Below, piece by piece: positions 1-64,000 of a stretch of 64,000 nt of DNA. Both the position numbers and the translations under genes were made by a program. The notes under the pieces are model-generated. The model ran no database searches. It worked only from the letters and a program-made list of their open reading frames with translations, and was not told where the DNA came from. Location: the NCBI GenBank assembly GCA_019058245.1, contig JAHPZJ010000019.1, positions 2,371 to 66,370 of the forward strand, given 5' to 3'. Positions within the stretch are counted from its first letter, which is position 1; the number at the start of each line of letters is the position of its first letter. The DNA comes from Promethearchaeota archaeon. GTDB taxonomy: Archaea > Asgardarchaeota > Lokiarchaeia > Sigyniarchaeales > SOKP01.

Positions 1-543
1 CATAGAAATTTACATTATGAGAATTGTAAATATTTTGCAGCTATATTTGGAATGCTTGGAATAAAGATAACTGATATAATTTACTCTCCTATAGAATATT
101 ATTGTAGAATGGATTTATTAGAAACAGATCTTCTGTTCAAAAAAGAATTAGTTAAAAAGGAAAGATTAAAGCTTTTAAAGGAAAATGTTGATTTTTTAAT
201 TAACTTAAATAGAATGCTTGATGATAAAGATATGTACTTATGGATTAATTTAGCAGAGGATAATGATTTATTCATTAGTATTAAAAATGAAAAAGTTTTT
301 AACAAACTGATTAATAGAGTAGAAAATGATTTGCGAAAATTTGGTTCTGGTGAAGATTTTCTCAATAAAGTTTTGAAATTCTTTCATAAACTACATTGGA
401 TTAAAATCGAAAATTTGAAGACTTTATCTTTTCAAATAGAGCAGTCAATTGAAAAAGATCCTGAAAAAAGGCAACTACTCTTAGATTATCTCTCACAATA
501 TAAGAATATTTCTCGAATCGAAAAAACCTATATTTTAAATTAA
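1..543 (+). CDS. Hypothetical protein, 5'-partial (frame is open from base 1)
   Basis: The frame of ORF 52..543 has no stop back to position 1 (HRNLHYENCKYFAAIFG-M). No motif recognised. Confidence 0.6.
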   Translation, partial: HRNLHYENCKYFAAIFGMLGIKITDIIYSPIEYYCRMDLLETDLLFKKELVKKERLKLLKENVDFLINLNRMLDDKDMYLWINLAEDNDLFISIKNEKVFNKLINRVENDLRKFGSGEDFLNKVLKFFHKLHWIKIENLKTLSFQIEQSIEKDPEKRQLLLDYLSQYKNISRIEKTYILN

Positions 544-768
544 AGATAGATGGATAGATTAACAACTAAATTTAAATTAATAACAATCAAAGCTGACATT
601 TCTTCAAGATACTGCCATAAAACAGTGTAGAAAGCCCTCTTGATAAAATAATTATTAAACTTTTAATTCACCTTATCTTACAATATCCCAAACCTTTTTT
701 GAAAATAAGAATAAGAATTATTACTTCACTATTTATAGTATTGGATAATCATTAAAAATAAAATTTGA

Positions 769-2697
769 TTGAGTATGACTCAACAATATGATTATGAAAA
801 ATTAGGTCTTAAATGTGGATTAGAGATCCATCAACAACTTGATACCAAAAAAAAGTTGTTTTGTAGATGTCCTGCTATACTTCAAGGAACTCGGGAGCCA
901 GATTTTACTATTAGTCGAGAAATGAGACCTGTATTAGGAGAAATGGGCACTTATGATCAAGCAATGCTTACAGAATATGAAAAGGGAATGGGAATTACAT
1001 ACGAAGGCTATAATGATGTTGTATGTACTTATGAACTTGATGATACACCTCCTTTTTCATGTAATAATGAAGCGAGAAGGATAGCATTACAAATTGCTAC
1101 ACTTTTAAATGCTAATATTATCGAAGAAATGCATGTGTGCCGAAAAAATTATTTGGATGGAAGTGTTCCGTGTGGTTTTCAGAGAACAATGATTTTAGGT
1201 ACCGAAGGTTATTTGACTTTAGAAAGTGGTAAAAAAATTCGGATAGATATATTAAGTTTGGAGGAAGAAGCTGCTAGAAAAATTAAAACAGAAAATAAAA
1301 TAAATTACTTTCGATTAGATCGATTAGGAATTCCATTAATTGAAGTAACTACTAAACCTGACATAAATAATCCCGAGGAGTGTCGAGAGTGTGCTGAAAG
1401 AATAGGATTACTCTTATGGTCAACAAAAGTTAAAAAAGTTCTCGGATCGATTAGACAAGATGTTAATGTAAGTATTGAAGCAGGAACTAGAATTGAGATT
1501 AAAGGAGTTCAAAAATTAGGTTGGATCCCACTCTTAATTAATCATGAAATTTCACGTCAATTAAATCTCCTTGTTATAAAAGAAGAACTTCGAAGAAGAA
1601 AGTTAAATGAGAACAATATTCAAAATAAGCCAATTGATTTATCAAATTCATTAAAAAATATTAAATCCTCATTTTTAGCTAAAGGTATTAAATCAGGAAA
1701 AAAAATATATGGAATAAATTTCAGTGGATTTAAAGAATTATTTGGGAAAGAATTAATGGAAGATTATAGATTTGGAACGGAAATTAGTAGTAAAGTAAAA
1801 CTAATCTCAGGACTAAAAGGAATTATTCATTCCGATGAAGAACTGATAAAATATAATCTATCTAATGAAGATATTAATATAATTAAAGAGAAATTAGGCA
1901 CAAAGGAAAAAGATTGCTTTATATTAGTATTAGGCACAAAAAATGAATGTATTAAAGCCATGGATGTTATAATTACAAGAGTTAAATTTGCTTTTAAAGG
2001 TGTACCACCGGAGACTAGAAGGGCTTTAGAAAATGGAAATACTGAATTTTTAAGAGAACTTCACGGAGGTGCAAGATTGTATCCCGATACAGATTCAGAA
2101 CCTATTTTTAATTACGAAGAAGAACTCAATGAAATTAAAAAGTCTCTTCCAGAGTATCCGTGGATAACTATAAAACAATATTCTGAAAAATATAAAACTG
2201 AAGAAAGAATAATAAAAGACTTAATATTTACAGGGAAAATAGACTTATTCGATAAATTAATAAAATTATATCCAAATAATCCCTCGTTAATCTTTACTAC
2301 TCTATTAGAAACTACGACCGCTTTAAGAAGAGAAGAAAAAAACATAGAAAATATAACTGATGATGATTATGTTGAAATCTTTTCTCTCTTGAAAAAAAAA
2401 GAAATTAGTAAAGAGGCTATTGAAGAATTAATGAGTATTAAAGCTGATTCTCCAGAACTTTCTATTAATCAGATTAAGAAGAAATTGAAAATCGAAAGTA
2501 TTTCTATAAGTGAACTCAATAGCTTTATAGATGAAATTGTTAAAAAAAACCTCAAATTAATAAAAGAAAAAGAAATGAGAGCAAAAGGACCATTAATGGG
2601 AGAAGTTATGAAAAAAGTAAGGGGAAAAATTGATGGTGCTGTAGTTTCTAAAGAACTTGAAAATTCTATAAAAAAAACATTAAAGGAGATGAAATAA
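769..2697 (+). CDS. gatE: Glu-tRNA(Gln) amidotransferase subunit E
   Basis: GLKCGLEIHQQLDT, LFCRCP, RLDRLGIPLIEVTT, IRQDVNVSI, YPDTD motifs; C-terminal YqeY-like tail; adjacent to gatD. Confidence 0.97.
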   Translation: MSMTQQYDYEKLGLKCGLEIHQQLDTKKKLFCRCPAILQGTREPDFTISREMRPVLGEMGTYDQAMLTEYEKGMGITYEGYNDVVCTYELDDTPPFSCNNEARRIALQIATLLNANIIEEMHVCRKNYLDGSVPCGFQRTMILGTEGYLTLESGKKIRIDILSLEEEAARKIKTENKINYFRLDRLGIPLIEVTTKPDINNPEECRECAERIGLLLWSTKVKKVLGSIRQDVNVSIEAGTRIEIKGVQKLGWIPLLINHEISRQLNLLVIKEELRRRKLNENNIQNKPIDLSNSLKNIKSSFLAKGIKSGKKIYGINFSGFKELFGKELMEDYRFGTEISSKVKLISGLKGIIHSDEELIKYNLSNEDINIIKEKLGTKEKDCFILVLGTKNECIKAMDVIITRVKFAFKGVPPETRRALENGNTEFLRELHGGARLYPDTDSEPIFNYEEELNEIKKSLPEYPWITIKQYSEKYKTEERIIKDLIFTGKIDLFDKLIKLYPNNPSLIFTTLLETTTALRREEKNIENITDDDYVEIFSLLKKKEISKEAIEELMSIKADSPELSINQIKKKLKIESISISELNSFIDEIVKKNLKLIKEKEMRAKGPLMGEVMKKVRGKIDGAVVSKELENSIKKTLKEMK

Positions 2698-4056
2698 ATG
2701 ATTGAAAAACTTAAAGGCTATAGAGAAGAAGGTAAAGAACTCCTTGAAAAAAATCAAATAGAAATTTGGGATATTGTCCAAATAAAAACAAGAAAAACTC
2801 AATATGAGGGAATAGTATTACCTAGAATTGAACATTCCGCCCCAAATTTCATTAACATTAAATTAGAAAACAATTACAATATAGGAGTAAAGGTTTCTGA
2901 AATTTTGGAAATTAATAAGATTGGAAAGAAAGAAGCTTCCTATAAAATACCTGAAAAAGATTTCCCACATAACAAAGCTCTTCCGATCCTAAAATTGTTT
3001 GGTACAGGGGGTACTATAGCCTCACGATTAGATTATACTACTGGAGCCGTAATTCCTTCGTTTACCCCTGGAGAATTATTCAGTGCGGTCCCAGAATTAG
3101 CAGAAATATGTAATCTGGAATGTGAAATTGTATTTGAAATTCTTTCAGAAAATATGAAACCTCATAACTGGCAAAAACTCGCAGAAAAAGTCAAGGATGC
3201 AGCAAATTCAGGGATCGATGGTGTTGTTATTGGTCATGGAACCGACACAATGTCATATACCAGCACTGCACTCTCTTTCATGTTAAAAGATTTATCTATT
3301 CCAGTAGTTTTAGTAGGAAGCCAAAGAAGTTCTGATAGACCTTCTTCCGATGCTGCTTTAAACCTAATTAATGCCGCTGTAGTAGCAAGTTCTGATATTG
3401 CAGAAGTAGTACTTACAATGTTAGGATCTCCTTCTCATGAGTATGGTTTAATTCATCGAGGAACTCTAGTAAGAAAAATGCATTCTTCTGTCAGACACAC
3501 TTTTAGGACTATTGATAGTATACCTTTAGGTTTAGTTCAAAACAGAAAAATAAAGATGTTTACTACAGATTATAGAAAAAAATCAAAAAAATCAACTCAA
3601 ACATTTCCTAATTTTGAAAGTAAAATTGCTCTTGTGTATTCATACCCAGGAAATGATAATAAATTAATTAATTTTTATATAGACAAGGGATATAAAGGAA
3701 TTGTACTTATTGGAACGGGATTAGGACATGTCTCCACTAATTTATATGAATCAATTGAAAGAGCTATTCAAGAAGGTATAACAGTCCTTATGACGACTCA
3801 AACACTCCATGGATTTATAGGAATGAATGTCTATTCCACCGGGAGAGAATTGTTAAATATGGGCGTGATTCCAGGCAAAAATTTATTACCAGAAGTAGCA
3901 TATGTAAAACTTGGATGGGTACTAGGACAAACGTCCAATCCTGAAGAAATTAAACATCTAATAAACAAAAATATTGCTGGTGAATTCTTAGAAAGAGAAA
4001 TTCCTATAGCATTCAATTACAATATCGATGAATTGTTGAAAAATAAGAAGCTATAA
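2698..4056 (+). CDS. gatD: Glu-tRNA(Gln) amidotransferase subunit D
   Basis: Asparaginase-type motifs GTGGTIAS, HGTDT, GSQRSSDRPSSD, RKMHSS; N-terminal GatD domain. Confidence 0.97.
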   Translation: MIEKLKGYREEGKELLEKNQIEIWDIVQIKTRKTQYEGIVLPRIEHSAPNFINIKLENNYNIGVKVSEILEINKIGKKEASYKIPEKDFPHNKALPILKLFGTGGTIASRLDYTTGAVIPSFTPGELFSAVPELAEICNLECEIVFEILSENMKPHNWQKLAEKVKDAANSGIDGVVIGHGTDTMSYTSTALSFMLKDLSIPVVLVGSQRSSDRPSSDAALNLINAAVVASSDIAEVVLTMLGSPSHEYGLIHRGTLVRKMHSSVRHTFRTIDSIPLGLVQNRKIKMFTTDYRKKSKKSTQTFPNFESKIALVYSYPGNDNKLINFYIDKGYKGIVLIGTGLGHVSTNLYESIERAIQEGITVLMTTQTLHGFIGMNVYSTGRELLNMGVIPGKNLLPEVAYVKLGWVLGQTSNPEEIKHLINKNIAGEFLEREIPIAFNYNIDELLKNKKL

Positions 4057-4185
4057 AATATTGGTTTTAATTGGTTTTGAGCAATACCTCTTATTTTTTA
4101 ATTCTTTATTAAAAATCAATTAAAAAGATAAAAAATTTAAGCTTTCAATAATTTAAGTTTATATCCAGAGATTATCGTGAAGTAA

Positions 4186-4914
4186 ATGGGAAAACGAATA
4201 TTAGCCCAAAGAAAAGGAAGAGGCGTTCTTGGATTTAGATCTCCAAGTCATCGACATGTAGGACAAGTAAAATATCGCCCATTCAAGAAAAATGAGAAAT
4301 TATTTAAATTTAAGGTATTAGATCTCATCCATTCTCCAGGAAGAGGTGCTCCAATAGCCAAAATTCAATATGATGATAATACAAAAGGTTTATGGTTACC
4401 TCCAGAAGGAGTTTTTGTAGGTCAAGAATTTATCCAATCCAAAACGGGATATGGACAATCAATAGAAGTTGGAAATGTCCTACCTTTAAAAAAAATGCCT
4501 TTAGGAACTCTAGTCTTTAATGTAGAGTCAACTCCTGGCGATGGAGGTAAATTTTCTCGAGCTTCTGGTGTTACTGCGATTGTAAGGAACAGATCTGGCA
4601 ACAAAGTTGAGCTTCTCTTTCGTTCCAAAAAGACCAAATGGATTCATCAGGACTGTTTGGCTACTATTGGTGTGGTTGCAGGAGGAGGACGCACAGATAA
4701 ACCTTTTCTTAAAGCAGGTAATAAATTCCATTTTGTAAAATCTAAAGCAAAAAAGTGGCCTGTAGTTCGTGGTGTTGCTATGGTTGCTGCATCTCATCCA
4801 TACGGAGGGGGAGCCAAACAATCTCCTCACAAACCAACAACAACCAGCAGAAATGCTCCCCCAGGAAGGAAAGTTGGTCAAATAGCAGCAAGAAGAACTG
4901 GACATCAAAACTAA
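4186..4914 (+). CDS. rpl2: 50S ribosomal protein L2 (uL2)
   Basis: MGKRILAQRKGRG, PGRGAP, WPVVRGVAM..HPYGGG, PPGRKVG.IAARRTG. Confidence 0.98.
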   Translation: MGKRILAQRKGRGVLGFRSPSHRHVGQVKYRPFKKNEKLFKFKVLDLIHSPGRGAPIAKIQYDDNTKGLWLPPEGVFVGQEFIQSKTGYGQSIEVGNVLPLKKMPLGTLVFNVESTPGDGGKFSRASGVTAIVRNRSGNKVELLFRSKKTKWIHQDCLATIGVVAGGGRTDKPFLKAGNKFHFVKSKAKKWPVVRGVAMVAASHPYGGGAKQSPHKPTTTSRNAPPGRKVGQIAARRTGHQN

Positions 4915-4973
4915 ATATACAAGAACAAAAATGTCTTGATATTTTATTCAAAAATCTGATTCTTATATCTTTA

Positions 4974-6268
4974 TTAATCCCAGTGATAATAAATAAATTT
5001 GAACCAATTATATCTCTTATCTGATAATTGACTTTCTAAATCTTTAAGGTTTATTGGGAATTCATAATCTTTCCCAAATAAATATGAATTTACATAAATT
5101 CTATTCTCTCTTATAGAAATTCGAATTTTTGTAATATAAATACTTATGTAATAATCATTATAATATTGATTATAATTATTTGTCAAATCAATGAGGATTT
5201 GAATGAATGTTGTCAACCGCTTAAAAGTATCTATTGATGTTATATCATATTCATTTAAAATAAAATTAGAAAGATCCGAATATCTTTTTTGTAATCTTTG
5301 AAATAGTTTTAATTGTGGCTCATCTTTAAATTTACTGATATAACTTAATTTTATCAGGAATTTATTGATCAAAGGATAAAGGTCCGGTCTTGATTTCAGA
5401 ATTCTATTTTTAATCAAAATGAGACTCTCTGAGTTAATTAATTCAAAAAAATCGGAATATCTTCGAATAAGATCTAAGATCTCAAAAGCTACTTTGACTT
5501 CTTGAACTTTCCCATTTATTTGTTTTTCAAATCGTTTTTGAGATTTTTCTAAATCTTTATTAGATAAGACGTCTCCAAATAAATTTAGTTGTTTTAAACT
5601 TTTTAACGATTTTTTTTCTCTACTTGGTTTTTCTACTTTTTCCTTTACATTTCTTCTTAGTACAGATTTTTCATAGAGTAAAGAATGTGATCGTTGATAA
5701 GGATATTTAGTAATTAATTGAGTTTTAATAGATGATATGATTTCGAGTGGTTTAAGAAGTTCATTTAATTTTTTAAATAACCAATCGAGATATTCTATTT
5801 CATTTTGAATCCGAAATTCTCCATTATTAGTAATTTCCACAGTAGGGATCAACATGCTGTAACATTCTTCCTCACTCCTCTCTCCCGCTGGTGTATCTTT
5901 AATCAAGTGAAATGATTCATCAATATAACAATAGAGTTTTTCGAGATCTTTAAAAAAAGAGTAAAATAGATTTATAAGATATCCAGGTTTGTCGATAAAA
6001 TCTTTTTTAATATCAATTGTAAATAAATCTTGATAAATTCCTCACTTAAAATGTTTTCAAGTAAAAATCCATCATTTATTAAAATATTCAGAAGAGAAGA
6101 TAATTGTTGTACCAAAAGGGTTAACCTTTTTAACTCAATCTTTTTAATGACTTGTTCTAGTACCATTCTCATATCTCGTGTAAGATATGAATATCTATGG
6201 TCCAATCCAAATAAGTAATTAAATGATAATAAAATATCTTCTTTCTCAAATTTAACTTCATATATCAT
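4974..6268 (-). pseudogene. Hypothetical protein split by a single frameshift (ORFs 5972..6268 and 4974..5906)
   Basis: The downstream frame stays open to 6041 and overlaps the upstream ORF; a -1 shift near 6035-6041 joins them into ~430 aa. Pseudogene or sequencing error. Confidence 0.55.
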
Positions 6269-6411
6269 ATACTAGATTTTTTCTTCATCTTAAGTAATTA
6301 TAACTTATAATGTTTTTATCTCTTATAATTTCGCTCCTCCTCCATATGGGTGGGAAGAATTATTACAAAGATTTATTAAACTATTATTTTAAGAAAAATT
6401 AACAGATTGTA

Positions 6412-6484
6412 CCCCCCAACCCTGGGATCTTGAAAAAATAGAAAAAGGAAAAAAACCTAGCTTAATTTAAATTAGCATTAAAAT
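6412..6484. repeat. Diverged direct repeat copy 1: duplicate of the tfb 3' end (FNANLN-stop) plus downstream region
   Basis: CCCCCCAACCCTGGGATCTTGAAAAAATAG...TAGCTTAATTTAAATTAGCATTAAAAT aligns with 7518..7591. Confidence 0.85.
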
Positions 6485-6555
6485 GCAAACATCTTTTATT
6501 AGATATTCCGCGGGATGAAATGAATACTTGATAGTGTGATTGAAGGAAGGAGAAA

Positions 6556-7323
6556 ATGAACACTTCTATCTTAATTGAGGGAAAAATATCAGTAGAGACA
6601 GTTCTACACTCAAAATATCGTAAGGTATTGACTTTATTTTATGATGTTGCCAAACTCCAGAGAAAAAGGAGTAGTAAACAATCAAAATCCGTCAAGCGAA
6701 TTATTGAGTTAGTAAAATCTAGAGACATCAAGATTGAAGCAGTGGATAGCAAATGGTTTGAAAAAAATGTAAAAGGGAAGACTCATGGAGGAATTGCTGC
6801 TCTAATAAGCGAAAGAACCTACCAAAAAATACACGAACTCTTGAAATCGAAACCACGCATATACTTTTATTTAGATGGTATTGAAGACCCATATAATCTT
6901 GGTTATACAATACGGTCGTTATTTGCTGCGGGAATAAATGGTATCCTAATGAGAAAGAGAGATTGGCATGAAGTGGAGTCGCTTATTATTAAATCCTCAG
7001 CTGGCACTTCAGAATTAATGCCGATAGTATTAGTCGAAGATCTGATTGCAACATTAGACATATTCAAATCTAATAATTACACCATAGCTTGTACTGATAA
7101 AGATAACGGTCAATCATTATATAAAAGTAGCTTAAAACCTCCTTTGTTTATTGTAATTGGAGGCGAAAAAAGAGGGATTAATCGCACTTTATTAGATAAA
7201 TCAGATGTAACTATTACAATACCCTATAAGCGAGAATTTACTGGATCTCTCCCGCTTCATTCAGCCGCAACTATAATTGGGTTTGAAATTCTAAGACAAC
7301 AACAATATGATACACCTAAATAA
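6556..7323 (+). CDS. TrmH/RlmB-family (SPOUT) RNA 2'-O-methyltransferase
   Basis: N-terminal substrate-binding domain (EGKISV..HGGIAA); SPOUT motifs DPYNLG, KSSAG, GGEKRGI, SLP..SAA; strong SD AAGGAG. Confidence 0.9.
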   Translation: MNTSILIEGKISVETVLHSKYRKVLTLFYDVAKLQRKRSSKQSKSVKRIIELVKSRDIKIEAVDSKWFEKNVKGKTHGGIAALISERTYQKIHELLKSKPRIYFYLDGIEDPYNLGYTIRSLFAAGINGILMRKRDWHEVESLIIKSSAGTSELMPIVLVEDLIATLDIFKSNNYTIACTDKDNGQSLYKSSLKPPLFIVIGGEKRGINRTLLDKSDVTITIPYKREFTGSLPLHSAATIIGFEILRQQQYDTPK

Positions 7324-7337
7324 ATAGATCAAGAATC

Positions 7338-7492
7338 TTGATTAAAAAACAAGAACTTAATTTTTGGACTTGTTATCACTGCAGTACTGAAGTGGATATG
7401 GATTCTATTTATTCCGTGAATGTGGTGTGAATCAGGATTTGGATTCAATATTTTGTCATAAATGCGGATTTCGACTTAAAAAATATGAATAA
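7338..7492 (+). pseudogene. Frameshifted double zinc-ribbon remnant
   Basis: LIKKQELNFWTCYHCSTEVDMDSIY, then a frameshift into RECGVNQDLDSIFCHKCGFRLKKYE-stop. Confidence 0.5.
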
Positions 7493-7517
7493 GAAAAGAA
7501 AATTTTAGAAATTGATT

Positions 7518-7591
7518 CCCCCAACCCTGGAATATTGAAAAAATGGAAAATGGAAAAAAAACTTTAGCTTAATTCAAATTAGCGTTAAAAT
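7518..7591. repeat. Diverged direct repeat copy 2, overlapping the tfb 3' end
   Basis: CCCCCAACCCTGGAATATTGAAAAAATGG...TAGCTTAATTCAAATTAGCGTTAAAAT matches 6412..6484. Confidence 0.85.
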
Positions 7592-8465
7592 TAAACGTTA
7601 TATTATGCAAAAATTCTTTATATCGTGAACGAAGTGTTACTTCAGTGACTCCTATTACTTTTGATATATCTTTTTGGCTTACCTTTTGATTTTTTAGTTT
7701 AGATACTAAATAAATAGAACCTGCAACTAACCCTTTTGGGTCTTTACCGCAAATAGAAGTGTTTTCAATGAAATTTTGCAACACTTTTATTGCCTCTTTC
7801 TCTACATTAATCGACAACCCTAAATCAGCGCAGTAGCGTGGAATAAGGGACACAGGATCAATATGAGGTGATTTTAAGTTCAATTCTCTTACTAAAATCT
7901 TATAGCATTTCTTTACGATATTATCATTTATTGAAGCCTCATCTAAGATTTCTTGAAGAGTAATAGGAACTTTTTCCTGTTTACATACATAGTATGCACA
8001 GGCTGCAATCATACCATTTATAGATCTGCCCCTTAAGAGATTCTTTTTAAACACTTCTTTATAAAGTCTGACAGCAGATTTCTTTACACGCTCAGGAAAA
8101 TTAAGATTGCTTCCGATCCTCTTTAATTCGGTTATGGCAATTAACATATTACGTTTTTCCCAAGATAAGTGAGTATTCCATTTTGCTGCTCTTCTTAAGT
8201 CGGGATTTTTAATTTTTGTTCTATCTATTATTGTGCTCAAACCAATATCAGGCATTAAAATTGAAATAGGACATCCCGTTCGTTCCTTTTTATCCTTCTC
8301 TTGTTTTGAATAAGCCCTTATACCACTGTGAGATACATCAACAGCTTTTTCAGATACAACTAAACCACAATGCTGACATACAATCTCCCCTCTTTGATGA
8401 ACATCTATTGTTGATCCACCACATTCAGGACAAAAACCTGTTTGTGGTTCTACTTCTACAACCAT
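7569..8465 (-). CDS. tfb: Transcription initiation factor IIB (TFB), divergent paralogue
   Basis: Zn ribbon CPECG..GEIVCQHCGLV; two cyclin folds (LRGRSI, GKDP.G..AG); HTH VTEVTLRSRYKE. Confidence 0.95.
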   Translation of the reverse strand: MVVEVEPQTGFCPECGGSTIDVHQRGEIVCQHCGLVVSEKAVDVSHSGIRAYSKQEKDKKERTGCPISILMPDIGLSTIIDRTKIKNPDLRRAAKWNTHLSWEKRNMLIAITELKRIGSNLNFPERVKKSAVRLYKEVFKKNLLRGRSINGMIAACAYYVCKQEKVPITLQEILDEASINDNIVKKCYKILVRELNLKSPHIDPVSLIPRYCADLGLSINVEKEAIKVLQNFIENTSICGKDPKGLVAGSIYLVSKLKNQKVSQKDISKVIGVTEVTLRSRYKEFLHNITFNFNANLN

Positions 8466-8527
8466 AAATCATAACCCTTCCTATTATTTAATATTTTTAG
8501 ACTTTTTTACACACACAATAAAGTTGT

Positions 8528-8747
8528 TTGTTGTAAAAAAACTTTTTTGTTATTATAAATATAAATCATATACTCATATTTAAATCTTATTGTTGTAAAA
8601 AATTGTTTAAATATTGGTTTTGTTTGTATAAAAACTCATCTAGACAAAGCTTTTGTTATACTATATTTTAGTACAAAATGTTAATATGTTAATTTAAAAT
8701 TGATATATTATCCACATTATATTCTTTTTGAATTTATTTTACAACAA
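8528..8747. promoter_or_regulatory. Repeated motif TTGTTGTAAAA (8528, 8590, inverted at 8737) in the divergent tfb/regulator intergenic region
   Basis: Three exact copies of at least 11 bp; two bracket an AT-rich TATA-like stretch upstream of tfb. Confidence 0.45.
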
Positions 8748-9057
8748 ATTATTTATCATCGTAATACTTTGTAGGATTTTAAAAAATTGTAAGAAATCCC
8801 ATTTTTTCATACACAAATATTACATATACAAAATTAATTTTGATTTTTTGTGTACAAATTGATCTTCAAACGGACAATTATCAAATAAAAAAACGTTAAA
8901 TAATAGTTCTTTTATTTTGTTTTTATATAAAAACTAGTTAGGATTAGGTTGTACAAAAATTAGTCCTCTTAAAAACCCAGATGAAAATGGCTACAATGGC
9001 GATAAAGAGGGATCTTATCTCGATAAAAATGAAAACTCTTCAGAAAAAACAGAGGAA

Positions 9058-9891
9058 ATGAAAAAATATGAGAAAGAGACAGGTCGTTATGCTATCTGGC
9101 GGGGAATAATAACTGAAGGATTTAGAAGGTGGCAAAAAGGCGAAAAAGTATATCAAAGAGATAAGGAACGTATCTCATTATACGTTTCTGAACAAACTAA
9201 ATCAAAATGGTTAAACTATACTAAAAATAATGGAGAATTATCTATCTCTAAGCTAATAAGAGAAGCGGTTTCATCATTTATAGAAACTAATTCTAATAAT
9301 CCTGCATATAGGTTATCAAAATTAAACCCTCAAACAATTTCAAATATTTCGCACACTTTAAAAGAGCCATTAACTTCGATAAAAGGGTATTCTCAGCTAC
9401 TACTCGAGAATTACAAGGAAAAATTAAATGATCAGGTATTAGAAACAGTAAGAAATATTTTTGAACAGAGTATTCTTCTTGAAAAGAAAATAATAAATAT
9501 TTTAGATAATATAAAAGTGGAATCGGAATACGATGTGTTATTAATAGAAGATGATCTCGCAACTATTCGATTAATAACTAGCTATTTTGAGAGTAAAGGA
9601 TTTAAATGTAAAGGAGTAGTAAGTGGTTCAAAAGGTTTGGAGGAATTAGGGAATACAATTCCAAAACTAATTTTGTTAGATATAATCTTACCTGATCTTA
9701 GTGGGTATGATATCTGTAAAACAATTAAATCTGATAAGGAATGGGCTCAAATTCCAATTTTCTTTCTAACAGCTATAGCTGGAAGTGAAGTTGAAAAGAA
9801 CTTAATTGATACGAAAGCAGATGGGTATATTTTAAAACCCTTTAATTTTTCTGATTTTGAAATAATTTTTAAGATCTTAAATAAAAGCTAG
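9058..9891 (+). CDS. RHH + HisKA(DHp) + response-regulator receiver protein, paralogue 1 (possible ATT start at 8959)
   Basis: RISLYVSEQTK..W..ISKLIREAV (RHH); ISHTLKEPLTSIKGYSQLL (H-box); receiver residues IEDD, LLD, LTA, LKP; no HATPase domain. Confidence 0.85.
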   Translation: MKKYEKETGRYAIWRGIITEGFRRWQKGEKVYQRDKERISLYVSEQTKSKWLNYTKNNGELSISKLIREAVSSFIETNSNNPAYRLSKLNPQTISNISHTLKEPLTSIKGYSQLLLENYKEKLNDQVLETVRNIFEQSILLEKKIINILDNIKVESEYDVLLIEDDLATIRLITSYFESKGFKCKGVVSGSKGLEELGNTIPKLILLDIILPDLSGYDICKTIKSDKEWAQIPIFFLTAIAGSEVEKNLIDTKADGYILKPFNFSDFEIIFKILNKS

Positions 9892-10193
9892 TTAAATAAT
9901 TTCTTCCTTTGACTCCTTTAGATTTTATAAAACATCATAATCTAATTTATATTATTCCTTTCAAAACACCACTTTCGGTAAGATAATATCTTCATAATAA
10001 AAAAGATTTATAAATGGATAAAAAATTACACAATATTGATATAATTGTAAAAAAAAGATATATCCAAACAGATTTTTATAAAATTAGGAAAAAGGATGAA
10101 ATCTAATATAAAACTATTGAAACATTTTTGCATATAATTAGGGTTAATTGATTGGATCTTTACACAAAATGTAGTATTTGATAAAAAAAGGGG

Positions 10194-11165
10194 ATGATAA
10201 ATATTTCAAAAGACTCAAAAACGAAAAAAGATACAAATAAAAAGCAATTGGATGATAATTCTGAAAGAAAAAGTATGACTGATAAGGAAATCGCTAATCT
10301 TGATTTAGAGAGTAAAGAAACCAAGCAATTAATGGAAGAATACCAAGAGGAAACCGATAAATATGCAATTTGGCGTGGATCTATTACAGAAGGATTTAAA
10401 AAGTGGTTAAAAGGTGAAAAAATTTATGATAGAGACAAAGAAAGAATCTCCTTATATGTATCCGAAGAAACAAAGCAGGATTGGCAAAATTTTAAAGAAG
10501 CAAATGATTATCCTACGATTTCAGCTTTAATCAGGGAGAGTGTTGACAATTATATTGAACAAAAATCTGATCTTTTTGGGGAAGGATTACGTAAAATGGA
10601 TGATAAAACAATTTCGAACATTTCTCACGCCTTGAAAGAACCCTTAACAACCATTAAGGGATTTAGTCAACTTCTTTTAGAAAATTATAATGAAGAATTA
10701 GATGAAGAAATTCTATCTACTATTAAAAATATTTTTGATCAGAGTCTACTTCTTGAAAATAAAATAATTAATATTTTGGATAACATTGCTGTTGGAGAGC
10801 CGCACTCTCAATATGATATATTATTAATTGAGGATGATTTAGCAACTATCAGGTTACTTACAAGTTACTTCGAAAGTAAGGGTTATAAATGCAAAGGCGT
10901 GGTCAGTGGAACAAAAGGTATAGAAGAGTTAAGAGGCGGTATTCCAAAGCTTATTTTATTAGATATCATCTTGCCTGATATTTCTGGCTATGAAATCTGC
11001 CGAATGATAAAAGATCATAAAATATATAAAGAAGTACCTGTGTATTTATTAACTGCGATTCCAGGCTCTGAAGTAGAGAAGAAAATAGGTGAAACTCGTG
11101 CTGATGGATATATTTTAAAACCATTTGATTTTTCAGATTTTGAAGTTGTTTTTCACTATCTATGA
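10194..11165 (+). CDS. RHH + HisKA(DHp) + response-regulator receiver protein, paralogue 2
   Basis: RISLYVSEETK..W..ISALIRESV; ISHALKEPLTTIKGFSQLL; IEDD, LLD, LTA, LKPF; colinear with paralogue 1. Confidence 0.85.
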   Translation: MINISKDSKTKKDTNKKQLDDNSERKSMTDKEIANLDLESKETKQLMEEYQEETDKYAIWRGSITEGFKKWLKGEKIYDRDKERISLYVSEETKQDWQNFKEANDYPTISALIRESVDNYIEQKSDLFGEGLRKMDDKTISNISHALKEPLTTIKGFSQLLLENYNEELDEEILSTIKNIFDQSLLLENKIINILDNIAVGEPHSQYDILLIEDDLATIRLLTSYFESKGYKCKGVVSGTKGIEELRGGIPKLILLDIILPDISGYEICRMIKDHKIYKEVPVYLLTAIPGSEVEKKIGETRADGYILKPFDFSDFEVVFHYL

Positions 11166-11212
11166 CTTTTTTTACGATTAAATATAGGTTTCTTAATTTT
11201 CTTAAAAAATAA

Positions 11213-11316
11213 CGGGCTATGAGGGAATTTCGCTTTCATTATTTTTTAATGAGCGTTTCGAACCCCCGACCTGCCGGTTAAGAGCCGGTTGCGCTACCTG
11301 CCTGCGCCAATAGCCC
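11213..11316 (-). tRNA. tRNA-Lys(CUU) with a 30-nt intron at 59/60 (11227..11256)
   Basis: Acceptor GGGCTAT/ATAGCCC, D-stem GCGC/GCGC, loop CT-CTT-AA, T-stem GGGGG/CCCTC; BHB helix TTCG/CGAA with bulges AAA and ATT. Confidence 0.92.
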
Positions 11317-11355
11317 ATTTAATAAGCTATTTCTTAACGATTGAAACCTATAAAA

Positions 11356-11457
11356 CGCAGATGGAGGGACTCGAACCCCCGAGCGCTCACGCGCACCGGC
11401 TTACTCGGGTATTAAAAACTCTCAAGGCCGGCGTCTTACCAGCTAGGCTACATCTGC
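11356..11457 (-). tRNA. tRNA-Ser(UGA) with a canonical 19-nt intron at 37/38 (11402..11420)
   Basis: Acceptor GCAGATG/CATCTGC, G73, anticodon stem CCGGC/GCCGG, loop CT-TGA-GA, long variable arm, BHB helix CTTG/CGAG. Confidence 0.92.
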
Positions 11458-11634
11458 TCTTGTTTGATATTCTATTAAAATTTCTTAAATCGTAATTAAT
11501 GGCTATTAAATTAGAGTATATTCTATAAAATAAATTTTTTTCATTTTCTAATGCTTTTAAACTAATTTTTTATAATAGATAAAGAAAACTATAAATTTTA
11601 TGCTACATTGACATCTAGTTGAGTTGGTGAAGAA

Positions 11635-12123
11635 ATGAGCGGGGCAAAGGATTTTCGTTATTTAATACCTGAAAGTTTATTCAAAGAGATTACTCAAAAA
11701 GCCGCAGAAGAGTATCCTATGATTGTTCATGGATGGTTGTTTGCCGATCGTAAAGAGAATTTTGGAATCTGTACAAAATTCATTATGAACACTGATTTAA
11801 GAAAAAATAAAGTTCATGTCAAACCAAGAAGTTGGATGCGGTATAAAAAATCTAAAATCTATAATATGCGTAAGTTTAAAGCCGAAATCGGAGTGGATAT
11901 TGTCTGGATGTGGCACAGCCATCCTAGCGGTAATGAAAAACTTCACACCATTGATAAAAGAATATTAAAATATTTATCGAATGGGGTTATGATCATCGTA
12001 GTACCTGAGGTACCAGATAAAACACCTGAACAAAAAGCCCATCTTGTAGGTTGGTATTACGATAAACGGTATACAAAAAAACCAATTATCGAAAAAATGG
12101 TTTTTGAGATAATTTCTGAATAG
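11635..12123 (+). CDS. JAB/MPN (JAMM-like) domain protein with a degenerate catalytic motif
   Basis: WMWHSHPSGNEKLHTID fits HxH-x7-(S)-x2-D spacing; N-terminal YPMIVHGWL; SD GGTGA. Confidence 0.75.
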   Translation: MSGAKDFRYLIPESLFKEITQKAAEEYPMIVHGWLFADRKENFGICTKFIMNTDLRKNKVHVKPRSWMRYKKSKIYNMRKFKAEIGVDIVWMWHSHPSGNEKLHTIDKRILKYLSNGVMIIVVPEVPDKTPEQKAHLVGWYYDKRYTKKPIIEKMVFEIISE

Positions 12124-12255
12124 AAAGTATTTTTTTAAATAATATATTTTCTTTTTCTATTATTTTTTTTATGGTTTATAAAAAAATATTAAAATTTTAA
12201 AGTGTTATATTGAAATTGTATCACATTAAATTTTAATATTAGATTATATTTACGA

Positions 12256-12338
12256 GCAATCGTCGCTTAGCCTGGTAGAGCGCCGGTCTGCTAAACCGGT
12301 GTCCAATGGATTCGTGGGTTCAAATCCCACCGATTGCG
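12256..12338 (+). tRNA. tRNA-Ser(GCU), no intron
   Basis: Acceptor GCAATCG/CGATTGC, anticodon arm CCGGT-CTGCTAA-ACCGG, long variable arm, GTGGG-TTCAAAT-CCCAC. Confidence 0.96.
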
Positions 12339-12415
12339 CTCATATTATCTGATGAGGATTTTAAATATTTGGTTTTTTAAACAAAAATTAATAAAGAAAA
12401 AATAAAATTATTGAT

Positions 12416-12973
12416 TCACATAAATTTTATGTATTTATATCCTTTATCTTCAAGAATTTTAGTTAATAAAACTTTAAATACAAATTCTACATTTTCTCCT
12501 GTTTTTGATGAACATTCAAGATATTTATAGAAATTATATGATTTCATTATGTCTAACACGTCATCTTTTTTACAAACTCTTTGTTGTTCAAGGTCTAGTT
12601 TACCACCAACCATTATCAGAGGTATATGTCTAACTGTCTTCCCATATTCTGGAAGCCAATCATTTAAAGCAATTAAACTGTTATGATTAGTAAGATCAAA
12701 CATAAAAATTGCTCCAACTGAACCTCGAGCATAACTTGATATCAGGAATTTAAACCTCTTCTGACCACCAAAATCCCATATGTGAAGTGTTATTTTTCCA
12801 TTCTCCAACTCTAAGTCTTTAATATGTACTGATGCCCCAAGAGTCGCTTGCATATTTTCATAAAATTTATTTGTCATATAACGATTTACCAATGTTGTCT
12901 TTCCAACATTTTTATCCCCGAAAATACAAATCTTGTATGATAATCTTAGACCTTCTTGTCTAATTCCTTCCAT
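12416..12973 (-). CDS. Rab-like small GTPase (Ras superfamily)
   Basis: G1 GDKNVGKT, G2 ATLG, G3 WDFGGQ, G4 GKLD, G5 CSSK; no C-terminal prenylation motif. Confidence 0.92.
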   Translation of the reverse strand: MEGIRQEGLRLSYKICIFGDKNVGKTTLVNRYMTNKFYENMQATLGASVHIKDLELENGKITLHIWDFGGQKRFKFLISSYARGSVGAIFMFDLTNHNSLIALNDWLPEYGKTVRHIPLIMVGGKLDLEQQRVCKKDDVLDIMKSYNFYKYLECSSKTGENVEFVFKVLLTKILEDKGYKYIKFM

Positions 12974-13386
12974 TTTTTAGATAACTATATTTGTTTTTAT
13001 TCTTTAATAATTTTTGAGACGGTTAATGAACCATTGAATATAATATTTTACTTGAATATATCAATTCAAGAAGCTCGTAATTAAAAAAATCCTCGCACTT
13101 TTTCTTTATATGTTTAGTTTAATCATTTTTTTAGAAGTTTGAAAGCAAATGGATATTCCATTCAAAAAGTTAGTCCTATTATTGGCTCTGGCATGAAAGA
13201 TCCTTTATATAAAGGTGATGTTGTGAATCTCAAGAATTTTGAAGCATTATAGAATATAAATAAAAAATATTCAAATAAAGAAATCCCGTATTCTTATTAA
13301 GATGCTCAAAAAAGTTAACAAGAATTTTCTTATACAAAAATTTTAATTGTATTTATAACTAAACCTATTTGTAAGTTTATTAAATT

Positions 13387-13552
13387 GGGCCAGTGGTCTA
13401 GTGGTTATGGTTCAATTTTTTAAAAAAATTGAATAATAGACGTCGCGCTAATTTAATATTAAATATATTAAATCGCGAATACACCGCGAAGGTCGGGAGT
13501 TCAATTAGAAAAAAAATTTCTTTTTTTCTTGAAATCCTCTCCTGGCCCACCA
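13387..13552 (+). tRNA. tRNA-Val(UAC) with three 30-nt introns: 23/24 (13410..13439), 33/34 (13450..13479), 59/60 (13506..13535); CCA encoded
   Basis: Removing the three BHB-defined hairpins gives GGGCCAG TG GTCT AGTGGTTA TGAC G TCGCG CTTACAC CGCGA AGGTC GGGAG TTCAATC CTCTC CTGGCCC A CCA. Confidence 0.9.
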
Positions 13553-13559
13553 TTTTTTT
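13553..13559 (+). terminator. Oligo-T terminator after tRNA-Val
   Basis: T7 run immediately after CCA. Confidence 0.5.
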
Positions 13560-13566
13560 CATTCTA

Positions 13567-14349
13567 TTAGAGTATTTGTTTTATCTTTTTTGGTCTAATT
13601 GCACTTAATTTACAATTCGTAAGTCTATTTCCTATATGAGAAATAATTCCAGGTGCATCAGATCCCTCTTTTAGTAACACTATATTCTCTAAAAATCCAA
13701 ATCTCTTTACAGTTATAATGTCTCTAAAATGACCTTTTCTGGTTATTATTTTCTTAAATTGACCTTTTGTTTCTCCACTTAAAAATACACCTTCGATATT
13801 TTCTTCTAAGATTTTTTTATAAAATTGAAGAGTTTTTGGAGCAATTTCCCCTAATAATTTATTGTTTATTGTATCTTTTTCAGTAATTTTAATATATACA
13901 GGAAAATGATCAATAAAATCATAGGCATTAATAATCTGTTTTAATGATCTCTCTTTTCCTTGACATAGTTGTTCTCGTAAGGTGTATAAATTTATTAGAA
14001 CATCCGAATGTGGATTTACAATAGCACAATCAACAAACAAACCGAATCCAACTTTCCCTACATCAACTAATGATCCCCTATATTCCTTTCCAACCTTAAT
14101 ATCTCTAAATTCATTAACGGTACCAATCTCTTTCTTTAATAGATTATATACAAATCCTTCTTCTGGACCTGTGATTGTAATTTCGAATCTTTTATCAAAT
14201 TTTCTTAACTTCTTCACCTGTATTGAAGTCTCTGAAAAACCTTTAACATTTTCTTTCAAATATTTAAGATATCTAAGGTATATATCTTCTCTCTTTCCTT
14301 GATTTGAGACATTATAGATTTTGTCAAATAATACTAAATTTTGTACCAT
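13567..14349 (-). CDS. DUF2110-like archaeal protein with an S1/OB-like region
   Basis: GKEYRGSLVDVGKVGFGLFVD, GHFRDI..VKRFGFLE and DAPGII resemble DUF2110. Confidence 0.7.
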   Translation of the reverse strand: MVQNLVLFDKIYNVSNQGKREDIYLRYLKYLKENVKGFSETSIQVKKLRKFDKRFEITITGPEEGFVYNLLKKEIGTVNEFRDIKVGKEYRGSLVDVGKVGFGLFVDCAIVNPHSDVLINLYTLREQLCQGKERSLKQIINAYDFIDHFPVYIKITEKDTINNKLLGEIAPKTLQFYKKILEENIEGVFLSGETKGQFKKIITRKGHFRDIITVKRFGFLENIVLLKEGSDAPGIISHIGNRLTNCKLSAIRPKKIKQIL

Positions 14350-14509
14350 AAGAAAACATTAAAGTGTTGTTATCAATTAAAACTTAAGTATAGTAATGAG
14401 TTTTAAGAAAAATAGTTTTCTCTAAATCTATTTTTCTAAAAAGATTTATATTTAAAAATTTTTATCTTTCAATAAAATAAAAACAGATTTTTGCTTGAGA
14501 TGGAGAATT

Positions 14510-14881
14510 ATGGATGAACAAAGGTTTAATCAATTGGTAAATGCATTAAATGAGTATGAAGGTGTGGAGGAAGTTTTTCTTTTGAATGACGAAGGAGATA
14601 TTGCCTTTAAGTCGGGAGATTTTCTTCTAACAAGCGAGGAAGCTAAAGCAATTTTAAACGCATGGAAATCGAAAGAACCCGCACTATCATTTCAGAATTA
14701 TCGTTTCGCAATTCTAAAGAATGATGATATACAATTAGCTGCTAAAAATATCGGAGCGGGAAAAGGAAATATTATTGGTTCTATTACAAAAGAAGGAGAT
14801 TACTTAGTAGCTCATACTAGAGATGAGGGTATGATATTGTTAGAATGGTCAATTTTTATTAATAAAGTTGCATGGTCATAA
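14510..14881 (+). CDS. Asgard profilin-like protein
   Basis: ~123 aa; LLNDEGDIAFKSGDF and AW...PALSFQNYRFAILKNDDIQLAAKNIG.GKGNII match the Asgard profilin pattern; SD GGAG before ATG 14510. Confidence 0.7.
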   Translation: MDEQRFNQLVNALNEYEGVEEVFLLNDEGDIAFKSGDFLLTSEEAKAILNAWKSKEPALSFQNYRFAILKNDDIQLAAKNIGAGKGNIIGSITKEGDYLVAHTRDEGMILLEWSIFINKVAWS

Positions 14882-15073
14882 TTTGCAATAAAAATAAGGT
14901 AAAAAACACAAATCCTTCATCTATTGTTTTTTCAACTACACTTCACCCTTTTTTTAAAATATTTAAACAAAATATTTATTTTAGTATTTATTACTACTGT
15001 TTAACTAACGTAAAATAATAATAAAAAAATAATATAAATAGATAAATATTAAAAACTTTTAAGGTGGATCTGA

Positions 15074-15790
15074 GTGTTCCAACAAGCTGGACGGGGCTAT
15101 GATATGGCCATAACCCAATTCTCACCTGAAGGTCGGCTTTTTCAAGTTGAATATGCAATTGAAGCCGTCCGCCGAGGTACAACTGCAATTGTGTGTAGAA
15201 ATAAGAATTCAGTTGTATTTGCAGTTGAAAAGAAAAGTTCTGAACTTCAAGATGATAGTACTGGTTCAGAAAAAATATTTAAAATAGATGATCATATTGG
15301 GGTGGCTATTGCCGGATTAACTGCAGATGCCCGAGTCTTAATCGATAGAGCGAGGGTTCAAGCCCAAGTAAATATATTAAATTATGATGAAAGAATCTCT
15401 GTTAAAGATAGTACACTAAATATATGTGAGTATAAACAGGTTTTCACCCAGAATGCAGGGGTAAGACCATTCGGTGTATCATTTTTGATTGCAGGTATAG
15501 ATTCTAATGGACCTTCCTTATATTTAACAGACCCTTCTGGAGCGATGTGGTCATATTTCTCGTTCGCTATCGGTTCAGGAGCAACGGAAGCAAGGGCTTA
15601 CCTTGAAGAACATTATAATGAGGATATAAGTGATGAAGAACTAAAATTATTACCTCTGAAAACATTAAAAGAAGTAATGGGTGATAATTTAAACAAAAAT
15701 ACTTATGATATAGCCTTTATATTGAAGGAGGATAAGACTTTTAGGCTATTAAATTTGGAAGAAAAGGAAGAATTATTAACTAAAATATAG
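15074..15790 (+). CDS. psmA: 20S proteasome alpha subunit
   Basis: GYD.AITQFSPEGRLFQVEYA, GLTADARVL, RPFGVS, TDPSG. Confidence 0.97.
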   Translation: MFQQAGRGYDMAITQFSPEGRLFQVEYAIEAVRRGTTAIVCRNKNSVVFAVEKKSSELQDDSTGSEKIFKIDDHIGVAIAGLTADARVLIDRARVQAQVNILNYDERISVKDSTLNICEYKQVFTQNAGVRPFGVSFLIAGIDSNGPSLYLTDPSGAMWSYFSFAIGSGATEARAYLEEHYNEDISDEELKLLPLKTLKEVMGDNLNKNTYDIAFILKEDKTFRLLNLEEKEELLTKI

Positions 15791-15916
15791 TATCCTTAGG
15801 TAGTGATAATAAAGATAAAGGGAAACCCATTCATATTTATCTTATTACAATAAGACAAAACAACTGGAAAATATTAAGTCGAGATAATTCAATCAGTTAA
15901 TTTGTGAAATATTTTT

Positions 15917-16708
15917 ATGATTGATCGGGCAAGGATTGATTTGGGAGGATATATTGTCGGGCGTATTGAAAATTCAGGAAGAGTCTTTGAAATGTTAATG
16001 GATCCTGAGAAAGCTTGGGAAGCTAAAAAACTTATTCGTGAAGAAATTAATACTCGACTAAAAGAAGGAAAAGAAAAATCACGCCTTACCGCAGAAGATT
16101 TATTAAACGATCGGAAAATTGATTTAGAGCTTATTTTTGAGAGTTTTACCGTATTTGAAGACTTACGTAGAGGAAAAAAGGCAACAGATGGAGATATGGA
16201 AACCATTTTTAACACTACAGATGGAATAACAATTGCTGCTCATATTCTAATAGACGGAGATATAAACTGGACGAAAGCTCAAAGAGAAGAAGAGATGCAA
16301 AAGAAATTGAAACAAATAATTACTATTATCAGTAAAAATGCCATAAATCCTCAGAATAAAAAACCACATCCTTATCAACGAATAGAAAAAGCGATCGAAG
16401 AAGCAAATATAAAAATTGATTTGATGAGAAATGCTGAAGAACAAGTTGATGATGTTGTTAAAGGCATTCGAGCAATTATTCCAATTAGATTAGAACAAGT
16501 AGAGATGGCTATTAAGATTCCATCAGTATTTACAGCAAAGGGTTACAATATTGTTGCTCAATATGTTCAAATTAAAAAAGAAGAATGGCAATCTGATGGA
16601 TCTTGGGTTTCAGTAGTAAGTTTACCTGCGGGATTACAGATGGAATTGATTGATAAATTAAATAAATTAACACATGGAAGAGTCCAGACTAAGATCTTAA
16701 AAGCTTAA
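15917..16708 (+). CDS. Ribosome assembly factor SBDS/SDO1
   Basis: GRVFEML.DP, INPQNKKPHPYQRIEKAIEEA, EEWQSDGSW; position in the exosome superoperon. Confidence 0.95.
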   Translation: MIDRARIDLGGYIVGRIENSGRVFEMLMDPEKAWEAKKLIREEINTRLKEGKEKSRLTAEDLLNDRKIDLELIFESFTVFEDLRRGKKATDGDMETIFNTTDGITIAAHILIDGDINWTKAQREEEMQKKLKQIITIISKNAINPQNKKPHPYQRIEKAIEEANIKIDLMRNAEEQVDDVVKGIRAIIPIRLEQVEMAIKIPSVFTAKGYNIVAQYVQIKKEEWQSDGSWVSVVSLPAGLQMELIDKLNKLTHGRVQTKILKA

Positions 16709-16784
16709 CCTAAAATTTTTTAACTATTTCTCGTTTATATTATTTTTTAATAGGTTAGGAGAAAAAGAAAATATTAGAAAATTT

Positions 16785-17591
16785 GTGAGTAGTATTATGG
16801 AAGAAGATGAAGAATCTGTAGAATCTGACGATGAAGAGTTCGAAGATTTTGAAGATAATGAAGAAAATATACGAGATGTTGTAGTGCCTGGAGAAACTAT
16901 AACTGAGGATGTCAAAAACTATTTACCTGGAAGGGGAACGATATTAAATAAAGAAAAAAATAAAATTATCTCTTTAAACATCGGATTAAAGCAAATAAAA
17001 AAGAATTATATCAATGTAATTCCTCTTCGGGGATTTTATACTCCTCGTCCTGGAGATAAAGTTATTGCTTTAGTAGTTGATAAAAATCCTGTTAAATATA
17101 AATGTGATATTAATGCTAAAGATTTTGGTCAACTTAAACCTAAAAATACCATGAAAAAAGGTAGAACCAAAGGTTTCAGAGGAGGAGGGGGAACTTCTCG
17201 CGAGGAAATAAATACTGAAAAATTTGATATAGGAGATATATTAGTTGTAAAAATTCTTTCTGCAGATCGTTTAAATAAACCTGAATTAACTACGGTTGGG
17301 AAATATTTAGGAAAAAAAGTGGGAGGAATAGTAATTTCAATAGATCCCCCTAAAATTCCTAGAGTAATTGGCAGAGATGGATCAATGATTAAAATGTTAA
17401 AAAATTTAACTAACTGTAATATATTTGTTACTCAAAACGGGCGTATTTGGCTTAAAGGTGAAAATATTGCTCATGAAAGGTTGCTTATTGAATCAATTAA
17501 AAAAATTGCTTCGGAAGCTCATACTGTTGGTTTGACAGATAGAATGCAAGAGTATATAATAAATGAAAAAAAGAAAAGAGGTATTGAATAG
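16785..17591 (+). CDS. rrp4: Exosome RNA-binding subunit Rrp4
   Basis: VVVPGE, YTPRPGDKVI (S1), KIPRVIGRDGSM (KH), QNGRIW, AHTVGLTDR; acidic N-terminal extension. Confidence 0.95.
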   Translation: MSSIMEEDEESVESDDEEFEDFEDNEENIRDVVVPGETITEDVKNYLPGRGTILNKEKNKIISLNIGLKQIKKNYINVIPLRGFYTPRPGDKVIALVVDKNPVKYKCDINAKDFGQLKPKNTMKKGRTKGFRGGGGTSREEINTEKFDIGDILVVKILSADRLNKPELTTVGKYLGKKVGGIVISIDPPKIPRVIGRDGSMIKMLKNLTNCNIFVTQNGRIWLKGENIAHERLLIESIKKIASEAHTVGLTDRMQEYIINEKKKRGIE

Positions 17592-18377
17592 ATGCCATTA
17601 ATAATTAAAGATGAATATCCAGAGAATTTATTTCGTGAAGATGGAAAAAGGCTTGATGGTAGAGATGTTAATGAATTAAGACCTATAAAAATGGAAGTAG
17701 GTGTAATAAAAAATGCAGATGGATCAGCATATCTAGAATGGGGAAATAATAAAATTTTCGCCACTGTTTATGGTCCCCGGGAAGTACATCCCCATCATCT
17801 AGCAAAACCAGATAAAGGAGTCTTGAGAGTTTTTTATAGAATGGCAACTTTTTCTGTTTTTGATAGAAAAAGACCTGCTCCTGGACGTCGTGAAAAAGAA
17901 ATCTCTATGATTGTTGCAGATTGTATTGAACCTTTACTTTTTCTTGAGCTTTATCCTGGTACTAGTTTTGAAGTTTTTATTGAAGTTATTGACGCTGATG
18001 GTGGCACAAGATGTGCAAGTACTACAGTAGCAGCATTAGCTTTAGCTGATGCGGGTATACCTATGAAAAGTTTAGTATCAGCATTAGCTGTAGGAAAAAT
18101 TGATGGGAAAAAGGTTGTTGATCTTTCTGGTATCGAAGATAAAGCTGGAGAGGCAGATTTTCCAATTGCCATTACCTGGTATAACGAGGAAATCTCATTA
18201 TTACAATTTGATGGAGATATGGATTTAGAAGAGATGAATGAATTCCTAGATCTTGCAAAAAATGCATTAAAAGACGTACACCAAATTCAATTAGAAGCAT
18301 TAAAAAGTAAATATATTAAGCTTCAAGAAGAAACAATTCAAACTAAAGAAAATAATGATAAAAAAGGTGATGAATAA
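17592..18377 (+). CDS. rrp41: Exosome exonuclease Rrp41
   Basis: RLDGR..ELRP, ADGSAYLEWG, VYGPRE, DADGGTRCA, EDKAGEAD. Confidence 0.97.
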   Translation: MPLIIKDEYPENLFREDGKRLDGRDVNELRPIKMEVGVIKNADGSAYLEWGNNKIFATVYGPREVHPHHLAKPDKGVLRVFYRMATFSVFDRKRPAPGRREKEISMIVADCIEPLLFLELYPGTSFEVFIEVIDADGGTRCASTTVAALALADAGIPMKSLVSALAVGKIDGKKVVDLSGIEDKAGEADFPIAITWYNEEISLLQFDGDMDLEEMNEFLDLAKNALKDVHQIQLEALKSKYIKLQEETIQTKENNDKKGDE

Positions 18378-18379
18378 AA

Positions 18380-19213
18380 ATGATGGATGTTAGGCGAATA
18401 ATATCAAAAATTGAAAGAGATTATATTGTATCTAATTTGAAGAAAGAAGAAAGAATTGATGGTAGAGGTCTTTGGGAATATCGTGAGTTTCAAATAAAGA
18501 GTGATACTATTACCTCAGCAGAAGGATCTGCGGATGTATCTTTAGGAGACACTAGAATTATAACTGGTTTAAAGTATGAAGTGGGCGAACCCTTTCCAGA
18601 TCTACCTAATGAAGGGGTTTGTACGGTCATGGCAGAGTTATTACCTATCGCGTCTCCCCTATTTGAAAGAGGTCCTCCTGATGAACAATCAATTGAATTA
18701 GCAAGAGTAGTAGATAGAGGAATTCGTCATGCCGATTGCGTCCAAACTAAACAATTATGCATAAAAGAAAACGAAGCTGTTTATATTCTTTTTGTTGATA
18801 TGTATGTAATTAATTATGCTGGTAATTTAATTGATGCAGGTGGAGTGGGTGCATTGACTACGTTAATTTCGGCCCATATACCTGAAGGCAAATGGAATGA
18901 TGAAAAAAAAGTAACAGAGTGGACAGGAAAATATTTAACTGGAAAAACAATTGTGAAAGAATTACCTTTTGTAATGACATATGGAAAGATTGAAGATATT
19001 ATCTTCCTAGATCCAAGTCTACCAGAAGAATTAGTGTGTGACGGAAAAATTTCGATATCAGTTACAGAAAATAAAATTACCTCAATTCAAAAGAGTGGAT
19101 CTGCTACATTTAACATCGATGAAATAAAAATGTTAGGAAGTAAATCCTTGGAAATCGGTAAAAAATTAAGAAAAGAACTCAACTTGCTACAATATCTAAG
19201 TGAAATTAAATAA
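18380..19213 (+). CDS. rrp42: Exosome subunit Rrp42
   Basis: RIDGRG..EYR, AEGSA.V.LG.T, PFPDLPNEG, FERGPP, ELARVVDRGIR. Confidence 0.97.
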   Translation: MMDVRRIISKIERDYIVSNLKKEERIDGRGLWEYREFQIKSDTITSAEGSADVSLGDTRIITGLKYEVGEPFPDLPNEGVCTVMAELLPIASPLFERGPPDEQSIELARVVDRGIRHADCVQTKQLCIKENEAVYILFVDMYVINYAGNLIDAGGVGALTTLISAHIPEGKWNDEKKVTEWTGKYLTGKTIVKELPFVMTYGKIEDIIFLDPSLPEELVCDGKISISVTENKITSIQKSGSATFNIDEIKMLGSKSLEIGKKLRKELNLLQYLSEIK

Positions 19214-19409
19214 ATTCATAAAATAATTTTTTTCTTACTTATTTTAGTTTTTTTATAAAAAAAATCTTCCCCATTTTTTATAAGGTAATTTAGAATAAAA
19301 TCTGGAATAAAAAATATTATTGATGAGAGATTATACTGAATTAGTAAAATTTATAGTTTATCCAATTTTTTAGTGTAACATCAACTATTTATTTCTAATT
19401 TTGATTAAA

Positions 19410-19697
19410 ATGGGAAAAACGAAGAAAGTTGGAATTACAGGGAAATATGGGGCTAGATATGGAAGTACCCTTCGGAAAAGAACACGTTTGATTTTAGAAA
19501 AAGAAAAAGGAGATATTAAATGCCCTAGATGTATAACTAAAGGATCAATCCATAGAATATCAACAGGTATTTGGTATTGCAGAAAATGTGATGCAAAGTT
19601 TACAGGTGGTGCGTATTTCATAGAAACTCCACGAGGGGCAGAATCTTTCAGAATAGCAAAAAGAAAGCAAAGAGAATTAGAAGTAATAGAAGAATAA
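19410..19697 (+). CDS. rpl37ae: 50S ribosomal protein L37ae (eL43)
   Basis: TKKVGITGKYGARYG..LRK, CPRC..GIWYCRKC..FTGGAY. Confidence 0.97.
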   Translation: MGKTKKVGITGKYGARYGSTLRKRTRLILEKEKGDIKCPRCITKGSIHRISTGIWYCRKCDAKFTGGAYFIETPRGAESFRIAKRKQRELEVIEE

Positions 19698-19969
19698 TGG
19701 AAAACACTAATTCTTTTTCAATAAAATCAATAGTTGAATTGCAATTCAAAAATAATAAGATAAGAGATATTTCTTATAATTCTTTTATACCAGAGATTAA
19801 AAAACTACAAACCAAACGTTCTGAGGTTTCTATTGAAAAAAAAAATAATAATGTTATAGTATTTAATATAAAATGTGATGATATTACAGCTTTTCGTGCT
19901 TCTATTAATGAAATCATTAGTTTTGGTAAAGTAATTGATAATACCTTAAAAATAGTTGATAATCTATAG
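19697..19969 (+). CDS. pcc1: KEOPS complex subunit Pcc1
   Basis: 90 aa; RSEV..IKCDDITAFRASIN pattern; conserved position before prefoldin beta. Confidence 0.85.
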   Translation: MENTNSFSIKSIVELQFKNNKIRDISYNSFIPEIKKLQTKRSEVSIEKKNNNVIVFNIKCDDITAFRASINEIISFGKVIDNTLKIVDNL

Positions 19970-20036
19970 AAAAAAATATAATCTTTTTAATATAAATTAA
20001 ATCATAAGAAAATACATATAATTTAGTGAAATTTTA

Positions 20037-20390
20037 ATGACAATTAATATAGATGACTTAAATGAGGAACAAAAAAAGAAATTAGTAAATTTCAATAATT
20101 TAAAACAATCGCTTGATTTTATTACTTCTCAAAGATTACAATTTGAAACCACCCTAAGAGATACAGAACTTGCAATTGAGGAATTAGAAAAAATAGAGCC
20201 AGAAACCCCTGTTTACAAAGCAATTGGTGGAATTTTAGTTAAAAGTGAAAAAAATAAGTTACTAGATGAGAAAAAGAGTCTAAAAGTCACATTAGAGATG
20301 CGATTGAAAACTCTAAAACAAAAAGAAGAACGTGTGAAAACTCAACTAGAAACAATGACTAAATCACTCCAAGCTGATTTTCAAAAATAA
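20037..20390 (+). CDS. pfdB: Prefoldin beta subunit
   Basis: Coiled coils flanking the VYKAIGGILVK hairpin. Confidence 0.93.
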   Translation: MTINIDDLNEEQKKKLVNFNNLKQSLDFITSQRLQFETTLRDTELAIEELEKIEPETPVYKAIGGILVKSEKNKLLDEKKSLKVTLEMRLKTLKQKEERVKTQLETMTKSLQADFQK

Positions 20391-20407
20391 TATTTGAAGA
20401 AATTTTC

Positions 20408-21421
20408 ATGTTAAAATCAAAATTTGAAGATCTTATAACTTTTTTAGATAACAAAAAAATCATAATTTCTACTCACCATTTAGTAGACATTGATGGATTG
20501 GTCTCTTGTTTCACTCTAAAAATCTTTTTAAATCAATATTTAAAAAATAATGAGATCTGCATATATTTTTCAGAACTTTCTAAATCTGCAAAAAATTTTT
20601 TAAAGAACTTTTCTGCAAAATTTCCTGTATTTAATTTGTCATATAAAAAAAAATTCCATGGATCTAAAGCTGAAATATTATTAATATTAGATACAAATAA
20701 TTTAGATCAGATTATGTTAGATGATGATTCAAATATTAATCTTCTAAAAATTCCTTATATCTTTATAGATCATCATTATTTTAAAGAAAAATCTGATAAT
20801 AAAAATCTTAACATCACATCCTTAAATATAATATTTGAAGATTATTCTTCTACAGCTGAGATAATATTGCAGCTTTTTGAAACCTACAACATTCCACTAA
20901 ATAATCCTTTGAAAATTCTTTTTATATCGGCTATATTAATAGATTCAGGTTTCTTTAAACATGGAGACAACAATACAATTCAAAATGTAGGTAAATTATT
21001 ATGTGAAGATATACAATTTCAAGACATTCGCGCTCTTCTTAAAAATGACATTGATATATCCGAAAAAATAGCTAAAATAAAAGGTTTACAAAGGCTTGAA
21101 CTAATTCGAGAAGGGAAGTATTTAATTGGTATAACTAATGTTAGTAGTTTTGGGGCAGCTGTAGCTTCAATGTTAATAACAATAGGATTTGATGTTTCAA
21201 TTGTTATATCAAAAGAAAGCAAATTCTCTAGAATCAATACTCGTGCTAGAAAAAAGATTTGTGAAGAAACTGGATTAAACTTAGCAAAAATTTTAGAACA
21301 AATCTCCGAAAAATATGAAGGAAATGGTGGTGGTCATGACGGAGCAGCTTCTTTAACTATTGATAATGAATCGGACTATAATATCACTGAACTCGTTGAA
21401 AATATTAAAAAATATTTATAA
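20408..21421 (+). CDS. DHH/DHHA1 family phosphoesterase
   Basis: H..DID, DT, IDHH, SSTAE, DSG.F, GGGHDGAA. Confidence 0.92.
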   Translation: MLKSKFEDLITFLDNKKIIISTHHLVDIDGLVSCFTLKIFLNQYLKNNEICIYFSELSKSAKNFLKNFSAKFPVFNLSYKKKFHGSKAEILLILDTNNLDQIMLDDDSNINLLKIPYIFIDHHYFKEKSDNKNLNITSLNIIFEDYSSTAEIILQLFETYNIPLNNPLKILFISAILIDSGFFKHGDNNTIQNVGKLLCEDIQFQDIRALLKNDIDISEKIAKIKGLQRLELIREGKYLIGITNVSSFGAAVASMLITIGFDVSIVISKESKFSRINTRARKKICEETGLNLAKILEQISEKYEGNGGGHDGAASLTIDNESDYNITELVENIKKYL

Positions 21422-21483
21422 TCCAAGTTTTAAATAATTAAGAATTAAAGAAGAACAAAACTGTCTTTTGATTAAAACCTAAC

Positions 21484-22323
21484 ATGAATTTTGTCAAATT
21501 TGATAATTTTTATTATCGATATAAAGGAAATGAAGAATATGCCTTAAATAATATAAATTTAGATATTGAAGATAACAAATATAAATTTATTTTACTATGT
21601 GGAGAGACAGGATCAGGGAAAACTAGCTTAATTAGATGTATGAATGGTTTGATTCCACAGTTTTATGCTGGTTTTTATAAAGGAAAAGTCTTTATCAATG
21701 GAAATGATACAGTTGAGACTTCAATAGCAAATTTAAGTACTGATGTAGGAATAGTCTTTCAGAATCCAGAAAATCAACTAATATCAATGAATGTTGAAAA
21801 TGAAATTGCATTTGGTTTAGAAAATTTAGGTGTTCCTCCAAAAGAAATTTCAAGAAAAATTAATGAAAGTGCATCTTTGACAGAAATTGAACATTTATTA
21901 GATAAAGCACCTTTTGAACTGAGTGGTGGAGAACAACAACGAGTTGCTATTGCTTCTATTTTGGTTTTAGAACCAAAAATGTTAATATTAGATGAACCCA
22001 CTGCTTTATTAGATCCATATATGGCAAAAAAAATTATTAATTTGCTACAAGAGATAAAAGAAGATAAAAAAATAACGGTTTTAATAAGTGAACATCGTCT
22101 TGATTTAATCTTACCATTTACTGATCAATTGATTTTAATGAAGAATGGTAGTATAATTGAATATGATTCATGCGAGAAAGTGGTGAATGGTATAAAATTT
22201 CAAAATTTAAACTTGAATAAACCTGTAATTTACTCAATCTTTAGTAAACTTAAAAAAAAGAATTTATTTGATAAAAAAATACCCATATCCATTACAGAGG
22301 CAATAAAATCTTTAAGAATGTGA
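21484..22323 (+). CDS. ECF transporter ATPase (EcfA)
   Basis: GETGSGKT, FQNPENQ, LSGGEQQR, LDEPT. Confidence 0.92.
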   Translation: MNFVKFDNFYYRYKGNEEYALNNINLDIEDNKYKFILLCGETGSGKTSLIRCMNGLIPQFYAGFYKGKVFINGNDTVETSIANLSTDVGIVFQNPENQLISMNVENEIAFGLENLGVPPKEISRKINESASLTEIEHLLDKAPFELSGGEQQRVAIASILVLEPKMLILDEPTALLDPYMAKKIINLLQEIKEDKKITVLISEHRLDLILPFTDQLILMKNGSIIEYDSCEKVVNGIKFQNLNLNKPVIYSIFSKLKKKNLFDKKIPISITEAIKSLRM

Positions 22324-23201
22324 AAAATAAAATTGAAATGATGCAAGAAATTAAGGATTTACCAGTAGTTATATTTAATGAAATAGGATATTCTTATCCA
22401 AACGGAACTGAAGCTTTAAAAGACATTAGTTTGAACATTTTTAAAGGTGAATTAATGGGAATAATGGGTAAAAATGGAGCGGGTAAAACAACTCTGATTA
22501 GAACCTTAAATGGATTAATCAGACCTACATATGGTAGTATATATATAGAAAATGAAAATATTAGTTCTAAAAGCATCGCAACATTATCTAAGAAAGTTGG
22601 AATAATTTTTCAAAATCCTTTTCATCAATTATTTGCAAATTCTGTAGAGGAAGAAATTAAATTTTCACTAAAAAGTCTTAATCTTCATAAAGAAGAAATT
22701 CAAATGAGAGTAGATCAAGTATTACAAGAATTTAGTCTTGAAAAATACAGAAATCGCTCCCCCTTAAATTTATCAGGAGGAGAATCGAAAAAACTAGCTC
22801 TAGCTTCTATAATATGCAGAGATCCTGAAATTCTAGTTTTTGATGAGCCTACATTGGGTCAAGATGCAAAAGAAATTGAATTTTTTATAAATCTAATTAA
22901 GAAGGAAAGAAAAATTGGAAAAACAATAATTATTATTACTCATAATGTAGAATTTGCGTATGATTACTTACCACGAACGATACTAATGGCAGATGGACAG
23001 ATTATTAGTGATGGACCAACCAAAAAAGTATTGAATAATGAATTTTTAATAAAACAAACATCATTAATTTTACCACAAATTCGTCAATTTAGTATAGCAT
23101 TACAACAAACTGGATACCGTGATGTAGAAGATGTTCTTACTAAAAATGATATGATAAATTACTTAAGCAATTTAATACAACATAAAGCCTCAAATATTTA
23201 G
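22320..23201 (+). CDS. ECF transporter ATPase (EcfA')
   Basis: GKNGAGKT, FQNP, LSGGE, FDEPT, TH. Confidence 0.92.
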   Translation: MKNKIEMMQEIKDLPVVIFNEIGYSYPNGTEALKDISLNIFKGELMGIMGKNGAGKTTLIRTLNGLIRPTYGSIYIENENISSKSIATLSKKVGIIFQNPFHQLFANSVEEEIKFSLKSLNLHKEEIQMRVDQVLQEFSLEKYRNRSPLNLSGGESKKLALASIICRDPEILVFDEPTLGQDAKEIEFFINLIKKERKIGKTIIIITHNVEFAYDYLPRTILMADGQIISDGPTKKVLNNEFLIKQTSLILPQIRQFSIALQQTGYRDVEDVLTKNDMINYLSNLIQHKASNI

Positions 23202-23216
23202 GAGGAACACATTAAA

Positions 23217-23990
23217 ATGTCTTTAGAATTCCTTAATGCTTTCAAATTTATAAAAAAAAAATCGATTATGCATAAAATGGATCCAAGATCCAAATTAGTA
23301 TTATCACTTATATATACTATCAGTGCTTTGCTTTTTAATGAGATTATCCCTTTATTCTTCATTTTTTTAAGTTTGGTTCCTATAATTCTTTTAGGAAAAT
23401 TATTTAAACAATGGATTAAAAGCATTAGAGGCCTTTCTTTCTTAATTATATTCATTGTTGTTTTAGACACATTGTTTATATCATTTTCATTTGCTATTGC
23501 AATGATCTTTAGAATTTTAACCATGGTATCAGCATTTTCAATTTTTTTTTTAACAGTTGATCCAAATGATTTAGCACTCTCTCTTATATCTATGAAAGTA
23601 CCATATGAATTTGCATTTTCTTTCTCTTTAGCATTTAGGTTTGTCCCAACCATTGCATATGAAGCTCAAAATATCATTGATGCCCAACAAAGCAGAGGGT
23701 ATGAAATGCAACAAAAAGGACTTATTAACCAGATTAAGAACCTATTTCCACTTTTAATTCCTTTAATAATTTGTTCTATAAGAAGAGCATTTAACGTTGC
23801 TGAAGCGCTTGAATCAAGAGGATTTGGAAGTGATAAAGAACGCTCTTATTATCATACTATTAAATATAGCTTAAAAGATTGGATTTTCACTTTTTATTCG
23901 TTATTATTATTATCTGTTTTAATTTATATTAGTATTGGAATAAACTATAATTTTATGCCAGAATTCCTAACGTGGAGTTTACCCGTTTGA
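23217..23990 (+). CDS. ECF transporter transmembrane component EcfT
   Basis: DPRSK, RFVP, AQQSRG and ALESRGF (XRX motifs). Confidence 0.93.
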   Translation: MSLEFLNAFKFIKKKSIMHKMDPRSKLVLSLIYTISALLFNEIIPLFFIFLSLVPIILLGKLFKQWIKSIRGLSFLIIFIVVLDTLFISFSFAIAMIFRILTMVSAFSIFFLTVDPNDLALSLISMKVPYEFAFSFSLAFRFVPTIAYEAQNIIDAQQSRGYEMQQKGLINQIKNLFPLLIPLIICSIRRAFNVAEALESRGFGSDKERSYYHTIKYSLKDWIFTFYSLLLLSVLIYISIGINYNFMPEFLTWSLPV

Positions 23991-24652
23991 TTATAAAAGA
24001 TTTTAATATCAATGAGTTAAATTTAAAATATTTTGTTGGAATTAATCAAATTAAAATGAATTTAAGAAGATTTATGGAATCTCATAGAATAACTAATAAA
24101 AAAGAAGCTTTAAATCAATTTTTAAGTATTCTTGATGAATTCCAAAATGAGAATGAAAATTCAGTGATCCAATTAATCAATGATAAATACATATTAAACC
24201 AAGATCATATATTTATAGCATGTTACCATTTTCTAAAGGCATTTCATTTAAATCATAATATTTCCAATAAAAAAAATATCGAATTTTTACTGTATTTAGC
24301 TACTAATCGACAAATAAACAAGAGTCTTGAAGCATTTGGTATAGATCTTTCACAATTAGAACTTAATAACCTTATTCTTTGTATTATATCCCCTTTTAAC
24401 AATATTAAGCACATTTCTGATAATTTATTGATAGCATCAAATATTGAAGAAACAAAATGCACAATAAATACACAATCGTTTACTAAGTATAATATAATTA
24501 AAGAATTTTATAACATAAATGATAATCAAATTAAATCTGTTTTAAGGTCCTATGGAAAAGTCATGGAAAATTTAGAATCTAATTTACCTAGTTTATTCTC
24601 AGCGCTATTTGATTTAATCTGTGAAAGAATGGCTCTATTGTTCCTACGATAA
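23972..24652 (+). CDS. cgi121: KEOPS complex subunit Cgi121
   Basis: IQL.N...I....HI..A, N.ISN...IEFLLYLATNRQI.K.LE.FG, ICERMALL. Confidence 0.85.
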   Translation: MEFTRLIIKDFNINELNLKYFVGINQIKMNLRRFMESHRITNKKEALNQFLSILDEFQNENENSVIQLINDKYILNQDHIFIACYHFLKAFHLNHNISNKKNIEFLLYLATNRQINKSLEAFGIDLSQLELNNLILCIISPFNNIKHISDNLLIASNIEETKCTINTQSFTKYNIIKEFYNINDNQIKSVLRSYGKVMENLESNLPSLFSALFDLICERMALLFLR

Positions 24653-24673
24653 ATCCTCTAAATAATAAAAAAA

Positions 24674-24892
24674 TTAACTATTAGCAAGAATTAATCCATA
24701 GATTACTATGAATATAATGAATATTAATATTATGATACAATACATATTTCGAGCTTTTTTAATTTCTTTCATTTTTTGAGATGTTATCTCCATTCCACAT
24801 TTAGGACAATATTCCAAATTCTTCAAATCCCACCAACGACCGTCAAATAAAGACTTTCCACAATTATCACATCTACTATTCACATTAAACAT
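24674..24892 (-). CDS. Small zinc-ribbon protein with a C-terminal transmembrane helix
   Basis: CDNCG..CPKCG followed by a hydrophobic tail. Confidence 0.7.
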   Translation of the reverse strand: MFNVNSRCDNCGKSLFDGRWWDLKNLEYCPKCGMEITSQKMKEIKKARNMYCIIILIFIIFIVIYGLILANS

Positions 24893-24953
24893 CTCTTTAT
24901 TTCTTGAATTTCCGTATATATAATTTAGAATTAAAAATTCCTTTCTGTGTTAT

Positions 24954-25481
24954 TCATATTTGTTTTAATTTAATAATATCACTTTTCTCCAAAAAAGAAA
25001 TTCCACATATATTACCTAAAATTTCAATCCTAATGATTTTATCTGGCATTTCAAGACTAACTTTATTATCGATATCTTCGGTAATTACATTAATAAAATT
25101 AGTCCTTTCTATTTTTTCATGATGTCGGCGCTTCAAAGTAATTCTAAAAGTCTCATCTCTATCAATAAAGTCTTTATAGTTCTCTTCTATTAATGATTTT
25201 ATGGTTTTAGTATCAGTTTCGCAAATAAAATCAATTGGTACAATTTTTAAAATAAATTGAAAGAAATTAGGATTATTTTCAGTTATTTTCCTTATCTTTA
25301 ATATTATTTTTTTTTTACTTAAGTAAGTTAAAGCAGTAATTAAACCTGGAAAATGAATACTTGAAATAATGGGATATGTATCACCGCACATTAACAAAGT
25401 GAACCATAATTCTGCTCTTGCTTCTATCTCATTATATCGGGGAGTTGAAACTAAAAGATTAAAATTCTTCGTATATATCAC
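24954..25481 (-). CDS. THUMP domain RNA-binding protein
   Basis: FNLLVST, KIVPID, TFRITLKRRH, VSLEMPDKIIRIEILG. Confidence 0.9.
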   Translation of the reverse strand: MIYTKNFNLLVSTPRYNEIEARAELWFTLLMCGDTYPIISSIHFPGLITALTYLSKKKIILKIRKITENNPNFFQFILKIVPIDFICETDTKTIKSLIEENYKDFIDRDETFRITLKRRHHEKIERTNFINVITEDIDNKVSLEMPDKIIRIEILGNICGISFLEKSDIIKLKQI

Positions 25482-26146
25482 TCCTTTGGTTTTGATAAAA
25501 ATTCCAGGATTTCCTCCTCAGAGATCTCCCCTATTCGTAAAAAACATACATCCTTACCTGTACAATCTATTATCGTGGTTGGAATTCTTGATTTTGATTT
25601 ACCCCCATCAATTATTAAATCTATTGGATTTAATATTTTTTTACTAACATCTTCTCCGCTAATAGAGGGTGGTTCTCCCGAATAATTAGCTGAAGTTCCA
25701 ATAATTCCACCAAAATAACCTTCTGACTTTAAAATTTTTAATATATTTAGTATTATTTCATTTTCTGGAACACGCAACCCTATAGTATCTTGAAATGCAG
25801 TTACTTCTGGAGGTATAATGCTGGGTTCTTTTTTTTTTAAAATTAAAGTTAATTGCCCTGGCCAATATTTTTGTGCTAATCTTTTAGCATTATCATTGAA
25901 TTCAGCAATTTTTGTAGCCTCTTCAAAGTCAGAAATTAATAATAATAATCCTTTTGATTTATCACGGAATTTAATGTCATATATTCTATCTATAACTTCA
26001 AGATTTTGAGGATCTCCTCCTATTCCATAAACAGAATTAGTGGGAAATGCTAAGATCTTTCCTTCAATTATGTTCTCAACTGCTATTTTTAAATAGAAAA
26101 TAATATCCTTCAATTCTTTTCCAGCTAACTTAATTAAAAATCCCAT
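25478..26146 (-). CDS. sua5: L-threonylcarbamoyladenylate synthase (Sua5/TsaC, YrdC domain only)
   Basis: FPTNSVYGIG, K.R, WPGQLT, GLRVP, TSANYSG. Confidence 0.93.
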   Translation of the reverse strand: MGFLIKLAGKELKDIIFYLKIAVENIIEGKILAFPTNSVYGIGGDPQNLEVIDRIYDIKFRDKSKGLLLLISDFEEATKIAEFNDNAKRLAQKYWPGQLTLILKKKEPSIIPPEVTAFQDTIGLRVPENEIILNILKILKSEGYFGGIIGTSANYSGEPPSISGEDVSKKILNPIDLIIDGGKSKSRIPTTIIDCTGKDVCFLRIGEISEEEILEFLSKPKE

Positions 26147-26207
26147 TTGAAATCTAGCTGCAATTTAATACAATATTGAAAAAATAATATAAGAAAAAAT
26201 ATAAAGA

Positions 26208-27149
26208 TTATTTTGGATATTGTTCTTGGCAACTTAAATCAGATTCTAAACGCTTCCAGGTATGATCCACGTATTCTTGGAGTTCAATTAATTCTTTTTC
26301 TGAAATATTAGCAAATCTTTTCTGTTTAGATAAATAATCCATCATTGGAGCCCTTTTAGAAGAATGTAGTAATGGTTTACTTGCTTTTGATAATGTCATA
26401 ATTCCATTTTCTACTTCATATAAAATCCATGAACCTGTTTTTACAGCTAATCTAGCAACTTCTATTGATTCTGAACTGTCCATACCCCAACCAGGTGGAC
26501 ATGGAGCAAGAATGTGAATATATCTGCAACCTTTTATTGATTTAGCTTTCCTAAATTTATCATATAAATCAAGCGGTTCACTAATCGAACAAGTTGCTAT
26601 ATATGGAATATCATGAGCCGCCATTATTGCTGGAAGATTTTTTTTGAAACGTTCTTTTCCCGTTGTTGTTGTTGTGGTCCATGCTCCATGTGGTGTACTT
26701 GAAGATCTTTGAATTCCTGTGTTCATATATGCCTCGTTATCGTAACATACATAAATTTGATCAGAATTTCTTTCTGCTGCTCCACTTAAACCTTGAATTC
26801 CAATATCTGCAGTACCACCATCTCCAGCAAATGTAATTGCAGTCATTTCATCCCAGCCTTTGCCAGGAAATCTATATGCTTTAGCCTTAAAAGCGGCAGA
26901 CAATCCTGTTGCTGCTGCTGCTCCAGCAGCAAAAGCCATATTTGTAAATGGAAAATTTGGTGCGGTCTTAGGCCATAATCCTACCACAACATTAAGGCAG
27001 GAAGCGGGAGTAACAAGGGCTGTGTTTGGTCCTAATGCTTTCATTGCCCATCTAAGGGCTATCTCTAAACCACATCCCGCGCAACATGAGTTTCCTGGAA
27101 GAAAATATTCTTCTTGGCAAGATTCTAATGCTTCTTTTAATTTTGTCAT
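26208..27149 (-). CDS. porB: Pyruvate/2-oxoacid:ferredoxin oxidoreductase beta subunit
   Basis: CAGCG, TPP motif GDGGTADIG, YDNEAYMNTGIQRS, APCPPGW. Confidence 0.93.
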   Translation of the reverse strand: MTKLKEALESCQEEYFLPGNSCCAGCGLEIALRWAMKALGPNTALVTPASCLNVVVGLWPKTAPNFPFTNMAFAAGAAAATGLSAAFKAKAYRFPGKGWDEMTAITFAGDGGTADIGIQGLSGAAERNSDQIYVCYDNEAYMNTGIQRSSSTPHGAWTTTTTTGKERFKKNLPAIMAAHDIPYIATCSISEPLDLYDKFRKAKSIKGCRYIHILAPCPPGWGMDSSESIEVARLAVKTGSWILYEVENGIMTLSKASKPLLHSSKRAPMMDYLSKQKRFANISEKELIELQEYVDHTWKRLESDLSCQEQYPK

Positions 27150-27153
27150 TTTA

Positions 27154-28410
27154 TTATTCCACCTCTAATAGTCCATCCCAGAGAGTCCCATGAATTACAT
27201 CTTTTGGAAGTTCTCCGGTTTCATGGTATTTAACTAATTTTTTTAATTGCTCTTTTTGCTGCTCAAGAGAAACTTCTCTTCCACCTAAACCATTAATTAT
27301 TGGCAATACTGTGGCAGTTCCTTTGGTTTCATGGAGAACACCTTTAACTTCACAACTCACAGGTCCTCCTGTTTGAGAACCAAAGGCTGTAGCTCTGTCT
27401 ATAACCCCAAGAACTTTCACCTTCTTAGCAATATCAAGAATATCTTCTGTAGGAAAGGGTCTAAAATGTCGAAGCTTTACCATACCGACTTTATACCCTT
27501 CATCTCTCAGTTGATCTACTGCTTCTTCCATCTGTAATGCCAAATCTCCATATATAACTACCCCTACGTCTACGTCATCCATTTTGTATTCTTGAATTAA
27601 GCCATTACCATAATTTCTACCAAATGTTTTCTCAAACTCCGCAGCAACTTTTTTGATTTTTTCCTTAGCTCTTATAGAAGCATCATGAATCTTTAATCTA
27701 AATTCATAATAGAAACTAGAAGGCATGATAAGATTACCAAACATTAACGGTCTTTTTGGATCCATCCAAATGTGTGGCCAACCTTCCTCACTTGGTAGTG
27801 GAGGTAAAAATTTGTCTACTAGATCTTGATCTTCAATAATTACAGGTTTAGAAGTATGTGAAAGAATAAAACCACCATAAGCTATAAATTTAGGCAAAAG
27901 AATATCATGATCTTCACATACCTTATATGACATTAATATTTCATCATAAATTTCTTGGTGTGCTGAGCAAAAACAGCTCATCCAACCTGTGTCTCGTTGA
28001 CTTATTACGTCAGTAAAATCTGCCCAAATATTCCATGGAGGGGCAGGTCCTCGAGATGCTATAGCGACAACAATAGGAAGTCTTGCTCCAGCTGCCCAAT
28101 GAATCATTTCATTAGCATAAAATATACCTTGACCAGATGTTGCAGTAAAAGTTCTAGTACCGGCTTTACTCGCACCAACCACCGCACCAAATACACTATG
28201 TTCTGATTCCACTTTAATATATTCAGTCCCTGGCATTTCTCCATTATCAACAAATTCAGATAATTTTTCAACTACAGTAGTTTGCGGAGTAATAGGATAA
28301 GCACTAATCACTTGTACTCGCGCAGATTTTGCAGCATAAGCTGCAGCTACATTTCCTTTTATAATTATAGTTTCTCTATCTTGAACAAAATCTTTTTGAG
28401 CTTCAGTCAT
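27154..28410 (-). CDS. porA: Pyruvate/2-oxoacid:ferredoxin oxidoreductase alpha subunit
   Basis: [31 protein letters not shown]. Confidence 0.93.
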
Positions 28411-28750
28411 CTTTTATATCACTCTCTCTTATCATTTCAATATTATCAGTTGGGCATTCTTTAGCACATATCCCACATCCTTTACAATACAGTAAATCAA
28501 TTTCAAATGTACCATCTTCTTTCCTTTTAATTACTCCCTCTGGACAATACATCCAGCATATTCCACATCTGTTACATCCTTCTTTAATTATTGGTCTAAA
28601 AGTTCTCCAATCACCAGTTTCACCAATATTTCCCTCAATAGGTAATGATATTGGAATTGGAGGTAATTCTTTCCAATTTTTATATTCTTGAACCTTAGGA
28701 CGTTCTTTTATTGATTTATTAATTTTCTCCCATTTTTTTGATTTTGACAT
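28403..28750 (-). CDS. porD: Oxidoreductase delta subunit (2x[4Fe-4S])
   Basis: [33 protein letters not shown]. Confidence 0.93.
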
Positions 28751-28752
28751 AA

Positions 28753-29328
28753 TTAAACCTCTTTAACTGATTCATATGCGTCTTTAGCAACGCTCATATT
28801 TTTCTCTAATCTGTTTTCTCCAAATTCCTTCTTAATAATTTTTTCCATTGTTTCTAGGTTATAATACCCTGTAATCTTCCCAAAAGCTCCTAACATAGGT
28901 ATATTTAAAATTGGTCCGCTTGCATGCATAAAATTCCTTTTAATACATATACCTGTAGCATCTACAAGAAATATCTTAATATTTTCTGGGAGATCACTCT
29001 TATCTATTGAATTAGCGCTATTAATTATGAGATTAACCCCTTCTTTTATTGTACTTCTAATCGTGGGGATCTCTAATAATGAAGTATCAAAAATAAGCAT
29101 ATAATCAGGATTTTTTACACTATCATACGTTTTTATTGCTTTATTTTTAGAAACTTTTGTAAACGCTTGAATTGGAGCACCTCTTCGTTCAGCTCCTATT
29201 ATCGGAATTGCAATTGTATCCTTGAAATCTTCCTCATATGCCATTTCAGCTAATAATTGACTTGCAGTAATACATGTCTGACCTCCTCTACAATGCATCG
29301 ATATTTCAACTATTTTTTCATTCGACAT
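28753..29328 (-). CDS. porG: Oxidoreductase gamma subunit
   Basis: [22 protein letters not shown]. Confidence 0.92.
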
Positions 29329-29730
29329 TTTTTTCCACTTTTTTCTTTCTTAATTTTTATATGCAATTTTCTCAGAACAACCAATAAAAACGCCGAGATA
29401 TAACTTTTTTTGGTTGTCTGTTATTTTAATTCTTATACTAATACAAGAATAAGAATTAATGATAATAATACTAATAAGTTTTGGATAATAATACTATGAT
29501 TTTTAAATACAATCATCATTATTTCCTCGACTTTATAATATTATTCAAAAATATATAATACTTTTATTTAATATCTTAAAAAACAGTGATCAATAAAAAA
29601 TTTTCGAAATAGATTTATAATTTTGGGAATAATAAACAAAAAAGTAATTAGCTTAATTAGATAAATATCAAAACAGAAAAAAAGTAGTGTTTATTATTTT
29701 AAATTAAATAAACCGTTTTATATTATAGAG

Positions 29731-30294
29731 ATGTCAGAAAAGGCAGCAAATTCAGAAGAAGTCTTTTCCTTCAAATGCCCAGCTTGTAAAGAGGGTATGA
29801 TTAACATTAAAAAAGCAATTTATGACTTACCAGATGGGGATAAAATGTTAATATTAAAATTTGAATGTAATAGTTGTAATTTTTATAAAAATGATATTAT
29901 CCCATTAACAACAAATATGAAATCAGGAATTATGACTTTAAAAATTTCGGAAGAAAATGATTTAAAATCTAAAATTTATCGCTCACCAACAGGCAAATTA
30001 GAAATTCCTGAACTAGAGCTAATCGTAGAGCCAGGTCCAAGAGCAGATTTCTATTATACTAATGTTCAAGGCATACTTTTTAGATTTGAAAATGCAGTTT
30101 CAATTTATCGAAATAATCTTGAAGAAAATGATCCAGATATAGGTGAAATAGACAACCTTCTGTTTAATTTACAACAGGCTATAGAGGGAAACTTAAAGTT
30201 TACCTTAAAAATTACTGATTTCCAGGGAGGGAGCTATATAATTCCCGAAGATAAATCAAAATACTCTTTCAAAAAAATTGAGAAAGAACAATGA
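29731..30294 (+). CDS. ZPR1 zinc-finger protein
   Basis: CPAC..CNSC, IPELEL.VEPG, TNVQG, D.QGGSYI. Confidence 0.9.
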   Translation: MSEKAANSEEVFSFKCPACKEGMINIKKAIYDLPDGDKMLILKFECNSCNFYKNDIIPLTTNMKSGIMTLKISEENDLKSKIYRSPTGKLEIPELELIVEPGPRADFYYTNVQGILFRFENAVSIYRNNLEENDPDIGEIDNLLFNLQQAIEGNLKFTLKITDFQGGSYIIPEDKSKYSFKKIEKEQ

Positions 30295-30376
30295 TAAAAA
30301 ACATGAAATACTATCTTAGTATATTTCTTTAATATATACTACTTTAAAAGAATCTAACCTAAACTTGTGAATAAAT

Positions 30377-31531
30377 ATGGGAATCCAAATTAAAAAAGTT
30401 GGAATTTTAACAGGTGGAGGAGATTGCCCTGGTCTAAATTCTGTTCTCTATGGAATCATGCTTAAAGCTTATGATGCAGGAATTGAATGTGTTGGAATTC
30501 TGAAAGGATGGAAAGGATTTATGGAAAATTTAACAATTCCACTTGATATTGCAGAACATGATGATTTACATACTGTTGGTGGGACCATCCTCTATACAAG
30601 TAGAACTAATCCGTTTAAGGGAGTCGAATCAAAAGAAGAGAAAGCTAGACAATTGACAAAGAAATTTGATGAATTAGGAATTGATGCGCTAATTACTATC
30701 GGTGGAGATGATACACTTGGAGTAGCTGATTCTCTGTATAAATTTGGTAATGCAAAAGTAGTTGGAGTACCCAAAACCATTGATAACGACATAGCTGGGA
30801 CTCATTATACGTTTGGATTCTGGAGTGCTGTGCAATTAGCCTCAAATACTCTAGATAATCTTACTACCACCGCTCATTCACATCAGAGAGTATTTGTTGT
30901 GGAAGTTATGGGAAGGGATGCCGGTTTTTTAACAATGTATAGTGGTATTTCAGCAGGAGCAGATATAATCTTAATTCCCGAAACTCCATTTGATTTAGAA
31001 AAAGATATAATAGATGTTTTGAAAAAGCGAGTTGATGCTGGATATAAATATCATATTATTGCAACATCAGAAGGCGCATATCCAAAGTTAGAATCCTTAA
31101 ATAGAGATTTTAAAACTATTTCAAAAGAAACAATTGATAAATTACCAAAGGATACATATGGGAATCCTTTATTAGCTAAATTAGGTATGTCTAGAATAAT
31201 TGTTGATGAACTTAATTTAAGAGATGATTTAAAAGAAGAATTTCAAAAAAATGATATTGATTTTGAATGTAGAAGTGTAGTACTTGGTCATACTATGCGA
31301 GCAGGAACTCCAAATTCATTTGATAGAATATTAGGATTAAGATTTGGGTTAGCTGCAATGAAACTTGTTTTAAACGGTGAATTTGGGAATATGGTATCTC
31401 TACAAGGAAATAAAATTAAAACAGTTCCATTATCAGAAGGAGTGAAAAAGAAATATATAACTCCTGAGAATGATAAAATGGAATTAAGAGATCTTTTAGT
31501 AAAAATCCGCTATTTATCTAAACAAAAATAA
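30377..31531 (+). CDS. PfkA-family 6-phosphofructokinase, probably PPi-dependent
   Basis: TGGGDCPGLN, GGTIL.TSR, GGDD, PKTIDND, EVMGR, LGH.MR. Confidence 0.92.
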   Translation: MGIQIKKVGILTGGGDCPGLNSVLYGIMLKAYDAGIECVGILKGWKGFMENLTIPLDIAEHDDLHTVGGTILYTSRTNPFKGVESKEEKARQLTKKFDELGIDALITIGGDDTLGVADSLYKFGNAKVVGVPKTIDNDIAGTHYTFGFWSAVQLASNTLDNLTTTAHSHQRVFVVEVMGRDAGFLTMYSGISAGADIILIPETPFDLEKDIIDVLKKRVDAGYKYHIIATSEGAYPKLESLNRDFKTISKETIDKLPKDTYGNPLLAKLGMSRIIVDELNLRDDLKEEFQKNDIDFECRSVVLGHTMRAGTPNSFDRILGLRFGLAAMKLVLNGEFGNMVSLQGNKIKTVPLSEGVKKKYITPENDKMELRDLLVKIRYLSKQK

Positions 31532-31694
31532 AATATATTTATTTAATTTCATTTATTTAAGCTTATCTAATAAATCTGATAGAAAGAGCGGCTTATTAAT
31601 GACTCAATTGTACAATATTTATATAGTATGTAAATTGTATATATTTTATTTCACCTATTAAAACTAATATTGGCTCAAAATTGGTGATACAGAA

Positions 31695-32630
31695 ATGGCT
31701 TATTTGTTAAAAAACCAGTTTGCATTAAAAGCGTCTGATGAATATATTTTAATTGACTATATTTCGAAAAAGGGATTTTTCGACAAATCTGTGAGAGCCT
31801 TAATCTGTTGTAAATTTAAGGTAAAAGGAACTTTGATTTACGATCAAAAGCAACCCCCTCAGGAATACCATTTGAGAATCAATGGAAAGATAGTTCCATA
31901 TAACGATTTAGACACTATAATGGATAAAAAAGCCGGAGAAATTAGCGATCTTGTTTTAATATTTAAAAATGATCTTGGTTTGGAGCCAGGTGAGAAATCC
32001 AAATTTACTTTCTCTGGAAAAGGGAGTAAAATGATGGGTAAGTTGGTTGTCCAGTCTATAAATGAAACAATAAATATTCCAGTTTCCTCAGAGATCGGAA
32101 AAGATGTTTCTTCTGTAGAAACAGTCGGAACAGGATTGGTAAATCAACCACCGCCATCAATTCCAATAGAGATCAGGGAGCAAAATATGAAAATATTAAA
32201 GGAAGCTTATGAAAACTATCTCGATGGTAAATATCCATTTGAAAAGATTAAATCAGAGGCAGATTTTGAAGAGGCTTATAATAACAAGAAGATTTTTGTT
32301 ATTAAGAAGCATATTAAAAAGGATGCTGTTGTAGTTGGTCAAGAAGGGTTTTATTATATTCGCAAGGGAGAGGAATATTATTATCCATGGCCTGAAATTA
32401 AGAATATAGCTTGGGGGAGATTACTTCATGGCAGAAAAAAGCGAATCGTTGTAAATGTTATGTTTTGGGATGACACATTTTTTAGATTTATTCCTGGAAA
32501 ATACGATCAAAGTGAATTTCCAGTTGATTTAACCACCATCGGAATGAAAGGAATAAAAATATATGAAACACTCTTTAGAAAATATTGGAAACCAGACTTT
32601 ACTTTTAAAGAATCATTTCCCAGGGGGTAA
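31695..32630 (+). CDS. Hypothetical two-domain protein, possible C-terminal PH-like fold
   Basis: 311 aa ORF with SD GGTGA; Pro-rich linker; VVGQEGFYY...YPWPEIKNI pattern. Confidence 0.65.
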   Translation: MAYLLKNQFALKASDEYILIDYISKKGFFDKSVRALICCKFKVKGTLIYDQKQPPQEYHLRINGKIVPYNDLDTIMDKKAGEISDLVLIFKNDLGLEPGEKSKFTFSGKGSKMMGKLVVQSINETINIPVSSEIGKDVSSVETVGTGLVNQPPPSIPIEIREQNMKILKEAYENYLDGKYPFEKIKSEADFEEAYNNKKIFVIKKHIKKDAVVVGQEGFYYIRKGEEYYYPWPEIKNIAWGRLLHGRKKRIVVNVMFWDDTFFRFIPGKYDQSEFPVDLTTIGMKGIKIYETLFRKYWKPDFTFKESFPRG

Positions 32631-32733
32631 GTTTATATCCCTTCCATTATATTTTAACACAAAAAAAAGATTTACCCCAATGTTTTAATATGAGATATTT
32701 TTTATTTCGAATATTAAAATACTCCATTTAAAA

Positions 32734-34272
32734 ATGATGAAATGGAAAAAAATTTTATTCTTAGTAGCAAATTATAAGACAACTGGTTATGATTTTTATG
32801 ATTCAGCCTTTCCTCCATTAGCATTTGAATATCTTGCATCATATATCGAAGATCTAGTAGATGTGAAAATACTTGACTCAAAAGCTGCAAAATTAAATTT
32901 TTCACAAGTAAAGAAGGAAATTGAAAATTATCAACCTGATCTAGTAGGATTAACAGTACCAGTTACAAGTGCAATTGATAATGTTTTACAATATGCAAAA
33001 ATTGCTAAATTATATGGCTCAACGACGGTAATTGGTGGTTGGCATCCAACATTAGCAGTTGAACAAACTTTATCTTCGCCATGGATTGATATTTTAGTTA
33101 GAGGTGAAGGTGAATTTACCTTCCGTGAATTGATTGAAAAGGGATCTCCAGTAAATATACATGGTTTATCATATAAAGCGAATGGAAAATTAATACATAA
33201 TCCAGATAGACCCTTTTTAAGAAACTTGGATGAGCTAAAACTTCCATCTCGCCATTTGGTGAGAAATTATAGATACAAAATATTTAATATGAATTGTGAT
33301 GCGATTGAGACTTCTCGTGGGTGTCCACAAGCATGTAAATTTTGCAGTACTAATGTGGTATACAATCAAACGTGGAGATCCAGATCAGTTGAAAATATTA
33401 TGAAGGAATTAGAAATTATCTCAAAAAACAAAAAAATTAATGATATTTTTATTGTAGATGATAATTTTCTTGTTAATATGAAACGTATTGGAAGATTATG
33501 CCTTGAAATAATAAAAGGTAAGAGAGAGGGAATAATACGAAAAAATATATTTTTTTTCTTTCAAGGACGATTAGATTCAATGGCGAAACATCCAAAAATA
33601 GTGAAATTAATGGCTGAAGCAGGTTTTTGGCTTGTTCTTGTAGGTGTAGAAGCAACTGACGATAAAGGACTCAAAGCAGTAGCCAAGGGCTGTAATATGA
33701 ATCAAATTAAAAGAGGAATCAATGTTTTACATGATAATGAAATAACTATAATGGGAAATGTTATTATTGGAGCTAACCTAAACGACACTATTGAGGATGT
33801 TCTTAGAACAATTAAAAGAACAAGTGAATTAAGCTTAGATTTACCAAGTTTTACACTGTTAACACCTTTTCCAGCAACTAAATTTTATGATGAAATAAAA
33901 GAAAGTAATCTACTTTTGACAGAAAAATATAGTGAATTTAACTGGCTCAATCCTGTTATAAAAACTCCTAATCTTAGTCCTGAAATTTTAAAAAAATTAT
34001 TATATCTTGGATTTTATTCAATTGGTTATTATGCTGGAGATATGAGAAATAAGGTATATTTGTACAATAGAGCTTTTAAATCAAGAGGAATTTTTTATAT
34101 CATCAATCCTTTAAGAGCTTATCGTGCTGTAATTTCATATTTTAAATGGAAAAAAATTGTATTAAGAAATTTAGAAGGATTTAAAAAGAAGGTGATAAGA
34201 CAAATAAAAGGAGGAAATCGAAATAAGATAGCTGATATTAAAAAACAATTAGAAACATGGCGATCTAATTAA
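32734..34272 (+). CDS. Cobalamin-binding (class B) radical SAM enzyme, paralogue 1
   Basis: PPL..YLA, GG.HPT, RGEGE, SRGCPQACKFC (CxxxCxxC), TPFP.T. Confidence 0.92.
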   Translation: MMKWKKILFLVANYKTTGYDFYDSAFPPLAFEYLASYIEDLVDVKILDSKAAKLNFSQVKKEIENYQPDLVGLTVPVTSAIDNVLQYAKIAKLYGSTTVIGGWHPTLAVEQTLSSPWIDILVRGEGEFTFRELIEKGSPVNIHGLSYKANGKLIHNPDRPFLRNLDELKLPSRHLVRNYRYKIFNMNCDAIETSRGCPQACKFCSTNVVYNQTWRSRSVENIMKELEIISKNKKINDIFIVDDNFLVNMKRIGRLCLEIIKGKREGIIRKNIFFFFQGRLDSMAKHPKIVKLMAEAGFWLVLVGVEATDDKGLKAVAKGCNMNQIKRGINVLHDNEITIMGNVIIGANLNDTIEDVLRTIKRTSELSLDLPSFTLLTPFPATKFYDEIKESNLLLTEKYSEFNWLNPVIKTPNLSPEILKKLLYLGFYSIGYYAGDMRNKVYLYNRAFKSRGIFYIINPLRAYRAVISYFKWKKIVLRNLEGFKKKVIRQIKGGNRNKIADIKKQLETWRSN

Positions 34273-35742
34273 ATGGAACAGAAACTTTTAAAAAACCAGA
34301 ATTTATATTGGAAAAGAATTCTATTAATTAAGCCTAATTATAGGACTACTGGTTGGGATTATTACAATATGGAATTTCCTCCAATTAATTTAACGTATAT
34401 AGCTAGCTATTTAACTGATTTAAATGTTGAGATACAAATTCTTGATACAAAAGTGAAAAACTTAACATCTAGTCAGATTAGGAAAAAAATTGAAAAATTT
34501 AATCCAGATATAGTTGGTATTTCAGTCTTTGTATCTGCCGCATTAAAGAATTCGACTATTATTGCAAAGATTGTAAAAGAAGTAAATCCACATTGCACCG
34601 TAGTATTTGGTGGGAGGCACCCCACATTCGAGTCAGATTCAACTCTAAAAATTAATGAAGTTGATATAGTAGTAAGGGGTGAAGGAGAGTTAACTTTTAG
34701 AGAATTAATTATTAAGGGTAGCCCTTTTAATGTGAAAGGTATTTCATATAAATATAATGGGAAAATAATTCATAATCCTGATAGACCATTAATAAAAAAT
34801 TTTGAAAATATTAGATTTCCCGCTAGAGAGCTCACAAAAAATTATAAATATAAAATGTTTACAGTGAGATTAGAAACAGTGGAAACATCTAGAGGTTGTC
34901 CTTATACATGTAAATTTTGTACCACACATATTTTTAATAAAAACTTATGGAGGTCTCGTTCTGTTGAAAAAATCATAAATGAATTAAAAATTATCTCACA
35001 AAATAGAAAAATTACAGATATTTTTTTTGTAGATGATAATCTAACTGTGAATACCACAAGAATTGAAAATTTGTGCGATAAAATAATTGAAAGTAAGCAA
35101 AAAAAAGAAATTAATGATTTTAAATTTTTTGCACAGATAAGGGTCGATTCTATTATAAGGGCACCTCAAATGGTAAAAAAGATGGCAAAAGCAGGATTTT
35201 GGGTCGTTTTTATAGGAATTGAAAGTGTGAATGAAGAAACTCTTAAAGAAGTAAGAAAGGGTTTTGAATTTAAAAAAGTAATTGAAGCACTTAAAATCTT
35301 ACATGATAATAATATAATTGTAATGGGGAATTTAATAATTGGCATTGATTTAGAAGAAACAGAAGAAGAAGTTATTAAAGAAATTAAATTTATGAAAACT
35401 GTGGATGTAGATTTAGTGAGCTTTGTCTTATTAACTCCATTTCCTGGAAGTGATACTTTTAAAGAACTGGATGAGCAAAGATTAGTAATATCTAAAGATT
35501 GGTCTAAATATACAGTTTTTTATCCTGTTATTAAAACTCATCAATTAAGTCCAAAACAATTGTATGATCTCTTATATTTCTCTTTTAGAGAACTAAAATA
35601 TGTTAATAATTTGAAAGAAATTGGTTATCGTATAATTAAAACTAGAGGATTGTTATTTATTTTGAATCTTAGAAGATTTCTAATACTCATAAACTCTTTC
35701 TTAAAAATGAGAAGTTTATTCAAAGAATTCAAGAAAAGATAA
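34273..35742 (+). CDS. Cobalamin-binding (class B) radical SAM enzyme, paralogue 2
   Basis: GGRHPT, RGEGE, SRGCPYTCKFC, TPFPGS. Confidence 0.92.
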   Translation: MEQKLLKNQNLYWKRILLIKPNYRTTGWDYYNMEFPPINLTYIASYLTDLNVEIQILDTKVKNLTSSQIRKKIEKFNPDIVGISVFVSAALKNSTIIAKIVKEVNPHCTVVFGGRHPTFESDSTLKINEVDIVVRGEGELTFRELIIKGSPFNVKGISYKYNGKIIHNPDRPLIKNFENIRFPARELTKNYKYKMFTVRLETVETSRGCPYTCKFCTTHIFNKNLWRSRSVEKIINELKIISQNRKITDIFFVDDNLTVNTTRIENLCDKIIESKQKKEINDFKFFAQIRVDSIIRAPQMVKKMAKAGFWVVFIGIESVNEETLKEVRKGFEFKKVIEALKILHDNNIIVMGNLIIGIDLEETEEEVIKEIKFMKTVDVDLVSFVLLTPFPGSDTFKELDEQRLVISKDWSKYTVFYPVIKTHQLSPKQLYDLLYFSFRELKYVNNLKEIGYRIIKTRGLLFILNLRRFLILINSFLKMRSLFKEFKKR

Positions 35743-35894
35743 AATCTCTTTTGATATTTGTCAATAATATTGAAAGCTTTTTTTTTACAAAATTTTTAAA
35801 AAATAAACCCTAATTCATAAGAAGAAAAAGTGTGGGATTTAAATCTCTTAGATAAGAATTATCATTACAAACCATTTTATTAGGTATAAGAATA

Positions 35895-37121
35895 ATGCAA
35901 TTAAAAAAAAAATCAGTTCTATTACTACTCATTTTAGGGATAGGCTTTTTTTCAGGATTTATAACAATTGCTAATGCTTGCAAAACCGATTACACTGAAC
36001 ATAATTATGCTGAATGGAGATTTTCTAACAATCAACCCTATTTATATGTAGAAGCAGACGATTACTATACTCTTGGATTCTTAGAAGGACAAAATTTAGC
36101 TTCTCAAATAGCTTGGATGAAACTTATGATAATACTTCAAGCTCAAGAACTAGGTCTTTCATATCATATTGCAATTTATTCCGCTTTAGATTATCTTGAA
36201 TCTATTCCTGAAGAATACTTACTTGAGTTGCAAGGAATGGCGGATGCTATTGATGTCGTATCAATTTCATTTATGGAGAACATTTATGAAATTTCAATTG
36301 ATTTTATGGATATCTTGGCTCAAAACTGTTTTTGGGATATTTATTATGGAAAAATTATTCCAATGCTAACAGGATATCCACAATCACCATTAATAATGGG
36401 AGGATGCACTGCTATTGGATCTCATACAAGTAGAAATACAGTATTCGGACAAACAATTGATCTTTCTCTATTAATGGTGCCAACAGCGTCATGGGTCTAT
36501 ACAAGAATCAACAACAAAAGAGTTTTTTCCTTTAGAATGGGTAGTATGCTAGCTATGGGGGGGATAAATAAATGGGGACTTTCTCTTTCTGTTAATCTAA
36601 TTGAAGTTTTTAATTATGGATGTCCAGGGATTCCTCTCTCAATCATTTATAGGAACACATTGGAAAACGCCAGAACTGTTAAGCAAGCAAAAAGTAAAAT
36701 TGTTTCTAATGACTATACGGTAGGATGGAATTATATTATAAGAACTCGAAAAACTATGGTAGCAATTGAAACGATTCCTAATTCTTATTCATTAGAGAGA
36801 GTTGTAAGAGGAAGCTACACTTTTGATGCAAACATCTATGAAAATCCCTTATTCAAAATGTCTATGATTTACCCCACAAAATACTTAGAACGGTATAATA
36901 GAGTTTCTGAATTATGTAATATTTATAGCCAAGATAGTAACTTAGATATTCAAGATTTGTTCAATATTTTCTCGGATACTCAAATTTCAAGAAGATTTAC
37001 TACTGGAGATCCTATGGAAGTAGGAACAGTCGGTTCTTTTTTCGTTGATCACAAAAATAGAGTTTACTTTTGTTTAGGAAATCCATTAGACTCTAGTTTT
37101 GGCAAAATAAAATCAATCTAA
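35895..37121 (+). CDS. Secreted Ntn-hydrolase, peptidase C45-like (autoproteolytic acyltransferase)
   Basis: Signal peptide; ELQGMADA; GG|CTAIG nucleophile; GQT.D; GINKWGL..SVN. Confidence 0.8.
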   Translation: MQLKKKSVLLLLILGIGFFSGFITIANACKTDYTEHNYAEWRFSNNQPYLYVEADDYYTLGFLEGQNLASQIAWMKLMIILQAQELGLSYHIAIYSALDYLESIPEEYLLELQGMADAIDVVSISFMENIYEISIDFMDILAQNCFWDIYYGKIIPMLTGYPQSPLIMGGCTAIGSHTSRNTVFGQTIDLSLLMVPTASWVYTRINNKRVFSFRMGSMLAMGGINKWGLSLSVNLIEVFNYGCPGIPLSIIYRNTLENARTVKQAKSKIVSNDYTVGWNYIIRTRKTMVAIETIPNSYSLERVVRGSYTFDANIYENPLFKMSMIYPTKYLERYNRVSELCNIYSQDSNLDIQDLFNIFSDTQISRRFTTGDPMEVGTVGSFFVDHKNRVYFCLGNPLDSSFGKIKSI

Positions 37122-37217
37122 AAAAACAGAAATATTACATAAAAACCAATTAAAATCTTTTTTTTTATTTGATAATTATTTTTATCCATAGTTTTTATTC
37201 TTCTGGAAACTTAAAGT

Positions 37218-37763
37218 CTATGTCTTATTGATAATTTTTGTAAAATTGTAAGTCTTATCTATCTTTTCAATAAGTTTAAATAGACCTGTTTTTGCCACTT
37301 CTGCTTCAATATCGTTTATATGATGACAATCTATTGAGAAAATTGCATCTGGTTTTAAAACTCGGTGAAATTCCTTTAAAATTCTATAGGGATCATTTAA
37401 CATATGGAACATGTCAAAACATAAAATAACGTCAATAGAATTATCCGTTAATCCTGTTGAACAATCTGTTGTAATAGTTTCAATATTAGTTAAACCTTCT
37501 TTTAACGCTTTTTTCTGAACTTTTTTAGCAGATAATGGATGTATGTCTGCTGCATAGACTTTTCCAGAGACACCTACAGCTTTAGCTGCTGAAATTGTAT
37601 AACTTCCTGCTCCACAACCGTAATCTAGGACATAATATCCTTCCTTAATTTTAGCTTTATTAACCTTTTTCACGGGTTTAGAAACAATATCCCGTAAAGA
37701 AAATAGCATAGACATCATTTTAAAAGATATTGCTTTCATGGGTATGTCTCGCTCAGTTTTCAT
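37218..37763 (-). CDS. Class I SAM-dependent methyltransferase
   Basis: VLDYGCGAG, VYAADI, EFHRVLKP. Confidence 0.9.
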   Translation of the reverse strand: MKTERDIPMKAISFKMMSMLFSLRDIVSKPVKKVNKAKIKEGYYVLDYGCGAGSYTISAAKAVGVSGKVYAADIHPLSAKKVQKKALKEGLTNIETITTDCSTGLTDNSIDVILCFDMFHMLNDPYRILKEFHRVLKPDAIFSIDCHHINDIEAEVAKTGLFKLIEKIDKTYNFTKIINKT

Positions 37764-37772
37764 TAGCTTTAA

Positions 37773-38057
37773 TTACCTCATTGTTTGTTTCATTGCTCTA
37801 TAGCTAAACAATGAAGCTAAGATTTGGAAAATCAACATTAGAATAGGAACTGGGCTCTTACTAGCTTCCTCTATTGTAATAAATAATAAATCAATGATAC
37901 TAACTAGAGTTAAAGCAGAAGTTATTGAAATTGCAATTTTACCTCCCTTAAAGACTAATTTTTTCTGTTGAGTATACAAGGGAATAAGAATTAACGCTAT
38001 TATAGTACCAATAATATGCCGTGTACCTCCAAGAGTATTATTAGAAATTTTCTCCAT
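37773..38057 (-). CDS. Small 3-TM membrane protein
   Basis: Hydrophobic ORF; likely start ATG 38057 after AGTGA; 9 nt from the methyltransferase. Confidence 0.6.
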   Translation of the reverse strand: MEKISNNTLGGTRHIIGTIIALILIPLYTQQKKLVFKGGKIAISITSALTLVSIIDLLFITIEEASKSPVPILMLIFQILASLFSYRAMKQTMR

Positions 38058-38080
38058 ATTTTTATTCACTATCAAATAAT

Positions 38081-38130
38081 ATAAGTCTTTACTTATATAA
38101 GCAAACACTTATATATAAATATTTGCTTAT
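38081..38130. promoter_or_regulatory. Three tandem inverted repeats ATAAG-N6-CTTAT (putative ArsR operators)
   Basis: Copies at 38081-96, 38097-112 and 38115-130 (last has one mismatch); same motif upstream of arsR. Confidence 0.7.
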
Positions 38131-38198
38131 TTCTAAATTTGTATCTATTATATTAAAATAACTAATACTTGGATTTCTATTAAATCTTAAGAGAATTA

Positions 38199-38558
38199 TC
38201 AGTTCTCTTTTTTTTGTTGGGGATTATTAGGACAATCGCTACATTTACCCTCAAAAGTGCATCTCATATAAGACATTTCTAACATAACGTTAAGACGTTT
38301 TTTAAACCTTTTGAATTTGGTTTTATTTACATAATAATAATTACAATTTTGTTCTTTTTGTGATTTTATAAGATTAAGCTCTTTAAGCAAGTTTATATGT
38401 TGAGTAATTGCTGGTTGTGATATCCCTATTTTTTCTGCTAAATCTATTACTTTAAGCTTATTCTCATCATTGAACATCAATAGACGTAGTAGCTTAAGTC
38501 TTGTAGGATCGCCAAGAGCTTTAAAGAATTGAGATAAATCTTCTACAACATCTGTCAT
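38199..38558 (-). CDS. ArsR/SmtB family transcriptional regulator with a C-terminal Cys cluster
   Basis: FKALGDPTRLKLL, ISQPAITQH; tail CTFEGKCSDC. Confidence 0.92.
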   Translation of the reverse strand: MTDVVEDLSQFFKALGDPTRLKLLRLLMFNDENKLKVIDLAEKIGISQPAITQHINLLKELNLIKSQKEQNCNYYYVNKTKFKRFKKRLNVMLEMSYMRCTFEGKCSDCPNNPQQKKEN

Positions 38559-38586
38559 GGTATTCTTGAGATAATTCTATAATTAT

Positions 38587-38604
38587 TATAAGTAATTACT
38601 TATA
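38587..38604. promoter_or_regulatory. Perfect palindrome TATAAGTAATTACTTATA (putative ArsR autoregulatory operator)
   Basis: About 30 nt upstream of the arsR start; contains ATAAG-N6-CTTAT. Confidence 0.7.
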
Positions 38605-38700
38605 TAACAATCTATTGGTTTAAGGGAGGAAACTTAATGAATTTAGAGTTATAATTATAACCAAAATTTTTTATATCTTTTTAATAATGAAAGAAAAAAA

Positions 38701-39921
38701 TTAACCAATTAAATCCTTTTTCCTAACATCTGGTGCTTTAAATAGAATTAACCCCGTTATAAGCATTATACAAGCAGCTACTGCGAAAGGTGGCCATCCT
38801 ACTAAATTTATAAGAGATCCATCCCTCATAGCACTAACCATAGTAAGATCTACAACAAATCCCATTAATATTGGTCCAATTACAAAACCAATATCTCCAA
38901 TCGTTCTATACACACCCATATAAATCTCAAGCTTATCTCTCGGAGCAATATCCGTAACATAAGCCGCGATTGGACCTGATAATCCACTTATAGCTCCATA
39001 TATAAAAATAACTAATGAAATATAGAAAAAATTCCCTGTAAAAGCAATCCATAGGGTCACTGGTGCTGATAAAATAAGAGACATTAACAGCGGTGTACGT
39101 CGTCCTATTTTATCTGAAAGTAAACCTATAAAAACCATTGTAATAGCAGTTGCAATACCCGCAATAGTTAGTAGAATACCAATACTGGCCTCATTTAAAC
39201 CAAGATCATTTCCCGAAAAAAGAGGTACAAGAGTATTTCTTACTCCTGTTCGTATAAAGAATAGCGCGAAAATTGAGGGAAGAACTGGTATAAATCTTGA
39301 ATCTTTTAAACTAAACCATGCCTCCTGATAAAGTTCATTTATTCCGATATGCTTTTCATCATTGTTCTTATTGATATGAGGTAAAATGAGTGTAGGAATG
39401 ATCCCAATTGCAGATATTATGGCATAAGCTAAAAATGGGGCACGAATACCGTAAGAATCTGCTACAAAACCACCAAAACTCGGACCAAAAATAGCTCCCA
39501 ATAATAAAAATCCAGAATATATACTCATTAAAAATCCCCTTCTCTCTGGGCTGGTAACCAAGGCAATAAATATAGTTGAAGTTGTTACATATATTGCAGA
39601 ACCAAATCCTTCAATGATTCGTGCAAATAATAAGATCCAATAATTTTGGGCTAATCCTGCCATAATTGAGGAAGATGATACAAGAACCAATCCTATGAGC
39701 ATCAAGTACTTTTTATTATATATTTGAGCCAAGAACCCTACAGGCAAATCAATGAACATACGTGCTATACCGAATGCTGAAACAACAAGTCCAACAAGTG
39801 TATAATTCACATTAAAAGATTCAGCATAGTAAGGTAATATCGGAGAAATAATACTCAATCCTAATAACACTAGAAATGTGACAATCGAAAGATTTAATGT
39901 AGTTATAATATCTTTTTGTAT
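38701..39921 (-). CDS. MFS transporter (likely ATA start at 39921; ORF track start 39870)
   Basis: 12-TM MFS pattern with GLLSDKIGRR; TM1 begins upstream of GTG 39870; SD GGGGAG. Confidence 0.88.
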   Translation of the reverse strand: MQKDIITTLNLSIVTFLVLLGLSIISPILPYYAESFNVNYTLVGLVVSAFGIARMFIDLPVGFLAQIYNKKYLMLIGLVLVSSSSIMAGLAQNYWILLFARIIEGFGSAIYVTTSTIFIALVTSPERRGFLMSIYSGFLLLGAIFGPSFGGFVADSYGIRAPFLAYAIISAIGIIPTLILPHINKNNDEKHIGINELYQEAWFSLKDSRFIPVLPSIFALFFIRTGVRNTLVPLFSGNDLGLNEASIGILLTIAGIATAITMVFIGLLSDKIGRRTPLLMSLILSAPVTLWIAFTGNFFYISLVIFIYGAISGLSGPIAAYVTDIAPRDKLEIYMGVYRTIGDIGFVIGPILMGFVVDLTMVSAMRDGSLINLVGWPPFAVAACIMLITGLILFKAPDVRKKDLIG

Positions 39922-40001
39922 TAATATCTCCCCTTGAACTGAATATAATTAAAAAAAAAATTATAAATTAAAAAACTTTTTTTCAAGATTAGTTCGGAAA
40001 T

Positions 40002-41246
40002 TTATCCATAATGTTTTTCTTCCTCATGCTCAGCATCAATAGCATCTTTTTCTAAATCACGACCAAGCCATTTCTCATTTAAAATTTCCTTATAATATTC
40101 ATGTTGGATGATTAAATTCATAATTTCTGTTGTTCCTGTCCAAATCTCACCTATTCTAGCGTCTCTTAATAACCTTTCAATTGGATAAACTGTTGTATAG
40201 CCAATTCCTCCCATAATTTGCATGGAATTATTAATTACTTTCCAACACGATTTAGTTGAAAATTTTTTCGATTCAGATACTAATCTTCTTTGAAGAGCAG
40301 GTGGGGCTCCGGCGTCAATACTTCTGGCAGTGTTATAAACAAAGGATCGTGTTGCGTCTAGTAATGTAATGCTATCAGCTATCAGAAAATTCACACCTTG
40401 AAAGTTCCTTATCGTTTGCCCGAAAGCTTTTCTTTTTGTACTGTATTTTGTGGCAATTCTTAAACACGCCCTCGCAAGACCAATAAAGCCCGAAGCTGTA
40501 GTTAAACGTTCAGGAACCATCATTTGATAAAAAATCTTTCCACCAGCACCTTCTTCAATAATAACATTTTCTTCAGGAACTATAACATTATTAAATTTTA
40601 TTCTACCTGCACCACCACCTCTAGTTCCTAATATACCATATAGATATTCAACAGAAACATTTTCGGTTCTTTCTACTATAAATAAACTTAAATTATAATG
40701 TGGATTGGCTTTTGGATCCAAATTAGTTTTTGCATAAACCAGAAAGAAATCCGCCCCTTCTGCGCCTACAACAAAACGCTTTTCTCCATTTAAGATATAA
40801 TGATCACCTTCTTTCTCCGCTGTGGAAGTAGCTCCAAAGAAATCAGATCCTCCTCTTGGTTCAGTTAAAGCTTCAGCAGTGAATTTCTTCCCTTCACACA
40901 TAGGTTTAAGATATTTCTGTTTTTGTTCTTCAGTTCCAAACATGTTCAGAGCTTCTCCGCAAATACTAGGTAAAGAAAATAAACATGCAAGTGAACTCCC
41001 TAATACTCCAATTTCTTCTTGAGCTATAATTTCACTCTCCCAATTCAATCCTCTTCCTCCATATTCTTTAGGAAATCTTATTCCTATTAGATTTTGTTTT
41101 GCTAATGCATTTAACCATTCAGTAGGATATTGAATCTCATCTTTATCCATTTTTTTTAATAATGAGGGGGGAACTGTGTTTTTAACGAATGTTCGTACTT
41201 CATTTCTAAATTTTTTGTTTTTTTCACTTAGTAGATAATCATACAT
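40002..41246 (-). CDS. Acyl-CoA dehydrogenase
   Basis: [52 protein letters not shown]. Confidence 0.95.
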
Positions 41247-41510
41247 TTTTGATTCTCTCTTAATGATATTTTAATAGCGATAAAGTAATTAAGAGTTCAA
41301 TAAAAATAATAATTTGGATTATTATCATTTTTTTTTTTATTAATAGCTATTTTGAAGTTCCATTGTAGTTCAATAATTAAAACTATAAATAATCAAAATT
41401 ACTTATTTTGCACACTATATAGTAAATTTATCGATTTTTTTTTAGATATTATTCGAAAAATCATAAAATTATACTTTATAATCTTAAAAAATTAAATATA
41501 CAATTCACCA

Positions 41511-42779
41511 ATGTTCGCTAAAATTAAAAAAGGCTATAAGGAATATCCCAAAACATTTAAAGTGCTGACCTTCGCCACTTTCATTGACCAAATAGGGACT
41601 TTCTTATTATATCCTTTTTTTGCTCTGTATGTAACTGAACGTTTTGGTGTAGGAATGATAGAAGTAGGATACCTATATTCAATCTTTGCTTTGGGAAATA
41701 TATTTGGAAATATAATCGGAGGAGCCTTAGCTGATAAATATGGGCGTCGTGCAATGGTTTTAATTGGTTTAATTGTAAGTGGGATAGGAAGTATCTTAAT
41801 GGGATTAGCTAATAATTTAAACACTTTTTATATACTTGCAGCGTTTCTAGGTTTAATAGGCAATTTTGGAGGTCCCGCACGACAAGCAATGGTGCCAGAT
41901 TTACTTCCAAAAGAAAAACAAGCCGAAGGATTTGGAATCCTACGCGTTGCTTTTAATCTCTCAGCTGTGATTGGTCCTATATTGGGTGGATTTATGGCAA
42001 CCAGATCCTATATGTTATTATTTATTTCTGATGCAATAAGCAGTATTATTACTGCTATTATAGTGTTTATTGTCATTCCAGAAACTAAACCTCAAACTCA
42101 GGATGAAACTTCAAAAGAATCAGTCATGAAAACATTAATAGGATATAAAGATGTTGTAAAGGACTGGAAATTTATGATTTTCATTGCAGTATCAGCTATA
42201 ACAGTTTTAGTATATATGCAGATGAATGGTCCACTATCAGTTTTCTTAAGAGATGTTCATGGGTTTCCCCTAGAAAATTTTGCTTGGTTAGTGAGTATGA
42301 ATGCAATAATAGTTGTTGTTTTTCAATTCTGGATAACTAAAATGATTTCGAAATATGCTCCTATGAAAATGATGGCTTTTGGAACGATTTTTCTTATGAT
42401 TGGTTTTGGGATGTATGGGTTTGTCTCCGAACCATATATGTTTTTTGTTGCTATGGCTATTATCACAGTGGGTGAATGTATTGTATTCCCTCTTGGACAA
42501 AGTACAGCAGCAGCATTTGCTCCAGAAGATAAACGCGGAAGGTATATGGCTATGTTTGCTTTTCAGTGGATGATTCCAAATCTGTTTGGTGTTTTAGTTG
42601 CTGGATTAGTTATGGAATATATTGGACCAAACTGGTTATGGTATTTCGCTGCGCTTTTATCTCTTCTTTCAATAATTGGATTTTTATTACTTAATAGAAT
42701 TACTACAATACATATTCTTGAAGAAAAAGAGCCTATAAATGAAGAATTTACTGAAATGGCTGTTCCATCAATTGAATGA
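41511..42779 (+). CDS. MFS transporter
   Basis: Motif A GALADKYGRR; RGRYM; 12 TM segments. Confidence 0.93.
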   Translation: MFAKIKKGYKEYPKTFKVLTFATFIDQIGTFLLYPFFALYVTERFGVGMIEVGYLYSIFALGNIFGNIIGGALADKYGRRAMVLIGLIVSGIGSILMGLANNLNTFYILAAFLGLIGNFGGPARQAMVPDLLPKEKQAEGFGILRVAFNLSAVIGPILGGFMATRSYMLLFISDAISSIITAIIVFIVIPETKPQTQDETSKESVMKTLIGYKDVVKDWKFMIFIAVSAITVLVYMQMNGPLSVFLRDVHGFPLENFAWLVSMNAIIVVVFQFWITKMISKYAPMKMMAFGTIFLMIGFGMYGFVSEPYMFFVAMAIITVGECIVFPLGQSTAAAFAPEDKRGRYMAMFAFQWMIPNLFGVLVAGLVMEYIGPNWLWYFAALLSLLSIIGFLLLNRITTIHILEEKEPINEEFTEMAVPSIE

Positions 42780-43005
42780 GAGATCTTTGATTTTTTGTTA
42801 TTAATTACTTAGCATTTATTAATATTCTAAAAATACAAATTTTTTATTTAAGATCGTGAAACGCATCTTTCACGAAAAATTTTAAGGCAATTTTCTAATA
42901 TTTTGAATTATTCAAATGTTCGAAAAGTGCACCTTAATACTTTAAATATAAAGGAGATTCTAATTCTATAAATAATTTATTTAAATAAGATTTAAACATC
43001 AAATA

Positions 43006-43731
43006 ATGAATAGCAATATAATGAAATCCACTGTAATTAAAATTTACATATTACTTACTAGTTACTTCTTCGGTTTGTTAATATGGCCAAGCATTTCTTA
43101 CCATTTAAAGATATATGATCCTTTTGGTTGTATCTTTTTTAATTATCTATTATTATGTAGTATATTTTTTATTTTAGATCTTTATAGGATAAAGAATAAA
43201 AACCCCTTCAATTATATCATGAAATTTATTATTTTATTGGCATTTCTTATTGAAGGTATTGGGCTTCAAATTTCCTTACCAGAATTTAATTCAATGCTTT
43301 GTATGATACCATCGCTCTACGCTTATAATGGACTCAAGGTTGCTTTTGCGGCATCCGTTACTGGTGGATTATTCATATTTATTTATCTTATTTCTTCTCT
43401 TATATACCAGATAAAAAAATCTATAGAAAAACCTAAAAAATATCATGATATTCAAGAGAAGGATAGAAATCAGAAAGAAAGATTCATAATCCAAGATAAT
43501 TCCTTGTTTTATATCTCAATTAGTCTTTTATTTTTTCATATTTCATTCTTAATACCATCTATTTTTGAAAGTATAGGATGTAATGGAATTCCTGATAATT
43601 CAATACCACCAGTAGGCCTCTTTTGGATTTTTCCGGGAATATTTTCTATTATATATTTATTATTTCTTATGGTAAGAAGACTCAAAATTAGATTAGCTGA
43701 AAAAAGAGCTCTATTAATCTCTCATGATTAA
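43006..43731 (+). CDS. Hypothetical multi-pass membrane protein
   Basis: 241 aa with about six hydrophobic segments. Confidence 0.7.
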   Translation: MNSNIMKSTVIKIYILLTSYFFGLLIWPSISYHLKIYDPFGCIFFNYLLLCSIFFILDLYRIKNKNPFNYIMKFIILLAFLIEGIGLQISLPEFNSMLCMIPSLYAYNGLKVAFAASVTGGLFIFIYLISSLIYQIKKSIEKPKKYHDIQEKDRNQKERFIIQDNSLFYISISLLFFHISFLIPSIFESIGCNGIPDNSIPPVGLFWIFPGIFSIIYLLFLMVRRLKIRLAEKRALLISHD

Positions 43732-44888
43732 TTCAGTTGATTTTCAATCTCAAATATTATTTTGAGATATTTATACTTAGAATTAAGTAATTTTAGAACT
43801 TTATCAACAAAAATTCTTAAATTCTCTGCTTGAATTTTCTTTTCATCTTTTTGTTCAAGTAAAAATTCATGAAGCATCTTTCTTGTCTCACTAGGACCAT
43901 TTTCCTTAAAAAATTTCATCCAGTGAATTGAAATATTACATATTTTTTTTATATTCTTATTTGAATACTCATTTATATCAAGGATTTTCTCATGATATTT
44001 ATTTATAGCATAACTAACCCTTTCTAAATAATCGGCAGTACCCAATGAATATCTACATAAACTGATTAGATTTGAGGTGATTCTAGAGCTCCTAGTATTA
44101 GTTGCAGCTTCAAAGGACTCCCATATTTCATTCATTTCTTTATTTTTTCTATTTGCTAAATCGGAATTATATAAGGCTACATTCATGATATCACTAAGAT
44201 CAACATCATGTCCCCTTTTTAGTTTTTTATTAAAAATTTCTTTCAATCCCGTTCCTTCAAGATAACTTCCTGCTCCAAAGTCAAGTAACTGATTTAAATT
44301 GTTTGCAGCACACAGCTCCTCATATCTTACCTCTCCCGTATCAGGATTAGTCCATTGAACTTGTTTCTCAAACTCACCAGTTTCTTTATTCTTAACCCAT
44401 CCACACTCTTTTAAAGCATGATCTAAAACACCAACTTCAAAACACCAAAAGTCTATATCATCTGTAAAGCGTTTTCTTCTCCAATCTCTTGAAGTATATT
44501 TTCCTAAATATAATTTTAAAGTACCTCGAACTATAGCTTTCTTTCCTTCTTTTAATGCTTTTTTAGCACTATCACAATATGGATTAAGTGAATCTTCGGA
44601 ACACGTGATAATATGATTTAAAACTTTCCTAGCTTCACCTGCAACGATATCACAAGGAATATTCCCATCCGAAGGATACATTCTAGATCCTCCATCTAAG
44701 TATTTTTTAAATAACTTTAATTCATCTTCAGGTATCTTATACCAAGGATTATTAAACATTAACTTACTGAACACATAGTGAGTGAAACCATTTTCATCTA
44801 ATCTTGTTTTTTCTGGTAAGGGTGAGACATCTCTTAGATTATCTCCTTTTTGCTGAGTATCAGCTTTAATATCCCAAATTGATGTCAT
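43728..44888 (-). CDS. Hypothetical protein with Pol-beta/AbiEii-like nucleotidyltransferase motifs
   Basis: IVRGT..LY, R.TDDIDF, KKLKR..DVDLSD. Confidence 0.55.
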   Translation of the reverse strand: MTSIWDIKADTQQKGDNLRDVSPLPEKTRLDENGFTHYVFSKLMFNNPWYKIPEDELKLFKKYLDGGSRMYPSDGNIPCDIVAGEARKVLNHIITCSEDSLNPYCDSAKKALKEGKKAIVRGTLKLYLGKYTSRDWRRKRFTDDIDFWCFEVGVLDHALKECGWVKNKETGEFEKQVQWTNPDTGEVRYEELCAANNLNQLLDFGAGSYLEGTGLKEIFNKKLKRGHDVDLSDIMNVALYNSDLANRKNKEMNEIWESFEAATNTRSSRITSNLISLCRYSLGTADYLERVSYAINKYHEKILDINEYSNKNIKKICNISIHWMKFFKENGPSETRKMLHEFLLEQKDEKKIQAENLRIFVDKVLKLLNSKYKYLKIIFEIENQLN

Positions 44889-44974
44889 ACGAGATATTAT
44901 ATTGAATGTTGCTTTTAAAAATTATTAATTTAAAATATAAAATTTATTTTAAATCTAAACCCTATTGATAATAT

Positions 44975-45658
44975 ATGAACAGTTTTTTTCGCATATTTAC
45001 TCTCACTCCTTGGGATTCGCTTAATTTAAAAACTCTAACTGAAGTAAAATTATATTCATTGAAAAACATATTTAAAACCTTTCCCGTAATTGAACCTGAG
45101 TTTTTCGATGATCTCCTTTCAAATCTGTACAAATTTGATCATTACTCCTTGATTGAAAGCATCAAACGAATTGTTGGTCCTGAGAATGAGGATTATGATA
45201 TAGAACCATGGAATTTTATATGGGGAATGGATAATGAAAGAAGAATCTTTCAATTTTTATTTCAAAGAGTTAAAAATGAAATTAAAGGATCTCAAGCAAC
45301 ATTAGTAGCATTAGCTCCTCCAGAATTAGGAACATTATTTGCTCAATATAAAAAAGAAGCACTCCATAGGACTTTATCTCTTCTAAATAATCCAAAAAAC
45401 ATGAAATTTTTGCTAGTTTTATCACCTAAAGGAAAATCTGTTGCCGAAAAGCAGCAATTGCTTCATATAAGTAAGAAAGAATTAGAAAAATTTAAATTTA
45501 AAGAAAAGCTCAAACAAATGCCAAATATTAAAGGAGAGTGGGTTGTAACTCGTTCCCCAAGGTGTTCCAACTGCGGAAAAGAATTTCCAGAGATAAAGGC
45601 TTTGAACGTGTGGTCTTTTAAATTTAAATGTCCATATTGCGGACATCAGAATAAATAA
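44975..45658 (+). CDS. Hypothetical protein with a C-terminal zinc ribbon
   Basis: CSNCG..CPYCG at the C-terminus. Confidence 0.7.
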   Translation: MNSFFRIFTLTPWDSLNLKTLTEVKLYSLKNIFKTFPVIEPEFFDDLLSNLYKFDHYSLIESIKRIVGPENEDYDIEPWNFIWGMDNERRIFQFLFQRVKNEIKGSQATLVALAPPELGTLFAQYKKEALHRTLSLLNNPKNMKFLLVLSPKGKSVAEKQQLLHISKKELEKFKFKEKLKQMPNIKGEWVVTRSPRCSNCGKEFPEIKALNVWSFKFKCPYCGHQNK

Positions 45659-45756
45659 AAATACTTATTTTTCAGATAAAAAATTAAAAATAATTTTTAT
45701 TGAATCGTACGATATATAATTTATTAAAAAAAAATATAATTGGAGCTAAATTAGAA

Positions 45757-47292
45757 ATGTTTGTAGCTGCTTTAGATTTAGGAACAACCGGATGTAGAAC
45801 TTTTATTTTTGATTTAGCAGGTACGATTATTGCTAGTGATTATCAAGAATGGCGGAGTTTTTATCCATCACCCTCATTTGTTGAACAAGATGCCAATGCG
45901 TGGTGGGAATCTATTAAAACAACAATTGAAAAGGCAATAAAAAAAAGTGGAATTGATAAAACTGAGATTGTAAGTCTTTCGGTAACAAATCAGAGGGAAA
46001 CAATTGTTCCTGTAGATAAAGATGGTAATCCGCTTCATAATGCTTTAGTATGGCAGGATAGAAGGACAGTAAATCAGGTGGAATATATTAAAGCTAAAAT
46101 TGGGATTGATAAGATTTATAAAACAACAGGATTAACAATTGATCCATATTTTTCAGCCACAAAAATACTTTGGTTTAAAGATAAGAAACCTGAAATCTAT
46201 CAAAAAACTCATAAATTCTTACTTGTCTCGGATTTCATTATTTATAAATTAACAGGGAAATTCTGTACAGATTACTCAAATGCCTCAAGAACAATGCTAT
46301 TTGATATTAATAACTTAAAATATTCTGAAGAAATTGCATCGGAAATGGAGATAGACTTAGATAAAATGCCAGACACATTTGAAAGCGGAGTTGATATTGG
46401 AGAAATTGTTACCGAAGAAACTTTATTTGATAAAAAAACATTAGTAGTAACTGGTGCAGGAGATCAACAATCAGCCGCTTTGGGAGTAGGAGTAGTATCT
46501 CCCGGTGAAATTAAATGCACAACTGGAACTGGTAGTTTTATTCTAGCTTATTTAAAACAACCCAAATTTGATCCCGAGAAACGTGTCTTATGTAGTTGTC
46601 ATGCAGTTCCTGGTGCATGGATTCAAGAAGCTAGTATTTTTACGACTGGAGCAGTACTTAGATGGTTTCGAGATGAATTAGGACTAGCAGAGTGTCAAGC
46701 TGCTCAAGAAGGCCAAGATCCTTATGAAATAATTTCCTCTGAGGCAGAAAATTCGTCAATTGGAGCAAATGGAATACTTCTCATACCCCATTTCGTTGGA
46801 GCTGGAGCTCCTCATTGGAATCCGTTTGCAAAAGGCTTAGTGTTTGGTTTATCTTTAGGCCATGAAAGAAAAGATCTATATAGGGCAGTACTCGAGGGTG
46901 TAGCCTATGAAATTAGAAAAAACATCGAAGTTTTTAAAAATCTAGGGATTGAACCAAAAGAATTAATGTTAACAGGGGGAGGATCTCGATCTGATTTTTG
47001 GAATCAGATTTATGCTGATGTACTCGGTATTACATGTGTTCGAAATATCATAGAAGAATCAACTTCATTAGGTGCTGCGATTTTAGCTGCATCGGGAGCT
47101 GGGCTTTTTCCAGATATTGCAAAAGCCGCTGAAAATTTATGTAAAGTCGATAAAAAGTGGCTTCCTAATGATAATCGACATAAACAATATGAGAAATTCT
47201 ATAATTTGTCTTATGAAATTTATAATATCTTGAATAGTAAAAGTATATACAAGAAATTCAATGATCTTACTTTACCTAAAGACTCTGAATAA
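45757..47292 (+). CDS. FGGY-family carbohydrate kinase (xylulokinase/glycerol kinase-like)
   Basis: DLGTTG, TNQRET, WQDRRT, TDYSNASRT, GDQQ, TGGGS. Confidence 0.93.
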   Translation: MFVAALDLGTTGCRTFIFDLAGTIIASDYQEWRSFYPSPSFVEQDANAWWESIKTTIEKAIKKSGIDKTEIVSLSVTNQRETIVPVDKDGNPLHNALVWQDRRTVNQVEYIKAKIGIDKIYKTTGLTIDPYFSATKILWFKDKKPEIYQKTHKFLLVSDFIIYKLTGKFCTDYSNASRTMLFDINNLKYSEEIASEMEIDLDKMPDTFESGVDIGEIVTEETLFDKKTLVVTGAGDQQSAALGVGVVSPGEIKCTTGTGSFILAYLKQPKFDPEKRVLCSCHAVPGAWIQEASIFTTGAVLRWFRDELGLAECQAAQEGQDPYEIISSEAENSSIGANGILLIPHFVGAGAPHWNPFAKGLVFGLSLGHERKDLYRAVLEGVAYEIRKNIEVFKNLGIEPKELMLTGGGSRSDFWNQIYADVLGITCVRNIIEESTSLGAAILAASGAGLFPDIAKAAENLCKVDKKWLPNDNRHKQYEKFYNLSYEIYNILNSKSIYKKFNDLTLPKDSE

Positions 47293-47460
47293 AAATTAGA
47301 ATTTATATCATAATACTCAATTTTATATATTTTAAATGTTATTTTTTCTATAATCAAAATTACTCGGTATTATATAGAGCAAATTTCTTTTTATAATGCT
47401 GAAACCAGTTGAGTAGAAAAAGAAATAGTACAAATCGACACTATAAAAAAAAAATAAAAT

Positions 47461-48078
47461 GTGAAAAAAATGGAAAATAATTCTACAAGTATTGTAAAAG
47501 AGTATAGTAAAAACCAAAGAATAGTAGCTTTAGTATTTTATATCCTAATTGTTAGTGCGAGTTTAATTACTATTTTAGGAGTTATATGGACTCTAGCGGA
47601 CATATTTATCGGAACTACTGGTAAATTTGAGCAATTTATATCTCTAAACTTAGGATATCAAATAGCTATTATTGGTGGACTTTTGGCAGGATTATTTTTT
47701 ATATTAATTTTCTTTTTTGGGTTATTTAAAAGAACTTCGAAATCATTGATTAATTTTATTTATAAAAAAAGAGAGCTTGAGGAAAAATACAAAAATCGTA
47801 TTGATGTCAAAATTGCGGTAGCAGGATTATTAGTAAGTCTAATAGGTATCATAATTGGTTTAATATTTGCAATTATTCTTGAGATTTTGAGTTTTTCCAC
47901 TGGAGAATCTTCCAGCCTTCTAACTATTTTTGGTAGTACAGGACCTTGGGTTTTATTCATTGGTGCGGGAATATTTTTATGTATTGGGATTGCTCTTTTT
48001 ATGATTTACTTCTGGAAGAATGGAAAATTTACTATTTTGAGACTTATTGGAGCTATTGAGAAGGAAAGTAAAGATTGA
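47461..48078 (+). CDS. Hypothetical 4-TM membrane protein with an internal duplication
   Basis: Two similar TM-hairpin halves. Confidence 0.7.
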   Translation: MKKMENNSTSIVKEYSKNQRIVALVFYILIVSASLITILGVIWTLADIFIGTTGKFEQFISLNLGYQIAIIGGLLAGLFFILIFFFGLFKRTSKSLINFIYKKRELEEKYKNRIDVKIAVAGLLVSLIGIIIGLIFAIILEILSFSTGESSSLLTIFGSTGPWVLFIGAGIFLCIGIALFMIYFWKNGKFTILRLIGAIEKESKD

Positions 48079-48224
48079 GTGCCAAAAAAAGCTAGATAAG
48101 AAAAATATCCATTAATTATAATTAAATCAGAAATTTTTTGCTCTTATATTTTTTTTATTTTATATTATCATCAAATTAATTTAATGTAAAAATTTACTCA
48201 ATTTATCTATGCCGATTTGATTTT

Positions 48225-49751
48225 ATGGCAATTAAAGTTGGAACTGTATTTAATTACTTACAATTACCTAATGTATCTAAATTTGCATTTGTTATTAATA
48301 AAAGACAAGATGGTACCCTTATACAAAAAGGATTATTTGTCTATACAAATTCGAGTGAAGGATTCTTAATTGGAACGATTGAAGAGATTGTCTTATTGAA
48401 TGAGTATTTTGCTGATGCTCTTACAATCAAAGCGTTTAACAATAATAATAATCCTAACATCCTTAAAGGTCTTTTTCCCAGTGATGATTTTGAATTTGCA
48501 ATTGCGATAGTGAAATGCCTAGGGCTGATAATATTTAAGGATAAAGACAATCAAGAAATTGTAAGAGTTCAACGAATGAGTTATCCTGCGAGTCCAGGAA
48601 AAGAAGTATATATGGTAGAGGAAGAAGTTCTTAATAAGTTCTTAGGATTCGATAGTAAAGCTGGTTTAAATTTAGGACGAGTGAAGGTAACAAATTCTGA
48701 AGCACTAGTCAATATGAATAGATTGCTAAATAAGCATTTTGCTATTCTTTCAATCTCAGGAGGTGGTAAGAGTTACCTTACATCAGTACTTATCGAAGAA
48801 TTACTGATAAGAAATAAGGATTTTGGAACACCTTCCATAATTTTATTTGATGTACATGGAGAATATTTGTATTTAAAAGATATTCCTAAGTTTAAAGACA
48901 GAGTGAAAATTCAAGATATCTCATACTTTCAAATAGGAGTACCTAAATTATCCGCCTATTCTTTCAAAAAATATCAAGAACAAATTTCATCAGTTCAATT
49001 AAGAGAACTCTCTAAATATATAAAAAAATTGAGGAAAGAAAAACAAAAGAAAAATCAATATTCTTTAACTGATATAATTAAAGTTGTTGAAGAAGAAACT
49101 GATGGAAACAAGAGTACAAAACAAGCATTAATAGGGTGGCTCTCAGAATTGGAACGATTGACTCTCTTTGGATCTCAGGAGAATCCTTCATTAGATAAAG
49201 TAGTGAATAATCAAGAAATCACTATTTTTAACTTTCAGAAAGAAGTGAGTATTAGAAAAAAGCAAATTATTGTTGATTATATTTGCAACCGTCTATTTAA
49301 TCTCCGAAGAAATGACAATATAGCCCCATTTTTGCTCGTTGTAGAAGAGGCTCATCAATTCTGCCCAGAGGCAGCCCATTCCAAAGCCATCTCCAAACCT
49401 ATTATAGAAATGCTTGCTCGAGAGGGAAGAAAATTTATGGCATGCTTATGTTTAATTAGTCAGAGACCAAAAAAGTTGAGTACAACTGCATTATCTCAAT
49501 GCAATTCAAAATTAGTATTAAGTATTAAAAATCCATATGATTTAAAACATCTAATGGATAGTTCAGAAGCGATAACTAAAGAATACGCTAATATAATTTC
49601 AAGCTTGGGCGTTGGAGAAATGTTGTTGATGGGAAATGCAGTAAATTATCCTGTGTTCATTGATGTGAGAAAGAGAAAATTTAAATTAAGGGATGAAGCG
49701 AAATCTTTAGCCCAATTCTGTTTAGATTGGCAAAAAAAAGAATTAATATAA
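48225..49751 (+). CDS. herA: HerA-family (DUF87) ATPase/helicase
   Basis: N-terminal HAS barrel; KHFAIL..SGGGKS; FDVHGEY; VEEAH; REGRKF; SQRP..L...ALSQ. Confidence 0.88.
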   Translation: MAIKVGTVFNYLQLPNVSKFAFVINKRQDGTLIQKGLFVYTNSSEGFLIGTIEEIVLLNEYFADALTIKAFNNNNNPNILKGLFPSDDFEFAIAIVKCLGLIIFKDKDNQEIVRVQRMSYPASPGKEVYMVEEEVLNKFLGFDSKAGLNLGRVKVTNSEALVNMNRLLNKHFAILSISGGGKSYLTSVLIEELLIRNKDFGTPSIILFDVHGEYLYLKDIPKFKDRVKIQDISYFQIGVPKLSAYSFKKYQEQISSVQLRELSKYIKKLRKEKQKKNQYSLTDIIKVVEEETDGNKSTKQALIGWLSELERLTLFGSQENPSLDKVVNNQEITIFNFQKEVSIRKKQIIVDYICNRLFNLRRNDNIAPFLLVVEEAHQFCPEAAHSKAISKPIIEMLAREGRKFMACLCLISQRPKKLSTTALSQCNSKLVLSIKNPYDLKHLMDSSEAITKEYANIISSLGVGEMLLMGNAVNYPVFIDVRKRKFKLRDEAKSLAQFCLDWQKKELI

Positions 49752-50015
49752 ATCTGTAACTAAACCTTCTCTTAGAGCTTGATTATTTTTATTAAGAACA
49801 ATCATGTTCTTGTTTTTTGAAACACGAAATACATTAATTATTGCCATACTCTCCAACTTCATAAATAATTCTTCTAAAATTAATGAATTTACAAAAGGAA
49901 ATTCTTTTTTGAGAAGTTCCTCCAATCTTTTATCCAATATTTCTCCTTTATTTTTGATTAAAATATCGATTATAGAATTCATTACTGGTTTTTGATTCCA
50001 ACGATGAGATTCGAT
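49743..50015 (-). CDS. Small winged-helix protein (likely ATC start at 50015; ORF track ATG 49982)
   Basis: W..KP...IIDIL.KNKG...D..L and LFMKLE..AII.V pattern of small archaeal wHTH proteins; SD GGTGA. Confidence 0.7.
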   Translation of the reverse strand: MESHRWNQKPVMNSIIDILIKNKGEILDKRLEELLKKEFPFVNSLILEELFMKLESMAIINVFRVSKNKNMIVLNKNNQALREGLVTDLY

Positions 50016-50100
50016 TTTATGTCACCTATTATAATACATATAAAAATAGAATACAATAATGAAGAATATCTTTTTTCTAATTAATTTTTGCTATTTTATT

Positions 50101-52332
50101 TTATACAAATAATCTATCTTCTTTAGATTCTTCAATTCTTCGACTCTTAAGTTTATCACCAAATTCCTCATACCATTGGATTACTTCTTTAGTTAAAGTG
50201 GGATTCAATGATTTTCTTGCTTCATTAAAATGCTCTAATGATACTACTCTCGCCCTTATATTTTCTCTTAAAGCAATCATAGCCGCCTCTCGACACCAAG
50301 TTTCAATATCTGCCCCAGAAAAACCCTGAATTGTATCATTTAACTCTTCTAAATTTATGTTACTTGCCAAAGGCATTTCTTTTGTAAATATTTTTAAAAT
50401 TTCAAGTCTTCCTTTTTCTTCCGGTACAGGGACCAATAATATCCGATCAATTCTACCAGGTCTTATTAATGCGGGATCTAAGATATCGGGACGATTTGTT
50501 GCCGCGATTACAACAATATCTTTCATAATTTCTAAACCGTCTAACTCTGTTAAAAATTGAGATAACACTTTTTCTGTTACTCCGGAATCAGATGTATGTC
50601 TGCCTCTACTTGGAGCAATCGAATCAAATTCATCAAAAAAGATAATACAAGGAGATGCCATTTTTGCTTTGCGAAATACTTCTCTTATTGCTTTTTCAGA
50701 TTCACCGACCCATTTTGATAAGAGTTCTGGCCCTTTAATTGATATAAAATTTGCTTTACTTTCAGTTGCTACAGCTCTTGCTAATAGTGTTTTACCACAA
50801 CCAGGAGGACCATAAAGTAGAATTCCTTTTGGAGGAGTAATTCCCATACGACTAAAGATATTTGGATGTGATATTGGCCATTCAACTGCTTCTATTAACT
50901 TTTGTTTTAAGTCATCAAGTCCACCCACTCTTTCCCATGGAACATTAGGAACTTCCACAAAGACTTCTCTTATTCCAGAAGGTAAAACTTCTTTTAACGC
51001 TTCTTCAAAATCATCTTTGGTCACTTCAATTTGTTCCAATAATTCTGGGTCAATTATTTCTGATTCCAAGTCAATTTTAGGTAAATAACGTCGTAAAGCA
51101 GACATGGCAGCTTCTCGACACACGGCAGAAATATCAGCCCCTACAAAACCATGAGTTATTTGAGAAAATTCTTTCAATGATATTTTCTTATCAAGGGGCA
51201 TGTTTCGAGTATGAATCTGAAATATTTCTCTTCTGCCTTTTTCATTTGGTACTTTTATTTCTATTTCACGATCAAATCTTCCAGGACGTCTTAAAGCTTC
51301 ATCTAAGCTATTAGGTCTATTGGTTGCCCCAATTACAATTACTTTACCCCTCCCATGCAATCCATCCATTAATGCTAATAATTGAGCAACAACTCTCCGT
51401 TCAACTTCTCCAGTTACAGTTTCTCTTTTTGGGGCAATAGCATCAATCTCATCTATAAATATAATAGCAGGACTTTTTTCTTCTGCTTCAATGAAAATTT
51501 TTCTCAATTTTTTTTCTGATTCTCCATAAAACTTACTCATAATTTCTGGACCATTTATTGAAATGAAATGTGCTTCACTTTCATTTGCTACAGCTTTTGC
51601 TAATAGAGTCTTCCCACATCCAGGTGGACCTCTTAATAGAACTCCTTTTGGAGGGTCAATGCCTAAACGTTTAAATAGAGAAGGATGTCTAAGTGGTAAT
51701 TCTACCATTTCTCTTACTCTCTGAATCTCTTTATCTAATCCACCAACATCTTCATATGAGATGTATTTAATCCCTGTATCGACCTCCTCTGTGATCCTTT
51801 CGCTAATATTGAGTAAGGTGTCTGGTTTTATGATACAAACCCCACTAGGTCTTATATTTATTACTTTAAATGTTATTTCTCGACTAATGCCAATTGATAT
51901 GAAGATAAAATCATCAAGCGTTACTGGATAATTATTTAATTTTCTTTTTACAAAACTTTCAAATCTAGGATTATTTTTAATAGGAAAATTTGACGGCGCC
52001 AATACGATATTTTGAGCGACTACAGCATTCACTTTTCTTATTTCAATAGTATCATCGATTCTAGTTCCTGTATTTTTTTGCAGTCTAGAATCCACTCGTA
52101 CAATCCCTAATCCATTATCTTGTGGATAACTTGGCCATGCAATCCCAGCACTCTCTTTTTTACCATTGACTGCAATAACATCCCCAGTCTGAATTTTAAG
52201 CTTTTCCATTGTTTTAGGATCAATTCTAACAATATTACGCCCAATGTCTCTTTTTTTAGCCTTTTGTACTCTTAAATTCACACTAGGGCTATCATCATCC
52301 TTATCCTTCTCAGTATTACCTTTCGATGACAT
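50101..52332 (-). CDS. cdc48: Cdc48/VCP AAA+ ATPase
   Basis: N-domain; two AAA modules with GPPGCGKT and Walker B IDEID / FDEFD; SRH RPGR. Confidence 0.97.
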
Positions 52333-52427
52333 AATAAATTGACTCTAATTTTATTATTTTAGTATACTATTAAGTAATCTTAATTTCGTAAAAATTTTTC
52401 CTTTTTTTTTTATAAGATATCATAACT

Positions 52428-53477
52428 TTATTTAATAAAATCATCCAAGGAGACTTGAACTTTAACATCATTTATTTTTCTAAGTCTATCTAATGCATTA
52501 TTAACTCTTTGTTTTGAAAAATTATGTTCTTCTATAAGTAATTCTTCCAATTTTTCAAACTCGACTTTCTTTGGTTTTGGAACCTTGTAATCTTTTTTTA
52601 CATCTGGTTGAAGAAAAATTTTTCTGATTTGAGCTATTATTTCTGAATCTATAAAGATCTCCTTTTCCCCAACTTTTATTTCGCTTTTTAATATATTTTC
52701 TATAGAATCATATTTTTTAATTAACTCTAATGCAGTTTTTTGACCAATGCCTTTAATACCTGGAAAAAAATCGGTTCCAATTAATATTCCCATATCGATC
52801 AATTGCTCCCGAGAAATTCCGAGATTACTCAAAAATTTAGCTAAAGAAACATATTCAATATCTAAAGTAACTGTTGTATCTTTTACCTTTTTACTTCGAC
52901 TTATAGCAAAATTTCGAATCAACCGTTCTCCGCCAAATAATAATGTATCATAATCTTGAGAAGCACAAGCCCAAGCATCACCATTCTCAACTAAATATGC
53001 TGATTGGGCTTCTCCTTCCGAACTAGCTTGAATAATAGGAATTCCCATATAATCTATCAATTTCTTGCTTTCCTCTATCATCCCTGTGTCAAGTTTAGAA
53101 GTTAACTGAGCATATTTTTTAGCTTCTTTAAAATCTTCAGCATCCTGGGCGGTAATCATTTTTTGTTTAGCTTCTTCTTTAATCCTTTTCCTCTCTCTTA
53201 CAGTTTCTAATTTCAGTTCGGAGGAAATTCCATCGAAGACATAAATGGGATTAATATTATTCTCTAAGAAATTAATTGATCTGTAAAAAAGACCAGAAAG
53301 ATGTGATGTAATATTTCCCTGATAATCCTTTAAAGGGGTTCCATCTCTCTGTCTTATTATTGCTAGAAATTGATAAATGGTGTTAAACGCATCGATTGCT
53401 ATTTTTTTTTTAAAGAGATTTTCAAATGTAATGACTCTTTTAACTTCATTTACCAATTCGTTTATCTTTACGCCCAT
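52428..53477 (-). CDS. fen: Flap endonuclease 1
   Basis: MGV, IDAFNTIYQFLA, EGEAQ, SQDYD.LLFG, GTDF.PGI.GIG, PIP box QVSLDDF. Confidence 0.97.
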   Translation of the reverse strand: MGVKINELVNEVKRVITFENLFKKKIAIDAFNTIYQFLAIIRQRDGTPLKDYQGNITSHLSGLFYRSINFLENNINPIYVFDGISSELKLETVRERKRIKEEAKQKMITAQDAEDFKEAKKYAQLTSKLDTGMIEESKKLIDYMGIPIIQASSEGEAQSAYLVENGDAWACASQDYDTLLFGGERLIRNFAISRSKKVKDTTVTLDIEYVSLAKFLSNLGISREQLIDMGILIGTDFFPGIKGIGQKTALELIKKYDSIENILKSEIKVGEKEIFIDSEIIAQIRKIFLQPDVKKDYKVPKPKKVEFEKLEELLIEEHNFSKQRVNNALDRLRKINDVKVQVSLDDFIK

Positions 53478-53556
53478 ATCTAATTTATTCCCTGTTTTCT
53501 TCTTCTTCAATAAATAATTATTTAACTACTTATATAATTTCCACAAATATATCATC

Positions 53557-54093
53557 CTATTTTTTTGGTCGTCTTTTTAATTTTGATCCACAAATTTCAC
53601 ATAATCGATTTAAATCTTCGACATTATGAATTTTCCCACATTGTGGGCAATAAACCTGCCAGGTTATCTTAGATTCAATCCCTTCTTTATATAAAGGTAA
53701 AAAAGGAACACTTAATTCAGAGCACACATTTTCAATAGAATAATCATTAGAAAACATGGTAACTTTTCTATTGAATTTTCGAGTTAATTCTAAAGTCAAC
53801 GCTATTAATTCTTTATCAGCTTTCGAAAGAGCCTTAAAATCTCCTGTTTTTTTTGATACAATAATTATCTTTTCTATATATTTATTTTCAGGATGTTTAA
53901 CCCTTAGCTTATTAGTTTCAATCGCAGCATTGATTTTATTTAATATATTTCTATTTTTTTCTCTATATCTATGATCTCTTATTTCATCAATTATAGAAGG
54001 TGTAGTATAAGCAATTCCTTTAAATAAACTAAAATCTATTCCAGTTAGAAAAATATTAGCGTCAAGAATATAAATATCATCTTTTTTTTTCAT
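53557..54093 (-). CDS. nob1: Nob1-family endonuclease (PIN + zinc ribbon)
   Basis: ILDAN, LS.AD, SNDYSIENV, CPQCG..CEICGS. Confidence 0.92.
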   Translation of the reverse strand: MKKKDDIYILDANIFLTGIDFSLFKGIAYTTPSIIDEIRDHRYREKNRNILNKINAAIETNKLRVKHPENKYIEKIIIVSKKTGDFKALSKADKELIALTLELTRKFNRKVTMFSNDYSIENVCSELSVPFLPLYKEGIESKITWQVYCPQCGKIHNVEDLNRLCEICGSKLKRRPKK

Positions 54094-54153
54094 ATCACTA
54101 TTCTTAGGTGATGTAATTTGGGAAAGGTTATTAAAAAATTAAATTTTGTAAAA

Positions 54154-55053
54154 TTACAATTCAGGAGAATCATCAATAGGTACTCTTCTTATTGTACTAA
54201 TAATTTTCTTTCTCAATCGAGTATAATAACTTCCTTCAAACCGAATAAATTTATTTTGAGATTTTGCTTTACATATTTTAATTTTAGTATTAGGAGCAAT
54301 TCTTTTAATGATTTGTTGACCATCTATAACAATTTTACCATCTAATCTGGGCCTCAAAATTCGAATCTCGATTTCAGATTCAAGAGGTACTATTATTGGT
54401 TTTAAACCCGATCCTGCATAACTGTTTAGTGGCGTGATTTGCATAGAATCCATAGTGGGATTTATAATCGCCCCACCTGCACTTAAATTATATGCTGTGG
54501 ATCCTGTAGGAGTAGATATAATTATTCCATCTAAATAACTACGATTTAAAAATATTCCATCAATTCTAATAGACATTTGCATAACTTTAGAGCTTTTTGA
54601 AGATACAATTAGTATTTCATTTAAAGCATTAGTTAACTTAATATCACCAGAATCCTTCACGATATAGGCTGCTATTTTTGAACATACTTCTATTGAATAT
54701 TCTCCGTTTAATACCCTAGATAAGTCTTTGAAGATTAATCTTCCAGTAGATTCATCCAAGAATCCGATAGAACCAACATTTACACCTAGAATTGGCGGAG
54801 GGTCTTGTTGAGATAAACTACTTGCCACTCTTAAAATTGAACCGTCTCCTCCAACAATTACTATGAATTTTATTTTCTCTGCCGTCATTTCTCCTAAATC
54901 CATACCATTATGAGGTAGAATCTTTGGAGCAATTCTAGTTTCAAGATATACTACTTCCCCTTTTTGAACTAAGTACTCAAATATCCTTCTCGTTAATTTA
55001 ATAGCTCTTTCTGAATCCAACCTACAAGCTAAAGCAATTGGTTTTTTCTCCAT
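54154..55053 (-). CDS. nadK: NAD kinase
   Basis: GGDG, GFL, NE, STPTGSTAYNLSAGG. Confidence 0.95.
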   Translation of the reverse strand: MEKKPIALACRLDSERAIKLTRRIFEYLVQKGEVVYLETRIAPKILPHNGMDLGEMTAEKIKFIVIVGGDGSILRVASSLSQQDPPPILGVNVGSIGFLDESTGRLIFKDLSRVLNGEYSIEVCSKIAAYIVKDSGDIKLTNALNEILIVSSKSSKVMQMSIRIDGIFLNRSYLDGIIISTPTGSTAYNLSAGGAIINPTMDSMQITPLNSYAGSGLKPIIVPLESEIEIRILRPRLDGKIVIDGQQIIKRIAPNTKIKICKAKSQNKFIRFEGSYYTRLRKKIISTIRRVPIDDSPEL

Positions 55054-55129
55054 AGCCCTTGAACATTCTTTTTAAGTACTTCAAAAAAAAAATTGGATAA
55101 TTTAATTTATGAAAAGATTTAAAACTAAA

Positions 55130-55558
55130 TTAATTACTGAAAACTCTATTTATAAGGGTTTTTCCTGCCATTTGCCAATATTCTACTTGAGTTGTTGAGA
55201 TCTTACTAGGCTCTTCTTGAAGCACCTTTAATTTTTTTTTAAGATCCTCATCCTGTGGCCAATCAACATCAAATGATTCATATGATTCCAAATCCATAAT
55301 ATTGATGGATGCATCCTCAATAAAATTAATTTGGGCATTTCCTTTTATAATTTCAGGAGTATCAACGACATGTCCCGATGGAATAGTAAGACTCCTTTTG
55401 TTGTTATCGAACATTCCAACACATACGACTCTTACTTTAGCGTGACCATGTTTCCCGCTTTTTGAACGCTCAGTACTCTTAATGATACATGGCTCTTCAT
55501 CAACCATAATGTATTGTCCTGCTTTTAACTTTTGAATCTCAGTTCTTCTTATTGAAAT
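55130..55558 (-). CDS. eif5a: Translation factor aIF5A (probable ATT start at 55558)
   Basis: Hypusine motif KSGKHGHAK; MDLESYE; conserved N-terminal LK.G.YI lies upstream of the first ATG (55507). Confidence 0.95.
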   Translation of the reverse strand: MSIRRTEIQKLKAGQYIMVDEEPCIIKSTERSKSGKHGHAKVRVVCVGMFDNNKRSLTIPSGHVVDTPEIIKGNAQINFIEDASINIMDLESYESFDVDWPQDEDLKKKLKVLQEEPSKISTTQVEYWQMAGKTLINRVFSN

Positions 55559-56032
55559 GATTTTACACCTTTAATATGATATACTATTAATAAGCTTTAA
55601 TTTTCTATATTATTGTTTTATCATAAATTTTTCTATTGTTTATATCTATTAATAAGAAGAAGGTCTTATTATTATTAAAAGATCTTTAAAAACCTGCTAA
55701 ATAGTTCTTCTTTACGTTCAAAAAATAGGAAACTCAATGTTTAACGATGTCTATTCAGGCGGGTTTCAAAAATATTCTCTTCAATTATTAATTGCTTCAT
55801 ATCTTTAAAATTATCATTAACTTTCAGAACATTAGAAGGTCTTTTAGTTTGTTTTTAATTCTACTCAATCATTGACTTTTTTTTATAAAATAAATTTTAA
55901 CTTCTTAGAGTTAAGACTAAACTGCTTATCTTTTTTAAGATTTAAATTCACTATTGACAGAATAGTTTTTAAAAAATATTCAATTATAATTATAGATTTT
56001 TTAAAAAATATATAAAAATAGGTAAATGGTAT

Positions 56033-56938
56033 ATGGCAGATGATATTGAAATAAAAGATGAAAAGATTTTCGGAGGTTGGAGAGCACCTGAAAATCTAAT
56101 AAGAGAAGCAACTACGTCAATTCACGATGATAATGTAGCTAAAAGTGTTGGTATGCGTGGCGGAACGATACAAGGAACTTTACATTTAAGTATGTTTGCT
56201 CCATTGGCCCTAAAATTATTTGGTGAACGCTGGTTTGAGCAAGGAACTGTTAGTATGTATTACACATATGCAACAGTCGACAAGGAAGAAGTGAGAGCAA
56301 TTATTGAATTACCTCCAGGTACAAATGAAGAAATGTTGCCTATTTCAACTAAAGATGAGCAATTTAAAGCATGGGCAGAATTGAAAAATGGACAACAGAT
56401 AATGACTGGTACAATATCAATAGGCTCACCTAAGGAACCGTCATATTTACAAGCTATAGAATTAAAAAATAGTAAACCAGAGGAATTACGTATTTTAGCT
56501 GGATATAAAGTTGGGGAGGAATTACCTTCTAAAGAGATCTTACTCACACAAGAAGAAGCCAATAGTGGAGTAAAAAGAATTACAGACCAATTGGATTATT
56601 ATACAAATAAAGATAAAGCTCCTTGGAAAAGTACAATTTTTTATCCTACAGTATTGTTCGAAGTAATGGCATTGGGTTATGGGGAAACTAGTACTGAGGA
56701 ATTTAATGCAGTTCCATTCTATGGAGCAACTGAACTGAGGTATATAAATGGACCAGCATTTATTGGTGTTCCGTATATTGCTAAAGGGAAATATGTTTGT
56801 ATTGGTGTTTCTGCAAAAACAGAATACTTTTGGCTCGATTCTACATTAGAAGAAAAAGAAACAGGAAAACTAGTAGCTTCAATGCGCCACTTGAATCGTT
56901 TCATGAAAGCAGGATCACCACACTATAAAGATCAGTAG
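56033..56938 (+). CDS. Putative double hot-dog (MaoC-like dehydratase) protein
   Basis: SIHDDNVAKSVGMRGGTIQG.LH resembles the MaoC IH.D..A..G..G.I.HG motif; second half has YGATELRYINGP. Confidence 0.6.
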   Translation: MADDIEIKDEKIFGGWRAPENLIREATTSIHDDNVAKSVGMRGGTIQGTLHLSMFAPLALKLFGERWFEQGTVSMYYTYATVDKEEVRAIIELPPGTNEEMLPISTKDEQFKAWAELKNGQQIMTGTISIGSPKEPSYLQAIELKNSKPEELRILAGYKVGEELPSKEILLTQEEANSGVKRITDQLDYYTNKDKAPWKSTIFYPTVLFEVMALGYGETSTEEFNAVPFYGATELRYINGPAFIGVPYIAKGKYVCIGVSAKTEYFWLDSTLEEKETGKLVASMRHLNRFMKAGSPHYKDQ

Positions 56939-57144
56939 TTATTCGTGAGGTTTCAAACTAATCTATTTTTTTATTCAACTTTTTGATATTTTAAGATAAA
57001 ATTCAAATTTGAGAGAGAAAAGTTAAAAAAAATTTGTGAAAAAAGTAACTTTTTGGTGTCTTTGCTTCACAGTCCAAAGAATTTAATCAAATGATGAAAG
57101 TTTTATTTAATTTCCAATTCAATTATCATAAAAGGTGAACTTTT

Positions 57145-58224
57145 TTGACGTTAAAAACTAATATTACCGAAATGTTTGGAATTAAGCACCCAATCGCAAA
57201 TGCTGCAATGGGTCCTTACAGAACAAACGAGATGGCTATAGCAGTCGCAGATGCGGGTGCTCTAGGGATGATTTCACACACAAACCAATCTATGGATGGT
57301 AGGGAAGAAACTGCATTAGCAGCAATGAAAAAAAATCTTGATTATGTTGTAGAACATACAGATGGGATTTTTGGGTTTAATATAAGGACTTCGAGATTAA
57401 CAACAGATTGTGACAAATTAATTTCAGAAACCGCAAAGCATATAATGGCGAATCCTAAATTAAAAGAACAATGTCTCTATGCCCTTACTAGTGCGGGTTC
57501 GGCAACAAGAATGGCCCAGAATCCAGATTTCAAGAAATTGAGGGAAATCTCACAGGTTAAGCACTTCCATGTTGCCCCTGCACTCTGGTTGGCAGAAAAA
57601 TGTGTGAACGCGGGATGTGACGGGCTTGTAGTAACTGGGTTTGAAGGTGGTGGACATCAATCATATGAAAAAGTTGGAGGATTAGTATTATTGCAGCAAG
57701 TACAACAAAAATACCCAGATATTCCAAAAATCGCATGTGGTGGATTTGCTACTGGTAATGGTCTTGCTGCAGCCCTAGCTATTGGGGCAGGGGGCATTTC
57801 CATGGGATCGAGATTTATTGCATCAATTGAGAGTGAATTCCATGAAAAATACAAGAATGTCGTTCCCCCTGCAAAAGCTCAAGATACTGTTGTGAGAACA
57901 GGTTCTTTGGGAACCATCAGACTCTGGAAGAACAAATTTGCAATGGCAAAAGGATTAGTAAAGAGTAAAGAAGAAAAAATGGCTGAAGAAAAAGCTAAGG
58001 AGGAACATAGAACTGAAATTTCAAAAGAAGAACTTATGGAAGAATTAAGAAAAGATACAATTGCCCAATATGCGGTTTATGAGGGTGATATGGATAATGG
58101 GTATATATTATTAGGGCAGAGTATAGGTATTGTAAACCAAATAGACAGTATTCCCGATATTATCGAAACTGTTGTTAAAGACGCAGAAAAAGCACTAAAA
58201 AAAGCTGTAACGTATGTAGAATAA
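57145..58224 (+). CDS. Nitronate monooxygenase / FabK-like FMN oxidoreductase
   Basis: GIKHPI..AAM, G.EGGGH, ACGGF..G.GLAAALA.GA, MGSRF, GQSIG; TTG start 6 nt after GGTGA. Confidence 0.9.
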   Translation: MTLKTNITEMFGIKHPIANAAMGPYRTNEMAIAVADAGALGMISHTNQSMDGREETALAAMKKNLDYVVEHTDGIFGFNIRTSRLTTDCDKLISETAKHIMANPKLKEQCLYALTSAGSATRMAQNPDFKKLREISQVKHFHVAPALWLAEKCVNAGCDGLVVTGFEGGGHQSYEKVGGLVLLQQVQQKYPDIPKIACGGFATGNGLAAALAIGAGGISMGSRFIASIESEFHEKYKNVVPPAKAQDTVVRTGSLGTIRLWKNKFAMAKGLVKSKEEKMAEEKAKEEHRTEISKEELMEELRKDTIAQYAVYEGDMDNGYILLGQSIGIVNQIDSIPDIIETVVKDAEKALKKAVTYVE

Positions 58225-58681
58225 CTCTACTTTTTGTTATTAATCAAATCTTTTTTTTTATACATAATTTTGAATTCTATATTTTGATTGGGTTATTTCA
58301 ATAGAAATTTTAAGAAAATCAGAATCTGAATTTACTTTTCCATCCAAATTTCACAGAAAATTGGGACAAAATTTAAAAAAGTACTAATCTTGTATCTCTT
58401 TTTATTATTTGATAATAGATCGTGGAGTATCTCTGAAGCCACACACTTCCAGCACTTTTTGAGAATCCACTAATGGCAATTACCACCGTTGACTTAAAAT
58501 CGAAAATTTTAGAAAGACTGAAAGAAAAATACGTTGAAAAATAAAAAACCCTTCACCAATAATAATATCTAACTTTTTAGTAAAATCTATGACTTAAAAA
58601 TTATTAATGAATTCTATTTATATTGTAAATTTTTATCTTATATTAGAAATTACTGTAAAAATTAAATTTGGGAAAGTATTC

Positions 58682-59122
58682 ATGAGCTTTAGAATTGAAA
58701 GTAAAGAACAATTTGTCGAATTATGGACTAATATTTACAATACCGAAGGTAAACCTGATTGGTCTCATATCCTCCCATATTATGACAATAAGATATATTT
58801 TCGCGATTCTATTCAAGAAATTCGAGGTATAAAAGAATTTAAAGCTATGACTGTACGATTAGTTAAGCGATCTAAAAATTTAAGAATGAAAATAGTCAAT
58901 ATTCTTTTTGAAGGGAATATCATTTTTTTTGAATGGGAGATGGGATTAAGTTTTAAGAAAACTCCTGATTCGAAGGTATTAGGGGCAAGTCGCCTGATAT
59001 TGAATGATAATGGAAAAATAATCTCCCAAAGGGATTATTACGATCTCTGGGGGGATATTTTCGATAATATTCCATTTTTAGGTAAAGGATATCGAAAGTT
59101 CATGAGGAAAATGTTCGGGTGA
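58682..59122 (+). CDS. NTF2/SnoaL-like protein
   Basis: YYD..I.FRD, IRGI, G.S.L...GKI..QRDYYD. Confidence 0.85.
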   Translation: MSFRIESKEQFVELWTNIYNTEGKPDWSHILPYYDNKIYFRDSIQEIRGIKEFKAMTVRLVKRSKNLRMKIVNILFEGNIIFFEWEMGLSFKKTPDSKVLGASRLILNDNGKIISQRDYYDLWGDIFDNIPFLGKGYRKFMRKMFG

Positions 59123-60057
59123 ATCACTTGAATAAATATTTAACACAATACAGGATATCAAATATTAAGGCAATGCTTCGCAATAATAAGGCAGAGCCAT
59201 TGGAATGTCAAGATGATTTTAATGGACATTTAGTGGCTATAACTGGCGCCACATCTGGAATTGGATATGTAACTGCACGAGAATATGCTTCACACGGAGC
59301 TAATCTGTTAGTGATTAATCGAAATGAAGAAAAAACGCTTAATCTGTGTGAAGAAATTAATCGAGATTTTGGTGTAGAATGTGATTTCATGCTTGCGGAT
59401 TTTACGCACATTTCCGAGGTGAAGAAAGTTGGCGAAGAACTCGCAAATTCCGATTTGAATATTGATGTGTTCATTCATAACGCAGGTGTCTATTTAACCG
59501 AGAGAACGATCTCTGACGATAGTCTTGAGATGGTTTTTCAAGTGGATCATCTCGGTTCCTTTATTATAAATTACATTTTAAAGGATAAACTTAAAGCCCA
59601 GCAAAAATGCAGGATTATATTAGTAAATTCTGAGGGTCACCGTTTTGCTATTCTTGGTTTGAAATTAGATGATCTCAACTGGGAGAAGCGCCGCTATTCG
59701 GGACTCAAAAGCTATGGATCAGCAAAAACTGCCCAACTTCTGACAATGATCAAATTTAATGATTTCTTCCAAAATAGTGGCGTGACGATTAACGCAATGC
59801 ATCCTGGTAATGTAAAAACCACTATGGGAGAAAATAGTACTGGATTATTCCAGAGGGTTTTCATCGAACCCTCCTACAGATCGCCAATGATATCCGCTAA
59901 ATCCTTATATTATCTTGGAGTTTCGAAGGATATTGAGGGCGTGAGTGGTAAGTTTTTCAACCTCACTTACGAAGAGGAGCCCGCACCTCCTGTCTTGGAC
60001 CGAGAAGTCGCAAAAAAGATGTGGGATTTAAGTATAAAATTAGGCAGATTAGCATGA
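59119..60057 (+). CDS. Short-chain dehydrogenase/reductase (retinol dehydrogenase-like)
   Basis: TGATSGIG, HNAG, YGSAK (YxxxK), HPG.V.T; GTGA overlap with the upstream gene. Confidence 0.92.
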   Translation: MNHLNKYLTQYRISNIKAMLRNNKAEPLECQDDFNGHLVAITGATSGIGYVTAREYASHGANLLVINRNEEKTLNLCEEINRDFGVECDFMLADFTHISEVKKVGEELANSDLNIDVFIHNAGVYLTERTISDDSLEMVFQVDHLGSFIINYILKDKLKAQQKCRIILVNSEGHRFAILGLKLDDLNWEKRRYSGLKSYGSAKTAQLLTMIKFNDFFQNSGVTINAMHPGNVKTTMGENSTGLFQRVFIEPSYRSPMISAKSLYYLGVSKDIEGVSGKFFNLTYEEEPAPPVLDREVAKKMWDLSIKLGRLA

Positions 60058-61655
60058 CGACTACAAGCCATGAAGTTATCATTGTAGGAGCAGGGATGGC
60101 AGGGTTAACCGCTGCAGCCTATTTATCAAGGGCAGGACATGATGTTCTTTTAATTGAAAAGAACGAGAATTGTGGTGGCCTACTAAATTCAATCCAAAAA
60201 GATGGTTTTGTTTTTGATACTGGTCCGAGGTCAATTGAAAACTCGGGAGCCGTGCGACCCTTGTTAAATGACCTTGGAATTTCACTTGAACTCCTTAAAA
60301 GTCCAGTTTCGATTGGAATTGAGAATGAAATTTTACACTACACGTCAAACGAAAGTATATATGAGTATCAGTCCCTATTAGAAAAGCTGTATCCCGATAA
60401 CAAAGAGGAGATTGCCGCAATTTTCTTGTTAATCGAAAAAATCTTGAAAGACATGGCCATTCTAAACGAGATTGATAATCCGATTTTCAGAGACATGAAA
60501 AACGATATAGGTTATCTTGTTAAGGAACTTCTTCCGTATCTTGGCAAGTTCCTTCTTGTTATTCGCCGGATAAATCGAAGGAAGGATCCGGTTGAAGACA
60601 CACTAAAAAAAATGACTTCAAACCAATCACTTATCAATATTATGACGCAACATTTCTTCAAGAGTACGCCTACTTTTTTTGCCCTAGGATATTTTCATAC
60701 TTACCTTGACTATTTTTATCCGAAGGGGGGTACGGGAAAAATTCCAGAAGGCGTCATGCAAAAAATCATTGACTGGGGAGGATCAATTTTATATGGTACA
60801 GAAATACACGAGATCATTCCTTCTGAAAACAAGTTAACTGATATCGATGGAAACACGTTTAACTATGAAAAACTTATTTGGTGTGCGGATTTGAAATCTT
60901 TATATCGATTTCTTAAATTCCATGATTTAGAGGAAAAAGTTTCTCACAAGATATCAATTCAAAAAGATAAATTACTATCGAATCGAGGCGGAGATTCAGT
61001 CTTTTCTTTATTCCTAGGGATAGATGAACCTCTCGACAAATTTCAATCGATTTCGAACGGTCATTTTTTTTATACTCCATTAAAAAAAGGTTTAGGCGAA
61101 TCAACTTGGACTAAATTAAGAACAATTATTAAGAATTTCGAAAAAACTCCCAAAGAAGCCATTATACATTGGTTGGACGGGTATTGTCAACTGAATACAT
61201 ATGAGATTTCCATTCCAGGGCTTAGAGATCCCACCTTAGCTCCAAAAGGAAAGACTGGATTAATTGTGAGCATTCTCTTTGAATATGATCTCATGAAAAA
61301 AGTCCAAGAGGGAGGATGGTATGAAGAATTCAAAAAAGAAGTCGAAAATCGTATTTTAGAGATTTTATCAAAATCCATATACCCTAAAATCAAGGATAAG
61401 ATTCTCTTTCGTTTCTCCTTAACACCCGTCAGCATTTCAAACAGAGTAGGAAGTTCTGAAGGAGCAATAACTGGTTGGACGTTTGAAAATCCCATCCCTG
61501 TGGTTCAAAATATTCTTAAAATGACTAAATCTGTAAAAACTCCTATTCCAAATATACTCCAAGCTGGTCAATGGGTATATAGTCCTTCTGGAATACCCAT
61601 TGCGATCCTTACAGGATTGGCAGCAGCTAAGAAGATAATGAAAAATAATAAATGA
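60054..61655 (+). CDS. Phytoene desaturase-family FAD oxidoreductase
   Basis: GAGMAGL, GG, FDTGP, YPKGG, DPTLAP.GK, GAITGW, AGQW; ATGA overlap with the SDR. Confidence 0.9.
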   Translation: MTTTSHEVIIVGAGMAGLTAAAYLSRAGHDVLLIEKNENCGGLLNSIQKDGFVFDTGPRSIENSGAVRPLLNDLGISLELLKSPVSIGIENEILHYTSNESIYEYQSLLEKLYPDNKEEIAAIFLLIEKILKDMAILNEIDNPIFRDMKNDIGYLVKELLPYLGKFLLVIRRINRRKDPVEDTLKKMTSNQSLINIMTQHFFKSTPTFFALGYFHTYLDYFYPKGGTGKIPEGVMQKIIDWGGSILYGTEIHEIIPSENKLTDIDGNTFNYEKLIWCADLKSLYRFLKFHDLEEKVSHKISIQKDKLLSNRGGDSVFSLFLGIDEPLDKFQSISNGHFFYTPLKKGLGESTWTKLRTIIKNFEKTPKEAIIHWLDGYCQLNTYEISIPGLRDPTLAPKGKTGLIVSILFEYDLMKKVQEGGWYEEFKKEVENRILEILSKSIYPKIKDKILFRFSLTPVSISNRVGSSEGAITGWTFENPIPVVQNILKMTKSVKTPIPNILQAGQWVYSPSGIPIAILTGLAAAKKIMKNNK

Positions 61656-61687
61656 GGTTTTAACCCAAACTTATAGATAGAGTCTTC

Positions 61688-62692
61688 TTAGAAAATTAGC
61701 AACAATACAATTATACTGATAAGTACTAGGTAAGAAATTAAGACCATTCGATAAATAGGTTTTTTTATATCATCACCTGACATGGCTTTAAATCCTGTTC
61801 TGCTAAGGAAAGACTTTATTTGAAGATCTAAGTCCTTTTGATTTTTAACCGCATACTTTTGCAGATCCTGCTTAATAATGAAGTGCTGACTATAAGGAAA
61901 AATAATAGCGTTTACTGGCTTATTAGGATCAATAATATTACCAAGATACGTGTTTGCTTTGATTGAAACATGTTCTAAAGGTATGTTTATCGCTTCTTTC
62001 ACCATATCTATGTCAAAAATCAGGCTGAAAGGCTCTGAAAAATCACTTTTTATCTCACCACCATAATCGACATTAAGATTTCCTTCAATCCAGAGAGATT
62101 CATCCAATTCCCTTGAATCACCTTTTTCTAAGTCAACCGATACAATGAATTCTTTATTGTTGGTGCGATTCTTAATATCAACCAGTAACTTCCCAAAATA
62201 TGTGGTTGTATACAAGGCTGGATCACAAGTGTATCCACAAAATCCATTCTTTGGGTCATAGCTGTTAGTATTCGTTTCATAATCACAAATGATCCAAGAT
62301 AACAGCCCGGTTTCTTTGTTGCGAGCAATAATATAAAACTCGACTCTCATGCCTATAAATCCCGATGTTCGAGTGCTAAATACGCTTGCAATTGCCAAGG
62401 GAAACTTTGAATCGTTCTTAAAAAGTGAGGTTTCTGCTAGTTCATATCCATTGGGGAGCATCTCTTGTGCTGCTGAAGTATTTGTTATCTTAAAAGAGAT
62501 AAATAAACTATAGGGATCTACTATGAATCCCATATAAGGAACTTTTTTCTTGCCACTCTGTGCAAATTTATGTTGTGTTTTTTTAGGAAGAGATTTACTG
62601 AAACTGCTCAAAAAACTAATGGCAGTTACATCTTGAGGCTTTACAAGAGATTCTATCTTTTTTATAAAATTCCTTTTTTCTTCTTGGTTCAT
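61688..62692 (-). CDS. Hypothetical acetoacetate decarboxylase-like fold protein with a C-terminal TM anchor, paralogue A
   Basis: PYMGF..DPY, A..MLP.GYEL, G.R.EFY..A, SW..D; homologous to the neighbour. Confidence 0.55.
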   Translation of the reverse strand: MNQEEKRNFIKKIESLVKPQDVTAISFLSSFSKSLPKKTQHKFAQSGKKKVPYMGFIVDPYSLFISFKITNTSAAQEMLPNGYELAETSLFKNDSKFPLAIASVFSTRTSGFIGMRVEFYIIARNKETGLLSWIICDYETNTNSYDPKNGFCGYTCDPALYTTTYFGKLLVDIKNRTNNKEFIVSVDLEKGDSRELDESLWIEGNLNVDYGGEIKSDFSEPFSLIFDIDMVKEAINIPLEHVSIKANTYLGNIIDPNKPVNAIIFPYSQHFIIKQDLQKYAVKNQKDLDLQIKSFLSRTGFKAMSGDDIKKPIYRMVLISYLVLISIIVLLLIF

Positions 62693-62718
62693 TTACATAA
62701 TCCTTGTTTTTTTTTAAA

Positions 62719-63723
62719 TTATAGATTAATTATCAATAAAATAATTAGGGAAATAAAGATTATCATAAATAAAGAGATTCCCATTAATAACATTATCTTT
62801 ATACTTCTTGTTGAGAAGGTTTTCATTTCTTTCATATTTGCAATTTTATTATAATTCTCGATCATGTCATTGATATTTTTGATATAGGTACGACAGCCTG
62901 GACTGTCGGCAATATAATGCTGAGCGAAGGGGAAACACAACGCCTTGCATAGTTCCGGCTCGGCTAAATCTGGGAAAAGTGTATTAAACTCTATGTGAAT
63001 ATCCTCAATAGGAATTTCTAAAGCTTTTTCAACTTCAGCAGGATCAAATATTACGGCAAGTGTATCATCTTTATTATCTGAAAATTTTTTACCGTGACCA
63101 ATCGATGTATTTCCTATTACCCAAAGGGGTTGATCAAGGCTGCGGATTTTTCCATTGGTAATATTACCCGTTAAGATTATCTGTCGGTCAGTTGTGTCTT
63201 CTTTAAAATCCAGTAGTATTTCTCCCTTTGAGCTAGTCGTATATATAGCATTTTTACTATTTCTATCTGCAACTCCTACTGAAGGGAGAGCAATTATTGT
63301 ATTGCTCAGAATATCGATAAAAATCCAGGATATAAGACCGGTTTCTTTATCTTCCGCAACGAGATATACTTCTAGCCTAGAACCCCAAAAAGTACTTGCT
63401 CGAGTATTGAAAACTCCCATTCCTAAATAGTGATCTGGTTCTTCATCAGCAAAAATTCTGGTCTTTTTCAACTCATAGCGTTCTGATAATAATTTTTTTG
63501 CTTTTTCGATATTTTTAAGCTTAAAGAATAAAAACATACTATAAGGTTCAATTACAAAACCCATGTAGGGAGTCTTTTTTGAAGTCTTAATTAATAGCTT
63601 TTTAAAAAGGGAGCGAGGCAAAAGCCGTTTGAATGTTTGGAAGAAATACAAAAAGCTAACTTCCTTTGGATCAATTAAGCTTTCCACATTTCTGATAAAT
63701 TTTTCATCATCTATAATTTTCAT
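62719..63723 (-). CDS. Hypothetical acetoacetate decarboxylase-like fold protein with a C-terminal TM anchor, paralogue B
   Basis: PYMGF..EPY, GSRLEVY, SW..D, W..GN, FP..QH shared with paralogue A; both 334 aa. Confidence 0.55.
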   Translation of the reverse strand: MKIIDDEKFIRNVESLIDPKEVSFLYFFQTFKRLLPRSLFKKLLIKTSKKTPYMGFVIEPYSMFLFFKLKNIEKAKKLLSERYELKKTRIFADEEPDHYLGMGVFNTRASTFWGSRLEVYLVAEDKETGLISWIFIDILSNTIIALPSVGVADRNSKNAIYTTSSKGEILLDFKEDTTDRQIILTGNITNGKIRSLDQPLWVIGNTSIGHGKKFSDNKDDTLAVIFDPAEVEKALEIPIEDIHIEFNTLFPDLAEPELCKALCFPFAQHYIADSPGCRTYIKNINDMIENYNKIANMKEMKTFSTRSIKIMLLMGISLFMIIFISLIILLIINL

Positions 63724-63933
63724 ATTTTATAAAACCTTCAAAAAAAAAAATAATTCCCTATATTAAAGTATTTATCAAATTTTATATTAATGATAATAAT
63801 TATTGATGGAGGAAGAAAAATATTATTTTAATAAACTCAATTTTTTCACTTAATTTGTGAAATCAGAAACAGAATTTACTTTTTTAATCCTAATCCATTT
63901 GAGATTAAGAAAAAATTTGAAAAAATCGAAATT

Positions 63934-64000
63934 TTAGTATCTTGATCTTTCTCTACCTATTGTAGAATGACCACCATGCCCTGGATATATTTTAAACTCA
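63934..64000 (-). CDS. 3' end of an MBL-fold metallo-hydrolase (glyoxalase II-like), partial
   Basis: The minus strand reads EFKIYPGHGGHSTIGRERSRY-stop; YPGHG..TIG.E is the typical MBL C-terminal motif. Confidence 0.75.
   Translation of the reverse strand, partial: EFKIYPGHGGHSTIGRERSRY

What the first reader, a model, noticed from the sequence alone, without database searches (positions are those of the whole stretch)
11227..13535. All four non-canonical tRNA introns are exactly 30 nt with the same layout
Seen: the Lys 59/60 intron (11227..11256) and the Val introns at 23/24, 33/34 and 59/60 are each 30 nt. Each is 1 bulge nt + a 23-nt AT-rich hairpin + 4 nt complementary to the upstream exon + 2 bulge nt. 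The hairpin sequences are unrelated: TTCAATTTTTTAAAAAAATTGAA, ATTTAATATTAAATATATTAAAT, AGAAAAAAAATTTCTTTTTTTCT, CGCTCATTAAAAAATAATGAAAG. The canonical Ser intron is 19 nt. Established: EndA recognises BHB structure and has no known fixed intron-length requirement. Inference: a ruler-like mechanism of intron gain or processing, or a size constraint on the excised (circular) intron, may operate in this lineage.
Basis: partly seen in the sequence, partly recalled or inferred. Interest (0 to 1): 0.8.

Follow-up and report, generated by a model that had tools for sequence, protein, structure and literature searches.

The report
Fixed-design 30-base introns in Lokiarchaea
The four 30-base inserts are real tRNA-type introns, and this Asgard archaeon and its family build most such introns, in tRNA genes and apparently in some protein genes, to one 30-base hairpin plan with a shared loop signature, a clue to the unsolved question of how archaea gain introns.

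Summary
Confirmed: Lys(CUU) 59/60 and Val(UAC) 23/24, 33/34 and 59/60 are 30-nt bulge-helix-bulge (BHB) introns; the Ser(UGA) intron is 19 nt. The organism is a Loki_b32-like Promethearchaeota.

30 is a sharp mode, not a rule. In this genome 15 of 34 non-canonical introns are 30 nt (23 are 29-31; range 25-59). In the family, 50 of 134 unrelated intron families are 30 nt; at site 59/60, 55% against 12% in other Asgard families.

The shared plan is 1 nt + 9-bp stem + 5-nt loop + 4 + 2. Arms are unrelated; the loop leans to R-W-T-T-M (P 2e-4, replicated). Orthologues within the genus keep their length (0 of 71 pairs differ). Inserts of 30-34 nt also break six protein genes here, so no tRNA-body ruler applies, and 17-59-nt introns rule out an absolute splicing ruler.

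Best reading: size is set at gain by a step reading the hairpin, then maintained. The machinery is unidentified and there is no RNA evidence. Asgard tRNA introns are published (median 22-23 nt); I found no paper on this design. The scan noted it before on other DNA.

The parts
11213..11316 (-). tRNA-Lys(CUU) gene, 74 nt mature, one intron
   Evidence: spliced-profile alignment; intron-less orthologues in 10 related genomes
11227..11256 (-). 30-nt BHB intron at 59/60 of tRNA-Lys; imperfect stem, all-A loop (family shared with L031, L044)
11356..11457 (-). tRNA-Ser(UGA) gene, class II, 83 nt mature
11402..11420 (-). 19-nt canonical 37/38 intron; old and length-variable (18-25 nt in relatives)
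12256..12338 (+). tRNA-Ser(GCU), intron-less here; relatives carry an 18-25-nt 22/23 intron and/or a 29-31-nt 59/60 intron
13387..13549 (+). tRNA-Val(UAC) gene, 73 nt mature, three introns, followed by CCA at 13550-13552; missed by ARAGORN and Rfam
13410..13439 (+). 30-nt BHB intron at 23/24; old family shared by four genera, 25-30 nt
13450..13479 (+). 30-nt BHB intron at 33/34, directly before the anticodon; 9-bp stem, 5-nt loop
13506..13535 (+). 30-nt BHB intron at 59/60: bulge 13506, arm 13507-13515, loop 13516-13520 (matches the consensus), arm 13521-13529, central-helix strand 13530-13533, bulge 13534-13535

Best explanation
These are genuine BHB introns of a lineage-wide class built to one template: 1 bulge nt, 9-bp stem, 5-nt loop leaning to R-W-T-T-M on the RNA strand, 4 nt complementary to the upstream exon, 2 bulge nt; 30 nt in all. 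SHOWN: sequence, lengths, geometry, loop bias, patchy presence across close relatives, length conservation, same size class in protein genes. ESTABLISHED KNOWLEDGE: a heterotetrameric (alpha-beta)2 EndA with the L1/CSL loop cuts both bulges and RtcB joins the exons; the excised piece can close into a dumbbell (9-bp stem, one 5-nt and one 7-nt loop). INFERRED: the measuring step reads the intron hairpin itself, not the tRNA body. It acts when an intron is gained, so new introns arrive at about 30 nt at any site whose four bases pair with the intron's 3' foot. A weaker version of the same recognition, or palindrome repair, then keeps the length while the arms turn over; the oldest introns slowly drift. 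The factor is unidentified: Cas1 and reverse transcriptase were not found in most of these genomes, which points to a core housekeeping activity.
For: Peak at 30 in the genome, 15/34, in 134 unrelated families, 50 at 30 and 79 at 29-31, and in a length-neutral pattern search of 135 genomes, 63/115. 30-mers occur at 24 tRNA positions and in protein genes. Pairing holds for exactly nine positions (0.60-0.96) and then drops to 0.34. Loop bias P 2e-4 with no bias in the arms, 19/50 sense against 3/50 antisense, replicated in 28-32-mers not used for training (P 2e-4) and in 9 fresh families (P 0.025). For a rule at gain: 29-30-mers also sit at 37/38, where 17-22-nt introns do the job; an intron seen only in the close relative L060 has the full design; the most widely shared D-arm introns have drifted to 18-30 nt. 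For maintenance: 0/71 orthologous pairs differ in length against 76/93 for the Ser-Lys spacer and 53/97 for canonical introns; two-sided stem changes keep pairing in 22 of 30. EndA alpha with the L1/CSL loop, a second paralogue and RtcB motifs are present.
Against: No RNA data, so splicing itself is not observed. No gain machinery or donor sequence was found. Single-genome families are not tighter at 30 (34/101) than widely shared ones (6/8), so age and length are not cleanly linked. Only one of the four introns in the window has the consensus loop. Loop replication outside the family is mixed (P 0.002 for 15 outgroup 30-mers; not significant for 28-32-mers by group). Pair counts are not phylogenetically independent.
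Confidence: 0.5

Rival explanations
1. Selection after insertion only: inserts arrive at varied sizes, and those that fit a 9-bp stem plus R-W-T-T-M loop are cut or ligated best by this lineage's EndA/RtcB or a hairpin-binding partner, so they survive and converge on 30 nt.
For: Exact length kept among orthologues; compensatory stem changes; loop positions 1, 4 and 5 vary less (0.27-0.34) than positions 2 and 3 (0.48-0.50) in 18 families; tightest in the T-loop (29/33 at 29-31), loosest in the D-arm (26/61).
Against: Introns of 17-26 and 33-59 nt persist in apparently single-copy tRNA genes of the same cells. Site 59/60 closes a 7-nt loop like 37/38, yet carries 19-25-nt introns in other Asgard families. 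The inside of the cbf5 intron is described as highly variable and independent of endonuclease recognition (PMC2738675).
Confidence: 0.3
2. Descent by copying: all 30-mers derive from one or a few ancestral introns that spread between genes (Thermoproteales-type transposition, or re-entry of excised circles). Fast compensatory change erased arm similarity and left only geometry and loop.
For: Clear copies between neighbouring or paralogous genes: Lys(CUU)/Ser(UGA) 59/60 in L032, L037 and L243; Lys UUU/CUU 44/45; Pro GGG/UGG 25/26. Patchy presence among close relatives.
Against: Cross-site similarity equals the shuffled null up to 75% identity. Nearly all cores are single-copy in the genome apart from low-complexity near-matches. 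The 2026 preprint finds 1.5% cross-isotype families in Asgard against 28.3% in Thermoproteales. RVT_1 was found in only 11 of 46 genomes and not in this one.
Confidence: 0.12
3. A DNA-side ruler unrelated to splicing: Cas1-Cas2 spacer capture, or selection for one archaeal histone-dimer footprint (about 30 bp, from my own knowledge).
For: The size coincides with those footprints.
Against: Cas1 not found in this genome or 12 others of the genus, nor in 13 of g12 or 3 of g14. No CRISPR array seen in this 76%-complete genome. No excess of 9-5-9 hairpins or 30-nt BHB shapes outside tRNA genes as a class. The loop bias is strand-specific. Ordinary in-frame indels show no 30-nt peak.
Confidence: 0.04
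4. A eukaryote-like (TSEN) ruler that measures from the tRNA body.
For: T-loop introns are the tightest class.
Against: The same length occurs at 24 different tRNA positions and in protein genes with no tRNA body. The local EndA matches the crenarchaeal alpha subunit best.
Confidence: 0.02
5. Chance or detection bias.
For: Four of four in one window was partly luck (about 0.04).
Against: Flat-cost aligner, unbiased simulation and a length-neutral pattern search whose reversed-pattern control was near zero.
Confidence: 0.02

Closest known systems
Non-canonical and multiple BHB tRNA introns of Asgard archaea (Valentin-Alvarado 2024, PMC11291895; Goswami et al., bioRxiv 10.64898/2026.10.13.758758)
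   Same: Many introns per gene, D-arm and T-arm sites, missed by standard callers, repeated recent gains, little copying between isotypes, (alpha-beta)2 EndA.
   Different: Those papers focus on Freyr-, Jord- and Atabeyarchaeia. The preprint reports medians of 22-23 nt, and its main text has no hit for '30 nt', 'hairpin' or 'ruler' (its supplement was not available). Neither reports a 9-bp/5-nt geometry or loop consensus in the passages I read. The preprint calls the route of arrival the central open problem.
Transposed tRNA introns of Thermoproteales (Fujishima 2010, as described in PMC4090602 and the preprint)
   Same: Non-canonical BHB introns gained at many positions; some copying between genes is seen here too.
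   Different: There, related sequences recur across isotypes (28.3%). Here the sequences are unrelated but size and shape are shared.
cbf5 pre-mRNA intron of Desulfurococcales and Sulfolobales (PMC2738675)
   Same: A BHB intron inside a coding sequence, removed by EndA.
   Different: One gene, 16-44 bp, variable interior. Here at least six coding genes in one genome carry 30-34-nt inserts, several in catalytic motifs; splicing is not yet shown.
Eukaryotic TSEN ruler mechanism (PMC4090602)
   Same: The idea of a measured distance.
   Different: TSEN measures from the tRNA body to the splice sites and leaves intron length free. Here the regularity lies inside the intron.

Membership tests
Archaeal BHB (EndA-spliced) tRNA intron | 4-bp central helix between two 3-nt bulges, with flanking helices | tested here: met
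   4/4 central pairs for all four introns; folds
Archaeal BHB (EndA-spliced) tRNA intron | Removal restores a normal tRNA that matches intron-less orthologues | tested here: met
   73-nt Val and 74-nt Lys, 20/21 stem pairs; same exons in intron-less relatives such as L036, L046, L035
Archaeal BHB (EndA-spliced) tRNA intron | Broad-specificity EndA and an RNA ligase in the genome | tested here: met
   Alpha subunit C28:125950-126543 aligns to A. pernix 3P1Z including the CSL region; paralogue C20:60014-60616; RtcB by motif only, C25:55337-56809
Archaeal BHB (EndA-spliced) tRNA intron | Spliced RNA and excised intron observed | not testable with these tools
   No RNA holder listed
Thermoproteales-type transposed introns | Related sequences in different tRNA isotypes above chance | tested here: not met
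   Observed equals shuffled up to 75% identity; only a few paralogue or neighbour copies above that
TSEN-type ruler substrate | Splice sites at a fixed distance from the tRNA body (37/38) | tested here: not met
   24 positions plus coding genes
MITE/REP-like mobile hairpin | Multiple similar copies and target-site duplication | tested here: not met
   Cores single-copy apart from low-complexity near-matches; junction repeats mostly 0-3 nt; no genome-wide excess of 9-5-9 hairpins
CRISPR spacer acquisition product | Cas1-Cas2 and repeat flanks | tested here: not met
   Cas1 not found in this genome or the 12 others of the genus searched; no array seen
cbf5-type mRNA BHB intron (for the coding-gene inserts) | Frame-breaking insert with BHB whose removal restores a conserved protein | tested here: met
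   Nucleotide-sugar dehydrogenase, cobO, ahcY, cdhA (two) and rnhB; gene names rest on sequence motifs and earlier notes, not on a family search

The most novel reading that the evidence does not exclude
Lokiarchaeia and other Asgard archaea have an undescribed intron-making pathway that builds or delivers 30-nt hairpin modules (9-bp arms, R-W-T-T-M loop, 4-nt foot matched to the target) and inserts them into tRNA and mRNA genes alike. That would give the sister group of eukaryotes an ongoing, spliceosome-independent intron invasion of protein-coding genes.
Probability: 0.35. Interest if true: 0.9.

Novelty: new variant of a known kind. Interest (0 to 1): 0.68.

Why it matters
How intron DNA enters archaeal tRNA genes is stated as the central open problem in the newest Asgard study, which tested copying, mobile elements and reverse transcription and found no general route. 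A fixed 9-bp/5-nt geometry with a strand-specific loop bias, shared by introns whose arms are unrelated, is a positive footprint that any gain mechanism must explain, and it gives exact substrates for enzyme tests. The same class appears to break catalytic motifs of ordinary enzymes in this genome, where the papers I could search confirm splicing inside a coding sequence for only one archaeal gene (cbf5). In practice, ARAGORN finds 6 of 31 tRNA genes here in default mode, and coding genes are split.

Tried and rejected
No RNA holder listed; only DNA contigs could be laid. The viral-contig pattern search gave only matches outside tRNA genes. A strict BHB scan outside tRNA genes showed no 30-nt peak; the few coding-gene inserts are lost in that background and were found by homology, frame restoration or the loop motif. 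Arms or loop copied from the host gene or 150 nt of flank: no better than permuted hosts. Loop complementary to the T-loop or to the intron's 3' end: no convincing covariation. Relatives' intron cores against this genome's other DNA: only slightly above shuffled. Target-site duplication not seen. Cas1 and reverse transcriptase are sporadic in the family. The 59-nt Leu(GAG) insert could be a 29-mer nested in a 30-mer, but other parses fit, so it was counted as one. D-loop lengths carry about 2 nt of boundary ambiguity. Several multi-intron genes in relatives were mis-parsed and dropped. In one search the 'by region, f1' table wrongly included f15 and f19 and was not used. Early runs gave false long inserts until the aligner was fixed. 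No non-Asgard control genome could be reached; that comparison rests on papers. Names for outgroup families (f9 as Thorarchaeia, f19, f15) are guesses from genome size and count.

Full report
Observation. The window is G000:C19:2371-66370, a 29% GC genome whose nearest named relatives are Promethearchaeota such as Loki_b32 (85% identity in the neighbouring DUF2110 protein). ARAGORN finds only Ser(GCU) in the window. A spliced profile aligner with a flat cost for any insert of 10-130 nt recovers Lys(CUU) 11213-11316 (-), Ser(UGA) 11356-11457 (-) and Val(UAC) 13387-13549 (+). The four inserts are 30 nt at 59/60, 23/24, 33/34 and 59/60, each with a complete central helix; the Ser intron is 19 nt. 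Intron-less orthologues fix the lengths, and a second study's contigs carry the same DNA.

Is 30 a rule? The genome yields 31 tRNA genes. The 34 non-canonical introns measure 25, 26, 28, 29 (x4), 30 (x15), 31 (x4), 32 (x3), 33 (x2), 34, 52 and 59 nt. The canonical ones measure 17, 19, 22, 22, 29, 33 and 44. Eight more genomes of the family have medians of 29-30. Collapsing related sequences gives 134 non-canonical families: 50 at 30, 79 at 29-31, 103 at 28-33. A separate, length-neutral pattern for site 59/60 found 115 introns in 135 family genomes, 55% at 30 and 82% at 29-31. The 150 listed matches from other Asgard families give 12% and 34%, median 28; both sets hold related copies. One outgroup genome (G093) is also tight, mostly 29-30, and others are broad. 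So 30 is a sharp, lineage-dependent mode. Simulation shows no pipeline bias.

Anatomy. In 50 unrelated 30-mers, nine positions pair in one register and then pairing falls to background. The design is 1 + 9-bp stem + 5-nt loop + 4 + 2. The bias is on the RNA strand (19 against 3) and holds at T-loop and other sites alike. It recurs in 28-32-mers not used for training, where the arms vary from 8 to 10 nt around the same loop (P 2e-4), and more weakly in nine fresh families (P 0.025). Outside the family the support is mixed. In the window only Val 59/60 shows the consensus loop; the other three belong to families shared across species.

History. Presence is patchy even among close relatives: L060 (96% protein identity over a fragment) differs from this genome at five intron sites in these genes. 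Lys 59/60 alone carries at least five unrelated families, 30 nt with a few at 31. Copying is visible only between neighbours or paralogues; otherwise cross-site similarity equals the shuffled null, in line with the preprint's result. Within the genus, 0 of 71 orthologous pairs of ~30-mers differ in length, against 76 of 93 for the Ser-Lys spacer and 53 of 97 for canonical introns (pairs not independent). Two-sided stem changes mostly keep pairing (22 of 30). The most widely shared D-arm introns have drifted: Ser(GCU) 22/23 is 18-25 nt and Val 23/24 is 25-30 nt.

Beyond tRNA. Earlier scan notes pointed to coding genes, so I tested this directly. Spliced protein-to-DNA alignment against relatives, an ORF-joining scan and the loop motif found inserts that break the frame or carry a stop codon and whose removal restores a conserved motif. 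They lie in a nucleotide-sugar dehydrogenase (30 nt), cobO (30), rnhB (30), ahcY (32) and cdhA (32 and 34) in this genome, and measure 28, 29, 30, 30 and 33 nt in relative G140. Ordinary in-frame indels show no such peak. The size class therefore does not depend on a tRNA body. Splicing of these messages is inferred, not seen.

Machinery. The genome encodes an EndA alpha subunit closest to A. pernix, including the loop linked to broad specificity, a second paralogue, and an RtcB by motif. An (alpha-beta)2 EndA with the L1 loop is reported for Asgard (PMC5829648). Cas1 was not found in the 13 genomes of the genus searched, and reverse transcriptase was found in only 11 of 46 family genomes.

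Mechanism. An absolute splicing ruler is excluded by the 17-59-nt introns in the same cell, and a TSEN-like ruler by the range of sites. Two readings remain close. A rule at gain (0.5) explains why 29-30-mers with the motif also sit at 37/38, where short introns suffice, and why the oldest D-arm introns have drifted. Selection at splicing alone (0.3) explains the strict length conservation. Both probably contribute. Descent from a few copied ancestors (0.12) is not excluded. Against a clean age effect, single-genome families are no tighter than shared ones.

Comparison and novelty. Heavy tRNA interruption in Asgard is published. Archaeal tRNA introns span 11-175 nt, and the cbf5 intron is 16-44 bp with a variable interior. 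The preprint gives medians of 22-23 nt and leaves the route of gain open. I found no paper describing the 30-nt design, though most subscription journals were not searchable. The scan's own notes reached the same reading on two other genomes; these are unchecked AI notes, not independent support. Verdict: a new variant of a known kind, interest 0.68.

Noticed in passing
G000 C25:92012-92041 (+), outside the window: A 30-nt BHB insert with a consensus-type loop and an in-frame stop splits the RNase HII (rnhB) active-site motif; removal restores it. Not among the earlier notes I saw.
   Followed up: partly
G000 C23:15430 (+), C22:46679 (+), C10:121094 (-), C28:107060 and 106949 (-): BHB inserts of 30, 30, 32, 32 and 34 nt in a nucleotide-sugar dehydrogenase, cobO, ahcY and cdhA; removal restores long frames. 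C18:15123 (729 aa when spliced) is a further candidate; three in-frame candidates (C5:30632, C19:77788, C10:65377) are unresolved.
   Followed up: partly
G140 C2:89799 and 89906, C4:65594, C4 near 125360, C5:191656 (loci L804-L863): Inserts of 28-33 nt in acetyl-CoA synthetase (two), ribosomal protein uL11 and two other genes; names judged from motifs.
   Followed up: partly
L562 (G000 C14:85042-85246, -), also G021, G024, G026, G027, G061, G140: tRNA-Ile with a UAU anticodon, four introns here (25, 44, 30, 31 nt). Unusual for archaea by my own knowledge; one literature search returned nothing.
   Followed up: partly
L803 (G000 C14, about 82525-82676): tRNA-Sec with two introns, 34 nt at 16/17 and 30 nt at 59/60, missed by the standard tools.
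   Followed up: partly
Met(CAU) canonical-site and Leu(UAA) 21/22 introns in G000, G002, G006, G024, G031, G032, G068, G143: Both old introns keep a GGGTCA motif across families, which suggests a role such as a modification-guide target.
   Followed up: no
L563 (G000 C25:45192-45398): The Leu(GAG) D-loop insert of 59 nt may be a 29-nt intron nested in a 30-nt intron; other parses also fit.
   Followed up: partly
G000 C29 Thr(GGU); G002 His(GUG); G061 Ile(GAU): T-loops that begin with A at position 54 instead of T.
   Followed up: no
window 12416-12973 (-): A Ras/Rab-family small GTPase (PF00071) lies in a roughly 1-kb stretch between Ser(GCU) and Val(UAC). Many relatives, and contigs in three runs, have the two tRNA genes nearly adjacent.
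   Followed up: partly
window 9058-9891, 10194-11165 and 11635-12123 (+): Two tandem paralogues that look like kinase-dimerisation plus receiver-domain signalling proteins (from the translation only), and a weak JAB-domain match below the Pfam cut-off.
   Followed up: no
L035, L039, L044, L046, L053, L058: Records titled Thorarchaeota, Hermodarchaeota or Nanopelagicaceae carry the Loki-type locus at 58-81% protein identity; the titles are probably wrong.
   Followed up: no
G061 C54 and C146; G021 C82 and C212: Dense arrays of mostly intron-less tRNA genes, probably from mobile elements or binning contamination; left out of the counts.
   Followed up: no
G000 C30:226893-228940: The only GC-rich island (51%) in the assembly and coding in appearance; no rRNA-like island was seen, so rRNA introns could not be examined.
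   Followed up: no

Follow-up and report, generated by a model that had tools for sequence, protein, structure and literature searches.

A predicted AUU start codon in the aIF5A gene of a lokiarchaeial lineage, and the occurrence of AUU, AUA and AUC starts across its genus

The window analysed here, a stretch of 64,000 nucleotides from the metagenome-assembled genome (MAG) of a member of the Lokiarchaeia (Promethearchaeota archaeon, GCA_019058245.1), carries on its minus strand a gene for the essential translation factor aIF5A. The features of this gene and of the sequence directly ahead of it are collected in Table 1.

Table 1. Features of the aIF5A gene and its start region in the window (coordinates are window positions).
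Feature	Coordinates	Strand	Remarks
aIF5A coding sequence (proposed)	55130..55558	-	142 codons from ATT 55558, plus stop codon
Start codon ATT (AUU) (proposed)	55556..55558	-	Stands where 48 of 50 congeners have their TTG, ATG or GTG start
ATC	55559..55561	-	Alternative near-cognate codon, 4 nt past AGGTG and directly ahead of the codon that aligns with the relatives' start
Shine-Dalgarno core AGGTG	55566..55570	-	Complementary to CACCU of a congener's 16S 3' end
In-frame TAA	55571..55573	-	Closes the aIF5A frame upstream
Codons 2-17 (SIRRTEIQKLKAGQYI)	55508..55555	-	N-terminal strand 5' of the first ATG; aligns to structured residues of solved aIF5A
Internal ATG (Met18)	55505..55507	-	Start chosen by gene callers, giving a 125-aa product
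Lys36 codon	55451..55453	-	In the S-G-K-H-G-H-A-K motif, read from the translation; hypusine/deoxyhypusine site

Read on the minus strand, the frame that leads into the gene runs TAA, AGG TGT AAA ATC ATT TCA ATA AGA AGA ACT GAG ATT CAA AAG TTA AAA GCA GGA CAA TAC ATT, ATG (55507), which is translated as a stop codon followed by RCKI-ISIRRTEIQKLKAGQYI-MVDEEP. Not one of the 21 codons between the TAA (55573-55571) and the ATG at 55507 is ATG, GTG or TTG, and AGGTG (55570-55566) is separated from ATT (55558-55556) by a spacer of exactly 7 nt (TAAAATC). On both counts an earlier note on this DNA, which had described the frame ahead of the first ATG as closed by TAA without any ATG, GTG or TTG and had placed AGGTG 7 nt before ATT 55558, had read the strand correctly. 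The same note had equated this spacing with that of a GGTGA-ATG pair at 31695. That site does read GGTGA, 7 nt and ATG (31683-31697), but its anti-Shine-Dalgarno register is 8 as opposed to 7, one base further. The Shine-Dalgarno (SD) core at aIF5A comprises 5 bp only, and the internal ATG at 55507 has no strong SD ahead of it. An upstream open reading frame (ORF) or a frameshift was considered and rejected, the remaining frames 5' of the gene holding very short ORFs only (GTG-TAA; ATG-ATA-AAA-CAA-TAA). By eye, a TATA-like stretch can be discerned about 21-35 nt 5' of the ATT in this AT-rich, 29%-GC DNA; if it is a promoter, it could set the transcript start within or past the SD.

The 142-residue product is recognised by Pfam IF5A-like_N (PF21485; 1.4e-14), by TIGR00037 (103 bits, above the cut-off of 75) and by PRK03999 (122 bits, below the cut-off of 138, with profile positions 3-128 of 129 covered). 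In both NCBIfam models, PRK03999 and TIGR00037, residue 3 of the product is aligned with profile position 3. The best solved structure, that of the aIF5A in PDB 8put_E (6.8e-24), has its residue 2 (S-I-T-Y-T) aligned to residue 2 of the query (S-I-R-R-T). Given the registers of the NCBIfam profiles and of 8put_E, the ATT corresponds to residue 1. The family profiles and the solved structure thus agree with the earlier view that the gene encodes aIF5A and that a conserved N-terminal strand lies 5' of the first ATG. The hypusine loop (S-K-S-G-K-H-G-H-A-K) is intact and fits the pattern (S/T)-x-K-x-G-K-H-G-x-A-K; Lys36 is the predicted site of (deoxy)hypusine modification, and a member of the deoxyhypusine synthase family (PF01916; 2.2e-91) is encoded elsewhere in the genome. 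In this 76%-complete MAG, aIF5A gives a single match. The sole database copy of the window's protein is the 125-aa call from the internal ATG (P0031).

Where translation is likely to begin can be seen from the 5' ends of orthologues collected from 50 species genomes of the genus. The codon that precedes S-I-R-R in these genomes is TTG in 42, ATG in five, GTG in one and ATT in two, whereas the S-I-R-R-T-E-I-Q-K-L-K downstream of this variable codon is nearly invariant, and in most of the 50 genomes a stop codon lies directly 5' of it. Since a mixture of Leu, Met, Val and Ile codons stands beside invariant residues and behind a stop, the variable codon is best explained as the start codon. Nearly all congeners carry AAGGTG, typically 9-10 nt 5' of this start, and in other families of the order the start of aIF5A is ATG. 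Between codons 2-17 of the window's gene and those of TTG-type relatives, the synonymous changes number 7-8 and the non-synonymous ones 0-1, which indicates that these codons are translated. The start itself must fall within 55570-55555 because the window has TAA at 55573, and a start common to both lineages with ATT must lie 3' of that codon because the sister lineage has AAA in its place. Aligning the orthologous 5' regions had been suggested as a check in the earlier note, and across the 50 genomes the ATT does align with the TTG, ATG and GTG starts. The claim that aIF5A starts at ATT, by non-AUG initiation, has thereby gained in strength: on the evidence of the 50-genome codon series, the profiles, the structure and the SD spacing, ATT 55558 is the best-supported start and a very probable one. 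Some extra initiation at Met18 may occur besides that at ATT.

Three other accounts of the start region have to be weighed against initiation at ATT 55558. Initiation at a different near-cognate codon, namely ATC 55561, ATA 55552 or AGG 55570, is very unlikely, although each of these lies in frame and is one base off AUG, and although ATC and ATA also serve as starts in this genome. The raw AGGTG spacings of ATC and ATA are 4 and 13 nt, at which a genome-wide histogram of about 70 AGGTG-led starts contains 1 and 0 starts, respectively, as against 16 at 7 nt, and ATT/ATA/ATC starts peak sharply at spacing 7. The AGG at 55570 belongs to the SD itself, and the start of the relatives matches the ATT codon for codon rather than ATC, ATA or AGG.

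Still harder to sustain is a start at the internal ATG 55507, as annotated by gene callers (P0031), which we regard as extremely unlikely. This ATG is the first canonical start codon of the frame and was picked by automatic callers in several assemblies; it is present in all 24 of the tabulated genus sequences and lies inside the profile and structure alignments. A 125-residue protein beginning there would lack 17 N-terminal residues that can be aligned with the family profiles as well as with solved aIF5A structures, and the 17 codons ahead of the ATG are under strong purifying selection, while the ATG itself is without a strong SD. Moreover, the callers chose the same ATG in relatives that clearly start with TTG (P0122, P0123 and P0125), which marks the 125-aa call as a caller artefact. 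These three members of the 125-aa cluster had been considered as further ATT lineages, and were rejected as such when their DNA proved to have a TTG start.

The sequence on which the ATT start depends recurs in independent data. The 110 nt of upstream sequence are identical in four Logan assemblies (SRR26074221, SRR26074225, SRR26074165 and SRR26074164), and a sister lineage with 93% identity in DNA has the same AGGTGTAAAATC-ATT-TCA-ATA (GCA_048885285.1, SRR24270826, SRR30758809 and the species genome G052), with substitutions of its own downstream and AAA where the window has the upstream TAA. In all, seven independent assemblies from three accession series are concordant on the ATT-start sequence. 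Over the whole gene, the two ATT lineages differ by 19 synonymous and 10 non-synonymous changes (dN/dS 0.11), so aIF5A has been kept under purifying selection while carrying ATT. That a start codon was lost by an error in assembly or sequencing, or through decay into a pseudogene, is hardly credible: a one-base error could abolish a start codon and the MAG is only 76% complete, but the identical sequence of four further assemblies, its conservation in the sister species from other data sets, the low dN/dS, the want of a second aIF5A copy in the genome, and the intact hypusine motif together with deoxyhypusine synthase all speak against it. It is highly probable that the aIF5A encoded here is complete and functional, with 142 residues and a predicted translation start at AUU 55558.

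To place the ATT in the history of the genus, a maximum-likelihood tree was built from coding sequences with the start codon excluded, the outgroup being genes from another family that start with ATG. In this tree the window groups with its sister in a clade with support of 100/99, which is nested with two TTG species (L004 and L005; 95/99), and because the ATT clade is nested among TTG species, ATT is derived from TTG. Beyond the motif aaaggtgtaaaa, the upstream region of the ATT clade is unalignable with that of the relatives, and a 301-aa gene, not SRP54, is the divergent neighbour on that side. The spacer between SD and start is 7 nt in the ATT clade, compared with 9-10 nt in the relatives. 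Thus a single replacement of TTG by ATT coincides with the replacement of a 9-10 nt spacer by one of 7 nt, the optimum for ATT/ATA/ATC starts. What is new here is the series of aIF5A starts from 50 species, the derived, nested ATT clade, and the replaced upstream region with its shortened spacer.

Some further observations concern the DNA around the gene. In TTG-type congeners (L004-L008/L015), the approximately 200 nt that separate aIF5A from the divergently oriented SRP54 are very highly conserved, e.g., aaattaaaagaaatgtcaaaattaaaaatattttggataaaaat. The ATT clade instead has some 475 nt of unrelated intergenic DNA (window 55559-56032) adjoining the 301-aa gene, in which its two lineages differ at only about 5 of 200 positions, compared with 7% in the coding sequence. 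In four genomes the aIF5A match is split or cut (G016:C13, G015:C96/C89, G058:C130 and G051), by contig ends, by one TAA, or by a division into two pieces on the same contig; the probable cause is assembly breaks or frameshifts.

The ATT of aIF5A does not stand alone in this genome (3.09 Mb, 29% GC), in which the SD words AGGTG, GGTGA, GAGGT and GGAGG accumulate 5-10 nt ahead of starts. Among ORFs of at least 150 codons, in-frame codons were counted that stand at a normalised SD spacing of 6-8 and at least 5 codons ahead of the first canonical start. This gave ATT 21, ATA 19 and ATC 5, against ATG 67, TTG 31 and GTG 6, while control AT-rich codons (AAT, AAA, TAT etc.) reached at most 4 each. 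Roughly 30% of strongly SD-led long ORFs thus fall to ATT, ATA and ATC, which corresponds to at least about 2% of the long ORFs overall. Their distribution over spacings of 5 to 10 (6, 5, 29, 11, 0 and 4) differs from that of ATG (24, 15, 19, 33, 17 and 16), with a Fisher p of 4e-6 for spacing 7 versus 9-10, and the normalised spacing of 7 at aIF5A is the genome mode for ATT/ATA/ATC starts. The 35 extensions that run for 10 or more codons ahead of the first canonical start score as coding, with 0.46 bits per codon compared with 0.48 for true coding sequence; upstream DNA scores -1.0 bits per codon, but stop codons were allowed there, unlike in the extensions. They read as genuine N-termini, among them those of IleRS, ThiF, uL16/L10e, a response regulator, a universal stress protein and a Rossmann-fold enzyme.

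The same test applied to 400 kb of a congener whose aIF5A starts with TTG (G006) returned ATG 13, TTG 6, ATT 5 and ATA 2, while in 400 kb from another family of the order (G032) ATT/ATA/ATC scarcely rose above background (2 of about 18). One pair of orthologues, in G000 contig 15 (minus strand, coordinate 77984) and in the 400-kb sample of G006 (coordinate 297899), starts with ATT in the former and ATA in the latter, both 7 nt past GGTGA, with the N-termini I-T-T-I-A-C-S-S-S-I-C-E and I-A-T-I-A-C-S-A-S-I-C-E. As these orthologues differ in using ATT or ATA, such starts can persist and interchange between species. Within the window itself, a 90-codon ORF at 50015 on the minus strand (I-E-S-H-R-W-N-Q-K-P) has GGTGA at about 50026-50022 and an ATC at a normalised spacing of 7, 11 codons ahead of the canonical start; this ATC looks like a second start of the ATT/ATA/ATC type. 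A 182-codon ORF at 25502 on the same strand has an ATT at a normalised 8 nt past GGAGG, with the first canonical start 7 codons further on; this could be a chance match or the interior of a longer gene. Taken together, the counts, spacings and coding scores make it very likely that the ATT of aIF5A is one instance of a genus-wide tolerance of AUU, AUA and AUC at tightly spaced, strong SD sites. The gene is a clean, datable example of an unusual start-codon habit that is lineage-wide. A search of the literature on Asgard archaea and Lokiarchaeota found no report of non-canonical or AUU starts.

As to how such a codon might be used, the 16S rRNA of the 76%-complete MAG was not found in the genome, and the anti-SD was taken from the congener G023, whose 16S 3' end reads ...GGATCACCTCCA and contains a CACCU complementary to AGGTG. 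The AGGUG leader would pair with this 3' end and so place the P site on the AUU 7 nt downstream. Initiator Met-tRNA would presumably read AUU by its first two bases, with a mismatch at the third position, and Met would be the first residue. A relaxed checking of the third base throughout the lineage would permit initiation at AUU. The ancestral UUG has given way to AUU in a small clade composed of the window species and one sister species. The sequence comparisons show where the start lies, its descent from TTG, the purifying selection on the gene and the pattern across the genome; for the aIF5A mRNA, we infer the use of the SD, Met as the first residue and the level of expression.

Archaeal aIF1, aIF1A and aIF2 are initiation factors of the eukaryotic type, and the checking of start codons in archaea is a role of aIF1, not of aIF5A. 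The aIF1 of the MAG was not found in the 76%-complete genome. In four congeners, the aIF1 (SUI1) loci (L124, L126, L127 and L128 in G005, G024, G023 and G052, respectively, G052 being the ATT sister species) were located. The aIF1 frame in these four begins immediately behind ...AGGTTGTGATAA, and neither ATG nor GTG occurs in it ahead of the C-P-I-C...C-I-C zinc knuckle; in two of the four, TTG is absent too. In these congeners aIF1 probably starts with an ATT at codon 2-3, whose SD spacing is not the usual 7.

No initiator tRNA was found in the MAG by ARAGORN (with and without introns), by the Rfam tRNA model or by a search for the initiator anticodon arm. One tRNA with A1:U72 on contig 27 was considered as an initiator with an Ile anticodon and was dropped when manual reading of its intron gave tRNA-Gln(CUG). 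This tRNA (G000 contig 27, 39848-39949; L091:99-200) has an anticodon stem closed by three G:C pairs, and its 29-nt intron lies in a relaxed bulge-helix-bulge. Spliced manually, its loop is C-C-C-U-G-A-A, that of a putative tRNA-Gln(CUG) with C33 instead of the usual U33.

A separate question is whether the ATT has a regulatory purpose. The earlier note had proposed that it may act in the manner of infC as a feedback sensor of initiation stringency, and this proposal found no specific support, ATT being present in two of 50 species and ATT/ATA/ATC starts being common in unrelated genes. Weak starts on translation-factor genes are used in this way in both bacteria and eukaryotes, as illustrated by the AUU start of E. 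coli infC (IF3), which is under translational autocontrol, and by the poor-context AUG of eukaryotic eIF1 (PMC4705826). In eukaryotes, depletion of eIF5A increases initiation at upstream near-cognate codons (PMC6917043), and a non-AUG codon, TTG, is the majority state in the genus (42 of 50). That the ATT start makes aIF5A synthesis sense initiation stringency, as the infC AUU or the poor-context eIF1 AUG does, is nonetheless unlikely. Because ATT is found in two of the 50 species, while ATG has arisen in five and GTG in one at the same codon, no particular weak codon has been maintained. ATT/ATA/ATC starts are frequent in unrelated genes, including those for the ribosomal protein uL16/L10e and for IleRS, a housekeeping enzyme, and ATT and ATA starts also occur in the congener G006, whose aIF5A uses TTG. 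The effect of eukaryotic eIF5A is one of queuing of scanning ribosomes (PMC6917043), which is absent from SD-led initiation. A more plausible sensor would be aIF1, which lacks an ATG or GTG start in four relatives, and we know of no start-codon discrimination by aIF5A in archaea; aIF1 is the closer analogue of infC. A combined reading, in which a re-tuned machinery accepts AUU, AUA and AUC at exact SD spacing and the aIF5A AUU, like the aIF1 start of the relatives, additionally couples factor supply to stringency, appears equally improbable. We are thus confident, short of certainty, that the ATT of aIF5A is not a control device specific to aIF5A, and return to its reading as one case of a general tolerance.

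Among described systems, the nearest cases are bacterial AUU and AUA starts behind a strong SD. In S. aureus, infC (AUA), cvfC1 (AUU), ccpN (AUA) and citZ (AUA) have such starts behind a strong, start-proximal SD (PMC13009471). The likeness lies in an AUH codon in the place of AUG, the need for a well-placed SD, a conserved N-terminus and a start overlooked by the usual annotation. The sequence features of SD-directed AUH starts in the present genus are found at aIF5A: an upstream in-frame stop, no canonical start before the conserved N-terminus, an extension under selection and a strong SD core ending 7 nt ahead of the codon, within the 6-8 nt typical of such sites. However, few genes are concerned in S. 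aureus, at about 10-30% of AUG output, whereas here it is about 30% of strongly SD-led long ORFs. A further difference from the bacterial AUH starts is that the present organism is an archaeon with initiation factors of the eukaryotic type. With infC and eIF1, the gene shares its standing as a translation-factor gene with a sub-optimal start signal. IF3 and eIF1 reject poor starts, however, and their weak start is conserved, while the ATT of aIF5A occurs in only two of 50 congeners; a non-canonical start conserved across the lineage, as in infC-type control, was not what the aIF5A series revealed.

For archaea, a review of initiation lists AUG, GUG and UUG as starts, on SD-led or leaderless mRNAs, and leaves AUU, AUA and AUC unmentioned; it also states that SD motifs are not prevalent in the single Lokiarchaeal genome then available (PMC7531240). 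The present lineage resembles canonical archaea in its 16S 3' end (...GGAUCACCUCC) and SD motifs, and in the UUG at which the aIF5A of most congeners starts. In ribosome profiling of Haloferax, alternative sites at near-cognate codons were seen and set aside (PMC7261190). One database entry from the sister lineage, NCBI MFW9989169.1 (153 aa, GCA_048885285.1), likewise gives aIF5A a non-canonical ATT start, but the ATT chosen there lies 11 codons further upstream, without an SD, and in the window lineage is cut off from the gene by the in-frame TAA. This entry is most likely 11 codons too long.

The most immediate consequence of these observations is for annotation, as the protein collection has the aIF5A of the window in a 125-aa version that lacks 17 residues, and many more genes of the genus are likely to have been cut short in the same way. 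If true, a share of about 30% for ATT, ATA and ATC would mean that checking of the third base of the start codon is far looser in this lineage than has been described for archaea. The lineage would then offer a natural system for studying how proofreading of the aIF1/eIF1 type can relax.
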